A DNA stretch of 64,000 nt from Dehalococcoidia bacterium (GTDB taxonomy: Bacteria > Chloroflexota > Dehalococcoidia > SM23-28-2 > RBG-16-64-32): the NCBI GenBank assembly GCA_963665775.2, contig CAXXTF010000001.1, positions 544,001 to 608,000 on the forward strand, read 5' to 3'. Below the pieces are notes generated by a model. The model ran no database searches. It saw nothing but the letters and a program-made list of their open reading frames with translations, and had not been told where the DNA came from. Of the stretch, positions 1 to 64,000 are shown one piece after another (position 1 is the stretch's first letter; each line of letters opens with the position of its first letter). Position numbers and translations under genes: made by a program.

Positions 1-1
1 C

Positions 2-892
2 CGGCCGGAGTCCATAGCGGCCTGCCTGGCCCGGCAGGGGCCGAAGCCGGACACCATCACCGTCGTCCCCGCCCCGGAGGTCATCGAGATGGAGGAGCAC
101 CCGGCCCAGGCGGCGCGGCAGAAGAAAGGCTCCTCCATCGTCGTCGGCCTGCGCCTGGTCAAGCAGGGGGAGGCCGACGCCTTCGTCTCCGCCGGCAACA
201 CGGGGGCTATCATGGCCGGGGCGATCATGTACCTGGGCCGCATCAGGGGGATAGAGCGGCCGTCCCTGGTGGCCCTCATGCCCCTCGCCGGGAAGCTGGT
301 CGTCCTCCTGGACGTGGGCGCCAACGCCGATTGCAAGCCGGCCTACCTGCTGCAGTTCGCCCAGATGGCCTCCGCTTACATGGAGCGGGTCTGGAAGGTG
401 GAGCGGCCACGGGTGGCCCTCCTGAACATCGGCGAGGAGGAGGCGAAGGGCAACGCCCTGGCCCAGGAGGCGTACCCGCTCTTGGCCGCGAGCGGACTCA
501 ACTTCATCGGCAACCTGGAGGGAGGGGAGATCACCGCCGGCGCCGCCGAAGTCATCGTCACCGACGGCTTCACCGGCAACGTTGTGGTCAAGACTATGGA
601 GGGGATGGCGGAGTTCATCATGACCCAGTTGCGGGGCGCCATCAAGAGCCGGCCCTGGTATACTGTCGCGGGCGCCCTCCTGATGCCTGCCTTCAGCGGC
701 GTGCGCAGGAAGATGGACTACCGGGAGTACGGTGCGGGGCCGCTGCTGGGGGTGAATGGGCTGGTGTTTATCGGCCACGGGCGGAGCGACGCCCGGGCCG
801 TCTCCAGTGCTCTGCGGATAGCGCGGGAGGCTGCTCGGTCCGGGATGTTGGAGGCTATTCGGGAGATGGCCCCGGCGCGGGTGAGGGCGTAG
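2..892 (+). CDS. plsX: Phosphate acyltransferase PlsX (5' end outside window)
   Basis: Motifs SAGNTGA, LDVGANAD, LLNIGEEEAKGN, VTDGFTGNV, GHGRS. The frame is open from position 2. Confidence 0.95.
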   Translation, partial: RPESIAACLARQGPKPDTITVVPAPEVIEMEEHPAQAARQKKGSSIVVGLRLVKQGEADAFVSAGNTGAIMAGAIMYLGRIRGIERPSLVALMPLAGKLVVLLDVGANADCKPAYLLQFAQMASAYMERVWKVERPRVALLNIGEEEAKGNALAQEAYPLLAASGLNFIGNLEGGEITAGAAEVIVTDGFTGNVVVKTMEGMAEFIMTQLRGAIKSRPWYTVAGALLMPAFSGVRRKMDYREYGAGPLLGVNGLVFIGHGRSDARAVSSALRIAREAARSGMLEAIREMAPARVRA

Positions 893-957
893 GCAGGCCT
901 AGCCGACCTGCGCGACGAGCAGATGGCCAATCGCCTCCAGGCGTCCGAGAAGGGCCG

Positions 958-1251
958 CTACTGGCTGGGAGGGACGGGACCGCCGAAGCGCAGCCACAGC
1001 CGCAACGTCTGCTGGAGGTTACGTAGCCCTGTGTCTGACGGTAGACCGGAGAGGAGGCACTCCTCTATGTGGTGGTCCATGACAAGCAGTCCTACTTGGT
1101 CAAGCCCGCTGCGGACGGCCATTAGCTGCGTCAGGACGTCCTCGCACATGCGGCCCTCGGCCAGCATGCGGTGGATGCCCCGGATCTGCCCTTCGATACG
1201 GCGCAGGCGGGCCAGCATGGCATCGGCGTCCGTTTTTGGCTCTTCGGTCAT
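958..1251 (-). CDS. CsoR/RcnR-family metal-sensing repressor
   Basis: RLRRIEGQIRGIHRM...C.DVLTQL.AV..GL...H...C, with the C-H-C ligand set. Confidence 0.9.
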   Translation of the reverse strand: MTEEPKTDADAMLARLRRIEGQIRGIHRMLAEGRMCEDVLTQLMAVRSGLDQVGLLVMDHHIEECLLSGLPSDTGLRNLQQTLRLWLRFGGPVPPSQ

Positions 1252-1264
1252 TGTGAACTCCTGA

Positions 1265-1314
1265 TTGACATACCCCTATGGGGTATGCTATCATCCCTTT
1301 AGCAAGTGAGTCAA
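1265..1314. promoter_or_regulatory. CsoR-type operator within divergent overlapping promoters
   Basis: Palindrome CATACCCC-TAT-GGGGTATG (1269-1287) lies between TTGACA (1265) and TGcTATCAT (1286-1294). A reverse TTGACT (1309-1314)/TAGCAT (1285-1290) promoter overlaps it. Confidence 0.8.
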
Positions 1315-1363
1315 TAGCGGTCATCGTGACGTATAATGATCAGGTACTACCAAGGAGGAACGA

Positions 1364-1690
1364 ATGAGCAAACCCGAAGAGGTGACCGACGCCGATTTCG
1401 AGAGCGAGGTTCTCAAGAGCGACCTGCCCGTCCTCGTCGACTTCTGGGCGCCCTGGTGCGGCCCCTGCCGCATGGTGGCCCCCGTGGTTGAGGAGCTGGC
1501 CGGCGAGTACGATGGCAAGGTGAAGTTCGTAAAGCTGAACACCGACGATAACATTGAAACCGCCTCCCGCTACGGCATCCGCAGCATTCCCACGCTGCTC
1601 GTGTTCAAGGGGGGAGAGGCCGTGGACCAGGTGATTGGCTTCCGCCCCAAGAGCGATCTGAAGCGCACCCTGGATAAGTCTCTCTCTTAA
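1364..1690 (+). CDS. trxA: Thioredoxin
   Basis: WAPWCGPC motif; RBS AGGAGG. Confidence 0.97.
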
Positions 1691-1701
1691 GACAGTCGAT
1701 A

Positions 1702-2631
1702 ATGAGCACCAGGGATTACGACATCGTCGTCATCGGCGGCGGGCCGGCAGGACTATCCTGCGGCCTGTACGCGGCACGAGGCCGGTACCGAACCGTCCTC
1801 CTGGAAAAGGGCGTCATCGGCGGCCAGATTGCTCTCACGGAGGCAGTGGAGAACTACCCCGGCATCTCCGCCGTCAACGGCTTCGACCTGGGCCAGGATA
1901 TGCACAAGCAGGCCGAGAGCCATGGCATGGAGACAGAGTATGTGGGGGTGGATGGCCTGGAGCGCCAGGAGAAGCAGTGGCTAGTCCGCACCCAAGCTGA
2001 TGACTTTCTGGCGAAGGCCGTAATCGTGACCAGTGGCGCCGACTACGACAAGCTGGGGATTCCCGGCGAAGAGCGTTTGACCGGCCGAGGGGTCTCCTAC
2101 TGCGCCACCTGCGACGCCGCCTTCTTCAAGGAACAAGAGGTCGCCGTCGTCGGTGGCGGCGACGCTGCTGTTGAGGAGGCGATGTTCGCCGCCCGCTTCG
2201 CTTCCAAGGTCACCCTGATACATCGCCGCGATGAGTTGAGGGCCGGCCGTATCCTGCAGGAGAGGGCCTTCGCCAACCCCAAGATGGAGTTTCTCTGGAG
2301 CACCATAGTCACCGAGGTCCAGGGTGACAACGAGGTCACCGCGCTCAGCCTCAACAACCGGGTCAGCGGTGAGGATAGCACCCTATCCGTCGCCGCCTTG
2401 TTCATCTTCATCGGCCAGCACCCCAATACCGACTTCCTGCAAGGGCTGGTGGCGATGGACAACGGCAAGCACGTACTGGTCGATGAATGGATGGCGACGG
2501 GGCTCGACGGCCTCTTCGCCGCCGGCGACATACGGCAGAACTCTGCCCGGCAGGTGGCCAGCTCTGTGGGGGACGGCGTGACCGCCGCTATCGCCGCCGA
2601 TCACTACATCAGCGACAACTTCCCCGACTAA
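1702..2631 (+). CDS. trxB: Thioredoxin reductase
   Basis: GGGPAG, GRGVSYCATCD, GGGDAA and GLFAAGD motifs. Confidence 0.96.
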   Translation: MSTRDYDIVVIGGGPAGLSCGLYAARGRYRTVLLEKGVIGGQIALTEAVENYPGISAVNGFDLGQDMHKQAESHGMETEYVGVDGLERQEKQWLVRTQADDFLAKAVIVTSGADYDKLGIPGEERLTGRGVSYCATCDAAFFKEQEVAVVGGGDAAVEEAMFAARFASKVTLIHRRDELRAGRILQERAFANPKMEFLWSTIVTEVQGDNEVTALSLNNRVSGEDSTLSVAALFIFIGQHPNTDFLQGLVAMDNGKHVLVDEWMATGLDGLFAAGDIRQNSARQVASSVGDGVTAAIAADHYISDNFPD

Positions 2632-2690
2632 GGAGCGGCGGTCCGCCCTGCCTTGACAGATCGCCGCCCACCTTCGACGCTATAGTTTGC

Positions 2691-2787
2691 GGGAGTGGAA
2701 AGGTCCCGGTGGGCCTCGCGGTCTTCAAAACCGTTGCGGGGCGGTGGACCCGTCCCGGGTGGGTTCGACTCCCATGCACTCCCGCCA
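2691..2787 (+). tRNA. selC: tRNA-Sec (anticodon TCA)
   Basis: 97 nt; acceptor GGGAGTG/CACTCCC-G-CCA; anticodon loop CTTCAAA; long variable arm; GTTCGACTC T-loop. Confidence 0.93.
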
Positions 2788-3074
2788 AGTATTTCGTATC
2801 TAGAACAGGCTCGTCTCAACGATGAGGCGGGTTCTCCCAACTCCTCCTCTTGTAGACCTCAATGTTCGCCGCCCCCTGCATCGGAGCTAGCGGGCATCTC
2901 ATCTTCCTGGGCAGACGTCGGCTCGCTATGCGGGCTCTATCAGACTAGACATCGCTTTCTCCTAGCGCTATCCTGGCTAAGTTAGCTAGTACAGTAGAAC
3001 GGTCGCAACCGATCACCTTCCTGACGTGCGGAGGAGTTTCCTTCGCACGCCCCGAGCGACGAGGAGGTAAGCCC

Positions 3075-3605
3075 ATGAGTAAGGTCGCGTTCCTTCGGGA
3101 GCAGCTTCGCACCGCCCACGAGTTTCTGGAGGGCACGATGCAGGATGTGTCCGAGGAGCAGGCGCACTGGGCCCCTCCGGGTGCCGCTTCGCCGATTGCC
3201 GCGCACTATCTGCACGTCGTGGCGGGTGAGGACGGCCTCGTCACCGGGATGCTGAAGGGGGGAGCGCCCCTGTTCGCCTCCGCCTGGGCGGGCAAGGTGG
3301 GGGCGGATCCCCCGCCGCCTCAGATGGGCCCGGGATCACCCTGGGACGTTTGGGCGCGTCAGGTACGCGTTGACCTTCCGGCGGCCCGGCAGTACGCGGC
3401 GGCCGTCTACCAGGCCACGGACGACTATCTGGCCTCGCTAGACGACGCCGGTCTGGACCGCGAGCTAGACCTGTCGGAGATGGGGCTGGGCAAGCCGACG
3501 TTGGGCTAGATGGTAGCCGTGGCCGTGCTGGGCAACGTGAACATGCACTGTGGCGAGATCGCCTGCCTCAAGGGTCTCCAGGGGGCGAAGGGCTATCCCA
3601 TGTAG
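3075..3605 (+). pseudogene. DinB-superfamily protein interrupted by an in-frame TAG at 3507-3509
   Basis: After ...GKPTLG* the frame continues MVAVAVLGNVNMHCGEIACLKGLQGAKGYPM*, which supplies the C-terminal DinB metal-binding helix. Confidence 0.75.
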
Positions 3606-3608
3606 GGA

Positions 3609-4577
3609 TCAGACGCGGAGGCGTTCCAGGAGGCCGTCCTCCGCGGAGAAGTCCCAAGGGCGGTCGTCCAGCCCTTCCGCGATATACCATCGATACGTTT
3701 CGGCCGTCCCGATAGCCATCGCTCTCGGCTGGAAATCCAGGTGAGCCTGCGCCTTCCTGGTGTCGTAAATAGCGCTGCTTCGCCACGGGTAGGCGGGGAA
3801 TGAGGACGGGGTGCCTCTATCGTCCAGCATTTCCGGTGGCACGAGGACCAAGCGCGGTTCGATCCCCACGATGCGTCCGAGGAAGGTCACATAATCGACG
3901 AGGGTGACGGCCTCCGGCCCGGCCAGCGTGTATGCCTGCCCCAGGGAGGAGCCCGTCTCGGGTGCGGAGGCGAAGGCCCGCGCCAGGTCGCTCACGTGAA
4001 CTAGGTGGATCACGGCGGAGCCATCGCCGGGCACCAGAATCGGGCGTTTCCGGAGAAGTCTGGCAAACAGGCTGAACTCTCGTTGGGGGTTGTAGTTGTT
4101 CGGGCCGTAGACCGTGCAGGGGCGCAAGATGGTGAATGGGAAGGCGCGGGCGCGCCAGCGCTCTCTCAGGTACTCCTCGCAGGCAAGCTTGTCCAGACCA
4201 TACTGAGAGGCCTGGGAGGTGTCCTTGGCCAGCGGCTGCTGTTCCGTAATAGGGAAGGTCTCCGAAGGGGCGTACACACCGACGGTGGAGCAGAAGACGT
4301 AGCGCCCCACATGTCCTGCCAGCGCTTCCACCGCTGCCGCCAGCGTAGACGTTGTGTAGGCGGAGAAGTCGAATGCGACGTCGAACTCCCGGCTCCTGAG
4401 GACCCTCTTGACGGCCGTTGGGTCGGCGCGGTCCGCATACAGGCGCTCGATATCCGGGGGTAGCGCTGCGGGAGCCTGACCGCGATTGAGGAGAGCGACC
4501 TGATGGCCGCGCCTCAACAGTTCGTATACGAGGTGGAGGCCGATGAACCGGGTTCCTCCCAGCACGAGGGCGCGCAT
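3609..4577 (-). CDS. NAD-dependent epimerase/dehydratase (atypical SDR)
   Basis: GGTRFIG, YGLDK and LRPCTVYGP motifs. Confidence 0.88.
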   Translation of the reverse strand: MRALVLGGTRFIGLHLVYELLRRGHQVALLNRGQAPAALPPDIERLYADRADPTAVKRVLRSREFDVAFDFSAYTTSTLAAAVEALAGHVGRYVFCSTVGVYAPSETFPITEQQPLAKDTSQASQYGLDKLACEEYLRERWRARAFPFTILRPCTVYGPNNYNPQREFSLFARLLRKRPILVPGDGSAVIHLVHVSDLARAFASAPETGSSLGQAYTLAGPEAVTLVDYVTFLGRIVGIEPRLVLVPPEMLDDRGTPSSFPAYPWRSSAIYDTRKAQAHLDFQPRAMAIGTAETYRWYIAEGLDDRPWDFSAEDGLLERLRV

Positions 4578-4719
4578 CCTATCTCGATGGCGAGGCGCAA
4601 GTCACTGCTCGCCCTTCGCCCTTCATCTGTTTGCCGCTTACGGCTCGCAAGGGTATCTCGGCCCTGAGCCGCCACAGCTCTCGACAGAAGCTGGTTGGGC
4701 TAGCTTCGGCGATCTGTCT

Positions 4720-4956
4720 CTATGACCCTTGGACCTGTCGCAGAGCGGCGACGACCTCTCCCTCTTTGATCTTGTGATCGCTGCCGAGGTAGTCGCTGCT
4801 TCTCCCCCCCACCAGGAGTGCGGAGTAGCGCCAGGCTGGCCCCAGACGCTTCCCGAGCATCTCCTTGATCTCGGCCGGGGATACGCCATCCTCGCCCACG
4901 TCGAGCTCCAGGTTGTTGACATGCCCACCCATGATCTGGACCGTTATCTTCGACAT
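4720..4956 (-). CDS. MoaD/ThiS-like beta-grasp protein
   Basis: 78 aa with IKEGEVVAAL near the C-terminus and located next to an AOR gene. It ends QGS rather than GG. Confidence 0.55.
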   Translation of the reverse strand: MSKITVQIMGGHVNNLELDVGEDGVSPAEIKEMLGKRLGPAWRYSALLVGGRSSDYLGSDHKIKEGEVVAALRQVQGS

Positions 4957-5159
4957 CGCGCTGTTTCCTTCCTCAGGCTCTTCACCAGTGTCCGGTCCCC
5001 GAGTCCGTGGCGCCCAGGATCAGCCGGCGACGGCTATCTCCGGATAGAGGTCCGGGATCAGGTCCTCCAGGCCCTTGGTGACGCTGACTTTGTGCGCCAT
5101 GCCCTGGGGGTCATCGCTTGTGGCTGCCATTCGCCGGGGGATACAAATCATATTTACGG

Positions 5160-5199
5160 TAGATAGCTTTTGTATACACTTGCTTCGACATGCTGTCAA
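5160..5199 (-). promoter_or_regulatory. Sigma70 promoter with shared 18-bp motif (copy 1)
   Basis: TTGACA(5194-5199)-17-TATACA(5171-5176). The motif TAGATAGCTTTTGTATAC recurs at 9162. Confidence 0.55.
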
Positions 5200-5228
5200 G
5201 GCCTGGCGGCTTTTGTATGAGCGATCCC

Positions 5229-7202
5229 TTAGAGTCCCAGCCTGGTCACCGTTTCAGGAGTTGGCCGCCCATTCTTGGCCTCCCAGCCCATCTGACGGTA
5301 ATACTCCTCCACCATCTCCTTCAGATATGGGGCGATGGACTTGCCTGCGGCCGGACCCATCGAGGGGGGCTCCAGCAAGCGGGGCGAGACCTCAAGATCG
5401 TTCCTCTTGACGAAATCACGCTGCAGAGCGATCAGGCGCATGGTCGTGGCCGCCCGCTCACCCACATCGAGAGCCTCTTCGGTGTCGAGGTCGTCCCAGC
5501 CTACTGCCGCCCCTATCGCTTGGCTCACGGTGGCGGCAGGGGCTTGGGCAAACCAGCAGACGCCGGTGCAATCGTGCCAGAGCTTGCTCCGCTGGTTATG
5601 GTGCACCTCGCGCGCCTTGCCGGCGGCCTCTTCCGGCGTATCGATTACGCCTGGAGTCGTCTCGGAATACCCTGAGTCCGGCTGTGGCGCCACGAAGTCG
5701 GCCGCCGGAGCGTGCCACCCTGGCCCGGCCGGTGAAACGATCTGGCCCAGCAAGGTGCCCCAGAAGAACCGCAGATCGTGGATGTTTATTCCGGCACCTT
5801 TGACGTGAACGGAAATCTGCTCAATCTCCTGCTGGAGTTCGGGCCGGCCTTTCTTCTTGGACAGGTGGAAGGCGGCCTTGCCCAATCCAGATGCCAACCA
5901 GGATACGTCTGGCCGGGAGCCCGCAAGCTCGTGGCCCTCCCGCGAGACCATCTGGCCTAGCATCTCCATTACCGCCTCGTGGTTGCCCCAGGTCAGTTCC
6001 AGATCGCCGGTATCCTCCCTGGTGATGAGGCCTTTCTCGTACGCTTCGAACGCCATGGCGATCGTGCAGCCCACGGTGCTGCTTTCCAATCCCAGGGCGT
6101 CGTACAGATCCGTCAGGGCGAGAGCCACCCCTGGGTCCTGGACGCCGATCATCGCCGCCGCGCCCTCCGGACCCTGACTGCCGCCACTCAGGCTGACCGT
6201 TTGGCCGGCAAACGGTCCGTCCCCGATCTCGACGTCGTAGGCGCAGGGTATCTTGCAGTTGTAGCAGGGTTTGGGGGTGATCTGCCAGCGGTCGGCGATC
6301 TGGGAGTAGCGTTCGGCGAACACCTTCCCCCCCTCGGGGTCGGTGAGGTTCTTGTAAGCCACCACATACTGGTCACCTAGGGCAGAATAAAGCTCCTTCG
6401 CGTTCCTCCTGACCCGCGTGGCAGACCCTGGCTGTCGCCCTCCGTCCGCCAGCTCCTCCTCCCAGCGTGCCACCGCCTCCTGGAAGGCGCTGGGGTTCGC
6501 TATAGGCACCGCCTTCGTCCCCCGCACGGCGATCGCCTTCAGCCGTTTGCTGCCCATGATTGCGCCCGGGCTCCCTTTGCCGGCGCCGTGGTTACGATCG
6601 TTCTTGATCATGCCCCCGTGGATCATCGCCTCGCCACCGGGACCGATGCAGGCGACGCTGATCTTCTCGGGGTCTCCGCCTAGCTCCTCCTTGACCCGGC
6701 GCTCGGTCTCCCGAGTGTCGAGCCCCCAAAGGTGGTCCGCGTTCCGGATCTCCGCGCGGCCCTCGTCTATCACGAGCATGATGTGACGGTCGGATCGTCC
6801 CTCTATCACGATGCCATCATAGCCGGCGAACTTCAGGTAGGGACCCCAGAAGCCGTGGGAGTGCCCAACTCCGGCGGCGTAGGAAACCTCGAGGTTGATG
6901 CAAACGGTGGTGTAGTCGGAGGAACAGGGGGCATCGGTACCCGTGAGGGGGCCTGTCATTAAGATGAGCGGCGCCTCTTCATCCCACGCATCCATGGGGT
7001 ACATTTCGATCCCCTCCGCCTGCTGCTCTTCCCGCCGCACGTCGAACCGCCGCAGCGCCTTTCGCAGGTAGTACAGCCCCAGGCCGGTCCCGCCAACGAA
7101 CTTTCTCAGCGTCTCCTCATCGGGCAGGGGCTCCTCAGAGATGGAGTGGTCGGTGACGTTGACCGCCAGGATTTGCCCCATGTAACCGCCGGATATAGGC
7201 AT
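5229..7202 (-). CDS. Aldehyde:ferredoxin oxidoreductase (AOR/WOR family, tungstopterin)
   Basis: GYMGQILAVN, GGTGLG, LKFAGYDGIVIEG, CIGPGGE, GAIMGSKRLKAIAV, CxxCxxxC, DCTGVC, EYYRQMGW...G.P. Confidence 0.92.
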   Translation of the reverse strand: MPISGGYMGQILAVNVTDHSISEEPLPDEETLRKFVGGTGLGLYYLRKALRRFDVRREEQQAEGIEMYPMDAWDEEAPLILMTGPLTGTDAPCSSDYTTVCINLEVSYAAGVGHSHGFWGPYLKFAGYDGIVIEGRSDRHIMLVIDEGRAEIRNADHLWGLDTRETERRVKEELGGDPEKISVACIGPGGEAMIHGGMIKNDRNHGAGKGSPGAIMGSKRLKAIAVRGTKAVPIANPSAFQEAVARWEEELADGGRQPGSATRVRRNAKELYSALGDQYVVAYKNLTDPEGGKVFAERYSQIADRWQITPKPCYNCKIPCAYDVEIGDGPFAGQTVSLSGGSQGPEGAAAMIGVQDPGVALALTDLYDALGLESSTVGCTIAMAFEAYEKGLITREDTGDLELTWGNHEAVMEMLGQMVSREGHELAGSRPDVSWLASGLGKAAFHLSKKKGRPELQQEIEQISVHVKGAGINIHDLRFFWGTLLGQIVSPAGPGWHAPAADFVAPQPDSGYSETTPGVIDTPEEAAGKAREVHHNQRSKLWHDCTGVCWFAQAPAATVSQAIGAAVGWDDLDTEEALDVGERAATTMRLIALQRDFVKRNDLEVSPRLLEPPSMGPAAGKSIAPYLKEMVEEYYRQMGWEAKNGRPTPETVTRLGL

Positions 7203-7382
7203 CTTCCACCCTTTCCCCTTCTCAATGGGAGGAAACTGGTCGGAGGCTTCGGGGTTGGTCTAGCGAACCCACAGGTTCAGAAAAACCGCCCCAAAGCCTC
7301 CGAATATCTCTTGCCCAAAGGAGCTTGATCTAACCTACCCCGGTCTCAGTGCGCACTCCCCCTTAGCGTAGAGGTCCAATTA

Positions 7383-8444
7383 TCAGAGTCCGAGACCCGG
7401 GGATTTTCCGGCCGGTTGGATCCCCATGGTGAAATCAGTCGGGGCTGTTGACCACTGACCGATCCCAGGGGCGAATTGCTGCGAGAAACCGCCCACTCTG
7501 AGCACGATGTACTTGAAAGCGTAATCGCCGACAACGGCTATCAACGCCACGATGGCCAGTAGTACCGTGGCATCCTCTATCAGATGCCAGGTTAGGCTCA
7601 TGGCCGAGACAACCAACGGAAGTCCGACCCCCCCTATAACAACGGCGACGATGAAAAGCGACCGCAGCGGCCCGATGATCGACTTCCAGGCAGATTCGCG
7701 CAGGAAATGGTCTCTATGGATGGTGAGGAGGTAGCTGGCCAGGGCGAAAGCGCCAGCCGCCAGCAGGATTGTCTCTAACTCATGCAGCGCCTCAAGGTTC
7801 AGGGCGCGGGTTGTGTCGTTATGAATGGGCGCATACAGGGCACCCAAGAACCCGGCTCCGCCCAACAGGCTGAAAATTGGGAATAGCAGAATCATCAGAG
7901 CCATGTTCCAGGCGCCGATAGCGGCAGACTCGCTGAGAAGGAAGCCATCATATACGACTAGAATGCCTAGCAACGCTACACACGTGATGAAGAGCGCCAG
8001 CTCCACGCCGGCCCCTGCTTCCCCGAACAGGCCGGCGATCGGCCAGAGGATGTAGAGGCCGCCGGCAACGGCGAATATATTAAGGGTTATTATCCCGCGG
8101 CTGATCCAGGAAGACCGCCACCGCGATACCGCACGCCAGCCACGAAGGGGATTCCCGAGGAACAGGACGTGGAAGAAACCCTTGCCGCCAACCCCGATAA
8201 TGTATCCGGCAATGAAGTACCAATCGCTAGAAGCACGCTCGAGAGCCAATGCTATCAATGCCGCCCCCGAGCCAACGCCGCCGAGGAAGAGGGCGATCAA
8301 CAGATACGTGCTGTTGCTTACCCAACCGCCTCTCCCCACTCCCCACTCCCTCTGTGGGGTGAAGGTGTCGCTCCACTCCTCCATCTCTAAGTCCGGCGGC
8401 TCCCACGCCATGGGATTGTCTATTACACGATCACCTTCTGCCAT
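7383..8444 (-). CDS. NrfD/PsrC-family membrane anchor subunit
   Basis: About 8 TM helices; LFLGGVGSG and FLGNPLRGWR...SSWISRG motifs. Confidence 0.82.
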   Translation of the reverse strand: MAEGDRVIDNPMAWEPPDLEMEEWSDTFTPQREWGVGRGGWVSNSTYLLIALFLGGVGSGAALIALALERASSDWYFIAGYIIGVGGKGFFHVLFLGNPLRGWRAVSRWRSSWISRGIITLNIFAVAGGLYILWPIAGLFGEAGAGVELALFITCVALLGILVVYDGFLLSESAAIGAWNMALMILLFPIFSLLGGAGFLGALYAPIHNDTTRALNLEALHELETILLAAGAFALASYLLTIHRDHFLRESAWKSIIGPLRSLFIVAVVIGGVGLPLVVSAMSLTWHLIEDATVLLAIVALIAVVGDYAFKYIVLRVGGFSQQFAPGIGQWSTAPTDFTMGIQPAGKSPGLGL

Positions 8445-8465
8445 GATTAGCGTCCCCCGCCTTAC

Positions 8466-9122
8466 TTACTGAGGCAGGTAGTATACGGAGGGATCGGTTC
8501 CGGCCTCAGGCCGGAGCTGGAAGCCACCGCGGGCGGCGATGAGCCGGTTCATCTCATCGTTGGGATCGTTCAAGTCTCCGAAGTACATCGCCTTCGCTAT
8601 ACACGTAATCACACAGGCAGGCGTCGCTTCTCGGTCAACCCCCGGCTTCAGGCCGTTCGCCTCGGCCTTCCTCAGCCGGTGCTCACAGAAGGTGCACTTG
8701 ACGACGGTGTTGATCTTCGAATTCCAGTCGATGCGAGCCTCGCCTCCCGCCTCTTCAAACGGCGTGAAGCCGTGGTCAGGGAAGTAAGCTTTCCGCTCCT
8801 TGAGGAAGTACCGGTTCTTGTAGGGGCAGGCCATCATGCAGTAGCGACAGCCGATGCACTTGTGCTCGTCGATCAAGACCAGGCCGCCCTCCTCAGTGTG
8901 AGAAGCGCCGGTCGGGCAGACCGTGACGCAGGGAGGGTTGGCGCAGTGGTTGCAGGCTACCGGCACGGGAACCCGCCGCGCGTTCGGATACTTCCCCTCC
9001 TCGTGCCAGAGGACGCGTCGCCAGTGGATCGCCGGCGGCGTCCCGTTCTCCGCCTTACAGGCGATCGCGCAGGCGTAGCAGCCGATGCATCGCTTGAGAT
9101 CGATCAGCATGCCGTATCTCAT
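8466..9122 (-). CDS. 4x[4Fe-4S] electron-transfer subunit (NrfC/PsrB/DmsB-like)
   Basis: CIGCYAC..AC, CNHCANPPCVTVCP, CIGCRYCMMACP, KCTFC...PACVITC. Confidence 0.93.
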   Translation of the reverse strand: MRYGMLIDLKRCIGCYACAIACKAENGTPPAIHWRRVLWHEEGKYPNARRVPVPVACNHCANPPCVTVCPTGASHTEEGGLVLIDEHKCIGCRYCMMACPYKNRYFLKERKAYFPDHGFTPFEEAGGEARIDWNSKINTVVKCTFCEHRLRKAEANGLKPGVDREATPACVITCIAKAMYFGDLNDPNDEMNRLIAARGGFQLRPEAGTDPSVYYLPQ

Positions 9123-9161
9123 GACTATTTACCTCCACAAGACCAACGATGGTAAATACAA

Positions 9162-9199
9162 TACATAGCTTTTATATACCTATCCCAGGGCGCTGTCAA
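9162..9199 (-). promoter_or_regulatory. Sigma70 promoter with shared 18-bp motif (copy 2)
   Basis: TTGACA(9194-9199)-17-TATAAA(9171-9176); motif TACATAGCTTTTATATAC. Confidence 0.6.
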
Positions 9200-9307
9200 T
9201 ATTTGGATCGAGAAATTTGCAGCTTTTTGTCCGGCTTTTCCGAATTCCGATAGTACATCTCCGACCCTGATATGCCAGCCCCCGAGTAGACCAATCTCCG
9301 CCGGGCG

Positions 9308-10582
9308 TCAATCGATGTGACGCACGCTGGGGATCATGATGGCGACGGCGCCGGCGGTGAAGATGCACAGGCTGCCAAAGATCATGAGCCCTGTCTGCGG
9401 ACCGACGCTCGCCGCCAGGAAGGCGGCGATCATCGCCCCTAGGGGTATGAGGCCCCGGTCCAGACTCATGAGGCTCATCATGCGGCCATGCATCTCTGGC
9501 GGCGCCGACTCCAGCAGGACGGTGTTATTTATGGACATGTATGAGGTCTGCATGAGACCGACAAAGGCGATGATGACGTAGGCAAGGGGGAGGAAGTGTA
9601 GATACGATACGGAGGCGAAGGCGATGAGGCTGATTCCGAACAGGATCACCCCCATGATCAGGAGTCGCCCCCGGTGCCGGAAGTGGCCCACCGTGGCTAC
9701 GGTCAGCGCCCCCATTAGGGCGCCGGCGCCGGTGGCGGCCATCAGGGAACCCATGCCCCAGCTGCCGATGTCATACACCTCCAGGGCGAATAGCGGGATA
9801 AAGATTGACGCGTAAGGTAGCCCGAAGAGGAACAGCGCCACAGCCAGGGAGATGGACCCAAGGGCGACGCGGTTGTCCCTAGCGTAGCGTAACCCCTCCG
9901 TTAGGCTTCCCCACATGGACTCGCGGACGCGTTCGGGCTGGCTATTACTGGGAACCCGGATCATGAACGTCATCAAAATGACCCAGGCGTAAAGTATGCC
10001 GTTAAGGAGGTACACGTTGCCCAGATTTATGGTGGCTATCAGTACGCCGGCAAGGGCAGTGCCGACGATACGCATGAGATTCATCGCCACGGTGTTCAGG
10101 GCGATGGCGTTCGTGAGGTTTCCCTTTCCCACGAGGCTGGGGATCATCGCCTGCCGTGCGGGCGCGTTGAAGGCCATAGAGGTGCCCATGCTGAAAGACA
10201 AAACGTACACGTGCCACGGCTGAACGAGGCCGGTGAAGATCAGAGCCGCCGTGGTCAGGTGTATCGAGGTGGTAGCGGTCTGGCAGACTAGAAGAATGCG
10301 GCGCCGGTCGAAGCGGTCAGCTATAACCCCGGCCAGGAGGCCGAAGGCGAGCATGGGTATCATGCGGGTGGCGCTCACCAACCCCAGGGCTACCGCGGAG
10401 CCGGTTAGCTCCAGTATCAACCAGGGCCGCGCTACCGCCTCCATCCACATGGACGCCGACGAGCCCAGTTGACCAAACCATAAGAGGCGGTAGTTGGGAT
10501 AGCTGAGGGCCTGAAACGTCTTGGCCTTCCAGGCTATCTGTGTCCGGGAAGCGGGTAATGCCTCCTCTGTCTCTTGCTCCAA
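9308..10582 (-). CDS. MFS transporter
   Basis: 12 TM helices; GVIADRFDRRR motif A; NYRLLWFGQ N-terminus. Confidence 0.9.
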   Translation of the reverse strand: MEQETEEALPASRTQIAWKAKTFQALSYPNYRLLWFGQLGSSASMWMEAVARPWLILELTGSAVALGLVSATRMIPMLAFGLLAGVIADRFDRRRILLVCQTATTSIHLTTAALIFTGLVQPWHVYVLSFSMGTSMAFNAPARQAMIPSLVGKGNLTNAIALNTVAMNLMRIVGTALAGVLIATINLGNVYLLNGILYAWVILMTFMIRVPSNSQPERVRESMWGSLTEGLRYARDNRVALGSISLAVALFLFGLPYASIFIPLFALEVYDIGSWGMGSLMAATGAGALMGALTVATVGHFRHRGRLLIMGVILFGISLIAFASVSYLHFLPLAYVIIAFVGLMQTSYMSINNTVLLESAPPEMHGRMMSLMSLDRGLIPLGAMIAAFLAASVGPQTGLMIFGSLCIFTAGAVAIMIPSVRHID

Positions 10583-10893
10583 GCTCTATCCTCTACCCTT
10601 GCTAGCCTGGAAGATCGTGTGCAGACACTCGAATGGCGCCGCGTATACCAGTGTATCACCTTTACGCGAACTGGAACAATGCTTCGTGATCAGTTTGTGG
10701 CGGTCACCGCAGGCTCGGCAATCGACAGCGGGGCCAGGCATGGCTATGATCCGTTGTTGGCTGACTGTAGTGGTTCTCTATAGCGCGGTCAGACGGCCCG
10801 TATAGCGGCGGCCGGGCCTTGCTCCCTTGCTCATCGCCTTGTGGCTGGCCATAATTGGCTCAGCATCCCTTCTAACCTCCTGAAGGAGACCTC

Positions 10894-11661
10894 ATGAGCA
10901 AGTTCGCCGACCGTATCCGTCGCGTCAGCCGCCTGGAGACGTTACCCATGGGTTTCGGCGCTGGCGCCAGCCGCAAGCGCACGCCTTCCATGCTCTGTCT
11001 GCTTCGTCTCTCCGCCGATAAGATCGACGCGGCGGCCGAGGCCACGGCCAGGGGCGCCGACTCCGTCATCTTCGACAGCATAGATGGGGCCAAACTGAAG
11101 GAGCAGGCCCAGAAGGCGGACAGCCTGCTTCTGGGTGTGTGGATGGGCGCGGCGGAGCGCGACGGCGTCGCCGCCCAGCGCGAGGCGGGCGCGGATTTCG
11201 TGGTGCTGGAGCCGCAGTCGGCCTCGGCGGAGACGCTTCTGGAGGAGGGGATCGGCCTGGTGCTGGCCCTGGGCCAGGACATCTCGGACACCTCGCTGCG
11301 GCTGTTGGCTGACCTTCCCCTGGACGCTCTTCTCGTGCCCGCCCCGGTGGCGCCTCTGACCGTGGCCCGTCTGCTGGAGGTGCGGCGCATCGCCGTGCTC
11401 GCGCGCACCCCGCTCCTTATGGAGGTGGGGCAGGGGCTCGGTGCCTCACGGCTACAGGCCCTGCGCGACGCCGGGGTGGCCGGCGTCATCCTCGACGGCG
11501 AAGCGCTTGACCGCCTGCCCGATCTGCGGGCGGCGATAGATGCTCTCCCGGCCAGGGGCCGTCGCCGAGAGGAGCGCCCGGAAGCGGTGCTCCCAGCCCA
11601 CGGGGTGGTCGCCCCGGAAGAGGAGGAGGAGGGGGGGGAGGAAGAGGTCCCATTCCCCTAA
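10894..11661 (+). CDS. Conserved hypothetical protein, possibly a degenerate HpcH/HpaI-like TIM barrel
   Basis: RBS AGGAG; alternating alpha/beta pattern (GADSVIF, GADFVVL, GVAGVIL); acidic tail. Confidence 0.6.
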   Translation: MSKFADRIRRVSRLETLPMGFGAGASRKRTPSMLCLLRLSADKIDAAAEATARGADSVIFDSIDGAKLKEQAQKADSLLLGVWMGAAERDGVAAQREAGADFVVLEPQSASAETLLEEGIGLVLALGQDISDTSLRLLADLPLDALLVPAPVAPLTVARLLEVRRIAVLARTPLLMEVGQGLGASRLQALRDAGVAGVILDGEALDRLPDLRAAIDALPARGRRREERPEAVLPAHGVVAPEEEEEGGEEEVPFP

Positions 11662-11695
11662 GTTTTGGGGATGGTTCCTGGTGGAGTTAGCAACA

Positions 11696-11725
11696 GTGAG
11701 GCCGCTCCCAAAGGAGCGGCCTCAC
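11696..11725. terminator. 13-bp stem hairpin between convergent genes
   Basis: GTGAGGCCGCTCC-CAAA-GGAGCGGCCTCAC. Confidence 0.7.
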
Positions 11726-11758
11726 GTCGCGTGCGATCTGTGATTCGCAGTTCGGCTC

Positions 11759-11902
11759 TCAGTCCGCCGAGGGCAGCACCTTCGGCTGGATGAGACCCAT
11801 CGACTTGCCGCAGCAGTGAATGCCGCCGTCGCCGGCCTTTATGCACAACACCTCTGTACTACAGACCTCACACTGGAATCGCTTACCCAACTGGTTAGCC
11901 AC
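11759..11902 (-). CDS. Desulforedoxin-like mini-protein (47 aa, not in ORF track)
   Basis: GTG start after GGAGGT; MANQLGKRFQCEVCSTEVLCIKAGDGGIHCCGKSMGLIQPKVLPSAD; CxxC...CC pattern. Confidence 0.85.
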   Translation of the reverse strand: MANQLGKRFQCEVCSTEVLCIKAGDGGIHCCGKSMGLIQPKVLPSAD

Positions 11903-11920
11903 GGTCGACCTCCACCCTGC

Positions 11921-12040
11921 TTATTGCTTCTGCTGCATCGGTTGGTCGCAGCAGTGAATGCCGCCGTCACCGCCCTTGGTGACGATCATCTCGGAACCGC
12001 ACTTGTTGCATTGGTATCGCTTGCCTACCTGGTTGGCCAC
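11921..12040 (-). CDS. Desulforedoxin-like mini-protein (39 aa)
   Basis: MANQVGKRYQCNKCGSEMIVTKGGDGGIHCCDQPMQQKQ; paralog of the downstream gene. Confidence 0.85.
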   Translation of the reverse strand: MANQVGKRYQCNKCGSEMIVTKGGDGGIHCCDQPMQQKQ

Positions 12041-12154
12041 TACCCTCTGTCCTCCTACGGTTGCTACACGGCGTCCCGCCCCGGCGGGCCCCGCCCACGG
12101 CAATATAGCGCAGGATGCCCCCAGACGTCAACCGCCGCGCCCGCGGCCTGACCG

Positions 12155-13363
12155 TCATTCGCTGACGGTGATCTGCCCCCACATCTGGGTGGGATGAACG
12201 TCACAGCGGAAGACGAGGGTCGCCGGCGCGTCCAGAACGAAGGCGAACTCGCCTACCTCGCCGTTCCCCAGGAACGCGGTGGCGAAGTCGCCGGTATTCC
12301 AGTCGCCGTCGAGGCCGGCGATGCGGAGGTTGTGGAGCTGGGTCCCCGGATTGGTGAGGCGTATGGTCACGGACTCGCCTACCTTCATCGCGAAGTTGTT
12401 GAGGGTGAAGAAGTTGTCCTGAGAGTCCGTTTCGATGACGCCGTCCGTGGGCTCCACGAACTCCGATTGGACCTCCTGGGCGGTGGCCGGACGCTCCGGC
12501 TGCCCCGCGCCGCCGGCGGTGGCCGGAGCTACGGGGAGCTGGCCGCAGGGGGGGATTCCTTGCTCGCCTGTGAGCGGGTCCTGGGGCGACTGGGGCGGTA
12601 TGATCGGCCCGGCGAACACCTCCGTCCCCGTCTGGTGCTCCGTGGCCTTCGTCCCAAAGGCGCCTCTCTCTACCTCGATCTCGTTCGTCGCCTCCCGGAC
12701 CTCTACTATCTTCACCACCTCGTACGCATATAACCCTTCCACCCACTCGCCGCCAATTCGCAAGAGCATCTCTTCTTCCTCCGTTGACGCTTCCAGCTCG
12801 CTGACGTCGTTCAGGGTCAGCACCGTGACCGACTCGCTCGCTTGCTGAACGAGCTCCTTGTCCAGGCTGTCGAGGAGGTTCGCCTCCTCTATCGCCGCTT
12901 CCCACCCAATCTCGCTGACAGCGTTGGGGTCGGCTGGGGGATCAAAGCCGGGCATAGTGCCGGTAATGAGGGCGACCAGCTGGTCGATCTGGAAGTCGTT
13001 GAGGGGCCCCAACTGAGCCTGGGACCAGGGCGGCATCAGGGTGCCCACCCGTCCGCAGACGATGGTGTCGTGGATGCGGCTCTGCTTGGCGTTCACGTCA
13101 CCGATCGACACGGGCCGGTTCGCTTCGATGTTCAGAGGCACGCCCGGCAGCCTGACGCTCTCCAGGATCCCCTGCCCGGCCAGCCCGTGACAGGCCCGGC
13201 AGTTGAGGCCGAACAGCTCGCCGCCCCGCTCGGCGTTCACCTCCTGCTGGCGCAGCTCGGCGTCTTCCGCCCGCTGCGGGTCCCAGAGCCAGTAGAGCAG
13301 AGTGGCCAGCGCGAACAGCATCAACAGCCCCACCATCACATTTACCTGCTTGCTGGTATTCAT
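12155..13363 (-). CDS. Membrane-anchored cytochrome c fused to a C-terminal cupredoxin domain
   Basis: N-terminal TM helix, CRACH heme motif, MPPW distal Met; C-terminal HN...CDVHPTQM type-1 Cu site. Confidence 0.85.
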   Translation of the reverse strand: MNTSKQVNVMVGLLMLFALATLLYWLWDPQRAEDAELRQQEVNAERGGELFGLNCRACHGLAGQGILESVRLPGVPLNIEANRPVSIGDVNAKQSRIHDTIVCGRVGTLMPPWSQAQLGPLNDFQIDQLVALITGTMPGFDPPADPNAVSEIGWEAAIEEANLLDSLDKELVQQASESVTVLTLNDVSELEASTEEEEMLLRIGGEWVEGLYAYEVVKIVEVREATNEIEVERGAFGTKATEHQTGTEVFAGPIIPPQSPQDPLTGEQGIPPCGQLPVAPATAGGAGQPERPATAQEVQSEFVEPTDGVIETDSQDNFFTLNNFAMKVGESVTIRLTNPGTQLHNLRIAGLDGDWNTGDFATAFLGNGEVGEFAFVLDAPATLVFRCDVHPTQMWGQITVSE

Positions 13364-13396
13364 CGGGCGGGCGGGACCTCTGTCCTCATGCTTGCC

Positions 13397-14071
13397 TTAG
13401 GCCTCGGTTGCGCTTCCCGGCTCGTACGGGGCCGCCCGCCCGGGGTTCTCGGAGCTGCCGTTGATGGCGCTGCCCGGTCCCGTCTGAACGGTGATACTCC
13501 GGTCCTCCTCCACGGTCAGGGGGAACACGTCCATCGACCTCGGCGCCGGACCGAATACGATCACCCCGCCATCCTTCGTGTAAGTGGAGCCGTGGCAGGG
13601 GCAGCGGAACCACCCCTTGGTGTCCCCGAATGTGAAGCCCGGCTTCCAGGGGACGGTGCAGCCCAGGTGGGGGCACTTCGTCCACAGGGCCAGCAGGCCG
13701 CCGGGGGTCTCCTCGCCGCGGGGCGTTAGCCCGGCCTTGAGGTTCAGGAGCCAGAAGCGCCCCTCCGCTATTCGTCTCGGCTCGTCCCCCGCCTCGGGGA
13801 TGCGATCCGGGGTCACCGGGATCGGGCCGCCGAAGCCTTTCACGTTTCGCGGGTAGATGAAGTCAAAGGGCGAACCCAGGATACCCACTGTTGCCAGCAT
13901 CAAACCGCTCCAGAACCCGCCCAGGACGATCAGCCGCCGCGAAAACACGGGCCGCTTTTGCAGCGGCTTGGAGATGGGTGTGTCTACCGTCTGCGGCGTA
14001 GCAGCAGAGGGCGTCGCGGCGCCTTCGGCTACGCTTGCCGTTTGGTCCTGGGGCTCGCTCTCAGACTCCAA
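13397..14071 (-). CDS. Rieske [2Fe-2S] subunit of Rieske/cytochrome b complex
   Basis: SRR Tat-like anchor; CPHLGC and CPCHGS boxes; GPAPR. Confidence 0.93.
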   Translation of the reverse strand: MESESEPQDQTASVAEGAATPSAATPQTVDTPISKPLQKRPVFSRRLIVLGGFWSGLMLATVGILGSPFDFIYPRNVKGFGGPIPVTPDRIPEAGDEPRRIAEGRFWLLNLKAGLTPRGEETPGGLLALWTKCPHLGCTVPWKPGFTFGDTKGWFRCPCHGSTYTKDGGVIVFGPAPRSMDVFPLTVEEDRSITVQTGPGSAINGSSENPGRAAPYEPGSATEA

Positions 14072-14223
14072 CCTCAGATCACCTCGTTATAGCGGCGTTG
14101 ACGTTTCCCATGGTTCCGTCGGGGGACTCCCCCCTACCATAGGTAGCAGGGTGCATCCCGATACGGGGCGATCTTGGTCTCACCAAGACAGGCGGCCCCC
14201 GCGAAAGAATCTCAAGGATGGCA

Positions 14224-15201
14224 TTACCCCTCATCCACCTTAATCTCCGTGGGCCAGATCAAGGCCTGACCCTCACCCCGGAAGAAGCTGCCCACCATGG
14301 ACAGGGTCAAGTAGGAGAATATCACTGCCGTGAACATGATGATGAAGACGTCTCGCCTAGTGCGAACCCAGCCCAGCCGGAACAGCACGTATATGATCAG
14401 CACCGAGAAGAAAGCGATGGTGCTCAGCGGGATCACCTGCTCCGCAATCACGCTGGGCAGGTTGATGTGCATGTCATGCCAGAGGTGGAAACTCTTCCAT
14501 CTCCAGTCCAGGTTGTTGAAGGGGACGGAGATGTTGTCGAGGTCCTCGGGCCAGTCCAGATGGGCGTCGCCGGGACTGCCAGCGATCCGGGGCACTAGGA
14601 TGCTGAACTGCAGCCGCTTGGAGATGTCCTTCGTGTTGACGATCCCCAGGTGTTTGGCGCCCTCTTCGTCAGCGAGGCAGAAGACCGGGTGACCACCCTG
14701 CGGGCAGGCAGGGATCCAACGCGTCAGGTACTCCGTGTGGGTACGGTCCCCGGCGTCGAACACCACCAGGCCGAAGCTGACGACAACAGCATATACGATT
14801 GAGATCAGGGTGAGGCGGACGGAGTATTTCGTCCCAAACCAGACCCCCTGACCCTCTGGGCTCCGGTCGAGGTAGGGGATAGAGGCGAGGAAGACCAGAG
14901 CGATGGTGGGCAGGAGCACCCCCGCCCAGGCCTTGTCCATGTGCAGGAGTAGCTCCTGCAGGTTGAGGAAGTACCAGGGGGCCTTGGAAGGATTGGGTGT
15001 AACGTCGGGATTCGCTCGGTTCAACAACGGTGCGTTGATGAACACCGAGAGCATCACGAAAGTGAGCAGGAACAGGACAGCGGAGATAAACTCAATGAAG
15101 ACCAGATCCGGCCACACCATCACCTCTTCCTCCCGCTCCCGTTTGGGGCGCGGGCGGGCCGGCCGGGTGCGCTGGGCTGATCGCTGGGCCTCTACCGCCA
15201 T
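14224..15201 (-). CDS. Cytochrome b C-terminal subunit (subunit IV/PetD-like) with large insertion
   Basis: WPDLV, ANPDVTPNPSKAPWYF (PEWY-loop variant), IPYLD, GSFFRG. Confidence 0.85.
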   Translation of the reverse strand: MAVEAQRSAQRTRPARPRPKREREEEVMVWPDLVFIEFISAVLFLLTFVMLSVFINAPLLNRANPDVTPNPSKAPWYFLNLQELLLHMDKAWAGVLLPTIALVFLASIPYLDRSPEGQGVWFGTKYSVRLTLISIVYAVVVSFGLVVFDAGDRTHTEYLTRWIPACPQGGHPVFCLADEEGAKHLGIVNTKDISKRLQFSILVPRIAGSPGDAHLDWPEDLDNISVPFNNLDWRWKSFHLWHDMHINLPSVIAEQVIPLSTIAFFSVLIIYVLFRLGWVRTRRDVFIIMFTAVIFSYLTLSMVGSFFRGEGQALIWPTEIKVDEG

Positions 15202-15216
15202 ATAGAGAGGTCCCGC

Positions 15217-15996
15217 CTAAAGGGGCCTCGCTAGGCCGCCATCTCGGCGGACCCGCCAGAAGTGCACTCCCATCAAGACCGCCGCTATCAGCGGTAGGGC
15301 GAGGACGTGCAGCGTGTAGAAGCGGATGAGGGCGCTAGGGCCGATCTCGAAGCCGCCGAAGACCACCAACTGCGTCTCGTCCCCGAAGTAGGGAGCCGAG
15401 CCGCCGATGCCGTGGCCGACGGTGATCGCCCACAGCGCTAGCTGGTCCCAGGGCAGCAGGTAGCCGGTGAAGCTGAGGACGAGGGTGAGCACAAGGAGAA
15501 TCACCCCCACTATCCAGTTGAACTCCCGCGGCGCCTTGTAAGCCCCGGTGTAGAAGACGCGCATCATGTGCAGGAAGACAAGGATAACCATGGCGTGGGC
15601 GGTCCAGCGGTGCATATTGCGCATGAACAGTCCCCACCTTACGTTCGTCTCCAGGGCTGCTATGTCCTGGTAGGCCCGGTTCACGTCCGGGACGTAGTAG
15701 AACATGAGGAGGATGCCGGTCACAGTGAGGATCAGGAACATGAAGAACGTTAGGGTGCCCGCACAATACGTATGCGTGATCTTGACGTGCGTCCTGTGAA
15801 TGCGGGTGGGATGCAGGTGGAGGAAGACGTTGGTTGCCACTACCAGCATCTGATTTCGCGGGGTGTTGGGGTAGCCGGAGCGAAATACGGAGCGCCAGAT
15901 GTAGTTGTGGAACACGGCAGAGTAAACACGGTCCTGTAGGACCTGGATCTTTTCCTGGAGGTTGCGTGGTCTACGCGGCTCTTCGGTTGCCGACAT
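15217..15996 (-). CDS. petB: Cytochrome b6-type subunit
   Basis: YC.G heme ci Cys, TGILLMFYY.P, RNMHRWTAH, GYLLPWDQ, RFYTLH. Confidence 0.9.
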   Translation of the reverse strand: MSATEEPRRPRNLQEKIQVLQDRVYSAVFHNYIWRSVFRSGYPNTPRNQMLVVATNVFLHLHPTRIHRTHVKITHTYCAGTLTFFMFLILTVTGILLMFYYVPDVNRAYQDIAALETNVRWGLFMRNMHRWTAHAMVILVFLHMMRVFYTGAYKAPREFNWIVGVILLVLTLVLSFTGYLLPWDQLALWAITVGHGIGGSAPYFGDETQLVVFGGFEIGPSALIRFYTLHVLALPLIAAVLMGVHFWRVRRDGGLARPL

Positions 15997-16006
15997 CTAG
16001 CCCCTC

Positions 16007-16129
16007 TTAGCGAGACCACCACGAGGCTAACAGGACGAGGATACCCAGCGAGCCGAGGATGGTGAACAAGACCGCCAGGAATTCGAACCCCTCTGGCACT
16101 TGTCGGAACAGTATGTCCAACGCCGGCAC
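16007..16129 (-). CDS. 40-aa single-TM peptide leading the cytochrome b operon (not in ORF track)
   Basis: GTG after a purine-rich RBS; MPALDILFRQVPEGFEFLAVLFTILGSLGILVLLASWWSR; stop 10 nt before petB. Confidence 0.65.
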   Translation of the reverse strand: MPALDILFRQVPEGFEFLAVLFTILGSLGILVLLASWWSR

Positions 16130-16204
16130 GGTGCTTAGTCCCTTCCCCTTCCCGGTCGAAAAGAGAGCGCTACGGTCCCTATTGTGAAACCGGTAGCAAA
16201 TGGC

Positions 16205-16234
16205 ACTCTAGCATCAGGCCCCGATTACTGTCAA
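16205..16234 (-). promoter_or_regulatory. Probable promoter of the cytochrome b operon
   Basis: TTGACA (16229-16234)-18-TAGAGT with extended TG. Confidence 0.5.
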
Positions 16235-16396
16235 GGGTATCTGTGCTATTTTAGGGCGTGTGTTACCAAAATGCCACGCCTGGCCGTTCGAGCCGCCTGC
16301 GGCACCGGCGGCGGCCGACTGTAGGGCCTCGATCTGGGCCTGGGCGTCAGCTATCTGCTCTTGCAGGGCGCTGACTTCCGGGTTCTGTTTGGCCAT
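16214..16396 (-). pseudogene. Short coiled-coil ORF, possibly a truncated head-scaffold gene
   Basis: Strong RBS AGGAGG; heptad LQEQIADAQAQIEALQ; then runs into the cytochrome b promoter region. Confidence 0.45.
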
Positions 16397-16489
16397 TATG
16401 GGTCCTCCTTCTCAGGGCGCTTCGCTCTCGTGCTAGATCGCCTCTGCTTCTCCCGCCAAGCGGTGTGTTGGGCCTAGGGAGTTGCCAAC

Positions 16490-16693
16490 CTAGGCACCAC
16501 TGCGGCTGCCGAAATAGAAGCCGATGACGTTGCTGAGGGCGGCGATCCAGCCGCCCACTACTATCTTCGTCAGGTCCGATGAGGCGTCATGGGCCAGCAG
16601 GAAGCCGACGATGGCTCCCGCCGCCAGCACCACCCCCAGCGACATCAGGGAGCGCACGCTCCCCCGCGGCAGTCCTAGAGGCTCCTCGTTCAT
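16490..16693 (-). CDS. Small 2-TM holin-like protein
   Basis: PLGLPRGSVRS...VIGFYFGSR; overlaps the portal stop codon (ATGA). Confidence 0.6.
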   Translation of the reverse strand: MNEEPLGLPRGSVRSLMSLGVVLAAGAIVGFLLAHDASSDLTKIVVGGWIAALSNVIGFYFGSRSGA

Positions 16694-18051
16694 TGCTCTC
16701 CTCCTTCACTGTCGATTCGGCTCTCCTCTTCCTGCCAGCGCTCCCACTCGACGTCCGGGTCGGCCACCCCCAGGAGGCTGGCTGCCGTCCGGCGGGAGTG
16801 GATGCCGGCCTCTACCAGCCGTGCCTCCTCCTCCACTAGTCGCGCCCGGTCCTGGGGTAGGATAGGGCCCCAGACCACCCGCGAACGGTAGGGCGCAAAG
16901 CTCTCGCCCGTCTCCTTTTCCAGGATGCGGAGGGTCATCTCGTTTCGACGCCGGAAAGCGGCGGCGCGGATGAGCCGCTTCCGATTCACCTTCTTCAGCA
17001 GGGGGTCCAGCTCCATCTGGAGAGCGACGCCGGACAGGGCTTGCCGGGTCTCCCCGAAGTCGCTGCGCGGCACCTCCGCCAGGTCGTGCAGGGTGCGCAG
17101 CACCAGATTGGCATAGTCCACGTGCAGGCCAACGCCGCCCCCCTGGAGCAGGTCCAGCAGGTAGGCCTTCGCCTTCTCCGGGACCTCCCAAACAGCTCCC
17201 GGCTGCACGGCGATGTCCTGGGCCTCCGTGATGTTCTCCAGCACCGCGATGGGGTTCCCCGATAGCTCCAGGATCAGGGAGAGCTGGGAGACAGCCCGGT
17301 TGAGCTCTCGTAGGGGCTCCTTAAGGGCCGCCAGGTCGGAAATCCCCCAGAATTGCTTCGGCTCCCGCAGGTTGGGGTAGATGACGAAGGGGATGAAGCC
17401 GTAGGGGTTGGCCCGCTCCTCCCACAGGGCGCCGTCCAGCCAGAGCTGAAAATCGGATTCGGTTCAGGCCTCCACGATGGCATGCTCGCTCTTGCGCGAG
17501 CGCGGCAGCGAGCCGAACAGCCTCTCCGCCTCCTCGTGGTCGAGGACGTAGCGAGAGGCGACCCGCCAGACGCGGGAGGGGTCGTCCCCCAGCCACCAGG
17601 CGTACAGCCCCTGCACGTCCGGAGCGGAAACCCGCACCCGTCGCTCAAGGGGGTCCCAGGTGACCTTATAGGCGGCGTCTCCCAGGATGGAGCAGTCGAT
17701 CTCATTGTCGAAATCGAGCTGATCGAGGCTGTTCGCCTCGTATACCTCCCGGATGGCCCGTTCGGCGCGGCGGGCGCTCTCCAGCGCCTCGGGGGAGGCC
17801 TCCTCCGGCTCCACGATGAAGGAGACGCTGGACATAAGGTAGGAGGCCGTCTTCTCGATGACGGTCTTGGCGTAGTTGAAGGTGAGGCGGCGTTCGCGGC
17901 GCCGCTGGGGCTCCAGCCACTGGCGGCCCTGATAGAACTCCAGGTTCTCCCGGTAGGCCCTGAAGCGGCCCAGGTCCAGCCGGACCAGCTGCTGGGGCAG
18001 GGGAAGGGCATCCCCCTGAGCGCTCGCTGCCTCGGCGAAGGTGCTGACCAT
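16690..18051 (-). CDS. Phage portal protein (SPP1 gp6-like) with in-frame TGA at 17464-17466
   Basis: Two ORF-track pieces share one frame: FYQG.QW, LTFNYAK, LGDAAYKV.WD, NPYGFIPFV.YPN, WG.SDL, LSGVAL, V.WGPILPQD. RBS GGAGG precedes ATG 18051. Confidence 0.85.
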
Positions 18052-18067
18052 AGTTATGCCTCCATGT

Positions 18068-18529
18068 CTATCGGGCGGCCTGCCTGGCGGCGGGCAGTCC
18101 TCCCGCTGCGATCTGATCGTTCTCCGCCGAGGTGGGGTGGCCGTTTCGCCGGCGCCCCGGGGGCCGATCCTCCTGGCTCGCCTCGAGCCTTGTCGAAAGG
18201 ATGCGGAAGACGGTGCGGCGGGACACGCCGAAGCGTCCCGCCAGATCGTCCACCGTGGCGCCCCCAAGCCTCAGCTCCAGGATCTTCCGGTCGCGGTCGG
18301 CGTTGATAAGGGCCCGCAGTCCGCCCGGCTCGTCGTAGCGGCAGCGGTTCAGGGGGCAGGTGAGGCAGGAGGGGTGGACTTCGCAGCCGTTGTCCTGGTA
18401 GCGGATGTACTCGGGGAGGGCGTCGGCGCGGACTCTTTTGCCGGTAGGCATTGGGCCGGTAGGCATTGGGCGGACGCTGATGCTGGCCGTTCGACTGTGC
18501 TTGGGGTAGGTCTCCGTCAGAGGGGACAT
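18068..18529 (-). CDS. Cys-rich HTH DNA-binding protein
   Basis: YQDNGCEVHPSCLTCPLNRCRYD followed by HTH LAGRFGVSRRTVFRIL. Confidence 0.8.
   Translation of the reverse strand: MSPLTETYPKHSRTASISVRPMPTGPMPTGKRVRADALPEYIRYQDNGCEVHPSCLTCPLNRCRYDEPGGLRALINADRDRKILELRLGGATVDDLAGRFGVSRRTVFRILSTRLEASQEDRPPGRRRNGHPTSAENDQIAAGGLPAARQAAR
18441..18470. repeat. 15-bp tandem duplication
   Basis: CCGGTAGGCATTGGG x2 (MPTGP MPTG). Confidence 0.85.
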
Positions 18530-18544
18530 CGGCAGCGCTCCCTT

Positions 18545-20008
18545 CTAGATCCTGCCTTGAGCGGAGGCTGGGGGCTGCCGCGTCAGCCGCCCGCGGGCCA
18601 CCCGGGGTCGCGGCTCCAGATCGGCGGCCGCCGCCGCGGCGAGGGCGAGGCTCATGAGATAGTCGTCGTGGCCCTGCGACGGTTCCACGAAGAAGTTCAT
18701 GGTGCGGTTGGGGCGGTACACCAGGCGGGCCTGCTCCATCTCCCGCCAGAAACCGGCGAACTCCGCTGATCCGTCGGCAGCGTACATCTTCAGCCGGCCC
18801 CCGTTGACGGCGGCCAGCAGCCCGTACCCCAGCCGCGACTTGGATTCCGCCGTGAAGCGAAAGGGCTGAACCACCTGCGACCCCAGGGCCCTGGCTAGCA
18901 GGCGGGCCATGGTCTCGCCCAGGCCGGTGGCGTCCAAAACCAGCCGCCGCACCCGCCAGACCTCGCGCAGGAGGTCCACCAGCCGGGCGAGCAGCGAGTC
19001 GTGTAGCACCCCCACCTGGACCAGGTGCTCGACGACCTCCAGACGCGCCTCCGGGACCACGGCGTCCGAGGGCGAGGGCAGGACTCTGGCGATGGTGAGG
19101 ACGCTGGCGTCGCGCCCCCGTGTGGCGGACTCTTGGCCGGGCCCTTGGTGATCGGCGGCGAAGTCCTGACCGGCCAGGTCCAGCCCGGCGACATAAGTGT
19201 CTCCACCTCTGGGCGCGTACTGGCGGCCGTGGCTCCCTTGAAGCTGGGCCCGCTGTCCCGAGCTGAACAGACGGCCGCCGCCGGAGAGCGTCTTCAGGGC
19301 GTACTGGGTGAGGGAAAGGGGATGGTTTTCGCCCAGGCGGGCTCGCTCCGCCTCCACGTATCGGGCGTAGCTCGGGTTGAGGGCCGCCACCACCGTCCAG
19401 TCGGCCGAGAAGTGACGGCGCAGGCCGTCGCGGCGCTCCAACTCCAGGTTCGTCTGAACCGCCTGCTCCAGCAACGTCGAGTCGTCCCAGGGGGTGCCGT
19501 AATAGACGGTGGTGGCGCCGGTGGGAGCGGCCATGGGCCGGAACTCGCGGTCGAACTTCTCCCGGTCGACATCCTGGGCCTCGTCCACCTCCAGAAGGAG
19601 GCCCGCGGTATGGCCCATGACGCTGGCCGAGGGCTCGGCCGACAGGAAGAGCTGGCGGGCCCGGCCCAGGCGGATAGCGCTGCCGTGCTCGCGGGCGCCG
19701 ATGCTCTCCAGGCCGGCCTGGACGAGGCGGCTCCAGAGACGCCGCAGGCTGATCCGCCCCTGGGGCTCAAAGGAGGGGGCGCACTTGATGCCGTCCACGA
19801 CCTGCCGCGCGTGCTTGACCAGGAGGAGCAGCTCCATCTGGGCCGAGAGTTCGTTCTTGCCGGCCTGGCGGGCCATCACCACCGTGAACGTGAGGCCGCG
19901 ATGGCCCAGCACCGAGTCCACGATCGCCCGGCCCGCCTCGGTCTGGTATGGCCGCAGGCGCGGCAACCCGGGGATCGTGGACTCTACACCCTCGATTGCC
20001 GTCGCCAT
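18545..20008 (-). CDS. Terminase large subunit-like protein
   Basis: LRPYQ Q-motif, Walker A ARQAGKNE, Walker B LLEVDEAQ, GTP coupling motif, nuclease GLDLA...DATGLG...HDDY. Confidence 0.88.
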   Translation of the reverse strand: MATAIEGVESTIPGLPRLRPYQTEAGRAIVDSVLGHRGLTFTVVMARQAGKNELSAQMELLLLVKHARQVVDGIKCAPSFEPQGRISLRRLWSRLVQAGLESIGAREHGSAIRLGRARQLFLSAEPSASVMGHTAGLLLEVDEAQDVDREKFDREFRPMAAPTGATTVYYGTPWDDSTLLEQAVQTNLELERRDGLRRHFSADWTVVAALNPSYARYVEAERARLGENHPLSLTQYALKTLSGGGRLFSSGQRAQLQGSHGRQYAPRGGDTYVAGLDLAGQDFAADHQGPGQESATRGRDASVLTIARVLPSPSDAVVPEARLEVVEHLVQVGVLHDSLLARLVDLLREVWRVRRLVLDATGLGETMARLLARALGSQVVQPFRFTAESKSRLGYGLLAAVNGGRLKMYAADGSAEFAGFWREMEQARLVYRPNRTMNFFVEPSQGHDDYLMSLALAAAAAADLEPRPRVARGRLTRQPPASAQGRI

Positions 20009-20009
20009 G

Positions 20010-20243
20010 CTACTGCACCAGCTTCAGGATCAACTGAGCGATGACGGTGCCCGTCACCAGGAAGATGAGACCGTTGAGGCGGCCTTTCAGGTCGCCCACG
20101 TCTCGCTCCAGGACCTGCAGCCGCTGCTCCGCGGCCGCGCGGAAGGCGGCGGCGGAGCAGCGGGCGGCTGTAGCGCCGTCTCTACCGGCTGGGCGGCGGG
20201 TCGGCCGGAAGCGGGAGATAGCGCGGTGCAGGGCAGTGGGCAT
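20010..20243 (-). CDS. Small coiled-coil protein with C-terminal TM helix (probably leaderless)
   Basis: MPTALHRAI...EQRLQVLERDVGDLKGRLNGLIFLVTGTVIAQLILKLVQ; ATG about 6 nt after the -10; 1 nt gap to TerL. Confidence 0.7.
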   Translation of the reverse strand: MPTALHRAISRFRPTRRPAGRDGATAARCSAAAFRAAAEQRLQVLERDVGDLKGRLNGLIFLVTGTVIAQLILKLVQ

Positions 20244-20249
20244 GGTCAG

Positions 20250-20282
20250 AGAATAGAACGTTTGTTCTCCTAATGTCAAGGG
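20250..20282 (-). promoter_or_regulatory. LexA-box-containing promoter P2
   Basis: TTGACA(20274-20279)-18-TATTCT(20250-20255) overlapping AGAAC-GTTT-GTTCT (20255-20268). Confidence 0.85.
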
Positions 20283-20374
20283 AGTTGTGTCAGAAGGCGA
20301 CGCTACGGGGGTCGGAAAGGGATGCCGCGACGCTCGGGGCGCACTCATGTTAGCCGGGCCGCCGTAGCATTCAT

Positions 20375-20698
20375 TCAGGTCGGCGGCAGGAGCTGGTCGC
20401 CCAGGCTGTTGAGGGTGGCCGCCAGGTTGTCGGCCAGGTCGTGCCGCGCCTTGGGGGAGAGCCGGTAGCGCGCCGCTACGGCCTTCACTAGCAGGTCCAT
20501 CCCGCGTACCAGAAGCTGCAGGTCCTCTGGCCGCTCCTCGACGGCGTGCTTCAGGCGCACCCGAAGCAGAGCGATCTCGTCGTCCAGCCCTTCGATATCC
20601 TGGGCATGGTTCAGCTCTACCTGCTCGGCCTCGGTCAGGGCCTGCCGGTAGAAGTTACGGGGCGAGGGGCGACGGCGGGCTCTAGCGGCGCCCGCCAC
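20375..20698 (-). CDS. Helical protein, putative terminase small subunit
   Basis: NFY...L...E...IEGLDDEIALLRVRL resembles TerS-like proteins; lies upstream of TerL; GTG after GAGGTG. Confidence 0.6.
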   Translation of the reverse strand: MAGAARARRRPSPRNFYRQALTEAEQVELNHAQDIEGLDDEIALLRVRLKHAVEERPEDLQLLVRGMDLLVKAVAARYRLSPKARHDLADNLAATLNSLGDQLLPPT

Positions 20699-20882
20699 GG
20701 CGGCCACCTCGCTTCGTCCCGTCAGACGGCCGCCGCCGCGCTGGTGCCGCGTCCAGCACCGCCAGCAGCGCATCGGCGGCGTCGGGTGGTAGGGTCGCCG
20801 CCGCCCGGCTTACTCCCCACAGGAGACAGAGGGCGGCCAGCTCCCACTGCTGCCGTTCGATCGCTACGATTAGGGTGGTCAC
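20682..20882 (-). CDS. Small hypothetical protein
   Basis: GTG after GGAG; MTTLIVAIERQQWELAALCLL...; basic tail overlaps the next gene. Confidence 0.6.
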   Translation of the reverse strand: MTTLIVAIERQQWELAALCLLWGVSRAAATLPPDAADALLAVLDAAPARRRPSDGTKRGGRRGGRR

Positions 20883-20907
20883 GGCTGCTCCTCTCCGGTC
20901 GCGGGCC

Positions 20908-21237
20908 TCAGCGGCTCGCAACGCGACGAAGGATAAGAAGGGATATGAAGGCCGTGCCCGCCAGGGGTATAGCACGGGCCAGCGTCCAGGACGCCCACGA
21001 TGACACGGAAGCGAGGGGAGGATCCGGTGGCGCAGCCGCCACGGATGCCAGGAAGAGAAGGCTCTCCATGATCGCGCCAAGGGAGAGCAGCGCCAGGGCC
21101 AGGGCGGCCACTCGGTGTGACGCCGCTTGCTCCCGGCGGGAGGTGAGACGGTGCAGGAAATAGGTCAGGTTAAGCGTTGCGCAGGCGACGATGGCTAGAT
21201 CCAGGCCCATAGCCGTAGCCCGCCAGGTGGTTAACAA
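20908..21237 (-). CDS. Small 3-TM membrane protein
   Basis: Three hydrophobic segments; RBS GGGAGGT. Confidence 0.65.
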   Translation of the reverse strand: MLTTWRATAMGLDLAIVACATLNLTYFLHRLTSRREQAASHRVAALALALLSLGAIMESLLFLASVAAAPPDPPLASVSSWASWTLARAIPLAGTAFISLLILRRVASR

Positions 21238-21292
21238 GGGTACCTCCCATCATCGAAGCGGTTCCTGTGCTGAAAGGCATGAGACGATATCC

Positions 21293-21325
21293 AGAATAGA
21301 ACACGCGTTCTTATCCTGTCAAGGG
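21293..21325 (-). promoter_or_regulatory. LexA-box-containing promoter P1
   Basis: TTGACA(21317-21322)-18-TATTCT(21293-21298) overlapping AGAAC-ACGC-GTTCT (21298-21311). Confidence 0.85.
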
Positions 21326-21373
21326 GACGCTGTCAGATGGTGGTGCTGTCTCGCTCGGGCAGGACGGTGGGCT

Positions 21374-21715
21374 CTACCCTTCCGGCCCCAGAAGATGACC
21401 GCCCAGGCAGTGCAGGTGCAGATGGTGTACGGTCATGCCCGCGTCTGGCCCCACGTTGAAGGTCAGCCGGTATCCGCGTTCCGCGAGTCCTTCCTCCCGG
21501 GCGACCTGAGCGGCCGTAGTGAACATTCTGGACAGGAGACCCCCGTGCTCGCTGCCGATCTCCGCGGCCGAGACGATGTGCTCCCTGGGGATCACGATGA
21601 AGTGGACGGGCGCCCGCGGGTTAATGTCGCGGATGGCGAACACCAGATCGTCTTCGTACAGCTTATCGACCGGCGTCTTGCCCTGGGCCATGTTGCAGAA
21701 TAGGCAGTCGGCCAT
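21374..21715 (-). CDS. hinT: HIT-family nucleotide hydrolase
   Basis: DCLFC, DINPRAPVH, HLHLHCLGG. Confidence 0.92.
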   Translation of the reverse strand: MADCLFCNMAQGKTPVDKLYEDDLVFAIRDINPRAPVHFIVIPREHIVSAAEIGSEHGGLLSRMFTTAAQVAREEGLAERGYRLTFNVGPDAGMTVHHLHLHCLGGHLLGPEG

Positions 21716-21825
21716 CGCCTCCTCCTCTCGTCTGGGCCGGAAGCGACGCTATTCTAGCCGATGGCTGGGGGGCTGGCCAGCCGTCGGCGTTCATGACGTA
21801 GATCTCGATGTTGCCGCCGCCTACG

Positions 21826-22611
21826 CTATCGTTCGGCGGTGCCGGGCGTCCCATATAAGCCGTCGCCGTTGATGTACGGCGCCTCGTCCGTGACGTGGTA
21901 ATGGTAGATGCCGTCCGGATACTCCGGCGTCGCGTGCGAGTGGCCGTGATACGCGTCTAGATCAACGTTCGTGATCGCGGCGCCGTTTTCCTGCGGGCCG
22001 TAGACGGCGAAGCCGTCGAGCAGGAAACCGACGAGCCCGTCCGCGCCTACCTGTTCGATCAGGCAGTCCGGCACGACGTGGTAGTGGTACTGCCCTCGCA
22101 TCTCCGGGTGGCCGCTGCACTGGTCGAACGAGTTGATCTCGTTGGTCAGCGGCTGGTCCGGCCCGGCGTACTGGTTGAACAGCGCGACGCCGTTGACGGC
22201 GATGCCGATGGGACCGAGCGGCGTCGCTTCATGGTCGGCGGCCGCCTGCGGGTCGCGCGGGATGCGGAGCACCAGCGTCTGCTCCGCGATCGTGTTAGGG
22301 TTTTGCTGGAACTGCGGGTTGTCGCCGTCGTAAGCCGCATAGCGCGAGTCGGACGGATCGAAGTACGGACTAACGTGCCCCGGCACGCCGTCCGAGCGCA
22401 GCACCACGAAGTCACCGTCGAAGCTGATGTCCACGTTGTCGCTGAAGCCGGCGAAAGGATCGGCTGATGCCGGTGCTGCTTCTGATGCCGTCGCGGTCGG
22501 CTCTACCGTGGTGGCCGCCGGTGTGGCCGAGCCGCTCGCACCGTCATCGTCGTCGGAGCAGGCGGCCAGGAGGAGGGCGGCGAGCGCCATGAGCGCTGTG
22601 AGCTTTCGCAT
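21826..22611 (-). CDS. YHYH-domain lipoprotein
   Basis: Lipobox LAAC; GPIGIAVNGV, GQYHYH, DGFAVYGP, GIYHYH. Confidence 0.88.
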   Translation of the reverse strand: MRKLTALMALAALLLAACSDDDDGASGSATPAATTVEPTATASEAAPASADPFAGFSDNVDISFDGDFVVLRSDGVPGHVSPYFDPSDSRYAAYDGDNPQFQQNPNTIAEQTLVLRIPRDPQAAADHEATPLGPIGIAVNGVALFNQYAGPDQPLTNEINSFDQCSGHPEMRGQYHYHVVPDCLIEQVGADGLVGFLLDGFAVYGPQENGAAITNVDLDAYHGHSHATPEYPDGIYHYHVTDEAPYINGDGLYGTPGTAER

Positions 22612-22677
22612 AGGGCCGACCTTCCTTCGCAAAGGTGGCTAGTGCTACGCGTCGCCTATGCGGTTGTCAAGGCGGCG

Positions 22678-23814
22678 CTACAGGTCCAGCTTCTGGGCCA
22701 CCAGCTCCCGGTGGTAGTCGCCATCGCCCCACATCAGCTCCATCCACTTCTGGCGGCGGAAGTAGAGTTGGATCTTGTACTCCTTCGTGAAGCTGATCCC
22801 GCCGTGGAGCTGCTGGCCCTCGCGGACTACCCGTCGGGAGGCGTCGGAGACCCAGGCCTTGGCCATGGAGACCGCCATATCGGCGTCCGGTTCGTCCTCC
22901 TGGAGGGACCAGGCCGCCTTATAGGTGATGAAGCGGGAGCTGTCGACATCGATGATGGCGTCGGCCATCCGGTGCTGGAGGGCCTGGAAGGAGCCGATGG
23001 GCCGGCCGAACTGGACCCGCTCCTTGGTGTAGTTGACGGTGATGTCGAAGTCCATCTGGGAGAGGCCCACCAGGTAGGCACAGCTGGCGATGGTGGCCAC
23101 CTTCTTGGCCTTCTCGACGATGGGCCAGCCCTCGTCTGCCTGACCCAGGACGCTGGAGGCCGGCACCTTCACGTTAGCGAAGGTGACCTCGCATTGCTTG
23201 TCGTCGGCGATCGTCTTCAGCACCTCGATGCTGATCCCCGGCGACTTGGAGTCGACCAGGAAGAGGGTGATCCCCTCCTCCGGCGTCTTCCCCTGAGAAG
23301 TGCGGGCGGCGACCACCACGTAGTCGGTCACGTGGGCGTCCGGCACGAACAGCTTGGTGCCGTTGAGAACGTAGTCAGAGCCGTCCCCCTTCGCCTCCGT
23401 CTGCACGCCCTCGGCGTCCCATCTGGCGGAGGGCTCAGTCAAGGCCATGGTCAAGATCAGATCCCCGCTGGCGATCCGGGGCAGGAACTGCTCCTTTTGC
23501 GCCTGTGACCCGGCCTCCAGAATGGGGACGCCGCCCAGGACCACGGTGGAGATGTACGGGCCCGCCACCAGGGCCCGGCCGAACTCCTCCAGAAGCACTA
23601 CCAGCTCGCAGAGGTTCAGCCCCGCGCCGCCGTACTGCTCCGGGATGATGAGGCCCATCCAGCCCTGCTCGGCCATCTTGCGCCACAGCTCTGGCGAGTA
23701 GCCCTTCTCGTCCTCCTCCAGCTCGCGCACTAGCTGCTCCGGACACTCCTTCTCCAGGAAGTCCTGAGCGAAGCTCCTCAGCATCTCCTGCTGTTCGTCA
23801 AGGCCTAGATCCAT
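22678..23814 (-). CDS. Acyl-CoA dehydrogenase family protein
   Basis: ALTEP, LNGTKLFV, RVQFGRPIGSFQALQHR, QLHGGI.FT.E. Confidence 0.92.
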   Translation of the reverse strand: MDLGLDEQQEMLRSFAQDFLEKECPEQLVRELEEDEKGYSPELWRKMAEQGWMGLIIPEQYGGAGLNLCELVVLLEEFGRALVAGPYISTVVLGGVPILEAGSQAQKEQFLPRIASGDLILTMALTEPSARWDAEGVQTEAKGDGSDYVLNGTKLFVPDAHVTDYVVVAARTSQGKTPEEGITLFLVDSKSPGISIEVLKTIADDKQCEVTFANVKVPASSVLGQADEGWPIVEKAKKVATIASCAYLVGLSQMDFDITVNYTKERVQFGRPIGSFQALQHRMADAIIDVDSSRFITYKAAWSLQEDEPDADMAVSMAKAWVSDASRRVVREGQQLHGGISFTKEYKIQLYFRRQKWMELMWGDGDYHRELVAQKLDL

Positions 23815-23938
23815 GCCGGCGAACCTCCTTCTGGCCTCGTCCTCACCGTAAGAAGCCTGCCTCCGCCAAAGCGGCCGAGACCCGAAACCGCGTTACAGAC
23901 CGGGTCCCGCGAGTCCCGCTCCCTGGCCCTGAGGCGAT

Positions 23939-24048
23939 GGCCACGATACTATGGCGCGCGCGTCAATTGCAAGCCAAAAACCGGGCCCCCGCCGGGCCTA
24001 GCGACGGCGCCATGCCCGTCCGAGGATCCTCTTCAGAAGGGCGGCGCG
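23939..24048. repeat. ~110-bp imperfect direct repeat, copy A
   Basis: GGCCACGATACTATGGCGCGCGCGTCAATTGCAAGCCAAAAACCGGGCC...CTAGCGACGGCGCCATGCCCGTCC; matches 24728-24838. Confidence 0.9.
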
Positions 24049-24724
24049 GACCGGTAAAGTCGGCACCTAGAATGATATCTGCAAATATGAAGCCATCGCG
24101 CTCAACCGTTTCCCCCGGCACGATCGGCAATGGTGAGTCAAACATCGGTCCATCGTAGGCGAAGCTATGGAACTCGCCGTTTTCTCCACAGGGATCAACG
24201 CCCTTGGGCAGATCATCGAGGAATTGATGACCAAAGGTGCGGCCGGCAAAGGTGCGAGCAAGCTGCTGAGGATCGACACAGGTGATGTGGGCTCGTAGCC
24301 CCGAATTAACCATTTCGCGCGCGAGTAGCGGGGTTTCCAGCCCCCAGAGCGGAAACATCGGCTTGAGTCCGGTAGGCGCCAGCTTCTCCTCTCGGTAGCG
24401 CCTGACATCTTCCAGATAAAGGTCGCCGAAGGCGATCGCTTTCACTCCGTTTGTGTGCGCTTCGTTGATCGCGGCCCCCATCGCCGCTTCGTACTCTTCA
24501 TTGCTGCAGGGACTCGGGATCGGGACTTTAAAGAGCGGAAGCCGCAGGGCCTCGGCTTGAGCTTCGAGGAGCACTTCGCGAACTCCGTGCATGGAAACGC
24601 GGTTGGCGGCTTGATTGATCGTCGTGAGCAGACCGACGACTTCGACAACGGGGTCTTGGCGCAATGCGTGGAGCGCCCATGCGCTGTCCTTGCCGCTACT
24701 CCATGACAGTAAGACTCTCATCAT
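23963..24724 (-). CDS. PP-loop ATP pyrophosphatase (diphthamide synthase-like, ATP_bind_4)
   Basis: SWSSGKDS, FGDLYLEDVR.YRE, DPCGENGEFH; codon usage differs from the flanks. Confidence 0.88.
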   Translation of the reverse strand: MMRVLLSWSSGKDSAWALHALRQDPVVEVVGLLTTINQAANRVSMHGVREVLLEAQAEALRLPLFKVPIPSPCSNEEYEAAMGAAINEAHTNGVKAIAFGDLYLEDVRRYREEKLAPTGLKPMFPLWGLETPLLAREMVNSGLRAHITCVDPQQLARTFAGRTFGHQFLDDLPKGVDPCGENGEFHSFAYDGPMFDSPLPIVPGETVERDGFIFADIILGADFTGPRRPSEEDPRTGMAPSLGPAGARFLACN

Positions 24725-24727
24725 AGC

Positions 24728-24838
24728 GGCCAGGATACCATGGCGCGCGTCAATTGCAAGCCAAAAACCGGGCCGTCCCCGCCGGGCCTAGCGACGGCGC
24801 CATGCCCGTCCCAGGATCTTCTTCAGGAGGGCAGCGCG
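24728..24838. repeat. ~110-bp imperfect direct repeat, copy B
   Basis: Contains the last codons and stop of the transglutaminase-like gene plus a promoter-like sequence. Confidence 0.9.
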
Positions 24839-27154
24839 CAGGTGGGGCCAGAGTCGGCTCAGCCGCTCGTCCTCCTCCCTGCTCGGCTCGCGGTTGCCGA
24901 AACGGGAGCGGTTGTAGGCGGCGGCCAGGGTCGGAATGTCCGGCACATCCCGCAGATCGCCTTTCAGGCGGGCGGCGAACTCGGTTGGCGTCTGGCCGGG
25001 CTGCGGCGGCCGGCCCGCCCAGGAGGCGAGACGCATCGTCTTATCCCAAAGCTGCTGCGGGTACGGCAGGCCCGACACCGACCGCTGCCAGCCCAGGGCC
25101 ACGCTGCCCGCCACGGCCGCTGCGAAGGCGACCGCCGCCACGACGATCCACGACGTGTAGCCGGGGCCGGAGCCTGACGGGCTGGCCTGCGGCAGGCTGC
25201 CGCCGCCGCCGGGCACCGCATCGAAGTCGAAAGGGAAAAGATCATCGAAGTCAGCAGGATCAAAGGGTTCGATATTCGTTGCCCCTGGCAGCGGCACGAT
25301 ATCGCCGCTCCTCGGCTCCGAGATCAGGGCCGCCGGGCGGTCCGGTGTGGGGTTGAACGGAATCCAGCCCTGACCCGGGAAGTACACCTCCGGCCAGGCG
25401 TAAGCATTCTGATCTAGCACCGCGTAGGCGCCCAAATCGCTGTCCAGGTCCGGCTGATCCACGATGAAGCCGACGGCCAGCCGCGCCGGTACCCCCACCG
25501 CGCGCAACATGACAACCATGGCCGAGGCGTGATAGTTGAAGTATCCCTGCCTGGACTCGAACAGGAAATAGTCGACAGCGTCCCTACCCGGTGGCGTGTC
25601 GGGGATGGTGTATGCCACCGTAAACTGGCGCAGGTACGACTCGATCGCCTTGGCGCGGTCGTAGGGGGTCGGCTCGTTCCCAGCCACATCCCCGGCCAGC
25701 TCCTGGACTCGCTGGGGCAGACTGTCCGGTAGCTGGAGGTAGAGATCGCGCACCCACTGCGGATACACCACCCCGGCTGTCTGAAGCTCCTCCGAAGACG
25801 TCGTCTGGACCAGCCCCACGAGCCGGTAGGACTCGCCCTCGGCCAGCCGCTCCTGGGGCCGGACGACCACGGCGTCCGGCAGCCTCAGGTACAGGTCGTC
25901 GCGCTGCCCGTTGATGACGAAAACGCCCGAGAGGCTACTCGCCGGCACGTCTATGCGTGCAGCCACGTCCGTCGATACCGGCACGCCGGTAGAGAAGAGC
26001 ACCGTCCCTACCACGCTCTTGGCCTCTACCGTCACCATCAAGGAGATGAGTCGCCCCTGCAGCGAGCCTTCCGCTAGCGCCTCCCGGAGCTGGGCTTCTA
26101 TGCCCGGAGGCAGCTCCACCTCCTGGCGTGGTCCCGCCTTCCAGCCGCCGGAGACGTACTCCTCGTAGGCAGCTCCCCGCAGCAAGATTGGGCCCCCCGG
26201 TGACGTGTCATCTACCGTCACCGTCAGAAGGTGCCGTTCACCCAGGTTGATGGAGCCCTGGAAGGGGAGGACGCTCGTGTAGTGGTGAGCCGGTACGATC
26301 GTCTTGGCCTGCAGCGGGCCCGCCAGCCGCACGAAGTGTACGCCTAGCCCCTCAAACCGCTGGATAAGAGCATCCATCGGTTTCGGTGTGGGGAACGGGC
26401 CTGACGGCGCGATCGCGGCCATTACCATGAGGAGGAGCACCGCCCAAACGCTGTAGTGAAGGAAGGAGAGGCTGATCAGAGGTGGGTATCTTACCCCCTC
26501 TGACCGCCAACGGCTGATGTGAGCCGTCAGGTTGGAGCGCATTACCAGCAGGAATCCGATCAGGACATAGAAAAAGATGGCGAAGGGCAGCGAGTCGCCC
26601 ACGAACACCATGTCGAGGAAGAGCGCTATGCCGCCCGGGATCAGTCCCAGCCAGGGGTTGTGCCAGCGAAAGATGCTCCAACCGAACAGGAACACCCCTA
26701 GCCAGGTGAGGCCGATCACCATGACGTTGGAGAGGAGCGGGTCGTTGCTGATGCCGCCGCTGAACGCCATCTGGAACCATGCCTGAAAACGGAAATAGAT
26801 GGCGTCCAACCGCTCCCCCGGGCTGCCGGGCCCTACCATCACCATCGTTTGCCAGAAGATCACGGTAGCGCCTGCTACCGCCGCCAGCGGCCAGGCCAGC
26901 AAAGCCGAAAGGGGTGAGCGGGCCAGCGTCATCGCTGCCAGCAGCGCCAGCACTCCCATCAGTGACAGCGCCGGCATGTCGCGGGACCAGCCGCCCGATT
27001 CTATCGATAGCGATACGCTCAGCACCGCCCCCAGGCACAAGCCCAGCGTAAGCCAGTCCTCCCAGTCCAGGAACGGGCCGGTTAGCCGTCTCAGGCCGGA
27101 CGATCCCGGCAACGCCGGCGTCGGCCGCGGTCGCCTCCACTGAAGCTCCGCCAC
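24788..27154 (-). CDS. Membrane transglutaminase-like (TgpA-type) protein with DUF4129-like C-terminus
   Basis: N-terminal TM bundle; D.VDYFLFE...GY..YHASAMVVMLR.VGVPARLAVGF; AWPEVYFPGQGW.PF.PTP; QTP.EFA. Confidence 0.88.
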   Translation of the reverse strand: MAELQWRRPRPTPALPGSSGLRRLTGPFLDWEDWLTLGLCLGAVLSVSLSIESGGWSRDMPALSLMGVLALLAAMTLARSPLSALLAWPLAAVAGATVIFWQTMVMVGPGSPGERLDAIYFRFQAWFQMAFSGGISNDPLLSNVMVIGLTWLGVFLFGWSIFRWHNPWLGLIPGGIALFLDMVFVGDSLPFAIFFYVLIGFLLVMRSNLTAHISRWRSEGVRYPPLISLSFLHYSVWAVLLLMVMAAIAPSGPFPTPKPMDALIQRFEGLGVHFVRLAGPLQAKTIVPAHHYTSVLPFQGSINLGERHLLTVTVDDTSPGGPILLRGAAYEEYVSGGWKAGPRQEVELPPGIEAQLREALAEGSLQGRLISLMVTVEAKSVVGTVLFSTGVPVSTDVAARIDVPASSLSGVFVINGQRDDLYLRLPDAVVVRPQERLAEGESYRLVGLVQTTSSEELQTAGVVYPQWVRDLYLQLPDSLPQRVQELAGDVAGNEPTPYDRAKAIESYLRQFTVAYTIPDTPPGRDAVDYFLFESRQGYFNYHASAMVVMLRAVGVPARLAVGFIVDQPDLDSDLGAYAVLDQNAYAWPEVYFPGQGWIPFNPTPDRPAALISEPRSGDIVPLPGATNIEPFDPADFDDLFPFDFDAVPGGGGSLPQASPSGSGPGYTSWIVVAAVAFAAAVAGSVALGWQRSVSGLPYPQQLWDKTMRLASWAGRPPQPGQTPTEFAARLKGDLRDVPDIPTLAAAYNRSRFGNREPSREEDERLSRLWPHLRAALLKKILGRAWRRR

Positions 27155-27156
27155 GG

Positions 27157-28440
27157 CTAACGCGCTCTCGTCTGCCGCGGCTCCTGCCGAAGCTCTCCCG
27201 CCGCCCCCGCTGGCCCCAGCGCCAGGGAAAGGTCATCCCCGCGCCGGACAAGATAGGTGAGGATGCCGCTGGCCATCAGGGTGCTGAAGGGGAGGAGAGA
27301 GCTTTCCCTGGCCCCGAAGCTGCCGGACTCCAGCAGCACCACGGCCGCTCGTGCTCCCTGCTGAACCAGCGACTGGAGGGCACGCACCCAGTCCTCATCC
27401 GCAGAAGCGGTGACCACGATGAGCGTACTGTGGCGCCTGAATCGCCTCTCTTCTTCCTCCAGGACCTGCGCCAGGGGCACAGTGCCCTTGGCCCTGGCCA
27501 GGGCCAGCGCCTCCAGGATTCGGTTGTACTGTTGGGCGCCGCGGGCCGGCTCCAGGTTCGCCTTCCCCTCTCCGTAGGCCAGCAACCCAAACATCCGGTT
27601 GGCCTGGAGAAAGTGATTGGCCAGTGAGGCCGCCACACGCACGGCGTACTCCTCGCTACTATCGTCCCCCTCGCCGAAATGGGCAGCCGCCTGGAGATCG
27701 AGCAGCACCCAGACGTTGCTGGTGGGGTCCATCTCGAACGTCTTGACCATTAGCCGATTAAGGCGCGCGGTGGAGCGCCAATGGATACGGTTATAACTGT
27801 CGCCGGGCTGGTACTCGCGGACGCTGGCCGCGTTCGGGGTCACGTAGTGGGTGCGACGTCGCTCCGGGCCCTCGCCCACGAGGTGGGCCGGCGGCGCCCA
27901 GAAGTAGGGCAGCTCCTCCGGTCGCGGCAGGACGAGGAGCTTCTGGCTCTCCCCATAGTCCCGGCTGAACCGGAACAGGCCGAACGGGTCGCCCGTCGTC
28001 ACTCGCACGGGGCCGAGTGAGAATACGCCGCGCCGGTTACAGGGCAGGCTCACCTTCCAGTTTCGCGCATCGTGGGCCGGCAGGGTGACAACTGTGCGAG
28101 AGGTCACGCCGGGCAGGTCCGTCTGCTCGGTCACCTCCAGCCACAGCTTAGTGAGGGGGCTGCGGCTGCTCACCCGGATCCGGCTCTCAGTCTCCTGCCC
28201 CACCTGTAGACGGTCGATGCCTCGTCTCGCGGCGGTCTCCAGCCCCCGCAGGTGGAGTCGGGCCCACAAGTAGCTCAGCGGCACCAGCCCGCCGATTACG
28301 TACGCCGCCCGGTAGAAGAGCCAGTGACCGCTCCCCACCGCCAGGCCTAACATCGTCCCGAAGGCGGCTAGGACGAGTAGCAGGTTCTGGTTGCGCTGTA
28401 TAAACCGTACGAGGCGTAATAATGCCCGTCTCACCCTCAC
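27157..28440 (-). CDS. DUF58 (VWA-like) protein
   Basis: RRGVF.LGP, DPFGLF, VREYQPGD...IHWRSTAR...LMVK.FE; start uncertain. Confidence 0.88.
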   Translation of the reverse strand: MRVRRALLRLVRFIQRNQNLLLVLAAFGTMLGLAVGSGHWLFYRAAYVIGGLVPLSYLWARLHLRGLETAARRGIDRLQVGQETESRIRVSSRSPLTKLWLEVTEQTDLPGVTSRTVVTLPAHDARNWKVSLPCNRRGVFSLGPVRVTTGDPFGLFRFSRDYGESQKLLVLPRPEELPYFWAPPAHLVGEGPERRRTHYVTPNAASVREYQPGDSYNRIHWRSTARLNRLMVKTFEMDPTSNVWVLLDLQAAAHFGEGDDSSEEYAVRVAASLANHFLQANRMFGLLAYGEGKANLEPARGAQQYNRILEALALARAKGTVPLAQVLEEEERRFRRHSTLIVVTASADEDWVRALQSLVQQGARAAVVLLESGSFGARESSLLPFSTLMASGILTYLVRRGDDLSLALGPAGAAGELRQEPRQTRAR

Positions 28441-28451
28441 CCTCGCCCTCC

Positions 28452-29402
28452 CTAACTGCTGCGGGCCCGCACTCCTGGTACCGGCAGCTGCTCCAAACAC
28501 TCCACCACCACCTGGGCTGTGGTAAGCCCCTTCACCCGCGCCTGGGCGTTGAGTATAATTCGGTGGCCCAGCGTGGCATAGGCCAGCGCCTTCACATCGT
28601 CCGGCAGCACGAAGTCGCGACCGTCCAGCAGCGCCCGCGCCTGCCCCAGGCGCTGCAGCGCCAGCGAGCCGCGGGGAGAGGCCCCCAGGTACACGGAATC
28701 GTGATTCCGGCTGCCAGCCATGAGGCCGACTATGTACTGCTGGATCAGCACGTCCACGTACACCTCTCGCACCGCTGCCTGGAGTGCCAACACCTCCTCG
28801 GGCCGGCAGACCTCCTCCAGCTCTCCCAGTGGATGATCGTACATCTGGCGGTTCATCATCGCTTCCTCGTCGTGGGCCGCCGGGTAACCCAACTCTAATC
28901 GGATGAGGAAACGGTCCAGTTGGGCCTCCGGTAGGGGGAACGTCCCCTCGTACTCGATCGGGTTCTGGGTGGCCATAACCAGGAATGGCTGCGCCATCCC
29001 GTAGGTCACCCCGTCCACCGTGACCTGCCGTTCCTCCATCGCCTCCAGGAGCGCCGATTGGGTCTTGGGGGTGGCCCGGTTGATCTCGTCCGTCAAAATC
29101 ACCTGGGCGAATAGAGGGCCGCGCCGGAACTGGAAATCCTCCGTCTTCTGGTTGTAGATGGAGACGCCCGTCACATCCGTGGGCAGAAGGTCCGGTGTGA
29201 ACTGGATGCGGCTGAAGGAGCAGCCGCTGGAGCGGGCCAAGCTGCGGGCCAGTATCGTCTTCCCCACGCCGGGTACGTCCTCAATGAGGAGATGGCCGCC
29301 GCACATCAGGGTCATTACGGCCATCTCCACCTGATCCCGCTTGCCGATGATGACCTGTTCGACGTTATCGACGATACGTAGGGCTATCGCGCGAGCATCC
29401 AT
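28452..29402 (-). CDS. moxR: MoxR-family AAA+ ATPase
   Basis: [51 protein letters not shown]. Confidence 0.95.
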
Positions 29403-29643
29403 CTTGGTAGCGACTCCTATCACCTAAACGACGAGGAGTGTCCACGGTTCCGTCTTTTTATCTCGATTCAGATTACCCGCTTAACGGTAAGGCTGGCAAT
29501 AGACAGATTAGCGATCGAGTGTCTCGGGGCCGCGGCCACTGTGATCGGAACCGTCGCCGCTAAACCCGCCGTCGATTGCTGTCGCTGTCCCTACGCGCTA
29601 TCATCCTTACGAGTAGCGAGGCGTTCCTAGATTGGAGGCGCTC

Positions 29644-29853
29644 TTGGCCGAGGTAACGATCAAGGTCAGGTTGAACGGTCCCTACCGGCTATCGGGTCCC
29701 TTCAAGCTAGTAGACGCCGAAGGCAACGAAATTAAGGTTGAGAGCGAGCGGGAATTCGTCGTCCTCTGTCGTTGCGGGCAATCGGCCACCAAGCCGTTCT
29801 GCGACGGCACCCACAAGAGGATCGGCTTTCAGGCCGAAGCGAACGCCGGCTAA
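29644..29853 (+). CDS. CDGSH iron-sulfur domain protein
   Basis: NGPY...LCRCGQSATKPFCDGTH; TTG after GGAGG. Confidence 0.9.
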   Translation: MAEVTIKVRLNGPYRLSGPFKLVDAEGNEIKVESEREFVVLCRCGQSATKPFCDGTHKRIGFQAEANAG

Positions 29854-29903
29854 GCGTCCCACTGGAGCGGGCGACGCCATATCTGTGCGCCCTCCCAACA
29901 GCG

Positions 29904-29943
29904 AAAAAGAGAGTGGCCCCCGGCGCTGCTGCGTCGGGGGCCA
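29904..29943 (-). terminator. Intrinsic terminator downstream of lexA
   Basis: TGGCCCC-GGCGC..GCGTC-GGGGCCA stem with an A-run on + (U-run on -). Confidence 0.65.
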
Positions 29944-29955
29944 TCGCACCCTAAT

Positions 29956-30597
29956 CTAGCTTATGGGCCGGATGGCGCCGATGACCCGGCCCTGAACCTC
30001 CACGTTGCTGGCCTCCGTGTATATGGGCTCCATCGTCTCATTGGCCGGCTGCAGCCGAACCCGCTGGCCCTCCCGGAAGAGCTTCTTGAGAGTGGCCTCC
30101 TGCTCCCGCTTAAGCCAGGCCGCCACCATCTCGCCGTCGTTGGCCACCGCCGTGGCCTGCAGGAAGACGATATCGCCATCGTGCACCAGGGCGTCGATCA
30201 TGGAGTTCCCCTTGACGCGCAGGGCGTAGACCTGCTCCCGGTTGCCGAGCATCTCCGGGGAGACCTCAACGGTCTCCTCCTGATCGAAGCTCCCCCAGGT
30301 ATCAGCGGAAGGAACGGGGATCGGCTGCCCGGCGGCGATGGTGCCGATTATGGGGACTGGCACGACCCGCGGCCGCCGGCCGCCCGGTGGCAGCAGCTCA
30401 ATGGCGCGGGACACCTCGCGGTCACGGCGCATGTAGCCCAACCGCTCCAGGATGCGCAGGTTATAGTCGACCACGGACGTGGAACTGATATTGCAGGCTT
30501 CCTGAATCTGGCGGATACTGGGTGGGTAGTCGTGCTCGTCTATGAAATCGCGGACGTATTCAAGGATACGCTGCTGCTTCGCGGAAAGCTCCTTCAT
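29956..30597 (-). CDS. lexA: SOS repressor LexA
   Basis: YPPSIRQI, STSVV, SRAIE, IAAG cleavage site, GNSM Ser, ATLKK Lys; RBS GGAGG. Alternative upstream starts are possible. Confidence 0.96.
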   Translation of the reverse strand: MKELSAKQQRILEYVRDFIDEHDYPPSIRQIQEACNISSTSVVDYNLRILERLGYMRRDREVSRAIELLPPGGRRPRVVPVPIIGTIAAGQPIPVPSADTWGSFDQEETVEVSPEMLGNREQVYALRVKGNSMIDALVHDGDIVFLQATAVANDGEMVAAWLKREQEATLKKLFREGQRVRLQPANETMEPIYTEASNVEVQGRVIGAIRPIS

Positions 30598-30680
30598 CTG
30601 CTCCTCCGTAGTTTGTGCGCCGCTCCCGTTGGGGCTCTCGTCCATCTGCTCCGCACCTGGCACCGCGGCCGTGAGGGCGG

Positions 30681-30733
30681 CGAACCTTTGTTCGTCAGAA
30701 CACTAGTCTAGAGACCATCCGTTCGATTGTCAA
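30681..30733 (-). promoter_or_regulatory. lexA promoter with SOS boxes
   Basis: CGAAC-CTTT-GTTCG (30681-30694), degenerate AGAAC-ACTA-GTCTA and AGACC-ATCC-GTTCG; TTGACA(30728-30733)-17-TAGACT. Confidence 0.85.
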
Positions 30734-30789
30734 TGCCTTTTGACAACTGTACAATGCCGGAGCGTACATTTGGTCTAGAAGGGGTCAGT

Positions 30790-31524
30790 ATGGCGAGTGA
30801 GCAAGAAGACATCGCTCAAACTCCCGTGGACGGCGACGAGGGGCCGAAGCGCGCCCTGGTTATCTCCGCCCATCCGGACGACGCGGACATCGGTGCCGGT
30901 GGCACCGCCGCCCTCTGGTCGCGCGAAGGGTGGGAGTTCTATTACCTGATCTGCACTGACGGTTCCAAGGGCTCCGAGGACCCGGAGATGACCGCCGAAA
31001 AGCTGGTGCCCATGCGCCGGACTGAGCAGCGCGCCGCCGCCGCTGTCCTAGGCGTCAAGGAGGTCTTCTTCCTGGACAACGTGGACGGGGAGCTGACCTA
31101 TACCCCTGGGCTCATGCGTGACGTGGTGCGTCACATTCGCACGCTGAAGCCCTACGCGGTGTTCAGCCACGACCCGAACCAGATTGTGCGCAACATGTTC
31201 ATTAACCACCCCGACCACCGCTGCGCCGGCACAGTGGCCCTGGACGCGGTGTACCCCATAGCCCGCAACCGGCCCAGCTTCCCGGAACTCCTGGACGAGG
31301 GGCTCGAATCGTTCAGCGTTAAGGAGATCTACCTCTGGAGCGCCTCCGACACGAACTTCGACGTGGACATCAGCTCCGTCATCGACCAGAAGGTCCGGGC
31401 CCTCAAGGAGCACAAGAGCCAGTTTGCCGAGATCGAAGAGCGCATGGAACGGTGGCGGGCGAATTGGTCCGAGCCCGACGGCCGCTTTCTGGAACGCTTC
31501 CGCCGTATTCAGATCCCCTTCTAA
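30790..31524 (+). CDS. PIG-L/LmbE-family deacetylase
   Basis: AHPDD, TDGSKG, R..EQ..AA..LG, NHPDH. Confidence 0.9.
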   Translation: MASEQEDIAQTPVDGDEGPKRALVISAHPDDADIGAGGTAALWSREGWEFYYLICTDGSKGSEDPEMTAEKLVPMRRTEQRAAAAVLGVKEVFFLDNVDGELTYTPGLMRDVVRHIRTLKPYAVFSHDPNQIVRNMFINHPDHRCAGTVALDAVYPIARNRPSFPELLDEGLESFSVKEIYLWSASDTNFDVDISSVIDQKVRALKEHKSQFAEIEERMERWRANWSEPDGRFLERFRRIQIPF

Positions 31525-31527
31525 TCC

Positions 31528-32316
31528 ATGCACTTCGCCCGATTTCGGCACGGCCACCGCGAATCCTATGGCCTCCTGGAAGGCGACCATCTTCGTATTG
31601 TCCAGGGTGATCCCTTGGGCGAGCACCGGATATCGGAGGACTCTCTGCCCCTATCGGACGTTACCCTCCTGGCCCCTGTCCGACCGGGCAAGATCCTGGC
31701 CGTTGCCGTCAACTACCCCTCTCACGTCGCCAGCAGTCGGCCGCTCGTGAAGCAGGGCCAGCCCCTGGCCGTGCCCCAGCTATTCCTGAAACCGCCCTCC
31801 GCCGTCATCGGGCCGGAGGAAGCGATCATCCTGCCTGCCGATGCCGGGCCGGTAGACCTGGAGGGGGAGCTGGTAGCCGTCATCGGCCGCCGCTGCCGAA
31901 ACGTTCCGTCCGCAGAGGCGCTGGACTGCGTCTTCGGCTACACCTGCGGCAACGATGTCAGCGCTCGCCGCTGGCAGCGGAACGACATGCAGTGGTGGCG
32001 GGCCAAAGGCTCCGACACCTTCTGCCCCATCGGGCCCTTCATCGCCACCGGCCTCGATCCCAGGAACCTGGAGCTGGCCACCAGACTGAACGATGTCCAG
32101 GTGCAGAAGACCAGCACCAACGCTTTGGTGCACGGGGTGGCAGAGCTCATCAGTTTTATCTCCCAGGTCATCACCCTGGAGCCGGGCGATCTGATCTTTA
32201 CCGGCACCCCCGGTGAGACGCCGCCGCTCAAACCGGGCGATGTGGCTGAGGTGGAGATTCAGGGGATCGGTGTGCTGCGCAACCCTGTGGTGGCCAGTAG
32301 CGACGTGACGCCGTAA
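31528..32316 (+). CDS. Fumarylacetoacetate hydrolase family protein
   Basis: FLKPPS, EGEL..VIG, NDVSAR, AKG.DTF.P.GP, PGDLI.TGTP. Confidence 0.92.
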   Translation: MHFARFRHGHRESYGLLEGDHLRIVQGDPLGEHRISEDSLPLSDVTLLAPVRPGKILAVAVNYPSHVASSRPLVKQGQPLAVPQLFLKPPSAVIGPEEAIILPADAGPVDLEGELVAVIGRRCRNVPSAEALDCVFGYTCGNDVSARRWQRNDMQWWRAKGSDTFCPIGPFIATGLDPRNLELATRLNDVQVQKTSTNALVHGVAELISFISQVITLEPGDLIFTGTPGETPPLKPGDVAEVEIQGIGVLRNPVVASSDVTP

Positions 32317-32334
32317 GCGCAGGTATCTAGCGGC

Positions 32335-32748
32335 TCACACCTTGGACCACAGGTCCATCCGGCGCCAGCAATGGTCACACAGGGATACGGGCTCCCGGGT
32401 CGATCGACCACGGCGCGTCGCTGTGCGCGAACGGCGCTGCAGGTGGTCGCTGCAGAACACTCCGTCGCAATGGGAACACTGGCCCCAGCGCTCCTGGTCG
32501 CAGCCGCTCAGGCCGCACGAACTCTCGTCGTTTCTCTGGCTGACCAGGCTCATATAGGCCTTGTGGGTCTTGAGATCGGCCACCTTCCTCTGGCAACGCC
32601 GCCGGTGGCACACCTGCTGCCTCTCCTCTAGCTCATCGCCGTGCTGGCGACAGAAGGAGCGGCTGCAGTATTGGCAGGCGGCAACAGGAGGTTCTTGACA
32701 GCGGCGGAATATTCGACCGGCGTAGCAACTCTTCTGGGAAGCGATTAT
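32335..32748 (-). CDS. Multi-Zn-finger (AN1/B-box-like) protein; apparent ATA start
   Basis: The frame extends upstream of the ORF-track start through C..C..CQYC..FC..H; a second module C..C..CSHC..FC..H..C..C follows. RBS GGAAGG precedes ATA at 32746-32748. Confidence 0.7.
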   Translation of the reverse strand: MIASQKSCYAGRIFRRCQEPPVAACQYCSRSFCRQHGDELEERQQVCHRRRCQRKVADLKTHKAYMSLVSQRNDESSCGLSGCDQERWGQCSHCDGVFCSDHLQRRSRTATRRGRSTREPVSLCDHCWRRMDLWSKV

Positions 32749-32796
32749 GATCGTCCTTCCCGGCTTCCGGAAACGGGCACCAGAGCGGCCGAAGCT

Positions 32797-33057
32797 CTAC
32801 TCTTCGCCTTGCTGCTTTGTGGAAGCGACCGTGGAACGGTGGAGGAGCTTCTGCGCCTCCTCGGCGACGCCCAGGTCTACAGCATCGCAGTACGTGGAAT
32901 AGATCGCTCGGTCTATCAGACGCACACCCTCGTCATTGATCTGGCCAGACTGCTCATGGCGTAGCGGCAACAGCCGCTTCAGCTGTCCCAGGAAGTGCAG
33001 CTGCAGCGGTGAGTAGGAGGTCTCGCTCTCCGTGAAAGGGGATACCATCTCCTCCAT
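32797..33057 (-). CDS. Small helical hypothetical protein
   Basis: RBS GGGAGGG; LIDRAIYSTYCD...LG. Confidence 0.65.
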   Translation of the reverse strand: MEEMVSPFTESETSYSPLQLHFLGQLKRLLPLRHEQSGQINDEGVRLIDRAIYSTYCDAVDLGVAEEAQKLLHRSTVASTKQQGEE

Positions 33058-33279
33058 CCCTCCCTTGGTCTTGTCAGCGTGTCGCAGTTGGTCCGGCATA
33101 CGATTAGACGCCTCACTTCATAGGATATAGAGGGGGCCGCAGTTAGGCAAGAGCCGCCTGCCATTCTAAACGTGAATATCCGGTATACGTGAAGACCGCG
33201 CTAGCGAAAGGAGAAGAATCCGGCAGGCGCTGCGTGGCCGTCCGGCGGCCTGGCCGGGTCGGCGGGCGCTGAGGGCGCC

Positions 33280-33660
33280 CTAATCGGCCTCAGCTTGGCG
33301 GTAGCGGTTGTACGACTCAAAGGCGTTGAGGACGGCGGTCGATAACGCCTTTTGGGAGGGGCAGATGTAGCGGTGCCGTATCTCCTCCGCCGCTTCTAGG
33401 GGGCCATCATTTATGTTTCGGCCGCTCAGAACCTCCGCTAGCAGGCGCATACCCAGCTCTGGGACAGCTCTGGCCGCTACGCCCACGATGACGCCGCTCT
33501 TGACGTCCGTCTCCAGCTCCACTGAGACGACCTGCGAGGTGTCCCTGGGTGTGAGGCTCTGGGGCAGCCGCGCGTGGCCCACAAAGATGACTGTGCCGAC
33601 AGACTTCGGGGTGGAGGTTCCGGTATCCGGCCTGCTTAGTTCGACCTGCATCTGGTTCAT
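33280..33660 (-). CDS. DUF3870-like protein
   Basis: TVIFVGHARLPQ...ELETD..SG.I...I..RY...SQKA. Confidence 0.7.
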   Translation of the reverse strand: MNQMQVELSRPDTGTSTPKSVGTVIFVGHARLPQSLTPRDTSQVVSVELETDVKSGVIVGVAARAVPELGMRLLAEVLSGRNINDGPLEAAEEIRHRYICPSQKALSTAVLNAFESYNRYRQAEAD

Positions 33661-33938
33661 CCCCTCCGCTGGCCCGATGCGGATTTAGAGGGACTGAGAT
33701 ACCCCCTCGAGTCGCAGATCGGGCGGGTGGTGGTTGCTAACCTCTTCAGTGTAGCAACTCGCTCTGCCGTATCAACAGGATAGGTCGATAGAACTGATGT
33801 AAGGAGGCGTGAATCTGACGTGAAGGGCTTCACGGCCGTGGTCGTCGGCCGTTGGGCCGCGCCCCGACGTGTCTGGTCTCCGGGGTCGGCCATCGGTACC
33901 CTTCAGGCTGGTGGTGTGCGTCTGCGGGCCGTTCGGGG

Positions 33939-34226
33939 TTACTCGGCTATGAACGATCTTTCCTCATGGCCCGCCTGCACCTGCAGGTGCAGGCGGGAGC
34001 GCCGCGACAGGGAGCGATCATCGGTCGCCGCCCGTTCCGCTGCCTCCTCCGACGTCCATACGCTGACGCGGCCTACCTTTCCCGAGCTGTCTGTCGCCCG
34101 CATGAAGTAGACCTGGAGGCAACCCTCCTGTTGCCGGTAGAGGGCCACCAGCTCCTTATTGATCTCGGTGACCTCCGGCTCACTGCCAGCCAGGGGCTTC
34201 ATTAATGAGACACGGATGTATGGCAT
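33939..34226 (-). CDS. Antibiotic biosynthesis monooxygenase-like (dimeric alpha/beta barrel) protein
   Basis: P..G.E.EV, QQEGC, GRVSVW.SEEAA. Confidence 0.65.
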   Translation of the reverse strand: MPYIRVSLMKPLAGSEPEVTEINKELVALYRQQEGCLQVYFMRATDSSGKVGRVSVWTSEEAAERAATDDRSLSRRSRLHLQVQAGHEERSFIAE

Positions 34227-34309
34227 ATGCGCACATCTCCTCTGGAAGTCCCGGGGCCCTGCCCCAGATGTGGAGCAAGTTTACCGCAGAACAGGCGCGC
34301 TGACAATCA

Positions 34310-34344
34310 GGCAGGGCGGCCTCTCTATATGAGGCCGCCCTGCC
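34310..34344. terminator. 14-bp stem hairpin after the Zn-ribbon gene
   Basis: GGCAGGGCGGCCTC-TCTATAT-GAGGCCGCCCTGCC. Confidence 0.7.
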
Positions 34345-34376
34345 CAGATCTAACTCTCCGTTACCTGGCTTAGAGC

Positions 34377-34583
34377 TTACAGCCGGAGCTTGCCGTGCGA
34401 CGGCTGACGGCGGCGCTGGCGGTGCTCTCCGTTCGCCTCGGTCTCCAGATCAAGAGTCGCCAAAGCATTGACCTCATGCACGAAACCGCAGGATAGGCAG
34501 GTGCTGTAGGCACCGTACCAGTCTTCCTCGAACAGCATTGCGCCGCGACACCTGGGGCAGTTCCGCGGTGGAGCTGCTTGCAT
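34377..34583 (-). CDS. Small Zn-ribbon protein
   Basis: CPRCRG...YGAY..CLSCG; RBS GGGAGGT. Confidence 0.75.
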   Translation of the reverse strand: MQAAPPRNCPRCRGAMLFEEDWYGAYSTCLSCGFVHEVNALATLDLETEANGEHRQRRRQPSHGKLRL

Positions 34584-34647
34584 TGACCCATACCTCCCTC
34601 GGCTAAACCAGAAAAAGCCTGGTACCAGTTCCCCTGGTCAGGCCCTT

Positions 34648-34770
34648 TCAGCCGCCGCCGAGGTTAGTTGACGGATTCGGGTCGAAAGGTTAACCCTACC
34701 CCGACTTAGTCGGGGATTCACCCCAGATTAGGCTCCCCCGGTCCCGATCTTCATCGGGATTTGGCGCGTC
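34648..34770 (-). ncRNA. Cyclic di-AMP (ydaO/yuaA) riboswitch aptamer
   Basis: The minus strand reads GCCAAATCC..GGACCGGGGGAGCC..TGGGGTGAATC..GGTAGGGTTAAC..ACCCGAATCCGTCAACTAACCTCG..GGC, the hallmark ydaO segments. A terminator GCCTG-ACCAG..CTGGT-CAGGC-TTTTT follows at 34612-34643. Confidence 0.9.
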
Positions 34771-34795
34771 ACACTATCCCGTGACTGCGCCTCCT

Positions 34796-34824
34796 ATCCT
34801 AGTGATTATTGACAAACCTGTCAA
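34796..34824 (-). promoter_or_regulatory. Promoter of the riboswitch transcript
   Basis: TTGACA(34819-34824)-17-TAGGAT(34796-34801); part of the palindrome TTGACA-AACC-TGTCAA. Confidence 0.65.
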
Positions 34825-34955
34825 GACGAACCGGTGCCCTTTTTCAAATGAATTACGCGGCTGCTTCGGCTTAGCTCCTTTACGGGTGGTCGGCGAAGCC
34901 GTGATAAAGTGCCTAGCCCCTGCCGCCAGTGGTCGTTCGGCGTTACGATGAGGGC

Positions 34956-35663
34956 ATGTCAGCCAAGGATCCCCTTCAGGTGCGCCGGATGTTCGGCCGA
35001 ATCGTCCCCCGCTACGACCTGATGAACCGGCTCATGAGCCTGGGAATGGATCGACGCTGGCGCCGGGCGGCGGCCGCCGCCGCCCGGCCGTCGGCCGGCG
35101 TGGCTCTGGATGTCGGCACTGGCACTGGCGACCTGGCGCAGGAGCTGCACCGCCGGGGTGTGGCCCAGGTCGTCGGGGTAGACTTCTCTCGCGAGATGCT
35201 GGTCGCCGCCCGCGCCAAGCTGTCCCTGCGGGCCGGGGTGACGCCGCGCTGGGCGCTTGCCGACGCCCTTCATCTCCCGTTCCCCGATGACACTTTCGAC
35301 TGTGTGACCAACGGGTTTCTCCTTCGCAACCTGGCCGACCTGCCAGCAGGCCTGGCGGAGATGGCCCGCGTCCTGAAGCCCGGTGGCCGGCTCGTCTGCC
35401 TGGATATGACGCGGCCCCCGTCCGGGCCGTTCGGGGCCCTGTACCGGCTGTACTTCGGCCGCTTGCTACCCCCGTTGGGCGGGCTAATCAGCGGCGATGT
35501 CGACGCCTACCGCTATCTCCCTAGCTCCGTCGAGGGCTTCCTCGACGCGCCGACCCTGGCTGGCCTCTTGGCCGATGCCGGCCTGGCCCAGGTGAGCTAC
35601 CGGCTATTCAGCGGTGGCACGGTGGCCCTCCACACGGCCCGCAAGCCGGGACCAGGACGGTAG
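34956..35663 (+). CDS. menG: Demethylmenaquinone methyltransferase
   Basis: MFGRI..RYDLMNRLMSLG.D..WR, LDVGTGTGD, LPFPD..FD, EMARVLKPGG, AY.YL. Confidence 0.9.
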   Translation: MSAKDPLQVRRMFGRIVPRYDLMNRLMSLGMDRRWRRAAAAAARPSAGVALDVGTGTGDLAQELHRRGVAQVVGVDFSREMLVAARAKLSLRAGVTPRWALADALHLPFPDDTFDCVTNGFLLRNLADLPAGLAEMARVLKPGGRLVCLDMTRPPSGPFGALYRLYFGRLLPPLGGLISGDVDAYRYLPSSVEGFLDAPTLAGLLADAGLAQVSYRLFSGGTVALHTARKPGPGR

Positions 35664-35679
35664 CGCCTTGCTTGCCCCC

Positions 35680-36735
35680 TCATACTAGCGACGCCACCAG
35701 GTCCCCCATCTCCGAAGTCGACATCCCCATCCGTCCGGCGGAGAGCGACTCGATCTTACCGCCGGTCAGCGCCTTCACGATCGCCTCCTCGACGCGGGCG
35801 GCCGCCTCGACCTCCCCAACGTGCTCCAGCAGCATCTGGACGGCGCCGATAGCGGCCATAGGGCAGATGACGTTCTGCCCCGTATACTTGGGGGCGCTGC
35901 CGCCGATGGGCTCGAACATGGAGACGCCCTCCGGGTTGATGTTCCCGCCGGCGGCTATCCCCATGCCCCCCTGGATCATCGCCCCCAGGTCCGTGATGAT
36001 GTCGCCAAACATGTTCTCCACCACGATCACGTCGAACCACTCCGGATTCTTGACGAACCACATGCAGGTGGCGTCCACGTGTGCGTACTCCCGGCGGATG
36101 TCCGGGTAGTCGGCCTCGCCCACCTCGTTGAAGGCCCGCCACCAGGTGTCGTGGGCGTAGGTGAGGACGTTCGTCTTGGCTACTAGGTGCAGCTGCTTCA
36201 TCCGGTCGCGCCTGCGGGTCAAATCGTAGGCGTAGCGGATACAGCGCTCGGCCCCGAATCGGGTCGTCAGGTGAACCTGGGTCGATACCTCCTGCGGCGT
36301 CCCCTTGTACTGGAAGCCGCCCATGCCGCTATACAGCCCCTCCGTGTTCTCCCGCACCACCACGAAGTCGATATGCTCCGGACCCTTCTCCTTGAGGGGA
36401 CAGTCCACGCCCGGGTACAGCTTCACCGGTCGCAGGTTGATGTACTGGTCCAGCTCGAAGCGCAGCCGTAGAAGGAGCCCCTTCTCCAGGATGCCCGGCG
36501 CCACCTCCGGGTGGCCCACGGCGCCCAGATAGATGGCGTCGAAGCCGCGCAGCTCTTCCAGGACAGAGTCGGGGAGGGTCTCGCCGGTGCGGAGATATCG
36601 GTTGCCGCCCAGATCGTAGTGGGTCAGGTCGTAGCGGAAGCCGCTGCTGGCCGCGGCGGCCTCCAGGACCTTGAGCCCCTCGCGCACCACCTCAGGACCC
36701 GTACCGTCGCCAGGGATGACAGCTATTCGATGCAT
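35680..36735 (-). CDS. leuB: 3-isopropylmalate dehydrogenase
   Basis: IPGDGTGPEV, NLRP, VRENTEG.Y, KTNVL, NMFGDIITD, FEPIGGSAP. Confidence 0.88.
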   Translation of the reverse strand: MHRIAVIPGDGTGPEVVREGLKVLEAAAASSGFRYDLTHYDLGGNRYLRTGETLPDSVLEELRGFDAIYLGAVGHPEVAPGILEKGLLLRLRFELDQYINLRPVKLYPGVDCPLKEKGPEHIDFVVVRENTEGLYSGMGGFQYKGTPQEVSTQVHLTTRFGAERCIRYAYDLTRRRDRMKQLHLVAKTNVLTYAHDTWWRAFNEVGEADYPDIRREYAHVDATCMWFVKNPEWFDVIVVENMFGDIITDLGAMIQGGMGIAAGGNINPEGVSMFEPIGGSAPKYTGQNVICPMAAIGAVQMLLEHVGEVEAAARVEEAIVKALTGGKIESLSAGRMGMSTSEMGDLVASLV

Positions 36736-37227
36736 TTGGGTTCCTTTCCTGGAGTGACTGGGCGCAGTTTAGCATAGGGCAGGCGTAAGAGGGAGGTCTC
36801 GACGAACCTGGCGAGGAGAGGGTGCGCCTCGCGACCGGCCACATGACGGCGATCTTCGATGACGACTACAGCAAGGAGGGTCCCGCCCTTGGGGCGGCCC
36901 GCGCTCTTGGCGTCACGACAGAGAGGCTGGCCGGGCTGGGCATCGGCTGGGTAGGCGACGAACTCTCCGAGTTGAGCCTGGCCCGGGTGTAGGGCGGACA
37001 TTAGAGGTCAGTACCGTGTGAGGGGGCCGTCAGAGGTTGGCTGGCGGATCTACGTTGATTAGACGCACGGCCTGCGCAAAATGCCCGCGAACTCCCTTGA
37101 CCTACTGGCTCGGTGGTGCTACTTTCGCCTCAGTGATAGGTCTCTTGCAGACGTACCGAGGGGCAGAGAAAAGCGGCGGCGTTACGGCGCCGCCGTATTC
37201 TTCCGGAACACCTGAAGGCCGATCCCG

Positions 37228-37854
37228 ATGCGCATCTCCCTGATCCCCCGTAACTACCGCTTCTACGACCTGTTCGAGGAGAGCGCCCATATGCTAGTCG
37301 TGGCTGCTGAGGCTCTCGTTGATCTCCTTCAGAACTTCGAGAATGTGGAGATGAAGACCTCTCGCATCAAGGAGATGGAGCATGAGGCCGACAACATCAC
37401 CCACGAGCTCTACCGGCAGGTGAACCTGACCTTCGTAACGCCTCTCGACCGCGAAGATATCGCCGCCCTGGCCCAGCGCACGGACGACGTGATGGACTTC
37501 ATCGAAGGGGCGGCAACGATGGTGCGAATCTACAATATCGGTGAGCCCAGCGAGGCAGCGCGTGGCCTGGCCGACCTGATCCGCCTCCAGTGCATGCAGA
37601 TCGAACAGGCCGTGGGCATGTTGAGGCACTCCCGGAAGCTTAAGCAGATCCCAGAGCATCTACGGGAGATCAACCGCCTGGAGAACGAGGCCGATACGCT
37701 GTTCCTGAACGCGTGCGCCGATCTGTTTCGCCCGGAGGTGGATTCGGTGGAGATCATCAAGTGGCGGGACATCTATGATCAGCTTGAGCGGGCCACCGAC
37801 AGCGCCGAGCACGTGGCGCATGTTCTAGAAGCGATCGTCCTGAAGCATGGCTAG
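37228..37854 (+). CDS. DUF47/PhoU-like phosphate transport regulator
   Basis: IKEMEHEADNIT, TFVTPLDREDI, LENEAD, IKWRDIY..LE.ATD. Confidence 0.92.
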   Translation: MRISLIPRNYRFYDLFEESAHMLVVAAEALVDLLQNFENVEMKTSRIKEMEHEADNITHELYRQVNLTFVTPLDREDIAALAQRTDDVMDFIEGAATMVRIYNIGEPSEAARGLADLIRLQCMQIEQAVGMLRHSRKLKQIPEHLREINRLENEADTLFLNACADLFRPEVDSVEIIKWRDIYDQLERATDSAEHVAHVLEAIVLKHG

Positions 37855-37881
37855 GGGCGCGCGCAGTCAGAGGTGGTTCAG

Positions 37882-37906
37882 AGGGAGTTCGGCTCCCCTT
37901 TTTTTG
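37882..37906 (+). terminator. Intrinsic terminator between DUF47 and pit
   Basis: GGGAG-TTCGG-CTCCC followed by TTTTTTT. Confidence 0.55.
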
Positions 37907-37970
37907 ACGTTGGGAGCACGGCGCCGCGCCACGATGGTCGCGGTGTGAAAGGGCGAACCCTGGACTACCA

Positions 37971-38978
37971 GTGACAGACACGTTCGGTTTCCTGATCTTC
38001 GCCTTCGCCGCCGTCCTGGCCTTCGAGGCCGTCAACGGCTGGACCGATGCCCCCAACGCCGTCGCCACCGTCGTCTCCACGCGCGCCCTGCCGCCGATGG
38101 TGGCGGTAGGTATGGCCGCTGTACTCAACCTGGTGGGCGTCCTTTCCGGGACGGCGGTAGCCAAGACCATAGGGTCGGGAATCGTCGACCTCGAGGTGTT
38201 GACGGCGGGGGGCACAGGATTGCAGATTGGAGCGGCAGGGGCCCTGGCGGTGGTCATCTGGAGCGGCGGCGCAGCCTACTTCGGGCTGCCCACTAGCGAG
38301 AGCCACGGCATCGTGTCCGGCATTGCGGGGGCGGCCGTCGCTGTCGCCGGATTTGACGTCTTGCTGTGGGACGGCTGGTTGAAGGTGTTCACAGGCGTGG
38401 GAGCAGCGGTGTTTTTCGGCGCTCTCGGGGCATTCCTTCTGGGAATCCTCATCCTCCGCCTGTTCCAGCGTCTAAGCCCTTCCCGGATGAGACGTACCTT
38501 CGCCCCCCTTCAGATCCTCTCCTCGGCGTTTATGGCCTGGAGCCACGGCACGGCCGACGGTCAGAAGGCGATTGGGGTGATGGCCATGCTCCTGGTCATC
38601 CACAACGGCACTGCCAGTGAGGAGTTCACCATCCCTCTGTGGGTCATCCTGTTGGGGGCGGGAACCATGGGTGCCAGCACCATGCTAGGCGGATGGCGCA
38701 TCATCCGCACTCTAGGGATGCGGGTGACTCAGCTGGAGACCCACCAGGGGTTTGCCGCCGAGGCGGCGGCCGCCACGACCCTCACCATTACCGCCAGGCT
38801 GGGTATACCCGTGAGCACCACACACACCATCGGCTCCGCCATCATGGGTGTCGGCTCCACGCGGCGTCTGTCGGCCGTACGCTGGGGGGTAGCCTACAAC
38901 ATCGTCGTCGCCTGGATCCTCACCTTCCCCATCTGCTTCGGCTTGGGCTACCTCATCGCAGTGATCATCCCTGACTAG
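37971..38978 (+). CDS. pit: Inorganic phosphate transporter (PiT family)
   Basis: NG..D.PNA.AT.VST, GLPTS.SH, HG..DGQK, GIPVSTTH. Confidence 0.93.
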   Translation: MTDTFGFLIFAFAAVLAFEAVNGWTDAPNAVATVVSTRALPPMVAVGMAAVLNLVGVLSGTAVAKTIGSGIVDLEVLTAGGTGLQIGAAGALAVVIWSGGAAYFGLPTSESHGIVSGIAGAAVAVAGFDVLLWDGWLKVFTGVGAAVFFGALGAFLLGILILRLFQRLSPSRMRRTFAPLQILSSAFMAWSHGTADGQKAIGVMAMLLVIHNGTASEEFTIPLWVILLGAGTMGASTMLGGWRIIRTLGMRVTQLETHQGFAAEAAAATTLTITARLGIPVSTTHTIGSAIMGVGSTRRLSAVRWGVAYNIVVAWILTFPICFGLGYLIAVIIPD

Positions 38979-39016
38979 CCGCCGCCTCTGCCCAAGACGG
39001 CATAGGGTGACACCGG

Positions 39017-39598
39017 CTAGGTGATCTTCAGCGGCACTCCCTCCGTACAGAGGGGACACGCGTCCCGCTCGTACGTCGGGTAGTCCAGGTGCAGGCAGGC
39101 GAAGAAGGGCAGGCCGAATGCCGTATCGTTGAAGGCTTGGCCCCGGCGGTCCACCAGAACGCCCACTCCCACCGGCTCCCCTCCCGCCTGGCGTACCGCC
39201 TCGATCACCTCCTGCACGCTGCCCCCGGTGGTGAGCACGTCGTCTACGATAAGCGTGCGCTCGCCCGGTTCGATCACGAACCCTCGCTGGAAGGCGCGTC
39301 CCTTGTCTGCCCGCTCAGCGAAGATGCCCCGCAGCCCCAGGGCCCGCGCCACCTCATAGCTGATAGTGATCCCGCCTGTCGTCGGACCTGCCACCAGCTG
39401 TGGCCGTAGCTCTCGGAATCGCTCCGCTATCATCCGGCACAGCGTATCCGTGTACCGCGGGTGTTGCAGAACGTGGAACTTCTCAATGTAAACGGGGGAG
39501 TGCCTGCCCGAAGCGAGCTGGAAGTGGCCCTCCAGCAGCGCTCCGGCCTCTCGAAAGATGGCCGCTGCCGTACCCTCTGAGGCCTGCATCTCGCTCAA
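39017..39598 (-). CDS. pyrE: Orotate phosphoribosyltransferase
   Basis: GHFQLASGRHS, LIVDDVLTTGGS, LVDR. Confidence 0.94.
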   Translation of the reverse strand: MSEMQASEGTAAAIFREAGALLEGHFQLASGRHSPVYIEKFHVLQHPRYTDTLCRMIAERFRELRPQLVAGPTTGGITISYEVARALGLRGIFAERADKGRAFQRGFVIEPGERTLIVDDVLTTGGSVQEVIEAVRQAGGEPVGVGVLVDRRGQAFNDTAFGLPFFACLHLDYPTYERDACPLCTEGVPLKIT

Positions 39599-39601
39599 AC
39601 C

Positions 39602-40663
39602 TCACTCCTCGGCCGCGGCCGCCTCGTCGCCCAGCGCTATGGAGCGGTTCGGCGCCAGATCCAGCGCCGGACCACCGTCATTCCAGTAGGTTATTAACGC
39701 CTTGCCGATGATATTCTTCTCCGGCACCAGCCACCCCTGGCGCGAGTCGCTGCTGTTCTGCCGGTTGTCCCCCATCACGAAGTAGCAGGCCGACGAGCCG
39801 CAGGCGGCGATCGACTCCTCCGTGTTGGCGGGCGGTATCTCCCAGGGCCCGCAGTTGCTGCCGCATCTCGTGCTGCCCAATGTGTACGGCTCCGTTATCG
39901 GCTGCCCGTTCACCGCCACCCGGTTCCCCTCCGCTGATATCTCTATCGTATCCCCGGGCACGCCGATGATCCGCTTCACGAAGTCCCGTTCGACCCCCCG
40001 TTCCGCATCGCGTGGCGATTGGAACACGATGACATCCCCCCGCGATGGCGAGCCCCACAAGTGGTGCATCGGGTCATCCCCTGAATCATAGAAGGGAAGC
40101 CAGTCGAAGATGCCCAGGTCTATCTCGGCGTAAGCCAGCTTGTTCACGATCAGGTACTCGCCGCTGTCCAGGCTGGGCATCATGCTGGCCCCCTCCACCC
40201 TGAAGTTCTGGAAGGAGGCCCGTACCGCCAGGAAGATCAGCAGGGCCAGCAGCAGCGTCTCCACCACTTCGCGAGCCGTTATCGCCCACCGCCTTTGCGG
40301 CTGCGCGACCGTCAGGGTCCCTGCCTGCGGCTGGCGTTGCAGCTCACTCAGCCCCGCCGCTTCCTCGTACGGCCCCTCGCTTCCCGCCGGTTGCCAGGGG
40401 CCCAGCCGTCGCTCCAGTCGTGGCCCCGAACCCGGCGTCGCTCCCCAGGCGGGCTCCTGGGCCCCGGCGGACCCCCGTTGCGGCCAGTCTGGACCGAACA
40501 GCGCGTCACCCGCCGGCTCTTCGGAGGGATAGGACGTAGGCGGTGATGTCTCGCCCCAGGGCGAGGTCAGGGGGTCGTACTCCGGTGGAGGCCGACGCTC
40601 CCCCGCCGCGTCCCCTTCGCCCCTCTCGGGCCTCTCGTCGTCGAACTCTCTTAAGTGGGTCAT
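39602..40663 (-). CDS. lepB: Signal peptidase I with long disordered N-terminal extension
   Basis: GASMMP (Ser), RGDVIVF, FVKRIIG (Lys), MGDNR.NS.DSR. Confidence 0.92.
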   Translation of the reverse strand: MTHLREFDDERPERGEGDAAGERRPPPEYDPLTSPWGETSPPTSYPSEEPAGDALFGPDWPQRGSAGAQEPAWGATPGSGPRLERRLGPWQPAGSEGPYEEAAGLSELQRQPQAGTLTVAQPQRRWAITAREVVETLLLALLIFLAVRASFQNFRVEGASMMPSLDSGEYLIVNKLAYAEIDLGIFDWLPFYDSGDDPMHHLWGSPSRGDVIVFQSPRDAERGVERDFVKRIIGVPGDTIEISAEGNRVAVNGQPITEPYTLGSTRCGSNCGPWEIPPANTEESIAACGSSACYFVMGDNRQNSSDSRQGWLVPEKNIIGKALITYWNDGGPALDLAPNRSIALGDEAAAAEE

Positions 40664-40828
40664 CTGCGTTAACCTAAATTATATCAGGGCGAATGCCCTC
40701 CGTCTGAAGAAGAGACGTTTCTGTTGTCCAGGCGTTTCCCTTCTTGGCTGGTCTCCGGCCAGGGCTCTAGCCAGCGCTCTGGCCAGCGCCTACTACCGCC
40801 TCCTTGCTAGAATGGGCCTCGAAGCCAG

Positions 40829-41431
40829 ATGGACATAGACGAAGCCGAACTTATCGCCCGCAGCCGTCAGGGCGACCTCGACGCTTTCAACCGGCTTGTC
40901 GAGCGCTACCAGCGGCCGGTCTATAACCTCTGCCTCCGCATGCTCACCGCCCCTCAGGCCGCCGAGGACGCGACCCAGGACGCCTTCATCGCCGCCTACC
41001 GCGCCCTCGACTCCTTCCGTGGTGGCTCTTTCCGTGCCTGGCTCTTCCGTATCGCCACCAACGCCTGCTACGACGAGCTGCGCCGCCGCCGCTCTCGCCC
41101 TATCCTCTCCTTGGACGAGCCCCAGGGCGCGGAGCAGCTCCCTCTCGACCTCCCCCATCCGGGTCCGACCCTGGAGGAGCATGCCCAGCGCCTGGAGCTG
41201 GCCCGCTATCTGCAGGAGGCGCTGGACGCCCTGCCCGTCGACCAGCGGCTGGCCATCGTGCTCTGCGATATCCAGGGCTTCGACTATAGCGAGATCGCCG
41301 AGATCACAGGCGCATCTCTGGGCACCGTCAAGTCCCGCATCGCCCGCGCCCGCCTCCGCCTCCGCGGCCTCCTAACGGCTCACCGGGAACTTTTGCCCCC
41401 TTCCTTCCGTCCGACTAGTGAGGGATCTTGA
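40829..41431 (+). CDS. ECF sigma factor
   Basis: AEDATQDAF, FRAWLFRIATN, YSEIAEI....GTVKSRIARAR. Confidence 0.93.
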   Translation: MDIDEAELIARSRQGDLDAFNRLVERYQRPVYNLCLRMLTAPQAAEDATQDAFIAAYRALDSFRGGSFRAWLFRIATNACYDELRRRRSRPILSLDEPQGAEQLPLDLPHPGPTLEEHAQRLELARYLQEALDALPVDQRLAIVLCDIQGFDYSEIAEITGASLGTVKSRIARARLRLRGLLTAHRELLPPSFRPTSEGS

Positions 41432-42141
41432 TGTTCTGGTTCAACCGACACCGCCGACTCCGCGATCAGCTCTCCGCCTACACTGACGGCCAATTGACCG
41501 CCGCCGAGACCGAGGCCTTAGAGCGCCATCTCGCTGCCTGCGTCGACTGCCGGCAGGCGCTGGAAGATATCCGGGCCACGGTCCTGGCCCTGCGGGATCT
41601 GCCGTCGGTGGAGGTGCCCCGCTCCTTCGCCCTCAGGCCGGAGCAGGTCGCCAGACCGGCCCGTCCGCGCCCAGCGCTGGCGGTGCCGGTTCTAGCCACC
41701 GGCATGCGTCTGGCCGGCGCTGCCCTCGTCTTCGCCTTGGCCACCGTCCTCGTCGTCGACCTCGGCGACCTGCGCGGCGATAGTGGCGGCTCCGCGGCGT
41801 CGCAGGCGGCTCCCGCCGGGCTGGAGGCATCGCCTGAGGCCCGCATGGCGGCGCCCCCAGAGGAATCCGAGCGGATGGGGGTTACCGCTGCCGCCGACGA
41901 CCCGGCGACGGAGGCTCTCGCGGAGATGACGCCCGACGCCGCCCCCCTCCCAGCTCCTGGCCAGGAGGAAGGCGAAGCCGCGCCCGAGCTGCCGATGCCC
42001 GCCGCGAACGGGCCGGCGGCAGCGATAGGTTCTGACAGCGGCCTCGATCCCCTGCGTGTGGCGGAGGTCGCTATCGCTGCCGCCCTCGCTCTACTCGTAG
42101 TTGGCAGTCTCACCCTGGCCTACGCCAGGAGAAAGGTGTAA
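41428..42141 (+). CDS. Zinc-binding anti-sigma factor (zf-HC2) with TM helices
   Basis: LSAY.DG.L...HLAACVDC; coupled to the sigma gene. Confidence 0.88.
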   Translation: MMFWFNRHRRLRDQLSAYTDGQLTAAETEALERHLAACVDCRQALEDIRATVLALRDLPSVEVPRSFALRPEQVARPARPRPALAVPVLATGMRLAGAALVFALATVLVVDLGDLRGDSGGSAASQAAPAGLEASPEARMAAPPEESERMGVTAAADDPATEALAEMTPDAAPLPAPGQEEGEAAPELPMPAANGPAAAIGSDSGLDPLRVAEVAIAAALALLVVGSLTLAYARRKV

Positions 42142-42152
42142 GGTGCGAGGAT

Positions 42153-42941
42153 ATGAGAATCAAGGCTTTCGCTTTACTGACTGCGGCTTTCGCCACCATC
42201 GGACTGGTGGCCGCTGCCTGCGGCGGCGGTGATAGCGTACAGGCCGTCCCCGGCAACGGCGATGCCGGCGCGACAGGCGGGCTAGCGGCCCTCCAGAACG
42301 GGGCCGGCGGTCAGCTTCAGGGCATCGCCGTTGCCGGGGACGGCGTCATAACCGCTGAGCCCGATACCGCCTCCCTTTCCCTGGGTGTTACGGTCTTCGC
42401 CGACACCGTCGTTGCCGCCCGTGCCCAGGCCGCTGAGGCGATGAACGATCTCCTAGAATCCGTCAAGGGTAATGGTGTCCTCTCTGACGATATCAGGACC
42501 ACCCAGTTCACCATAAACCCGGAGTTTGACTACTCTCGTTCCGGCGAGCCGCGGATTACGGGCTACCGGGTGACGAACACGGTCTCCGTCAAGGTGCGGA
42601 ACCTGGACAGCGTGTCCGATGTCATCGACGATGCCGTCCTGGCCGTGGGCGACCCCATCCGCATCGGCGGCATCTCCTTCACCGTCGATGACCCCACCCC
42701 GTTCCTCTCCCAGGCCCGGGCGGTCGCCATAGGCAACGCTCAGACCAAGGCTCAGGAGCTGGCGGATCTGGCCGACGTGACCCTCGGCAAGCCGTTTGCG
42801 ATCAGCGAGTCTTCCGGCGGCGGCCCCTCGCCCGTCTTCTTCGAGGCTGCAAGGGTCGCGGGCGATAATGCCGTTACGCCCATCCAGCCCGGCCAACTGG
42901 AGCTAACGGTCAACGTTCAGGTTGTTTACGCAATCCAATAG
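42153..42941 (+). CDS. SIMPL (DUF541) lipoprotein
   Basis: Lipobox AAAC; V.G.G....PD.A, I.T..F.I.P, GY...N.V.V, A..KA.ELA. Confidence 0.88.
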   Translation: MRIKAFALLTAAFATIGLVAAACGGGDSVQAVPGNGDAGATGGLAALQNGAGGQLQGIAVAGDGVITAEPDTASLSLGVTVFADTVVAARAQAAEAMNDLLESVKGNGVLSDDIRTTQFTINPEFDYSRSGEPRITGYRVTNTVSVKVRNLDSVSDVIDDAVLAVGDPIRIGGISFTVDDPTPFLSQARAVAIGNAQTKAQELADLADVTLGKPFAISESSGGGPSPVFFEAARVAGDNAVTPIQPGQLELTVNVQVVYAIQ

Positions 42942-42983
42942 CAGTATCTGGCGGGTTTGTAGTGCGTTACAGGAGCGGAAGGA

Positions 42984-43997
42984 GTGATCGTAATGAACCG
43001 TAGATTGTTCGGGCTCAGCGCCCTGGTAGTGGCGGGCGTAGCTGTCCTCGGCCTCGCCTGTGGCGGCGACGGCGACGACGGCGACGACGAGGTCGCCATC
43101 CGTACCGAGAAGGGGCTCTCTGTGGCTGCCCTGACCCCTGGGGGCGGCTTCGGTGGCGATACGGTTGCTGGTGCGCAGGGCGGTGCCCCCGGGCTGGAGA
43201 TCGCTGTGCCCGCCCCCGCTGCCGGTTCTGAGGGGGCAGCCATCGCCGTCCCTGGCTTTGGTATCGACCCTGCACCCTTTCAGCAGCAGGGACAGACCGG
43301 CATCACCGTCCAAGGCTTCGGCTCCGCCACCGTTGACGCCGATACGGCCGTCCTGGAACTGAATTTCGGTATCGACTACGACTATCCGGTCAGGCCCGTC
43401 CCAGCGCCTCTGCCTCTGGATGACGCCACTTCGACCAGCGACGGGGACTCAGCGCCCGTTATCGATGAGCCGGTGCTGCCGGATGAGGTCCAGCCGATTA
43501 CCGAGGCGGAGCTGGCACCCGTTATCGACGCCATCGTCGCTCAGGGCGTCGCGCGGAGCGATATCGAGTTCGTCGGCAGCCCCTTCTACGACCGCTACTT
43601 CAGCAGCGCCACCCTGCGCGTGACCGTCCGCGACCTGGATGCTCTGGACGGCATCGTCGACGCTGCCACCGCTGCCGCCGCCAACCTGGCCGAGATCGGG
43701 TTCCAGGGTAGCTACGTCTCCTACACCGTCAATGACTGCGCCGCACTGGAGAAGGCGGCGCTGCAGGCGGCCGTCGTGGATGGCGGCGAGCGCGGGGCCA
43801 TCTTCGCCGATGCCCTGGGCGTGGACCTCGGCGCCGTCATCAGTGCCAGCCACTACATCTACTCCTTCTACGGCGCTAACCCCTGCGACCCTGTTTTCGA
43901 TGGTCCCTACCCCTTGGGTGGCATCTCCTATTTCCAGGGCCAGCCCAAGCAGGTGCAGCTGATCAGCAACGTCAGCATCACCTACGCCATCCAGTAG
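42984..43997 (+). CDS. Second, divergent SIMPL lipoprotein
   Basis: Lipobox GLAC; GITVQG.G...V.AD.A; A..LGV.LG; ends YAIQ like the upstream paralog. Confidence 0.8.
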   Translation: MIVMNRRLFGLSALVVAGVAVLGLACGGDGDDGDDEVAIRTEKGLSVAALTPGGGFGGDTVAGAQGGAPGLEIAVPAPAAGSEGAAIAVPGFGIDPAPFQQQGQTGITVQGFGSATVDADTAVLELNFGIDYDYPVRPVPAPLPLDDATSTSDGDSAPVIDEPVLPDEVQPITEAELAPVIDAIVAQGVARSDIEFVGSPFYDRYFSSATLRVTVRDLDALDGIVDAATAAAANLAEIGFQGSYVSYTVNDCAALEKAALQAAVVDGGERGAIFADALGVDLGAVISASHYIYSFYGANPCDPVFDGPYPLGGISYFQGQPKQVQLISNVSITYAIQ

Positions 43998-44004
43998 CCA
44001 CTTC

Positions 44005-44040
44005 GTGTGGGGGCCGGAACGAATGTCCCGGCCCCCACAC
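44005..44040 (+). terminator. Hairpin ending the ECF/SIMPL operon
   Basis: GTGTGGGGGCCGG...CCGGCCCCCACAC. Confidence 0.7.
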
Positions 44041-44271
44041 GGCAACTCCGGCGTTGACTAATCGGGTCTCCCTCTGCCACAATTTCCCCGCTATGACCGT
44101 CCTCAGCTTCCTCCGCATGTCCACCCCCGTAGACCGGCCCCACTCCTTCCCGTGTCTATCAGGATTTCCCGCCTGACTCCTCCTGAGCGGCGCCACGGCG
44201 CTCTTTCGACAGGCTCAGCCCGGGCGGGCGTCTAGGTTCCAGGCTCCCGCGTCTGCGATAATGTTCACGCT

Positions 44272-45381
44272 ATGACCAGCGACCCGATGCAGCGCGCCCT
44301 GGAGCTGGCCCGCGGCGCCCTGGGCACCACCTCCCCCAACCCCACCGTCGGCGCCGTCCTCACCGGCCCCGATGATGCCATCGTGGGCGAGGGGTCCACC
44401 CAGCCGCCGCCCGGCCCCCATGCGGAGATCGTCGCTCTCCGCCAGGCCGGCCCGCGGGCCCGCGGCGCCACCCTTTACGTCACCCTGGAGCCCTGCCCTC
44501 ATCAAGGCCGCACGCCTCCCTGCGCCGATGCCATCATCGCCGCCGGCGTCGCCGAGGTCCGCTACTCGCTGGCCGACCCCGACCCCAGGGTCGACGGCGG
44601 CGGCCACCGCGCCCTGGAGGCCGCCGGCATCCGCGTCGTGCCCGGCGCGGGTGAGGCCGAGGCGCGCCGCATCAACGAGGCGTTCATCAAGCACCGCACC
44701 CGTGGCCTCCCGTTCGTCGTCGCCAAGTTTGCCGCTTCTCTGGACGGCCGCATCGCCGCCGCCTCCGGCGATTCCCGCTGGGTCTCCGGGCCGCAGACGC
44801 GGGAGTGGGCGCATCGTCTCCGAACCGAACTGGACGCCATCCTCGTCGGCTCTTCCACGGTCATCGTTGACGACCCCCAGCTGACCGCCCGCCCGGGCGA
44901 CCGCGAGGCCGAGCGTCAGCCTCTGCGCGTCGTCGTCGATACGCGCGGCCGCGTGCCGCCCATGGCCCGCGTCCTGATCGGTCCCGGCCGCACCATCGTC
45001 GCCACGGCGGACAGCTCCACCGCACCTTGGCGCGCCGCCATCAAGGCCACGGGCGCCGAATTACTCATCCTCCCCAGGCGCGGCGACCGCGTAGACCTCC
45101 TGGCCCTGCTCCAGGAGCTGGCCCGCCGCGATATCGTCTCCGTACTGGTCGAGGGCGGCGGCGTTATCCTCGGCTCCTTCTTCGACCGGGGCCTCGTCGA
45201 CAAGCTCCACGCCGTCATCGCCCCAATGATCATCGGCGCCGCTGACGCCCCGGCCGCCGTCGCCGGCCAGGGCGCCTTCCGCCTGGCCGACGCCCTCCGC
45301 CTCCGCGATGTGACCCTGGAGCGGCTGGGAGACGACATCCTGGTGACCGCTTACCCCGTCTCTCCGGAGGTGCCGTCTTGA
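44272..45381 (+). CDS. ribD: Riboflavin biosynthesis deaminase/reductase RibD
   Basis: SPNP.VGAV, HAE, TLEPC.H.GRTPPC, SLDG.IA, VEGGG. Confidence 0.96.
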   Translation: MTSDPMQRALELARGALGTTSPNPTVGAVLTGPDDAIVGEGSTQPPPGPHAEIVALRQAGPRARGATLYVTLEPCPHQGRTPPCADAIIAAGVAEVRYSLADPDPRVDGGGHRALEAAGIRVVPGAGEAEARRINEAFIKHRTRGLPFVVAKFAASLDGRIAAASGDSRWVSGPQTREWAHRLRTELDAILVGSSTVIVDDPQLTARPGDREAERQPLRVVVDTRGRVPPMARVLIGPGRTIVATADSSTAPWRAAIKATGAELLILPRRGDRVDLLALLQELARRDIVSVLVEGGGVILGSFFDRGLVDKLHAVIAPMIIGAADAPAAVAGQGAFRLADALRLRDVTLERLGDDILVTAYPVSPEVPS

Positions 45382-45521
45382 GCCGTCGCCGCAGCCGGGC
45401 CATGCGTCGCCGGGGCCGAAGGGTCGGCCGGCCGGCGGCTCGCGTCTCCGTCTGGATATTAATGCTGCTGGCCCTGGTCGTACTCGCTGTCGGCCTTGCC
45501 CGCGCTCTCCCTGCGCCCTAG
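45378..45521 (+). CDS. 47-aa Arg-rich single-TM peptide (not in ORF track)
   Basis: TTG overlaps the ribD stop after GGAGGTG; MSRRRSRAMRRRGRR...VWILMLLALVVLAVGLA. Confidence 0.55.
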   Translation: MSRRRSRAMRRRGRRVGRPAARVSVWILMLLALVVLAVGLARALPAP

Positions 45522-45583
45522 CCTTGACCGGCCCTCGTCCACCCTATACCTTGGTTCCGCCGTACCCCACAACATAGGGGAGA

Positions 45584-46099
45584 ATGACGATGACAGAGAG
45601 CAAGCTCGTGGGACTCCTGTTCGACTCCTGGGACGACCTGGACCGGGTCATCGCCGGCCTTGACCCAGAGGAAGCGGTCGCAAGCGCCGACGGCGGCAGC
45701 TCGTTCGCCTGGACCGTCGCTCAGCTGGCGAGCCAGGTCGATGGCTCGATCAACGTCCGGTTCCAGAAGCGAGACCCCCATCAGCTTATCGGGCAAGGTC
45801 GCTTTCGGGCGGGCGGTAGCGGCGCCGCTCAGGAGTGGCAGGCTATTCAGGCGGCTGTCCGCGAGGTCAGGAAATCCGCCCAGGCTTATCTGGAGGGGAT
45901 GGACGACGGCGACCTCAACCTCGTAATCCCCTACGAGGGCTCTTTCGCGCTCCTCCGGGAAACGGGCATCAGCCTCCGCCATGCCCTCATGCGCAGCTGT
46001 GCCCATCACTACTTCCACATCGGCGAGATCGCCGCCAAGCGCAATCTCCTGGGGCACGAAGTAGGGGATTACCCCGGCCTGTTGGCTCAGTCCATCTAG
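45584..46099 (+). CDS. DinB-superfamily protein
   Basis: S.AW...QL; HHYFHIGEI. Confidence 0.8.
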   Translation: MTMTESKLVGLLFDSWDDLDRVIAGLDPEEAVASADGGSSFAWTVAQLASQVDGSINVRFQKRDPHQLIGQGRFRAGGSGAAQEWQAIQAAVREVRKSAQAYLEGMDDGDLNLVIPYEGSFALLRETGISLRHALMRSCAHHYFHIGEIAAKRNLLGHEVGDYPGLLAQSI

Positions 46100-46154
46100 C
46101 CGGATACATCTCTCGTTTGCTCGTTATCGCGGCTGCCTATACGCTTATCGCGCC

Positions 46155-46742
46155 ATGTTCACCGGCATCATTGAGGAGATAGGCACGATCCGAGAGGCCG
46201 ACCGCGGCCACCTGATCATCGCCTGCCAGAAGTCCCTCCGCGACACCAAGCTGGGCGACTCCATCGCCATCAACGGCGTAGACCTAACCGTCATGCACAT
46301 TGATGACGAATCCCTACACTTTCAGTGCATGCCGGAGACGTATCGCCGCTCCAGTCTGGGCCAGCTCCGCGCGGGCGATCCCGTCAACCTGGAGCGCTCC
46401 CTTACCCTGGCCAGCGGCATCTCCGGCCACCTCGTTCGCGGTGTCGTAGAGGCCACCGGCGAACTCCTCTCCCTCATCCCTGAAGAGGACGCCCTCCTCG
46501 CCCGTTATAGCGCCCCCCCGGATATCCTCCGCCATACCGTGGTCAAGGGCCCCGTCACCGTCGATGGCGTCTCCCTCACCGTCATCACCAAGGACGACCG
46601 CTCGTTCACCGTCTCGCTCGTCCAGTACACCCAGGAGCACACGAACCTCACCCGCCGCGAACCCGGCCATGCCGTAAACTTGGAGAGCGACATCATCGCT
46701 CGCTACGTCGACCAGCTACTCGCTGAGCGGGAGACCCGCTGA
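46155..46742 (+). CDS. ribE: Riboflavin synthase
   Basis: MFTGII, GDSIAING..LTV, VNLER, GH.V.G, DGVSLT. Confidence 0.95.
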   Translation: MFTGIIEEIGTIREADRGHLIIACQKSLRDTKLGDSIAINGVDLTVMHIDDESLHFQCMPETYRRSSLGQLRAGDPVNLERSLTLASGISGHLVRGVVEATGELLSLIPEEDALLARYSAPPDILRHTVVKGPVTVDGVSLTVITKDDRSFTVSLVQYTQEHTNLTRREPGHAVNLESDIIARYVDQLLAERETR

Positions 46743-46834
46743 GCGCCCAGTCCCGCCTTCAGGCAGCGGGCAGCGCCTTCGCTGCCTTTGCGGTATAATA
46801 GCGTCGCTGTCCCCCTTGCGGCGGCGGTACAGGC

Positions 46835-48145
46835 TTGAAGGGAGGCGCCCCCCTCTTGGAGGCACAGTCCAGCGTGGAATCTAACGTGGAATCTATAGAA
46901 AAACACCGGCGGTCGAAGCGATCCCGCCAACGCCAGCCAGGCCCTGCCATCATTGAAGAGGCCCGCGAGGAGTACCGTCGCGGCGGCTTCGTCATCATCG
47001 TCGACCAGGAGAGCCGCGAGAACGAGGGCGACCTCACGATGCCCGCCGAATTCGTTTCGGAGGAAGCTATCAGCTTCATGCTCCGTCACACCAGCGGCAT
47101 CGTCTGCGTCTCCGTCGATGGGGAGCGCCTGGACAACCTGCGCATCCCCCTCATGGTCGGCAACAACCAGGCCCCCTATGGCACCGCCTTCACCGCCTCC
47201 GTAGACGCCCGCATCGGCGTCAGCACCGGCGTCTCCGCTCACGATCGTGCCCGAACCATCCGTATCCTGGCCGATCCAGCCTCCTTCCCCGGTGATCTCG
47301 TTATGCCGGGCCACATCTACCCGCTGCGCGCTCGCGAGGGCGGCGTGCTCGTTCGAGCCGGCCACACGGAGGCCAGCCTGGACCTCTGCCGCCTCGCCGC
47401 CCTCCAGCCGGCAGCCGTTCTCTGCGAGCTCATGAATCCGGACGGCTCCATGATGCGGCTCCCTCAGATCAAGCGCTTCGCCAACCGCCACCACATCAAG
47501 GTCATCACCATCAACCAGCTCATCCGCTACCGCGTCGAGCGTGAGCACCTCGTCCAGCGTGTCGCTACCGCCGACCTTCCCACCAAGTGGGGTGACTTTA
47601 CCCTCTACGCCTACCGGTCCGATATCGATCCAGACGAGCACGCCGCCCTTGTCTTCGGCGATGTCTCGACCTCAGACCCTGTCCTCGTACGGGTGCACTC
47701 CCAGTGCATCTCCGGCGACGTCTTCGGCTCCTTACGCTGCGACTGTGGCGAGCAGGCCCAGCTTGCGCTCCAGCGCATAGCAGAAGAGGGCCGGGGGGTC
47801 TTCGTCTACATGCGCCAAGAGGGCCGGGGCATCGGTTTCCACAATAAGGTCCGCGCCTACCAGATACAGGAGACCGAGGGGCTGGACACGGTCGAGGCGA
47901 ATGAGGCGCTGGGCTTCCCCGCCGACCGCCGTGACTACGGTATCGGCATGCAGATCCTCATGGACCTGGGTCTCCGGAAGATCCGCCTGCTCACCAACAA
48001 CCCCGCCAAGCGTGCCGGCCTCGAGGGCTACGGCCTGGCGGTGGTGGAGCGCGTTCCCCTCATGACCGTTCCTAACCGTCACAACAAGCGCTATCTAGAG
48101 ACCAAGCGCGACAAGCTCGGTCACATCATGGACATACCCAGCTGA
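46835..48145 (+). CDS. ribBA: Bifunctional DHBP synthase / GTP cyclohydrolase II
   Basis: RENEGD, PGHI.PL, RAGHTEA, RVHSQC..GD.FGS.RCDCG, QEGRGIG, LLTNNP.K; start uncertain. Confidence 0.96.
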   Translation: MKGGAPLLEAQSSVESNVESIEKHRRSKRSRQRQPGPAIIEEAREEYRRGGFVIIVDQESRENEGDLTMPAEFVSEEAISFMLRHTSGIVCVSVDGERLDNLRIPLMVGNNQAPYGTAFTASVDARIGVSTGVSAHDRARTIRILADPASFPGDLVMPGHIYPLRAREGGVLVRAGHTEASLDLCRLAALQPAAVLCELMNPDGSMMRLPQIKRFANRHHIKVITINQLIRYRVEREHLVQRVATADLPTKWGDFTLYAYRSDIDPDEHAALVFGDVSTSDPVLVRVHSQCISGDVFGSLRCDCGEQAQLALQRIAEEGRGVFVYMRQEGRGIGFHNKVRAYQIQETEGLDTVEANEALGFPADRRDYGIGMQILMDLGLRKIRLLTNNPAKRAGLEGYGLAVVERVPLMTVPNRHNKRYLETKRDKLGHIMDIPS

Positions 48146-48153
48146 GGCGGGCC

Positions 48154-48509
48154 GTGACCACCCCGAACCTCCAGGCTGGAGAGTCCGCCGACATCCGCGG
48201 CCAGAAGACCCGCCTCCGCCCCATGCGTCCCGATGGAGCCCCCCTTTTCTACGGCTGGGCCACCGATCCCGAAGTTCAGCCCTTCTGGGGCGGCCATGAC
48301 CGTTGTCAGTCGTTGGGCCGTACCCTACGTGACCGGGGGCTCACTACTGCGACGCCGCCTACCGCGGCCGCGGCTACGGCACCGACGCCGTCCGCGCCTT
48401 CCTCTGCTTCCTCCGCGAGGGCGTCACACGCCAGTCCGACTGGGTTGACGGGCGCTGGGTAGACGCGGTCCTCTACGGCATCCTGGAGCACGATTTCCGC
48501 CGCCCGTAG
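48154..48509 (+). pseudogene. Frameshifted, internally deleted RimJ-type GNAT acetyltransferase
   Basis: N-terminal IRGQKTRLRPM...W.TDPEV is in one frame; YRGRGYGTDAV...EG..RQ..WVDGRWVDAVLYGILE is in another. Confidence 0.75.
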
Positions 48510-48615
48510 ATGGCGGGCCGGTCTTTGGCCTGCCGCCTTGCGCCTGAAGGCTTATAATGGGAAGAGCGTCGGCTCCTGGGCCGGCTCGACTATCCCAGTT
48601 CATCTGTGTGAATCT

Positions 48616-49089
48616 GTGGCCAGCAAGACCCCTTACGAAGGCCAACTCGACGGCTCCCGCCTCGTTCTAGCTGTCGTCGTCTCCCGCTTCAACGAGCACG
48701 TCACCGCCAAGCTCCTCGCGGGGGCGGAGGCCGCGTCCGAGCGCTACCGCGTCTCCCAGCATGACGTGTTCTGGGTCCCCGGCTCCTTCGAGATCCCCCT
48801 CATCGTCCAGCAACTGGCCCGCTCCAGCCGCTACGACGCCGTCGTATGTCTGGGCGCCGTCATCCGACACGAGACCGATCACTACGAGCACGTAGCCCGG
48901 GAGGCTGCGAGTGGTATCCAGCGCGTCGCTCTGGACACGGGTGTCCCCTGTATCTTCGGTGTCCTCACCACGGATAGCGAAGAGCAGGCCCTGGCGCGCG
49001 CCGGCGGCCGCCACGGCAACAAAGGCGACGAGGCCGTCCAGTCCGCTATCCGGACGGCCAATCTCCTACGGGCCCTGCGGCAGGACTAA
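48616..49089 (+). CDS. ribH: Lumazine synthase
   Basis: VVSRFN, VPGSFEIP, LGAVIR.ET.H, FGVLT, NKG.EA. Confidence 0.96.
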   Translation: MASKTPYEGQLDGSRLVLAVVVSRFNEHVTAKLLAGAEAASERYRVSQHDVFWVPGSFEIPLIVQQLARSSRYDAVVCLGAVIRHETDHYEHVAREAASGIQRVALDTGVPCIFGVLTTDSEEQALARAGGRHGNKGDEAVQSAIRTANLLRALRQD

Positions 49090-49105
49090 AGGGTGCGACC
49101 TTCCC

Positions 49106-49903
49106 CTAGGGCTTGACCTCTTTCCAGTACTCCCGTTTCGTCGCGATGGGCCGGAAGCCCATTCTCGCGTACATCTGCTTCGGCGTGTTCGCCGCGGCGG
49201 CCAGGAGGATAACCGGACCAGCTTGGCGCTTACGGCAGTCCGAGACGCAATGGTGGACGAGCGTAGTGGCCAGGCCCTGATGTCTGAAGTCCGGATGGGT
49301 GAAGAGGTCCTCCACCTGCCCCATACCGGCGGGACCCTCCCACGACGAGCAGTGGGCCCGAGCCTCCCCGTCCACGTAGGCCAGCCAGTATCGTGCCGGT
49401 GGTACCCGCAGGCGCATTGACCGCGCCATCACCCTGCCGACCTCCTCATCATTGGGCATGTCTGCCCCCTCCCTGTATTCCCGCCAGCCGATCTCGTGTA
49501 GCGCTTCGTACTGCTCCCATCCGGCCTCGTCCCTGATCGGCCGGATGTCGACAGACTTCGCCTGGCCCGCCAGCTCCCCCTCCAGCAGCATGACCAGCTC
49601 CTCGTTACGTTGGTAGCCGTCCAGCGCCAGCCGCGCCTCGAATGCTGGCGGTGTCGTGAAGTCGAGGTCGAAGCGCCGGTGAGGGAAGCCGGCGAACTCG
49701 CGCTCCACGCGCGCCAGCAGTGCCTCGATCTCGGACGAGGTAGCGGCGGTAACGTGCGTCACGTGGTTCGCGTCGCGGATCGCCTGGAACGCCCGAAAAT
49801 CCCGGTTGCGAATGAAGGTGGCGCCGTCCGCCTCGAACCGCTCGTTCCCAAGCGCCTGGAACGCCTGGTTCACTTCAAGCGCCTTTAGGGCCAGGTCTGT
49901 CAT
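49106..49903 (-). CDS. GNAT acetyltransferase
   Basis: VEDLFTHPDFRHQGLA, MYARMGF. Confidence 0.85.
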   Translation of the reverse strand: MTDLALKALEVNQAFQALGNERFEADGATFIRNRDFRAFQAIRDANHVTHVTAATSSEIEALLARVEREFAGFPHRRFDLDFTTPPAFEARLALDGYQRNEELVMLLEGELAGQAKSVDIRPIRDEAGWEQYEALHEIGWREYREGADMPNDEEVGRVMARSMRLRVPPARYWLAYVDGEARAHCSSWEGPAGMGQVEDLFTHPDFRHQGLATTLVHHCVSDCRKRQAGPVILLAAAANTPKQMYARMGFRPIATKREYWKEVKP

Positions 49904-49933
49904 GCTCGGAGTCTCCCGTACCGGCTGGTCGCG

Positions 49934-50443
49934 ATGGGCCGGTCTAACCTATCTGCTACAATGGCTGAAATGTACGGACGTCACCCGAACGTCGTCATCG
50001 TCCGCTACTGGTCTCAGACCGAGCCCCCCTGGGATCGCCGGAACGTCCCCTGGATCGTCCGCCTGACTGTTCGTTGGGGCATGACCATCGTCGGCTTCCT
50101 CGCCGCCGAGGCGCTCATTAGTGGCATCGACATCGCTGGCTGGCAGGCCCTCCTGCCCGCCGCCGCCATCTTCGTCGTCGCCAGCGCCCTCCTGAGGCCG
50201 CTCCTCCTGCTCCTCACCTGCCCCCTTCAGATCGTGACCTTCGGGCTGTTCATCTTCGTCATTAACGCCGCCATCCTCGCCCTCACCGCCTGGCTCTCCG
50301 GCCGGTGGGGGATCGGCTTCGATGTCGACGGGTTTGCCGCCGCCTTCCTGGGAGCCCTGGTCATCTCCGCCGCCTCCTTCCTCCTGACCAGACTCCTCGC
50401 CCGCCGCCTCCGTCGCGGCCCGGGCGCATCGCTCCCCGCATAG
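49934..50443 (+). CDS. 4-TM membrane protein (YvlD/DUF360, phage_holin_4_2 family)
   Basis: LRP.L.LLT.PL.I.TFGLF.FVINA; start uncertain. Confidence 0.85.
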   Translation: MGRSNLSATMAEMYGRHPNVVIVRYWSQTEPPWDRRNVPWIVRLTVRWGMTIVGFLAAEALISGIDIAGWQALLPAAAIFVVASALLRPLLLLLTCPLQIVTFGLFIFVINAAILALTAWLSGRWGIGFDVDGFAAAFLGALVISAASFLLTRLLARRLRRGPGASLPA

Positions 50444-50452
50444 GGCTCGGCT

Positions 50453-50713
50453 CTAGTCGCCGCTCACCTTGAACACCCGGTCGCCGCCGCGGCATCGCTC
50501 CGCCACCTTGATTCCGATTTTGTCCCCCGCCTTCGCCTTCTGCACCGACTCGTGCTCGATTTGGATGCTCCCCACAACCTGCTCAAGCTCCGTCGTGTGC
50601 CCTCTCACCCGGATTCGGTCTCCCACCTTCAGCGCCTTCTTCAGATCGATCCCCGCCACCTCGATCTGGGCGAAGTAGTCCACTACCTTCCCGATCTCGG
50701 TCTCTTTGGCCAT
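50453..50713 (-). CDS. Translation elongation factor domain-II-like small protein
   Basis: IGKV.DYF..I.VAGI.L...LKVGD.I...GHTT...Q.V.S.QIEH. Confidence 0.85.
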   Translation of the reverse strand: MAKETEIGKVVDYFAQIEVAGIDLKKALKVGDRIRVRGHTTELEQVVGSIQIEHESVQKAKAGDKIGIKVAERCRGGDRVFKVSGD

Positions 50714-50811
50714 CGCATTCCCTCCTTTGTCCTCGCTCGACAGCGCATCTCGCCAGAGGTCTGCTTGGTTCTACAGCGGTGCGCGGGTCCTCAGTCGTCC
50801 GTCCCCGGCGA

Positions 50812-51051
50812 TTAGCCCTCGTTCAGGCTCAGGAAATCCCGCATCGCCTCGCGCAGCTGCTGCCGGTGCTTCGGGTTGGCCAGCGTTAGCCCGTGGTGGT
50901 TGATCAGCCGCGCCGAGGTCTCCTGCCACTCCCGCCAGCACTCCCCGCACACGCTCTCCAACACCTTCTGGCCCGCGGGCCCACCCATCGGCGCCGACTC
51001 CAGTCCGTCCTTCTCCTCCTTGCACTTCGCACACGTGATCACGCTCGCCAT
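50812..51051 (-). CDS. YggX-like Fe(II)-trafficking/oxidative damage protection protein
   Basis: C.KC...GL..P..G..G.K....VC.ECW.EW......IN...L.L. Confidence 0.85.
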   Translation of the reverse strand: MASVITCAKCKEEKDGLESAPMGGPAGQKVLESVCGECWREWQETSARLINHHGLTLANPKHRQQLREAMRDFLSLNEG

Positions 51052-51116
51052 GCTTACCTCCCTCCGTCAGTCATCCCCATTGTCCCACAGGACGGCCTGC
51101 CCTTGGCTCTCTCTTA

Positions 51117-52094
51117 CTACGTTTCATCAGCCCGTGTCGCCTCTTTCGGCAGCGCCATCTGTTCCGACGCCGCCGCCTCCGCCAGCGGCAGCTCCAGCTG
51201 ACCCCTGAAGCGCTCCACCGCCTTATCCACCTCGTCGTACTTGTTCTTGGCGTTCGTGAGGTGCCTCCCCAGCACCTCGTACTCCTGCTGAAACCGTCCG
51301 TAATCGTTTTTCAGCCGTCCTAAGCGGCCCAGAATCTTGTCGGCCTCGCGCTCCACGTGCATCCCGTTTAGCCCCTTAACGATCACCTGCAGGTAGGCGT
51401 AAAAGCTGTTCGGCGATACGGTGATCACCCGTCGCTCCAGCGCGTATCCCTGAATGCTGCCCCCGTCGAGTTCCATCTCCTCCTTCACGATCGTCTCGTA
51501 GTAAACGTTCTCGGCCGGTATGTACATGAGGGCGAAATCGAACGTACCCTCGTCCGGCCGGATATACTTAGCGACCGCGTCCACGTGCCCCCGGACGGCC
51601 CGCACGAACTTCCGCCGCAGCCGCGCCCGCTCCTCCTCCGTCTCCGCGGCGATCATCCTCGTGAAGCTCTCCAGGGGGAACTTGGCGTCCACCGGCACCT
51701 GGGCCACGCCAAGGTCGATCACAGCGTCCACCACCTCGCCGCTCTGGAAGCGGCGCTGAAACGTGTAGTTGGCCTCGGGCAGGATCTGGGCCAGCAGCCT
51801 TTCCAGGAGCATCTCGCCGAACTCGCCGCGCATCTTGGGCGGCTTCAGGATCTCCTGCAGGCTGGCGATGCTCTTCCCCACCTCTAGTATCCGTGTCGCG
51901 GAGGACCCGACGGCTTGCAGGTTCTCGCCCACCGTCTTCATGCGTTCGGCCGTGGCCTGGAGGTTCACGTCCAGCCGGCCGTCCATGCGATCCAGCCGCG
52001 CCTCCAGTCGGCGGCGGCTCTCACGGCTTTCGTACACGACCAGGGCCAGCAAACCGATTGCCAACACGATCACCACGATAGCGATTGTTGTCAC
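51117..52094 (-). CDS. rmuC: DNA recombination protein RmuC
   Basis: RG.FGE..LE, VDAKFPL, KYI.P..GT.DFA.MYIP.E..Y, SP.SF. Confidence 0.92.
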   Translation of the reverse strand: MTTIAIVVIVLAIGLLALVVYESRESRRRLEARLDRMDGRLDVNLQATAERMKTVGENLQAVGSSATRILEVGKSIASLQEILKPPKMRGEFGEMLLERLLAQILPEANYTFQRRFQSGEVVDAVIDLGVAQVPVDAKFPLESFTRMIAAETEEERARLRRKFVRAVRGHVDAVAKYIRPDEGTFDFALMYIPAENVYYETIVKEEMELDGGSIQGYALERRVITVSPNSFYAYLQVIVKGLNGMHVEREADKILGRLGRLKNDYGRFQQEYEVLGRHLTNAKNKYDEVDKAVERFRGQLELPLAEAAASEQMALPKEATRADET

Positions 52095-52109
52095 GGCTGC
52101 GCCCCTTTC

Positions 52110-53735
52110 TCAGAACTCCCAGGCATCCCCGTATCCCAGCACCCTCACCTCGATCCCCGTGCCGCGCAGGTGCTCGGCGAAGTAGGCCGGGTTCTCCGTG
52201 TGGATCGGCACCAGCGTCTTGGGCCCGATCTCCCGCGCCAGGGTCAGCAGCTCATCGGCGCTGGCGTGCCCCGAGGCGTGCAGCCCTTGCTCCTCCTCCG
52301 GCAGCGCCGCGATCGCCTGCCCCGCCTCGTACGGCAGCCCCACCGACCGCAGATCGAAGTGCTCCAGCCAGTTGCGCAGCCGCCGGAAATCCATCTCCTG
52401 CTCCTCCGTGTACGCCTCGCTGGAGGAATACACGTATGTCCCGCCGTGCACATTGATATCGACCAGGTTCTTGGCGTCCCAGAAGCTGAAGCAGAGGACG
52501 TAGTCCCCCGGCGAGTTGTGCACCTGCCGCGCCGACACCAGCCGCTCGCCAAACCGGTTGCGCAGGTTCCGCTCCCACGGCTCCACGCTATAGCGGAGGT
52601 CCTCATACACCAGCATCTGCGCGCTGTTCGACAGCCCCGGCAGGGACGGCGCGGCCAGGCGCATCGCCTCCAGCAGGTAGGCGTCCTTGGCCAGGATCAC
52701 CAGCTGCCGCCCAGTCTGTCCGGCGATTGCCAGGAACGTCTCCAGCCGCTCGATGTTCCGCGGTCCGAAGTCGGCGATCACCAGGTTCTGCTCGGCCCGC
52801 ACCTGCCCCAGCGCCCGCTTGAATACGTCCTGCTCCGTGTAGCTGTGCTGATCCAGCTTGCTGGCCGCGCTGCCGGACGGTATGCGTGTGCCCTCGCAGA
52901 GGAGCAGCCGCGGTCGCAGCGATGCTACGGCGTCGATGAACCGCTCCGTGTCCGTCGCCCCGGCGCCGTGCCAGCGCACGTCCCCGGTGTACACCACCCA
53001 TCCCGCCGATGTCTCCACCGCCCAGGCCCCCGCCCCGTACACCGAGTGGTCCACCGGGAAGAAGCGCACCGGCAGCCCTCCCGCCCGTTCAGAGGAGGGC
53101 TGGGTCGGGGCCGGCGCCAGCCCCTTGCGGCGGGCGTTATCCTGCCCCAATACGTGGTTCGGGGAGCGATCCCAGAACTCCCGCGCCTCTTCGCCCAGCG
53201 TCTCCCGGTCGGCGAAGCAGAAGGGCCGCTGGTGGTAGCTCTCGCCGCGCACCGTCCGCAGATAGCCGCCGTCGTCCGCCCGCGGGCTGAGGTAGCACAC
53301 CTCCTTCTCGAAGTCCGCCATGCTGGAGTCCTGCATCGCCTTGGCGATGAACGCCGTCATGGCGCTGGCGTATACCGGCGTCTCCTCTCGCAGGAACGAG
53401 ATGTAGCCGGTGTGGTCCACGTGGGCGTGCGAGACCAGTACCCCGTCCACGCCGTCCAGCTCCCGGTAGCCGGGCCGCTCCCGACAGCGCTCCCAGGTCT
53501 CGCCGGGGGGCACCAGGTCCGGCCGGTAGAGCCCCTCCAGGGGCGGCAGCAGACCCATCTCCAGCAGGTCCAGCAGCCCTGCCCCGGGCCGCGGCCTCAG
53601 GTACTCCTCGAAATACAGGTCGCGGGTCTTGAACGTCGTCCCAAAGTCGAAGAACAGGCGAGACCCTTCGTCCTCCAGCAGGATCTTGTTGCCGCCGATC
53701 ATCTCGGCGCCGCCGTAGACGGTTACGGTGGGCAT
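52110..53735 (-). CDS. MBL/beta-CASP nuclease (RNase J-like)
   Basis: GG..IGGN, SHAHVDH, VDHS, YTGD.R.HG, EGT, HASGH, PIHTE. Confidence 0.88.
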   Translation of the reverse strand: MPTVTVYGGAEMIGGNKILLEDEGSRLFFDFGTTFKTRDLYFEEYLRPRPGAGLLDLLEMGLLPPLEGLYRPDLVPPGETWERCRERPGYRELDGVDGVLVSHAHVDHTGYISFLREETPVYASAMTAFIAKAMQDSSMADFEKEVCYLSPRADDGGYLRTVRGESYHQRPFCFADRETLGEEAREFWDRSPNHVLGQDNARRKGLAPAPTQPSSERAGGLPVRFFPVDHSVYGAGAWAVETSAGWVVYTGDVRWHGAGATDTERFIDAVASLRPRLLLCEGTRIPSGSAASKLDQHSYTEQDVFKRALGQVRAEQNLVIADFGPRNIERLETFLAIAGQTGRQLVILAKDAYLLEAMRLAAPSLPGLSNSAQMLVYEDLRYSVEPWERNLRNRFGERLVSARQVHNSPGDYVLCFSFWDAKNLVDINVHGGTYVYSSSEAYTEEQEMDFRRLRNWLEHFDLRSVGLPYEAGQAIAALPEEEQGLHASGHASADELLTLAREIGPKTLVPIHTENPAYFAEHLRGTGIEVRVLGYGDAWEF

Positions 53736-53737
53736 GG

Positions 53738-54493
53738 CTACCCGCTCGATGCTTTGAGGACGGTTGGCCAGTCGATGCGGCCATCCTGTGCGAAACCCTC
53801 TCTAGCTTCCTGCAGGAGACGATTTCGCGCCGATCCCACATCTGCTCTGTAAAGCTGTCTGGCACAGGCAAGAGCGTCAAGCAGTTTACGATAGAAGTCA
53901 GTGTCTCCAGACAGCTTCTTCCATAGCTCCTTGCTTGAGAGCGTAATGATTCCCTGTCGCGGCGTCCCTGTCCGCTTTCTGCCGTACGCGAACCCAAAAA
54001 AAGGGTGCACGGCCACACCTCGCTCCTGCTGTAGTCGCGCTCTGGCGTTCGCGAGATCCTCACGTTGCCTCTTGAGGCTCGACGAGGTGTAACCTGCCGG
54101 TCCTGACTTGATGGCGTAAAGCTCCCCGGAATCCTCAAATCGTCTCTTCACATCCACTCCTTCAGCCGAAGATTTGATACAGCCAGGAAGCGCGGTCACC
54201 AGCCTCTCAAGTATCTTGCCGAATAGCCCCTCCACCGACGAGCTCACGAAGTCTGAGAGGGCCCGATCCACCAGATCATCAACGCTGTCGATCCCTATGG
54301 CTCTGTAGAGATAAGGATTCTTCCGGGAGATGAGCTTGCGGAAGGTTATAGTCTCAAGTTTGTCCGCTAGTGGTGTGAGGAAGTCGCGACGTAACGTCTG
54401 CACGAGGGCTCGCGCCAGCTCGCCGTCTTGCCCCAAGGCATCTTCTATACACCTGTAGATCGGGATGTCACTGTCCATCACCCATGTTTCCAA
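53738..54493 (-). CDS. Type II restriction endonuclease (EcoO109I/PmeII-like)
   Basis: RKNPYLYRA, SS.E..FG...E, G.D...A.KSGP (PD-(D/E)xK variant); overlaps the MTase. Confidence 0.75.
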   Translation of the reverse strand: METWVMDSDIPIYRCIEDALGQDGELARALVQTLRRDFLTPLADKLETITFRKLISRKNPYLYRAIGIDSVDDLVDRALSDFVSSSVEGLFGKILERLVTALPGCIKSSAEGVDVKRRFEDSGELYAIKSGPAGYTSSSLKRQREDLANARARLQQERGVAVHPFFGFAYGRKRTGTPRQGIITLSSKELWKKLSGDTDFYRKLLDALACARQLYRADVGSARNRLLQEAREGFAQDGRIDWPTVLKASSG

Positions 54494-55674
54494 ATCAGGA
54501 TGCTCTCAAAGAAGTCATCTGCTCGGCGACCAGTTCTACGGTTAACATGGCGGAGCAGCTTAGTTTCCTTCCGCAGCCCCAACCGCTCTTGGATTTCAGG
54601 GTATAGATTGGCCTTGTCGTTCACCACGATAATCATCCGGCCCTTCGGGGATAGCGCCTTCTTCACGTTCTCGAGGCTTGCAACGATCGATTCAACGTAA
54701 GCCTTCTTCGCGTTACCTGAATGGCCGTTCATGGCCGGTCCTATTTCTTTGTCCGCTTGCCAGGGCAATCCTAGAAGCTCAAAAGCGTAACGGTGCTGCT
54801 TGTGATAGTCGATAAGGCCTACGTAAGGCGGCGATGTCAGTACCAAATCACATTCAGGGAATTCGACCTCTCGTGCGTCCCCCTGAATCATCGTAACGCT
54901 TGCTCCGGTCTGTATCTCCGCGAACTCCTTGATTCGCCGGATAGTGTCGTGGCTGTATCGGCGGAGGAACTGGTCGGCAGTCCGTGTAGGCTCGCACGTG
55001 CGGCTGTGCTTGTAGCAATAGTACGAGTCTTGCTGAGGTGTCTTTGGGAAGTCCAAGTCAAATTGCGTCGTAAGGCGTGCGGAACGGGCGGCCCTCGAGA
55101 GAATGACTTTCAGTACGTCTTGATGCTTGTAGTCTTGAATCATATCTCTGTATAGAAGAAGGCTTTCAAGTGCCTTAGGCGCAAACCAGTTCACCAGGTA
55201 CTCGTTGGTGTTATAGAGCCCTCGCTCCTCCAACAGCTTTTTCTGAATCTCTCCGGTGCTCCGGGCACAGATATCCCGTATATCGCGCGCAAGAAGCTCA
55301 AGATCGTATTCCCCTGTCTTTACCTTAGTGAGGAGACAGTTGAATACAGATATGTCACAGCCCACAGAATCAATGCCCAGCGCCAGAGCTTCTACCAACG
55401 TGGTGCCGGAGCCAGAAAACGGATCACACACCACGCTAGGCCGGTACTTGCGGAGGAATATCTCAACCAGCTGTGGAACGAACTTGCCGAGATACGGGTG
55501 CAATCTATGCACGTGCTTTGTCCGCGCACGCTCTGGGAGATCCCGTTCGGTCCAGCTCAAGTTAAGAGAACTTAGCTTGGTCCTCCGTGTTACTGAAGCG
55601 AAGTCCGTGAACGGAAGAAGCGGATACTGCGCACCTTGCGAGGAAAGGGATTTCCTTGCAGCGGCGAGTGTCAC
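54478..55674 (-). CDS. DNA methyltransferase, probably N4-cytosine
   Basis: H.LHPY.GKF.PQ, motif I DPFSGSGTT, motif IV TSPPY; visibly more AT-rich than the flanks. Confidence 0.9.
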   Translation of the reverse strand: MTLAAARKSLSSQGAQYPLLPFTDFASVTRRTKLSSLNLSWTERDLPERARTKHVHRLHPYLGKFVPQLVEIFLRKYRPSVVCDPFSGSGTTLVEALALGIDSVGCDISVFNCLLTKVKTGEYDLELLARDIRDICARSTGEIQKKLLEERGLYNTNEYLVNWFAPKALESLLLYRDMIQDYKHQDVLKVILSRAARSARLTTQFDLDFPKTPQQDSYYCYKHSRTCEPTRTADQFLRRYSHDTIRRIKEFAEIQTGASVTMIQGDAREVEFPECDLVLTSPPYVGLIDYHKQHRYAFELLGLPWQADKEIGPAMNGHSGNAKKAYVESIVASLENVKKALSPKGRMIIVVNDKANLYPEIQERLGLRKETKLLRHVNRRTGRRADDFFESILIWKHG

Positions 55675-55761
55675 TGTGCTCTTCCTCCTTTACTCTCGAA
55701 CGCTTATTCTATCACCACCGTCAACTCCTGGCTACGGCCGGGCAGCCCGCGCCGCAACCCG

Positions 55762-57078
55762 TCAACCCGCGTCCAGCCTCTCCCGCAGCGCCGTCACCAG
55801 GTTCGCGATCGGCACCCGCGCCTGCTCCATCGTGTCCCGCTCGCGGATCGTCACCGCCTCGTCCTCCAGCGTATCGAAGTCCACGGTCACGGCCAGCGGC
55901 GTCCCGATCTCGTCCTGCCGCCGGTAGCGCCGGCCGATGCTCTGGGCGTCGTCGTACTGCGTCATAAAGTGCGGCCTCAGCAGCTCCCACACCCGTCGCG
56001 CCGGCGGCACCAGCCGCTCATTGCGCGAGAGGGGCAGCACCGCCACCTTCACCGGTGCCAGCTCCGGCTTCAGGCGCAGCAGCGTCCGCTTCTCCCCCCG
56101 CACCTCCTCCTCCACGTAGGAGTCGATGAGCACCGTCAGGAAGCAGCGGTCCACCCCCATGGACGGCTCGATGACGTAGGGCACCACATGCTGGCCGGAC
56201 GCCTCATCGAAGTAGCTCAGGGTCCGCCCGGCGAACTCCTCGTGCCGCTTCAGATCGAAGTCCGTCCGGTTGGCGACCCCCTCTATCTCCGAGAAACCGC
56301 CGAAGGGAAAGTCGTACTCGATGTCCACCGTCCGCTTGGCGTAGTGCGATAGCTCCTCCGCGGAGTGCTCGCGGATGCGCAGGTTCTCTGGGCGAACGCC
56401 CAGCCCCTGCCACCAGTCGAACCGCTCCTGGATCCAGCGCTCGTGCCACTCCTCGTCGGAGCCCGGCATGACGAAGTACTCGATCTCCATCTGCTCGAAC
56501 TCACGGTCCCGGAAGATGAAGTTGCCGGGCGTGATCTCGTTCCGGAACGCCTTGCCGATCTGGGCGATGCCGAAGGGGAGCTTCTTGCGCATACTCGTCA
56601 TCACGTTGTCGAAGTTGACGAAGATCCCCTGCGCCGTCTCCGGCCGCAGGTAGGCGACGGACGCCTCGTCCTCCACTGGGCCCACGAAGGTCCGGAACAT
56701 CAGGTTGAACATGCGGGGCTCTGTCAGCTCGCCGCCGCACTCTGGGCAGCGCTGGTCGGTCGTATCCCCCAACTCGTCGGCCCGGAAGCGGCGCTTGCAG
56801 GACTTGCAGTCCACCATGGGGTCGGCGAAGGTGTCCACGTGGCCGCTGGCCACCCACGTCTTGGGGTTCATGATGATCGACGCGTCCAGCCCCACGACGT
56901 CGTCCCGCTGCTGGACGGTGGCCTTCCACCAGGCGCTCTTGATGTTGTTCTTCAGCTCGACGCCCAGGGGGCCGTAGTCCCAGAAGCCGCCGATGCCGCC
57001 GTAGATCTCGCTGCTCTGGAAGACGAATCCCCGCCGTTTGCAGAGGGAGACGAACGTTTCCATCGACTGCTGGTTCAT
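55762..57078 (-). CDS. glyQS: Glycine--tRNA ligase (alpha2 type)
   Basis: [53 protein letters not shown]. Confidence 0.97.
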
Positions 57079-57278
57079 ATGCGCACCTGACTGAACGGTT
57101 AGGGGGTGGGTTAGCTGCAAGTTAGCAGCTTGCTTGCGCCAAGTCAAAGCGATCGGCCTCTTGGCATCGGCCCGGCTTTCTTGACACCCTCATGGGCCGG
57201 TGCTAGCATCGACTCGCGTCAAAAATCTATCTGTTTCTCTTCCCCCAGCGGCTGGCACCAAAGTACTGGAGATAGGCA

Positions 57279-57425
57279 ATGCGGTTTATTCTGGGTCTCC
57301 TCTTGGGCATCTCGTTGGGTGCTAGTATGGGGTTATTGGTGGCGCCCCAGCAGGGCAGCGAGAACCGCCGGGTCCTGCGACAGAGGATGCAGCGCCACCA
57401 CGAAGAGGTAGAAGAGCCGCTCTAG
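57279..57425 (+). CDS. YtxH-like small protein (48 aa, not in ORF track)
   Basis: MRFILGLLLGISLGASMGLLVAPQQGSENRR; RBS GGAG. Confidence 0.75.
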   Translation: MRFILGLLLGISLGASMGLLVAPQQGSENRRVLRQRMQRHHEEVEEPL

Positions 57426-57457
57426 GCGCACAGCCAGCGAGCGGGGATCGAGGGCCC

Positions 57458-57799
57458 TTGGTGCAGCCGGAACAGAAACTCCTAGTCGTAATTGCTTCCA
57501 GCGAGGACGCTGATCCCCTTATCCAGAAGCTGGTGCAGCGGGGCTACCCGGCCACCAAGGTGAGCAGCACCGGTGGCTTCCTCCGCCACGGCAATGTAAC
57601 CATCCTCTCCGGCGTCGACGCTGACGATGTCGAGAACGTCCTGGCCATTATCCGTAGCGAGTGCACGGCCCGTACCGAGCTGGTGCCCGCTCAAGCTTTG
57701 CCTTTCCTCGAGAGTCTCCAGCCGACAGAGCCGGTAGAGGTTCGAGTCGGCGGGGCGATCGTGTTCGTGCTGCCGGTGGAGCGCTTCGAGAAGACGTAG
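57458..57799 (+). CDS. darA: Cyclic-di-AMP receptor (DarA/PstA, PII-like)
   Basis: ATK.SSTGGFL..GN.T..G; V.VGGA.VFV.PVE.F. Confidence 0.9.
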   Translation: MVQPEQKLLVVIASSEDADPLIQKLVQRGYPATKVSSTGGFLRHGNVTILSGVDADDVENVLAIIRSECTARTELVPAQALPFLESLQPTEPVEVRVGGAIVFVLPVERFEKT

Positions 57800-57897
57800 A
57801 GCGCCTACGCCTCGCCCCTAAGCCGTCGTAGCCAGGGGTCAGCGCCCTATATTTCGGCGCCTGCGGCCCGTACATACCAGACAGAGAGTGGGCGCCG

Positions 57898-59976
<2,079 letters not shown>

Positions 59977-60222
59977 CGGTTAGCGCCCTCCCCAGCGGTC
60001 CGCGCCTGCGTCATGGCGGTGAAGGATCGATGACACTAGTTCCATATTTCACTAAACCTCCGACGGGCAGTCTATCAGAGCCCCTTCCTCCAAATCAAGG
60101 GAGCTGACGAGCAGCCTGCGGGAAGGCGACTGTCGGCACGACTACCCCATCTGGAAGTGGGGTGTGGGCAGCGGCCTAGGGGTGCGGACTCTCTATCCTA
60201 ATCGGCGCGGCGATGACACTGG

Positions 60223-60299
60223 TGGTGCCCCCGGCGGGATTCGAACCCGCGGTCTCCACCTTGAAAGGGTGGCGTCCTGGGCCTCTAGACGACGGGGGC
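60223..60299 (-). tRNA. tRNA-Glu (TTC)
   Basis: The minus strand reads GCCCCCG...anticodon loop CTTTCAA...GGTTCGAATCC...CGGGGGC-A-CCA. Confidence 0.93.
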
Positions 60300-60418
60300 T
60301 CTAGAGGCATTCTAGGCTAAGCGAAGAGCTGCGGCAAACGCAGTGGCACCGGGAGCGGATGGGTTGGCCGGCTTGGGATATCCACCTCTTTGCCGATGGC
60401 GGGCCGCCAGCTGCCGTG

Positions 60419-62236
60419 TTATTTCAGCCAGCTTGTGATGATGGGCCTAACGTCCAGGACGCGGATGTATGCCGCTTCCAGGACTTCACCGTCGCCCGGC
60501 TGGCCCCAGATCAGGGCGCGCTCGCCTACTTTCGCCTGACCGAATACGTGTGCGCTCTCGCCAACATGGATCCGGGCGACCCCCACGGTCCAGAAGTCAC
60601 CATCGATTTCGGTGATGAGGCCCTCAAGGCGGGCGATTCTGTCCTTCGTCGTCGACTCCAGTATCGTGGACTGCAGTGCGACGATGACGTCATCCTGTCG
60701 CTCGGCGTCGATGGCCACGAGGCTGCCCCGGGCCGGCGCATCTCTTCCAGCAGGGGGCGCAACTCGCAGACCACTCACGAGCCAGTAGCCTCCCTCTCGG
60801 CCCTGGTAGACACCGGTCAGATGGATCGATATCGACCCCGCCTTGGCGTCGGAGGCAAGGATAATCACCCGCTCCGCCAACAGACGTTCCCCATGATTGA
60901 TCGCCTCCACGCGTGCCCATGCCCCATTCTCGATGTTCCCACCCCTGACATCGAAGACGGTTGTTGGAGTGAGGGTGAAAGTAATGCCGCCGATAATATA
61001 TTCGCTGGCGTACGCGGCGGCACTGGCCGTCCCCTCGATGATCCCTTCGTAGGCCAGGGTTGGCTGGCTGGTTGGATCGTCCTCAGTTTCCACGGCCTTC
61101 ACGTTAGAAGCCACAACTCCGGCCTCTCCCGTGTTGGCGGTGATTTGGACCCGCTGCCCCTCCTGCGGCTTGGTCTGCAGAAGGGTTTCGGATGTGATTA
61201 TGAACCTCTGTCCACCCACCACGATCTCGTCCTCCAGGATCTGCTCCACGGCCCCGGAGACGAGAGTCCCCGATTCCGGAACGGAATCCTCAACGGCGGC
61301 GAGGCTAAGGGCCTGAAGGCGCCCGTCGGCGCCGCGGGCCACGACGAGATTCGCCATGCCCCCCGGTATCAGATCGGCGTGGCCGAAGGTCCGCTCGTCG
61401 ATGCGCACCTCGAAGCCGCCGACCTGCCAGATGCCATCGCTGCCCGGTTGGACCGGCCCCGAGATGGTTATGATGCCCCCGGACAGATCCTCTGGCGCCA
61501 GGGAGACCTGAGACCGAGAGCCGCCCAGCCGCGTGTTGTGGAGGGTGGCCACCACTTCCCCGTACTCATCGATTGCGGAGGTAGATACTATCTGCCTGAC
61601 CGCCAGCAGAAGCTCCTCCTGGGCCTCGGACTGTGACAGCAACCTTTCTATCAGGGGGCTCTGCGGCGGCTGTTCCTCAACAATGCGGGCGGCTCTTTCA
61701 TTGCGATCCTTCAGGGCTGACAGGACATTGCCGGGAATCGCCTTGCCCCTCTGAACCATCTCCACTATCTCCGCTGTGCGCTCGTCGGACTGGTCGAGGA
61801 GTATCTCAGCCCTGCCGGTGTCGTCGAACGCGAACCAGAGGCGGACGTCCTCTGTGGCCAGCTTGATGCGATAGAGGGGGCCGTCCGGCAGGCTGTCCTG
61901 GGACGCGTAGGCGACACCGCCGGTAGCGGCCAGGAGGGCCAGCACCAGCGAGGCGGCGAGAGCCACCGGTCGGAGCCAGGGGAAGCTGAGGCTAGGGAAG
62001 CGCCGACCGCGGCGCGGCTCCCGAGCCCGCTGCCGCACTCGATCCCAGGCGATCTCCTGCGCCCGGGGCCGGGGCCCGGCCGCAGGCGTCTGGCTAACGC
62101 GCTGGGCCAGCGTGAGGAGGGGTCGCAATCGCTCTTCGTGCCTGGGATAACGGGAGATGCACGCCTCTATGCTTTCGCCTTGCCGTACCGCTGTCAGGCA
62201 CTCGTCCAGGATGGACCGGAAGCGTCGGACCGGCAT
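60419..62236 (-). CDS. Putative anti-sigma factor with DUF5667 and repeated DUF5666-like beta domains
   Basis: LDECL....GE.IE.C..RYP; TM helix; SLPDGPLY.IK...E; repeated G.V....W.V.G..V units. Confidence 0.8.
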   Translation of the reverse strand: MPVRRFRSILDECLTAVRQGESIEACISRYPRHEERLRPLLTLAQRVSQTPAAGPRPRAQEIAWDRVRQRAREPRRGRRFPSLSFPWLRPVALAASLVLALLAATGGVAYASQDSLPDGPLYRIKLATEDVRLWFAFDDTGRAEILLDQSDERTAEIVEMVQRGKAIPGNVLSALKDRNERAARIVEEQPPQSPLIERLLSQSEAQEELLLAVRQIVSTSAIDEYGEVVATLHNTRLGGSRSQVSLAPEDLSGGIITISGPVQPGSDGIWQVGGFEVRIDERTFGHADLIPGGMANLVVARGADGRLQALSLAAVEDSVPESGTLVSGAVEQILEDEIVVGGQRFIITSETLLQTKPQEGQRVQITANTGEAGVVASNVKAVETEDDPTSQPTLAYEGIIEGTASAAAYASEYIIGGITFTLTPTTVFDVRGGNIENGAWARVEAINHGERLLAERVIILASDAKAGSISIHLTGVYQGREGGYWLVSGLRVAPPAGRDAPARGSLVAIDAERQDDVIVALQSTILESTTKDRIARLEGLITEIDGDFWTVGVARIHVGESAHVFGQAKVGERALIWGQPGDGEVLEAAYIRVLDVRPIITSWLK

Positions 62237-62237
62237 C

Positions 62238-62870
62238 CTAGCGCTCCCCCCGGACGAGGACCCGCCGCAGAGCGATCAGGGCCCGGTGCTGAAGGGATTT
62301 GATGGCGCCCTCGCTGCGGCCCAAGATGCGGCCCACGGAGCGGTTATCGAACCCCTGGATGAACTTGAGGACGATCACCTGTCGTTGCTCATCGGTAAGG
62401 TACTTGAGGGCCAGCTGTATCTGGCCGCGGTCCAGGGCCCGCTCCGCTAGCGACTGCGGGTTCGCCAGGCTGCTGGCCAGGGTCTCGCTCAGATCGACCT
62501 CGCCGCGGCGCTGGCGCCGACGGTGGAGGTCGATGAGCCGATTACGGGCGATGCGAAATACCCAGGCACCGAAGGGCAACCCCTTGAAGCGATAGCCGTT
62601 GATCGACTCGATCATCTTTAGCATCACATCGGAGGCCAGGTCTTCGGCGGCCTGTACGTCGCCCATCTGCATGAAGGCGTAGCTGTAGATCTTGGGATGG
62701 TAGGTCTGGTACAGCGATGCCAGAGCGGCCTCGTCGTACTGCTGGGCGAGACGGACGAGGCGCCATTCCTCTTCCTGGGCATGGGCTTTCGCCTCCCGCT
62801 CAGCCGAGTCGGTTGCCACAGGTATACCCTGGGACTTCTCGATGGAGCCGCTCAAGGTATTTGTCCACAT
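62238..62870 (-). CDS. ECF sigma factor
   Basis: AEDLASDV, PF.AW.FRIARN, LT.EQR.V..LKF, SEGAIKSLQHRA. Confidence 0.92.
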   Translation of the reverse strand: MWTNTLSGSIEKSQGIPVATDSAEREAKAHAQEEEWRLVRLAQQYDEAALASLYQTYHPKIYSYAFMQMGDVQAAEDLASDVMLKMIESINGYRFKGLPFGAWVFRIARNRLIDLHRRRQRRGEVDLSETLASSLANPQSLAERALDRGQIQLALKYLTDEQRQVIVLKFIQGFDNRSVGRILGRSEGAIKSLQHRALIALRRVLVRGER

Positions 62871-62945
62871 GGCCGCACGACCAACCTAAGCAGTACAACG
62901 TGCGCCGAATGGAGAAGATACGGCAGGGGTTTCATCAGGAAGATG

Positions 62946-63143
62946 CTACTCCTCCGCGGACAGGCCCAGGAGGCGACGTCTGGCCCGATCGTAGCGCTCT
63001 TTGGCGCGGGCCTCGCGGTTCAGCAGGCCCTTGAGTGCGGGCGGCTCCCTCTTCTCTCCTTGGAGCAGGACCCGGTGCAGGGCCTGAAGCTGCTTTTGCC
63101 ACTCCTCGTAGGACTTCACATATTCACCCTTTAGATCGTCCAT
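62946..63143 (-). CDS. Small helical hypothetical protein
   Basis: 65 aa, W..QL..LH.VLL.G....P..LKGLLNRE.RAK..YD.AR..LLG. Confidence 0.65.
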   Translation of the reverse strand: MDDLKGEYVKSYEEWQKQLQALHRVLLQGEKREPPALKGLLNREARAKERYDRARRRLLGLSAEE

Positions 63144-63283
63144 GAGGCACCCCGCTCTCCGTCCCATCCTAACGCGCGTCGGCGATTTACGATAGGGAGT
63201 GCACCCGGTGTTCCTGCCGGTGGCCCTGCCGAGTTCCCTGAAGAATGGACGCCCCCTCTCTCCGTTGAAGGTGAGATGCCGGC

Positions 63284-64000
63284 CTAGAGCCAGCTGGAGC
63301 GGATGTCGCCATCGATGACGGCGTCAATAAGGCGGGGCTCTGCCGCGGCCTGCGCCTCGCGCACGGCGTCCCCGATCTCATCCGGGCGCTCGATGCGGAC
63401 GCCTTTGACGCCGAAGCCGGAGGCGATATCGACGAAGTCTATAGGCGGGTCGGTCAGGTCCATCGCCGTGAAGCTGCGTCCCACGGCGTTCGCGCCGAGG
63501 TAGTCGAGCATGTTGAGCTTGAGAATGCGGTAGGAGGCGTTGTTGAGGATCACCCAGGTGACGGGGATCCGGTGGTGCGCCGCTGTCCAGAGGGCCTGGA
63601 TGGTATAAAGGGCGGCTCCGTCGCCTACAACCGATAGGACGGGTCGGTCTGGCTGGGCGAGCTTGAGGCCCAGGGGTGCCGGCATGCCGGGGCCCAGGCC
63701 CCCGCCGCTGGCCCGGAACTGCGAGCCGGGCTGGGGGAAGCGCAGGTAGCGCATGACGTAGCCGCCGGCGGTGACCGACTCGTCGAACACGAGGGTGCCC
63801 GGGACGAGGGCGTCGGCCAGCTCTTTCAGCAGGCGGCCGTTGGCGATCGGCACGTTGTCCCACCTCGTGTGCGCGGCGGCGTCCAGGATTTGCATTATCT
63901 GCTCGTTCATCTTCTGTACGGTGGCGGCCCGCTCCTGGGCGGCCTGACGGTAGGCGGGCGTGAGGCGCTGCTCCAGAGCGGTCAGCAGGTCGGTTAGGGC
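63284..64000 (-). CDS. Thiamine-diphosphate-dependent decarboxylase (benzoylformate decarboxylase-like), 5' end outside window
   Basis: GGGLG.G, TPP motif GDGAALY.IQALWTAA...NNASY; frame open to 64000. Confidence 0.88.
   Translation of the reverse strand, partial: ALTDLLTALEQRLTPAYRQAAQERAATVQKMNEQIMQILDAAAHTRWDNVPIANGRLLKELADALVPGTLVFDESVTAGGYVMRYLRFPQPGSQFRASGGGLGPGMPAPLGLKLAQPDRPVLSVVGDGAALYTIQALWTAAHHRIPVTWVILNNASYRILKLNMLDYLGANAVGRSFTAMDLTDPPIDFVDIASGFGVKGVRIERPDEIGDAVREAQAAAEPRLIDAVIDGDIRSSWL

Follow-up and report, generated by a model that had tools for sequence, protein, structure and literature searches.

Gene content of the packaging segment

The window analysed here is a 64,000-nucleotide stretch of DNA from a Dehalococcoidia bacterium. 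The nine minus-strand genes claimed by the initial annotation were confirmed as ORFs at 16214-21237, flanked by the HIT-family gene hinT (21374-21715) and, on the other side, by a cytochrome b gene (15217-15996), both recognized by Pfam. The gene at 18545-20008 encodes an intact 487-aa large terminase (TerL) with an ATPase domain and an RNase-H-like nuclease domain. Its Pfam match to Terminase_6C was sub-threshold (E 5.5e-4; 20.4 bits, below the cut-off of 22.6). The AF2 model (pLDDT 90.3) had large terminases as its best Foldseek matches, HK97 (6z6d) first, then Sf6, T4 gp17 and D6E, with E values ranging from 1.7e-15 for HK97 to 1e-13 across these top matches. Residues Q48, G50, K51, E143, D277, D359 and D449 were invariant in 35 aligned homologues, and D142 was kept in at least 90% of these sequences. 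The Walker A lysine, the Walker B Asp-Glu pair, the C-terminal acidic triad and the terminase fold are thus all present, and the ATPase and nuclease motifs read originally from the sequence are borne out by fold and invariant residues. TerL is present as a single copy in its own genome and in nearly all of the order genomes that carry it.

Upstream of TerL lie four small genes. The first, g1 (20908-21237), encodes a small membrane protein of 109 aa from a TTG start, with an alternative ATG nine codons inside; it is conserved in families f1 and f6 at 25-56% identity. The product of g2 (20682-20882) has 66 aa and a basic C-terminus and shows 40-70% identity in relatives. The fourth, g4 (20010-20243, with the start taken as the ATG immediately after promoter P2), encodes a coiled-coil protein of 77 aa whose C-terminal part forms a single transmembrane helix, with 45-65% identity in relatives; small proteins of similar shape precede TerL in other classes. 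Downstream of the portal gene, g8 (16490-16693) encodes a 67-aa protein that is holin-like in shape only, with 52-85% identity within family f1. Pfam and PHROG searches gave no family for g1, g2 or g8, and g4 likewise had no family match. Holins are small proteins with one to three transmembrane helices and a charged C-terminus, encoded in a lysis cassette together with an endolysin. Of the candidates, g1 showed two hydrophobic segments over the threshold plus a weaker N-terminal one (two to three in total), g4 one and g8 two. These are the proteins first described as a 3-TM protein, a coiled-coil TM protein and a holin-like protein; the holin label is unproven, and no endolysin was seen in the gene set of the order.

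The third gene, g3 (20375-20773 in the ORF list), is a candidate small terminase by position only. Its family alignment places the conserved core from ...RNFYRQ onwards, so that the true start probably lies near 20707. A g3 homologue stands directly before TerL in 64 of 80 phage-type loci from IMG/VR, and g3 was found in 5/5 family-f2 genomes at a separate locus. The AF2 model is all-helical (pLDDT 84.5). No Pfam match was obtained among 22 family members and no sequence match in the PDB; the best Foldseek match in BFVD had an E value of 0.36, and the best VIA Z score of 7.1 is at the noise level for helical proteins. A small terminase would combine an N-terminal DNA-binding domain with an oligomerisation core and be encoded beside TerL. 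The TerS-like label therefore agrees with the position ahead of TerL but is unproven by Pfam, PDB sequence or fold.

Between TerL and the portal gene, a gene at 18068-18529 encodes a 153-aa Cys4 and helix-turn-helix protein. The conserved part begins at about residue 31 and consists of C-x6-C-x2-C-x5-C followed by an HTH_23/sigma-r4-like motif; the HTH_23 match (6e-6) is in line with the original label of a Cys4-HTH regulator. With a weak PHROG match to a late transcriptional activator (1.3e-4), the protein is likely a DNA-binding regulator. Every chromosomal relative within the clade has the gene in this same place; in the phage-type contig L203 it comes after the adaptor gene.

The portal gene (16690-18051; SPP1 type by Pfam) is interrupted by an in-frame TGA. 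Both halves match SPP1_portal (PF05133), at profile positions 13-120 and 287-414 (2.4e-7 and 5.6e-12), each above the 25.5-bit cut-off, but the gene does not form one full-length ORF over this profile. The TGA at 17464-17466 replaces a conserved Trp codon, which is TGG in 17/17 relatives, and portal orthologues in relatives are intact (438-480 aa). The stop is polymorphic among near-identical strains: contigs of runs X8 and X9 have TGG, those of X1 and X2 TGA. The last ORF, g9 (16214-16396), called a truncated coiled-coil ORF at first, turned out to be what is left of a gene for head scaffolding, a mere stump. About the first 28 of its 60 aa are homologous to scaffold proteins that are full-length (158-171 aa) in relatives, and the orthologue in L036 matches PHROG head scaffolding (phrog_1793, 9e-5). 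A two-piece alignment located 391 extra letters between 16307 and 16314 in near-identical strains (X8 record 17, X9 record 23). The proposed HMM and Foldseek check thus succeeded for TerL (by fold) and the portal (by Pfam) and left TerS without a match. The initial annotation holds in part: the identity of the portal stood, and its in-frame TGA had been overlooked.

LexA boxes in the promoters

Two minus-strand promoters contain a LexA box. In P1 (21293-21322), the Cheo-type box GAACGCGTGTTC at 21299-21310 is located between the -35 element TTGACA and the -10 element TATTCT; P2 (20250-20279) has the same architecture, with the box GAACAAACGTTC at 20256-20267. Both follow the identical pattern TTGACA-N6-GAACN4GTTC-TATTCT. 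P1 is predicted to drive g1-g2-g3, and P2 to drive g4-TerL-HTH-portal-g8, under the control of LexA. The presumed repressor is encoded on the minus strand at 29956-30663 (Pfam LexA_DNA_bind 4.7e-18, Peptidase_S24 9.8e-27) and has a box of its own at 30682-30693; another lies between the SRAP gene and the gene for an IMS-family polymerase. The LexA of Dehalococcoides is reported, in a J. Bacteriol. paper of 2002, to bind this GAAC-N4-GTTC motif. GAACN4GTTC was found three times in the window, whereas shuffled sequences had a mean of 0.52 and reached three in 2/100 cases. The 30-nt promoter-plus-box pattern occurred twice without mismatch and in 0/100 shuffles, and these two copies are the only ones in the whole 2.35-Mb genome. 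A palindrome that is placed inside promoters and shared with lexA and further SOS genes of one genome is the arrangement of a Cheo-type operator, the consensus of which is given for B. subtilis in PMC4234289.

The boxes are conserved in relatives. A box-bearing promoter homologous to P1 lies upstream of g1 in L031, L032, L033 and L034, and a LexA-box promoter was found upstream of TerL in 20/20 order-level loci. The scaffold gene was detected in 12 order-level loci, and in 7 of them a further box occurs no more than 300 nt upstream of it. LexA boxes are rare in the 80 IMG/VR relatives (12 in 818 kb), and in only five of these does a box lie in the 2 kb upstream of TerL. The control by host LexA boxes suggested originally thus agrees with the conserved motifs, from which we infer that LexA binds at P1 and P2.

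Second locus, distribution and inheritance

The initial annotation had expected capsid and tail genes elsewhere, and a search of the rest of the genome found major capsid, adaptor and tail-like genes at G000 C1:353722-358743, ∼208 kb from TerL, between glycine-cleavage/aminotransferase genes and ruvB. The adaptor matches SU10_adaptor (1.1e-7), and the 652-aa tail-like protein was linked tentatively to 'phage tail protein' clusters by an Atlas search. In the assembly sequence the major capsid gene (C1:353722-354605) is split over two frames, and no intact gene for an HK97-fold major capsid protein was found in this genome; the orthologue in L036 matches phrog_212 (3e-78), PF05065 (1.9e-10) and also SU10_MCP (1.6e-8). 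Relatives hold the gene set between the host genes hinT and ruvB. The order hinT-g1-g2-g3-g4-TerL-HTH-portal is retained in families f1 and f6, and the sets of family f6 stop a few kb short of ruvB. Here the set is parted between the scaffold and capsid genes, and one locus retains hinT as its neighbour and the other ruvB. In complete genomes TerL and the capsid gene are 49-172 kb or more apart.

We consider it probable that the segment represents the DNA-packaging part of an ancient, vertically inherited, LexA-controlled GTA-like or PBSX-like domesticated element that is decaying in this strain. Judged by sequence, the portal (nonsense codon) and the scaffold gene (deletion of ∼390 nt) have recently lost function, and the capsid gene has probably lost it as well through the frameshift seen in the assembly. 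This strain most likely no longer makes particles.

No integrase was seen in the packaging segment or its flanks, nor in the hinT-g1 interval of L031 and L032, and a search of the window for flanking direct repeats of att type found none. Inspection combined with partial Pfam scans showed no integration, replication or lysogeny genes of its own in the segment, the capsid locus or the flanks of relatives. Structural and packaging genes without these modules are found in GTAs; an intact prophage has an integrase and att sites around a contiguous complete phage genome, and what was found here is two loci 208 kb apart. These data also bear on the possibility of an active mobile element, a temperate phage or helper-dependent satellite that inserts repeatedly beside hinT. 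Such elements exist nearby in sequence space: IMG/VR has 340 contigs with relatives of the window TerL, and one of them, L203, carries integrase, excisionase-like and primase-like genes. However, the failure to see an integrase or an att-like repeat here, or an integrase in the relatives' flanks inspected, the single-copy TerL whose tree and dS match those of the host (see below), the scattering of parts over tens to hundreds of kb in other complete genomes as well, and a TerL clade distinct from that of the IMG/VR contigs in which TerL is followed directly by portal make this explanation highly improbable.

Of 41 genomes from the family and order, 37 had TerL (19/19 of high quality) and 30 had the capsid gene (17/19 of high quality). 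TerL was present in 175 of 251 genomes of the class, in keeping with the occurrence in Dehalococcoidia suggested by the initial annotation; 137 had TerL and capsid, 38 TerL alone, 5 capsid alone and 71 neither, and these counts include both the chromosomal lineage and true prophages of a sister phage clade. In the proposed comparison with the host, the TerL tree followed that of the housekeeping gene GlyRS. Across 36 genomes the two shared 10 of 33 splits (label permutation mean 0.17, maximum 3), both being noisy single-gene trees with 23/33 splits not common to both. Patristic distances correlated with r = 0.76, a value reached in 0/999 Mantel permutations, and dS for TerL and GlyRS in the same genome pairs was 0.25/0.36, 0.29/0.23, 0.72/0.67 and 1.07/1.03. 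The window TerL falls in a clade of 54 rows (support 97) with 45 TerL-HTH-portal loci, one TerL-portal locus and 8 cut or rearranged loci, as judged by gene order. A separate clade is formed by the IMG/VR contigs in which portal comes immediately after TerL; the TerL of L203 is not among the tree rows. Vertical inheritance is thus indicated by single copy number, a constant position between hinT and ruvB, and the agreement of tree and dS with the housekeeping gene.

Purifying selection was indicated by dN/dS of 0.16-0.25 for TerL and 0.13-0.16 for intact portal pairs, with 0.08-0.20 for GlyRS; the values were 0.10-0.26 for g4, 0.21-0.46 for g3 and 0.37-0.48 for HTH. The proposed dN/dS check therefore came out in favour of selection, and inheritance and selection across the host clade are as expected of a GTA. 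An ordinary cryptic prophage, that is, a functionless defective remnant in slow decay, would explain the three lesions of this strain and the truncated portals or missing capsid genes of other family-f1 genomes, and real temperate phages are the nearest relatives outside the clade. We nevertheless regard it as improbable. The element is kept across the order although GlyRS identity to the window drops to ∼68-86%, dN/dS is low and the TerL catalytic residues are invariant, the LexA-box promoters are conserved, the genes stay conserved after scattering over several loci, and TerL and capsid are intact even in genomes of 0.8-1.0 Mb (G141, G174, G274 and G256).

Several family-f1 lineages, e.g. 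G005, G007, G019, G010 and G020, have lost the portal and/or capsid gene, and therefore retention is not universal. These losses raise the alternative of an exapted remnant, in which TerL, perhaps with g4 and HTH, has an SOS-induced, particle-independent role instead of gene transfer; TerL could be a damage-inducible nuclease or translocase, or the set could act against infection by phages of the related lineage, which are available as possible targets. Genus g8 keeps TerL, HTH, g1-g4 and both LexA promoters intact, with a portal stump and a capsid gene that is absent or a 54-aa remnant. One example is G019, assembled as one 2.5-Mb contig at 95% completeness; its TerL still gives a dN/dS of 0.20 when paired with that of G007. 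TerL without a capsid match in the 38 class genomes, and lone TerL genes among unrelated genes in other Chloroflexota classes (L051 and L054), with catalytic residues invariant there too, point the same way. On the other hand, the capsid, where present, is better conserved than TerL and nearly always a single intact copy (77-100% identity to the family-f2 capsid across the order, 54-81% in the class), the portal evolves with the low dN/dS given above, and the co-retention of scaffold, adaptor and tail-like genes is hard to account for without particles. An exapted remnant thus appears unlikely, if less so than a cryptic prophage.

Proposed mode of action and comparison with known systems

The domesticated element would have its origin in SU10-like podophages, a temperate lineage still in circulation among Dehalococcoidia, and would have lost its integrase, replication and lysogeny genes and gained a LexA box inside the promoter of each operon. 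It would then have passed vertically through the order, with related forms over much of the class, maintained by purifying selection. The complete set would encode a phage-derived, chromosomally fixed head, packaging motor and short tail, of which this half comprises the g1-g2-g3 operon, the g4-TerL-HTH-portal-g8 operon and the scaffold stump. DNA damage would lead to LexA cleavage and joint de-repression of all operons; procapsids would assemble, TerL would package DNA through the portal, possibly with g3 as small subunit, and the small membrane proteins would release the particles. Particle formation, packaging substrate and DNA transfer are predictions from the genes. A GTA would pack largely random host DNA, in fragments too short to contain the element, and hand it on to recipient cells; the term is applied to the element as a hypothesis. 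The DNA-damage-inducible GTA-like system first proposed agrees with inheritance, selection, promoters and capsid locus, although the strain's own copy is defective.

The Dehalococcoidia temperate phages of IMG/VR (e.g. L203) have the gene order g3-TerL-portal-scaffold-capsid-adaptor-...-Cys4-HTH and share homologous g3, portal, scaffold, adaptor, Cys4-HTH and a 588-652-aa protein with the element, with TerL identity of ∼48-54% and capsid identity of 45-58% to the copy in this genome. They differ in having integrase, excisionase-like and primase-like genes, TerL followed directly by portal, a lower GC content (52.7% in L203) and, in almost all cases, no LexA boxes. Because such closely related integrase-bearing phages exist, the element appears to be a domesticated offshoot of a phage family that is still alive.

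GTAs of the RcGTA type in Alphaproteobacteria (Rhodobacter capsulatus, Caulobacter and Dinoroseobacter) likewise have phage-derived head and packaging genes but no integration and replication modules, are inherited vertically within a large clade under purifying selection and have genes scattered over several loci; their expression is linked to host regulators including SOS, a link predicted here from promoter motifs. In contrast, the present element belongs to Chloroflexota, has an SU10-like short-tailed head and adaptor instead of a siphovirus-like head-tail cluster, and carries a LexA operator directly inside each promoter. In RcGTA, according to PMC9638019, LexA acts indirectly through CckA/CtrA, and GafA is the direct activator. 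For the element, particle production and random packaging are predictions from its genes.

PBSX of Bacillus subtilis is a chromosomal, non-infectious, SOS-induced phage-like element that packages host DNA; its tail is contractile, it has an Xre repressor of its own, and it is not known beyond the close relatives of a single species. The element described here is apparently under host LexA itself and spans an order or more. The Bacillus tectivirus GIL01, as described in PMC4551915, uses host LexA as repressor, with Gram-positive-type boxes in phage promoters, and is an autonomous replicating phage with the co-repressor gp7. Both have LexA boxes in their promoters, and SOS switches on phage genes directly in GIL01, as predicted for the element. 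Unlike GIL01, and unlike the related phage contigs in which such boxes are rare, the element is non-mobile and bears its boxes on structural and packaging operons.

Packaging genes of the window and head genes at a second locus

Nine ORFs (g1, g2, g3, g4, TerL, HTH, portal, g8 and g9) run head to tail on the minus strand from 21237 to 16214, between a HIT-family gene, hinT (21374-21715), and a cytochrome b gene (15217-15996). TerL (18545-20008, minus strand) was examined with Pfam, an AlphaFold model and Foldseek. Its Pfam match to Terminase_6C was sub-threshold. The model, built with 35 homologues as input, reached a pLDDT of 90.3, and its closest PDB structures were the large terminases of HK97, Sf6, T4 and D6E (E from 1.7e-15 to ~1e-13). 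All 35 sequences share the lysine of Walker A, the glutamate of Walker B and three nuclease aspartates, and the large terminase named in the initial annotation was thus borne out. The portal assignment also stood: SPP1_portal was matched in two pieces, each above the Pfam cut-off, which form a single frame split by one TGA (17464-17466). The HTH gene, between TerL and the portal gene, codes for a protein with a four-cysteine motif ahead of an HTH_23/sigma-region-4-like helix-turn-helix (Pfam). Its non-conserved N-terminal part contains an exact 15-nt tandem duplication in two copies (18440-18469), by which PMPTG is repeated in the protein. The proteins of g1, g4 and g8 are small and have two to three, one and two hydrophobic segments, respectively. 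The g3 protein is conserved, all-helical in a predicted model and basic at the N-terminus. It had been proposed as the small terminase; Pfam (22 members), a profile against PDB sequences, Foldseek against BFVD and a wide VIA-align search all stayed at or below noise, and gene position is the sole basis of this candidate label.

Capsid and tail genes had been expected elsewhere in the genome, if not lost. Scans of the window's own genome with PF05065, PF25209 and a 665-aa capsid fusion of another class gave zero matches. In IMG/VR, 340 contigs encode a relative of the window TerL, of which 80 were kept. Most of the 80 show the order g3-TerL-portal, coiled-coil scaffold, capsid (~306-312 aa), adaptor, Cys4-HTH and a 588-652-aa protein. 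One of them, L203, additionally carries a tyrosine integrase, an excisionase-like gene and a primase-like gene and is a real temperate phage. The own genome was then searched by tblastn with proteins of the IMG/VR relatives. This search found a capsid gene at C1:353722-354605 (L256 7723-8606), 52-58% identical to the capsid of contig L227, and overturned the idea of a capsid-less module. An adaptor (43% identity), a large protein (24-26% identity) and two small ORFs lie at the same locus, designated locus B, which is bounded by glycine-cleavage/aminotransferase genes and ruvB, ~208 kb from TerL (C1:562548-564008). Capsid, adaptor and tail-like genes are therefore present outside the window. 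The PF05065 scan probably missed the capsid gene because a frameshift hid it, a false negative that calls for caution in family scans of broken genes. Orthologues from the relative L036 matched a major head protein (phrog_212, 3e-78; PF05065, 1.9e-10; SU10_MCP), head scaffolding (phrog_1793, 9e-5) and SU10_adaptor (1.1e-7). As a lead from an Atlas search, the 652-aa protein falls in Chloroflexota clusters labelled phage tail protein. The PF25209 capsid type was rejected for this element; it belongs to other Chloroflexota classes and occurs in only 12 of the 251 class genomes.

Promoters and LexA boxes

The promoters before g1 (P1, 21293-21322) and g4 (P2, 20250-20279) have an identical layout over 30 nt: TTGACA, six bases, GAAC-N4-GTTC and TATTCT. 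This pattern had zero matches in shuffled windows, and P1 and P2 are its only two occurrences in the 2.35-Mb genome, which holds 20 GAACN4GTTC sites. One site is directly upstream of lexA (window 30682), whose LexA domains were confirmed by Pfam, and another separates an SRAP gene from an IMS-family polymerase gene; all three are classic SOS genes. A Dehalococcoides LexA reportedly binds a GAACN4GTTC-type motif, according to a 2002 paper. GAACN4GTTC corresponds to the SOS box of Bacillus type (PMC4234289). In all 20 order-level loci a perfect box lies within a TTGAC...TA promoter upstream of TerL, and of the 12 such loci with a detected scaffold gene, 7 have an extra box no more than 300 nt upstream of that gene. 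The region before the own-genome capsid gene has the same promoter layout with a degenerate right half-site. The 80 IMG/VR loci contain just 12 boxes in 818 kb, and a box lies within 2 kb upstream of TerL in 5 of the 80. The predicted LexA control is, on these sequences, a derived, host-side feature of the order-level element.

The P2 of relatives (e.g. loci L026, L028, L029, L033, L034, L040 and L042) has a conserved ATTGACCATAA directly upstream of the -35 and a second, half-conserved box, CGCAC-N4-GTTC, after the -10. This second box suggests tandem operators or the site of another factor. The P2 of the window has neither element. Outside the window, three further GAACN4GTTC boxes stand in promoter-like contexts (G000:C2:108300, C2:1147626 and C1:818896). 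One precedes a 298-aa ORF with no Pfam match, adjacent to IS and serine-recombinase genes, one a small ORF with a PIN-domain gene, and one an isochorismatase-family gene; these may also belong to the LexA regulon.

Distribution, descent and selection

The close relatives belong to Dehalococcoidia. TerL was found in 37 of 41 genomes of the family and order (high-quality 19/19), where full-length matches are 57-75% identical to the window protein, in 175 of 251 class genomes (high-quality 131/181; ~50-60%) and in 112 of 301 genomes of the phylum sample (high-quality 84/257; ~37-52% outside the class). The class and phylum tallies take in the unpublished genomes G272, G312 and G422, and no claim depends on these alone. 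Copy number in the family and order is nearly always one, and presence or absence in the phylum sample is uniform within families. The capsid gene was found in 30 of 41 order-level genomes (high-quality 17/19; 77-100% identity to a family-f2 capsid) and in 142 of 251 class genomes (high-quality 106/181), nearly always as a single intact copy. In the class, 137 genomes have both genes, 38 TerL only, 5 the capsid gene only and 71 neither; no statistical test was applied to these counts because kin are not independent. TerL and the capsid gene are 49-86 kb apart in five complete genomes of genus g31, 172 kb apart in G066 and hundreds of kb apart in G101, G129, G200 and G243. Genomes of 0.8-1.0 Mb (G141, G174, G256 and G274) hold both.

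The order hinT-g1-g2-g3-g4-TerL-HTH-portal is conserved in families f1 and f6. In f6 the set continues with scaffold, capsid, small genes, adaptor, large protein and a 70-aa gene, and stops a few kb before ruvB. The own genome has the hinT flank at one locus and the ruvB flank at the other; judged by gene order, its set came apart between the scaffold and capsid genes. A complete gene set measures roughly 12 kb; relatives G029, G030 and G025 have TerL, portal, scaffold, capsid, adaptor and tail-like genes all intact. Family f2 retains g3 in 5 of 5 genomes, even though it lies 15 kb away from TerL or on a different contig. Cargo genes lie between hinT and g1 in f6, and no integrase was seen there; in L031 (3873-6418) and L032 (1951-6436) they are a secreted-protein gene cluster with a signal-peptidase-like gene. 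L036 has other cargo, e.g. a phosphotriesterase-family gene, between the portal and scaffold genes. In the window, direct repeats considered as att sites were short and chance-like only.

Several loci differ from this arrangement. Genus g46 of family f26 (e.g. G060, G139 and G172) has three to five TerL copies against one capsid match each, and the additional terminases lack a capsid counterpart. L043 (G094) and genus g75, with complete genomes of ~1.5 Mb, keep g3 and TerL; the portal gene is rearranged and truncated, and there is no capsid match. In other Chloroflexota classes, L050 (G441), L053 (G482), L052 (G340) and L175 (G371) carry TerL with a portal, an SU10-like adaptor, a lysin and a 644-716-aa protein that ends in a C-terminal Phage_capsid_4 domain. 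A divergent lexA-like gene is adjacent in G441, and the capsid gene of G371 is 450 kb from TerL. Five contigs filed as viral in IMG/VR (L176, L186, L187, L191 and L197) have the chromosomal TerL-HTH-portal order and look like pieces of host chromosome called viral; L176 has 65.7% GC and g2-g4 as in the window. In INPHARED, where four records matched, the nearest TerL was 31% identical (Bacillus phage vB_BboS-125), and no cultured phage relative was found.

Vertical inheritance had been proposed, and the trees agree with it. TerL was compared with GlyRS (window 55762-57147) in 36 genomes, excluding G013 and G031 for a frameshift in one of the two genes. Of 33 splits, the trees have 10 in common (label permutation mean 0.17, maximum 3), and patristic distances correlate with r = 0.76, a value reached by 0 of 999 Mantel permutations. 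This shows congruence, not identity; 23 of the 33 splits are unshared, as expected of single genes. In a FastTree tree of 153 rows, with several long branches flagged, the window falls in a 54-row clade (support 97) made up of 45 TerL-HTH-portal orders, one TerL-portal and eight cut or rearranged. IMG/VR contigs with the portal gene directly after TerL form a separate clade. Nei-Gojobori estimates of dN/dS over five close genome pairs indicate purifying selection, at 0.16-0.25 for TerL and 0.13-0.16 for intact portal pairs. Values were 0.10-0.26 for g4, 0.21-0.46 for g3, 0.37-0.48 for HTH, 0.08-0.20 for GlyRS and 0.06-0.19 for hinT, and the dS of TerL equals that of GlyRS within the same pairs.

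Lesions of the window strain and nature of the element

Where the portal gene has TGA, all 17 relatives examined have TGG. The segment was compared with Logan contigs of four runs, each from a different study; run X1 may be the source sample. X1 and X2 have the window's letter at the TGA. X8 and X9 show 18 differences from the window over ~4.1 kb and a plus-strand C at 17464, hence TGG, so the nonsense codon is a real, recent, strain-level change. Programmed readthrough or selenocysteine was rejected, as relatives have plain TGG and sister strains differ by that one base. The contigs of X8 and X9 align as two blocks, with 391 of their letters unplaced between 16307 and 16314, the point where g9 loses its likeness to the 158-171-aa scaffold genes of relatives. 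Since the surplus sits where g9 diverges, the window strain has also lost ~390 nt of its scaffold gene. The own-genome capsid gene is split over two frames, and it looks as if one G was lost from a G-run. A pattern search of metagenome contigs for both alleles of the frameshift gave 0 stretches and is uninformative both ways. The window strain is probably unable to make particles, and its lesions provide a natural comparison of broken with intact alleles.

Two observations speak against the best account given below. The portal and/or capsid gene has been lost repeatedly in family f1 (G005, G007, G019, G010, G020 and the window strain). TerL is intact and constrained even without these genes, with dN/dS of 0.20 in genus g8, and may therefore also have a role independent of particles, although we consider this rather improbable. 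The element is best explained as a domesticated offshoot of a temperate-phage lineage that is still living. It would have become a fixed part of the chromosome, lost its mobility genes, come under LexA control and been retained by selection, and LexA cleavage would lead to particles carrying DNA. Given the small, streamlined genomes of Dehalococcoidia, the retention of about 12-15 genes of phage origin speaks for a genuine benefit. A broader proposal, possible though doubtful, is that much of Dehalococcoidia, including the 0.8-1.0-Mb genomes, keeps a phage-derived particle machine fired by DNA damage with LexA on each promoter, that the particles package host DNA as a Chloroflexota gene transfer agent (GTA), and that the terminase has a second, particle-independent SOS role. 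Such a role would account for the persistence of the terminase in genomes that have lost portal and capsid genes.

To our knowledge, few lineages have established GTAs, Alphaproteobacteria foremost among them. If real, an SOS-wired, vertically inherited particle set across the order, perhaps most of the class, would mean a new phylum for GTAs and a new head type (SU10-like, short-tailed). A transfer agent could also help explain the movement of genomic islands in Dehalococcoidia. The main texts of openly accessible articles, judged by title or abstract, yielded no account of such a system in Dehalococcoidia or Chloroflexota. At gene level, the element has the profile of a GTA or a PBSX-like element. 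In RcGTA, LexA acts indirectly, through CckA (PMC9638019), whereas here the predicted LexA operators lie directly on structural operons; by this comparison, a GTA-like element would have a control logic not seen before.
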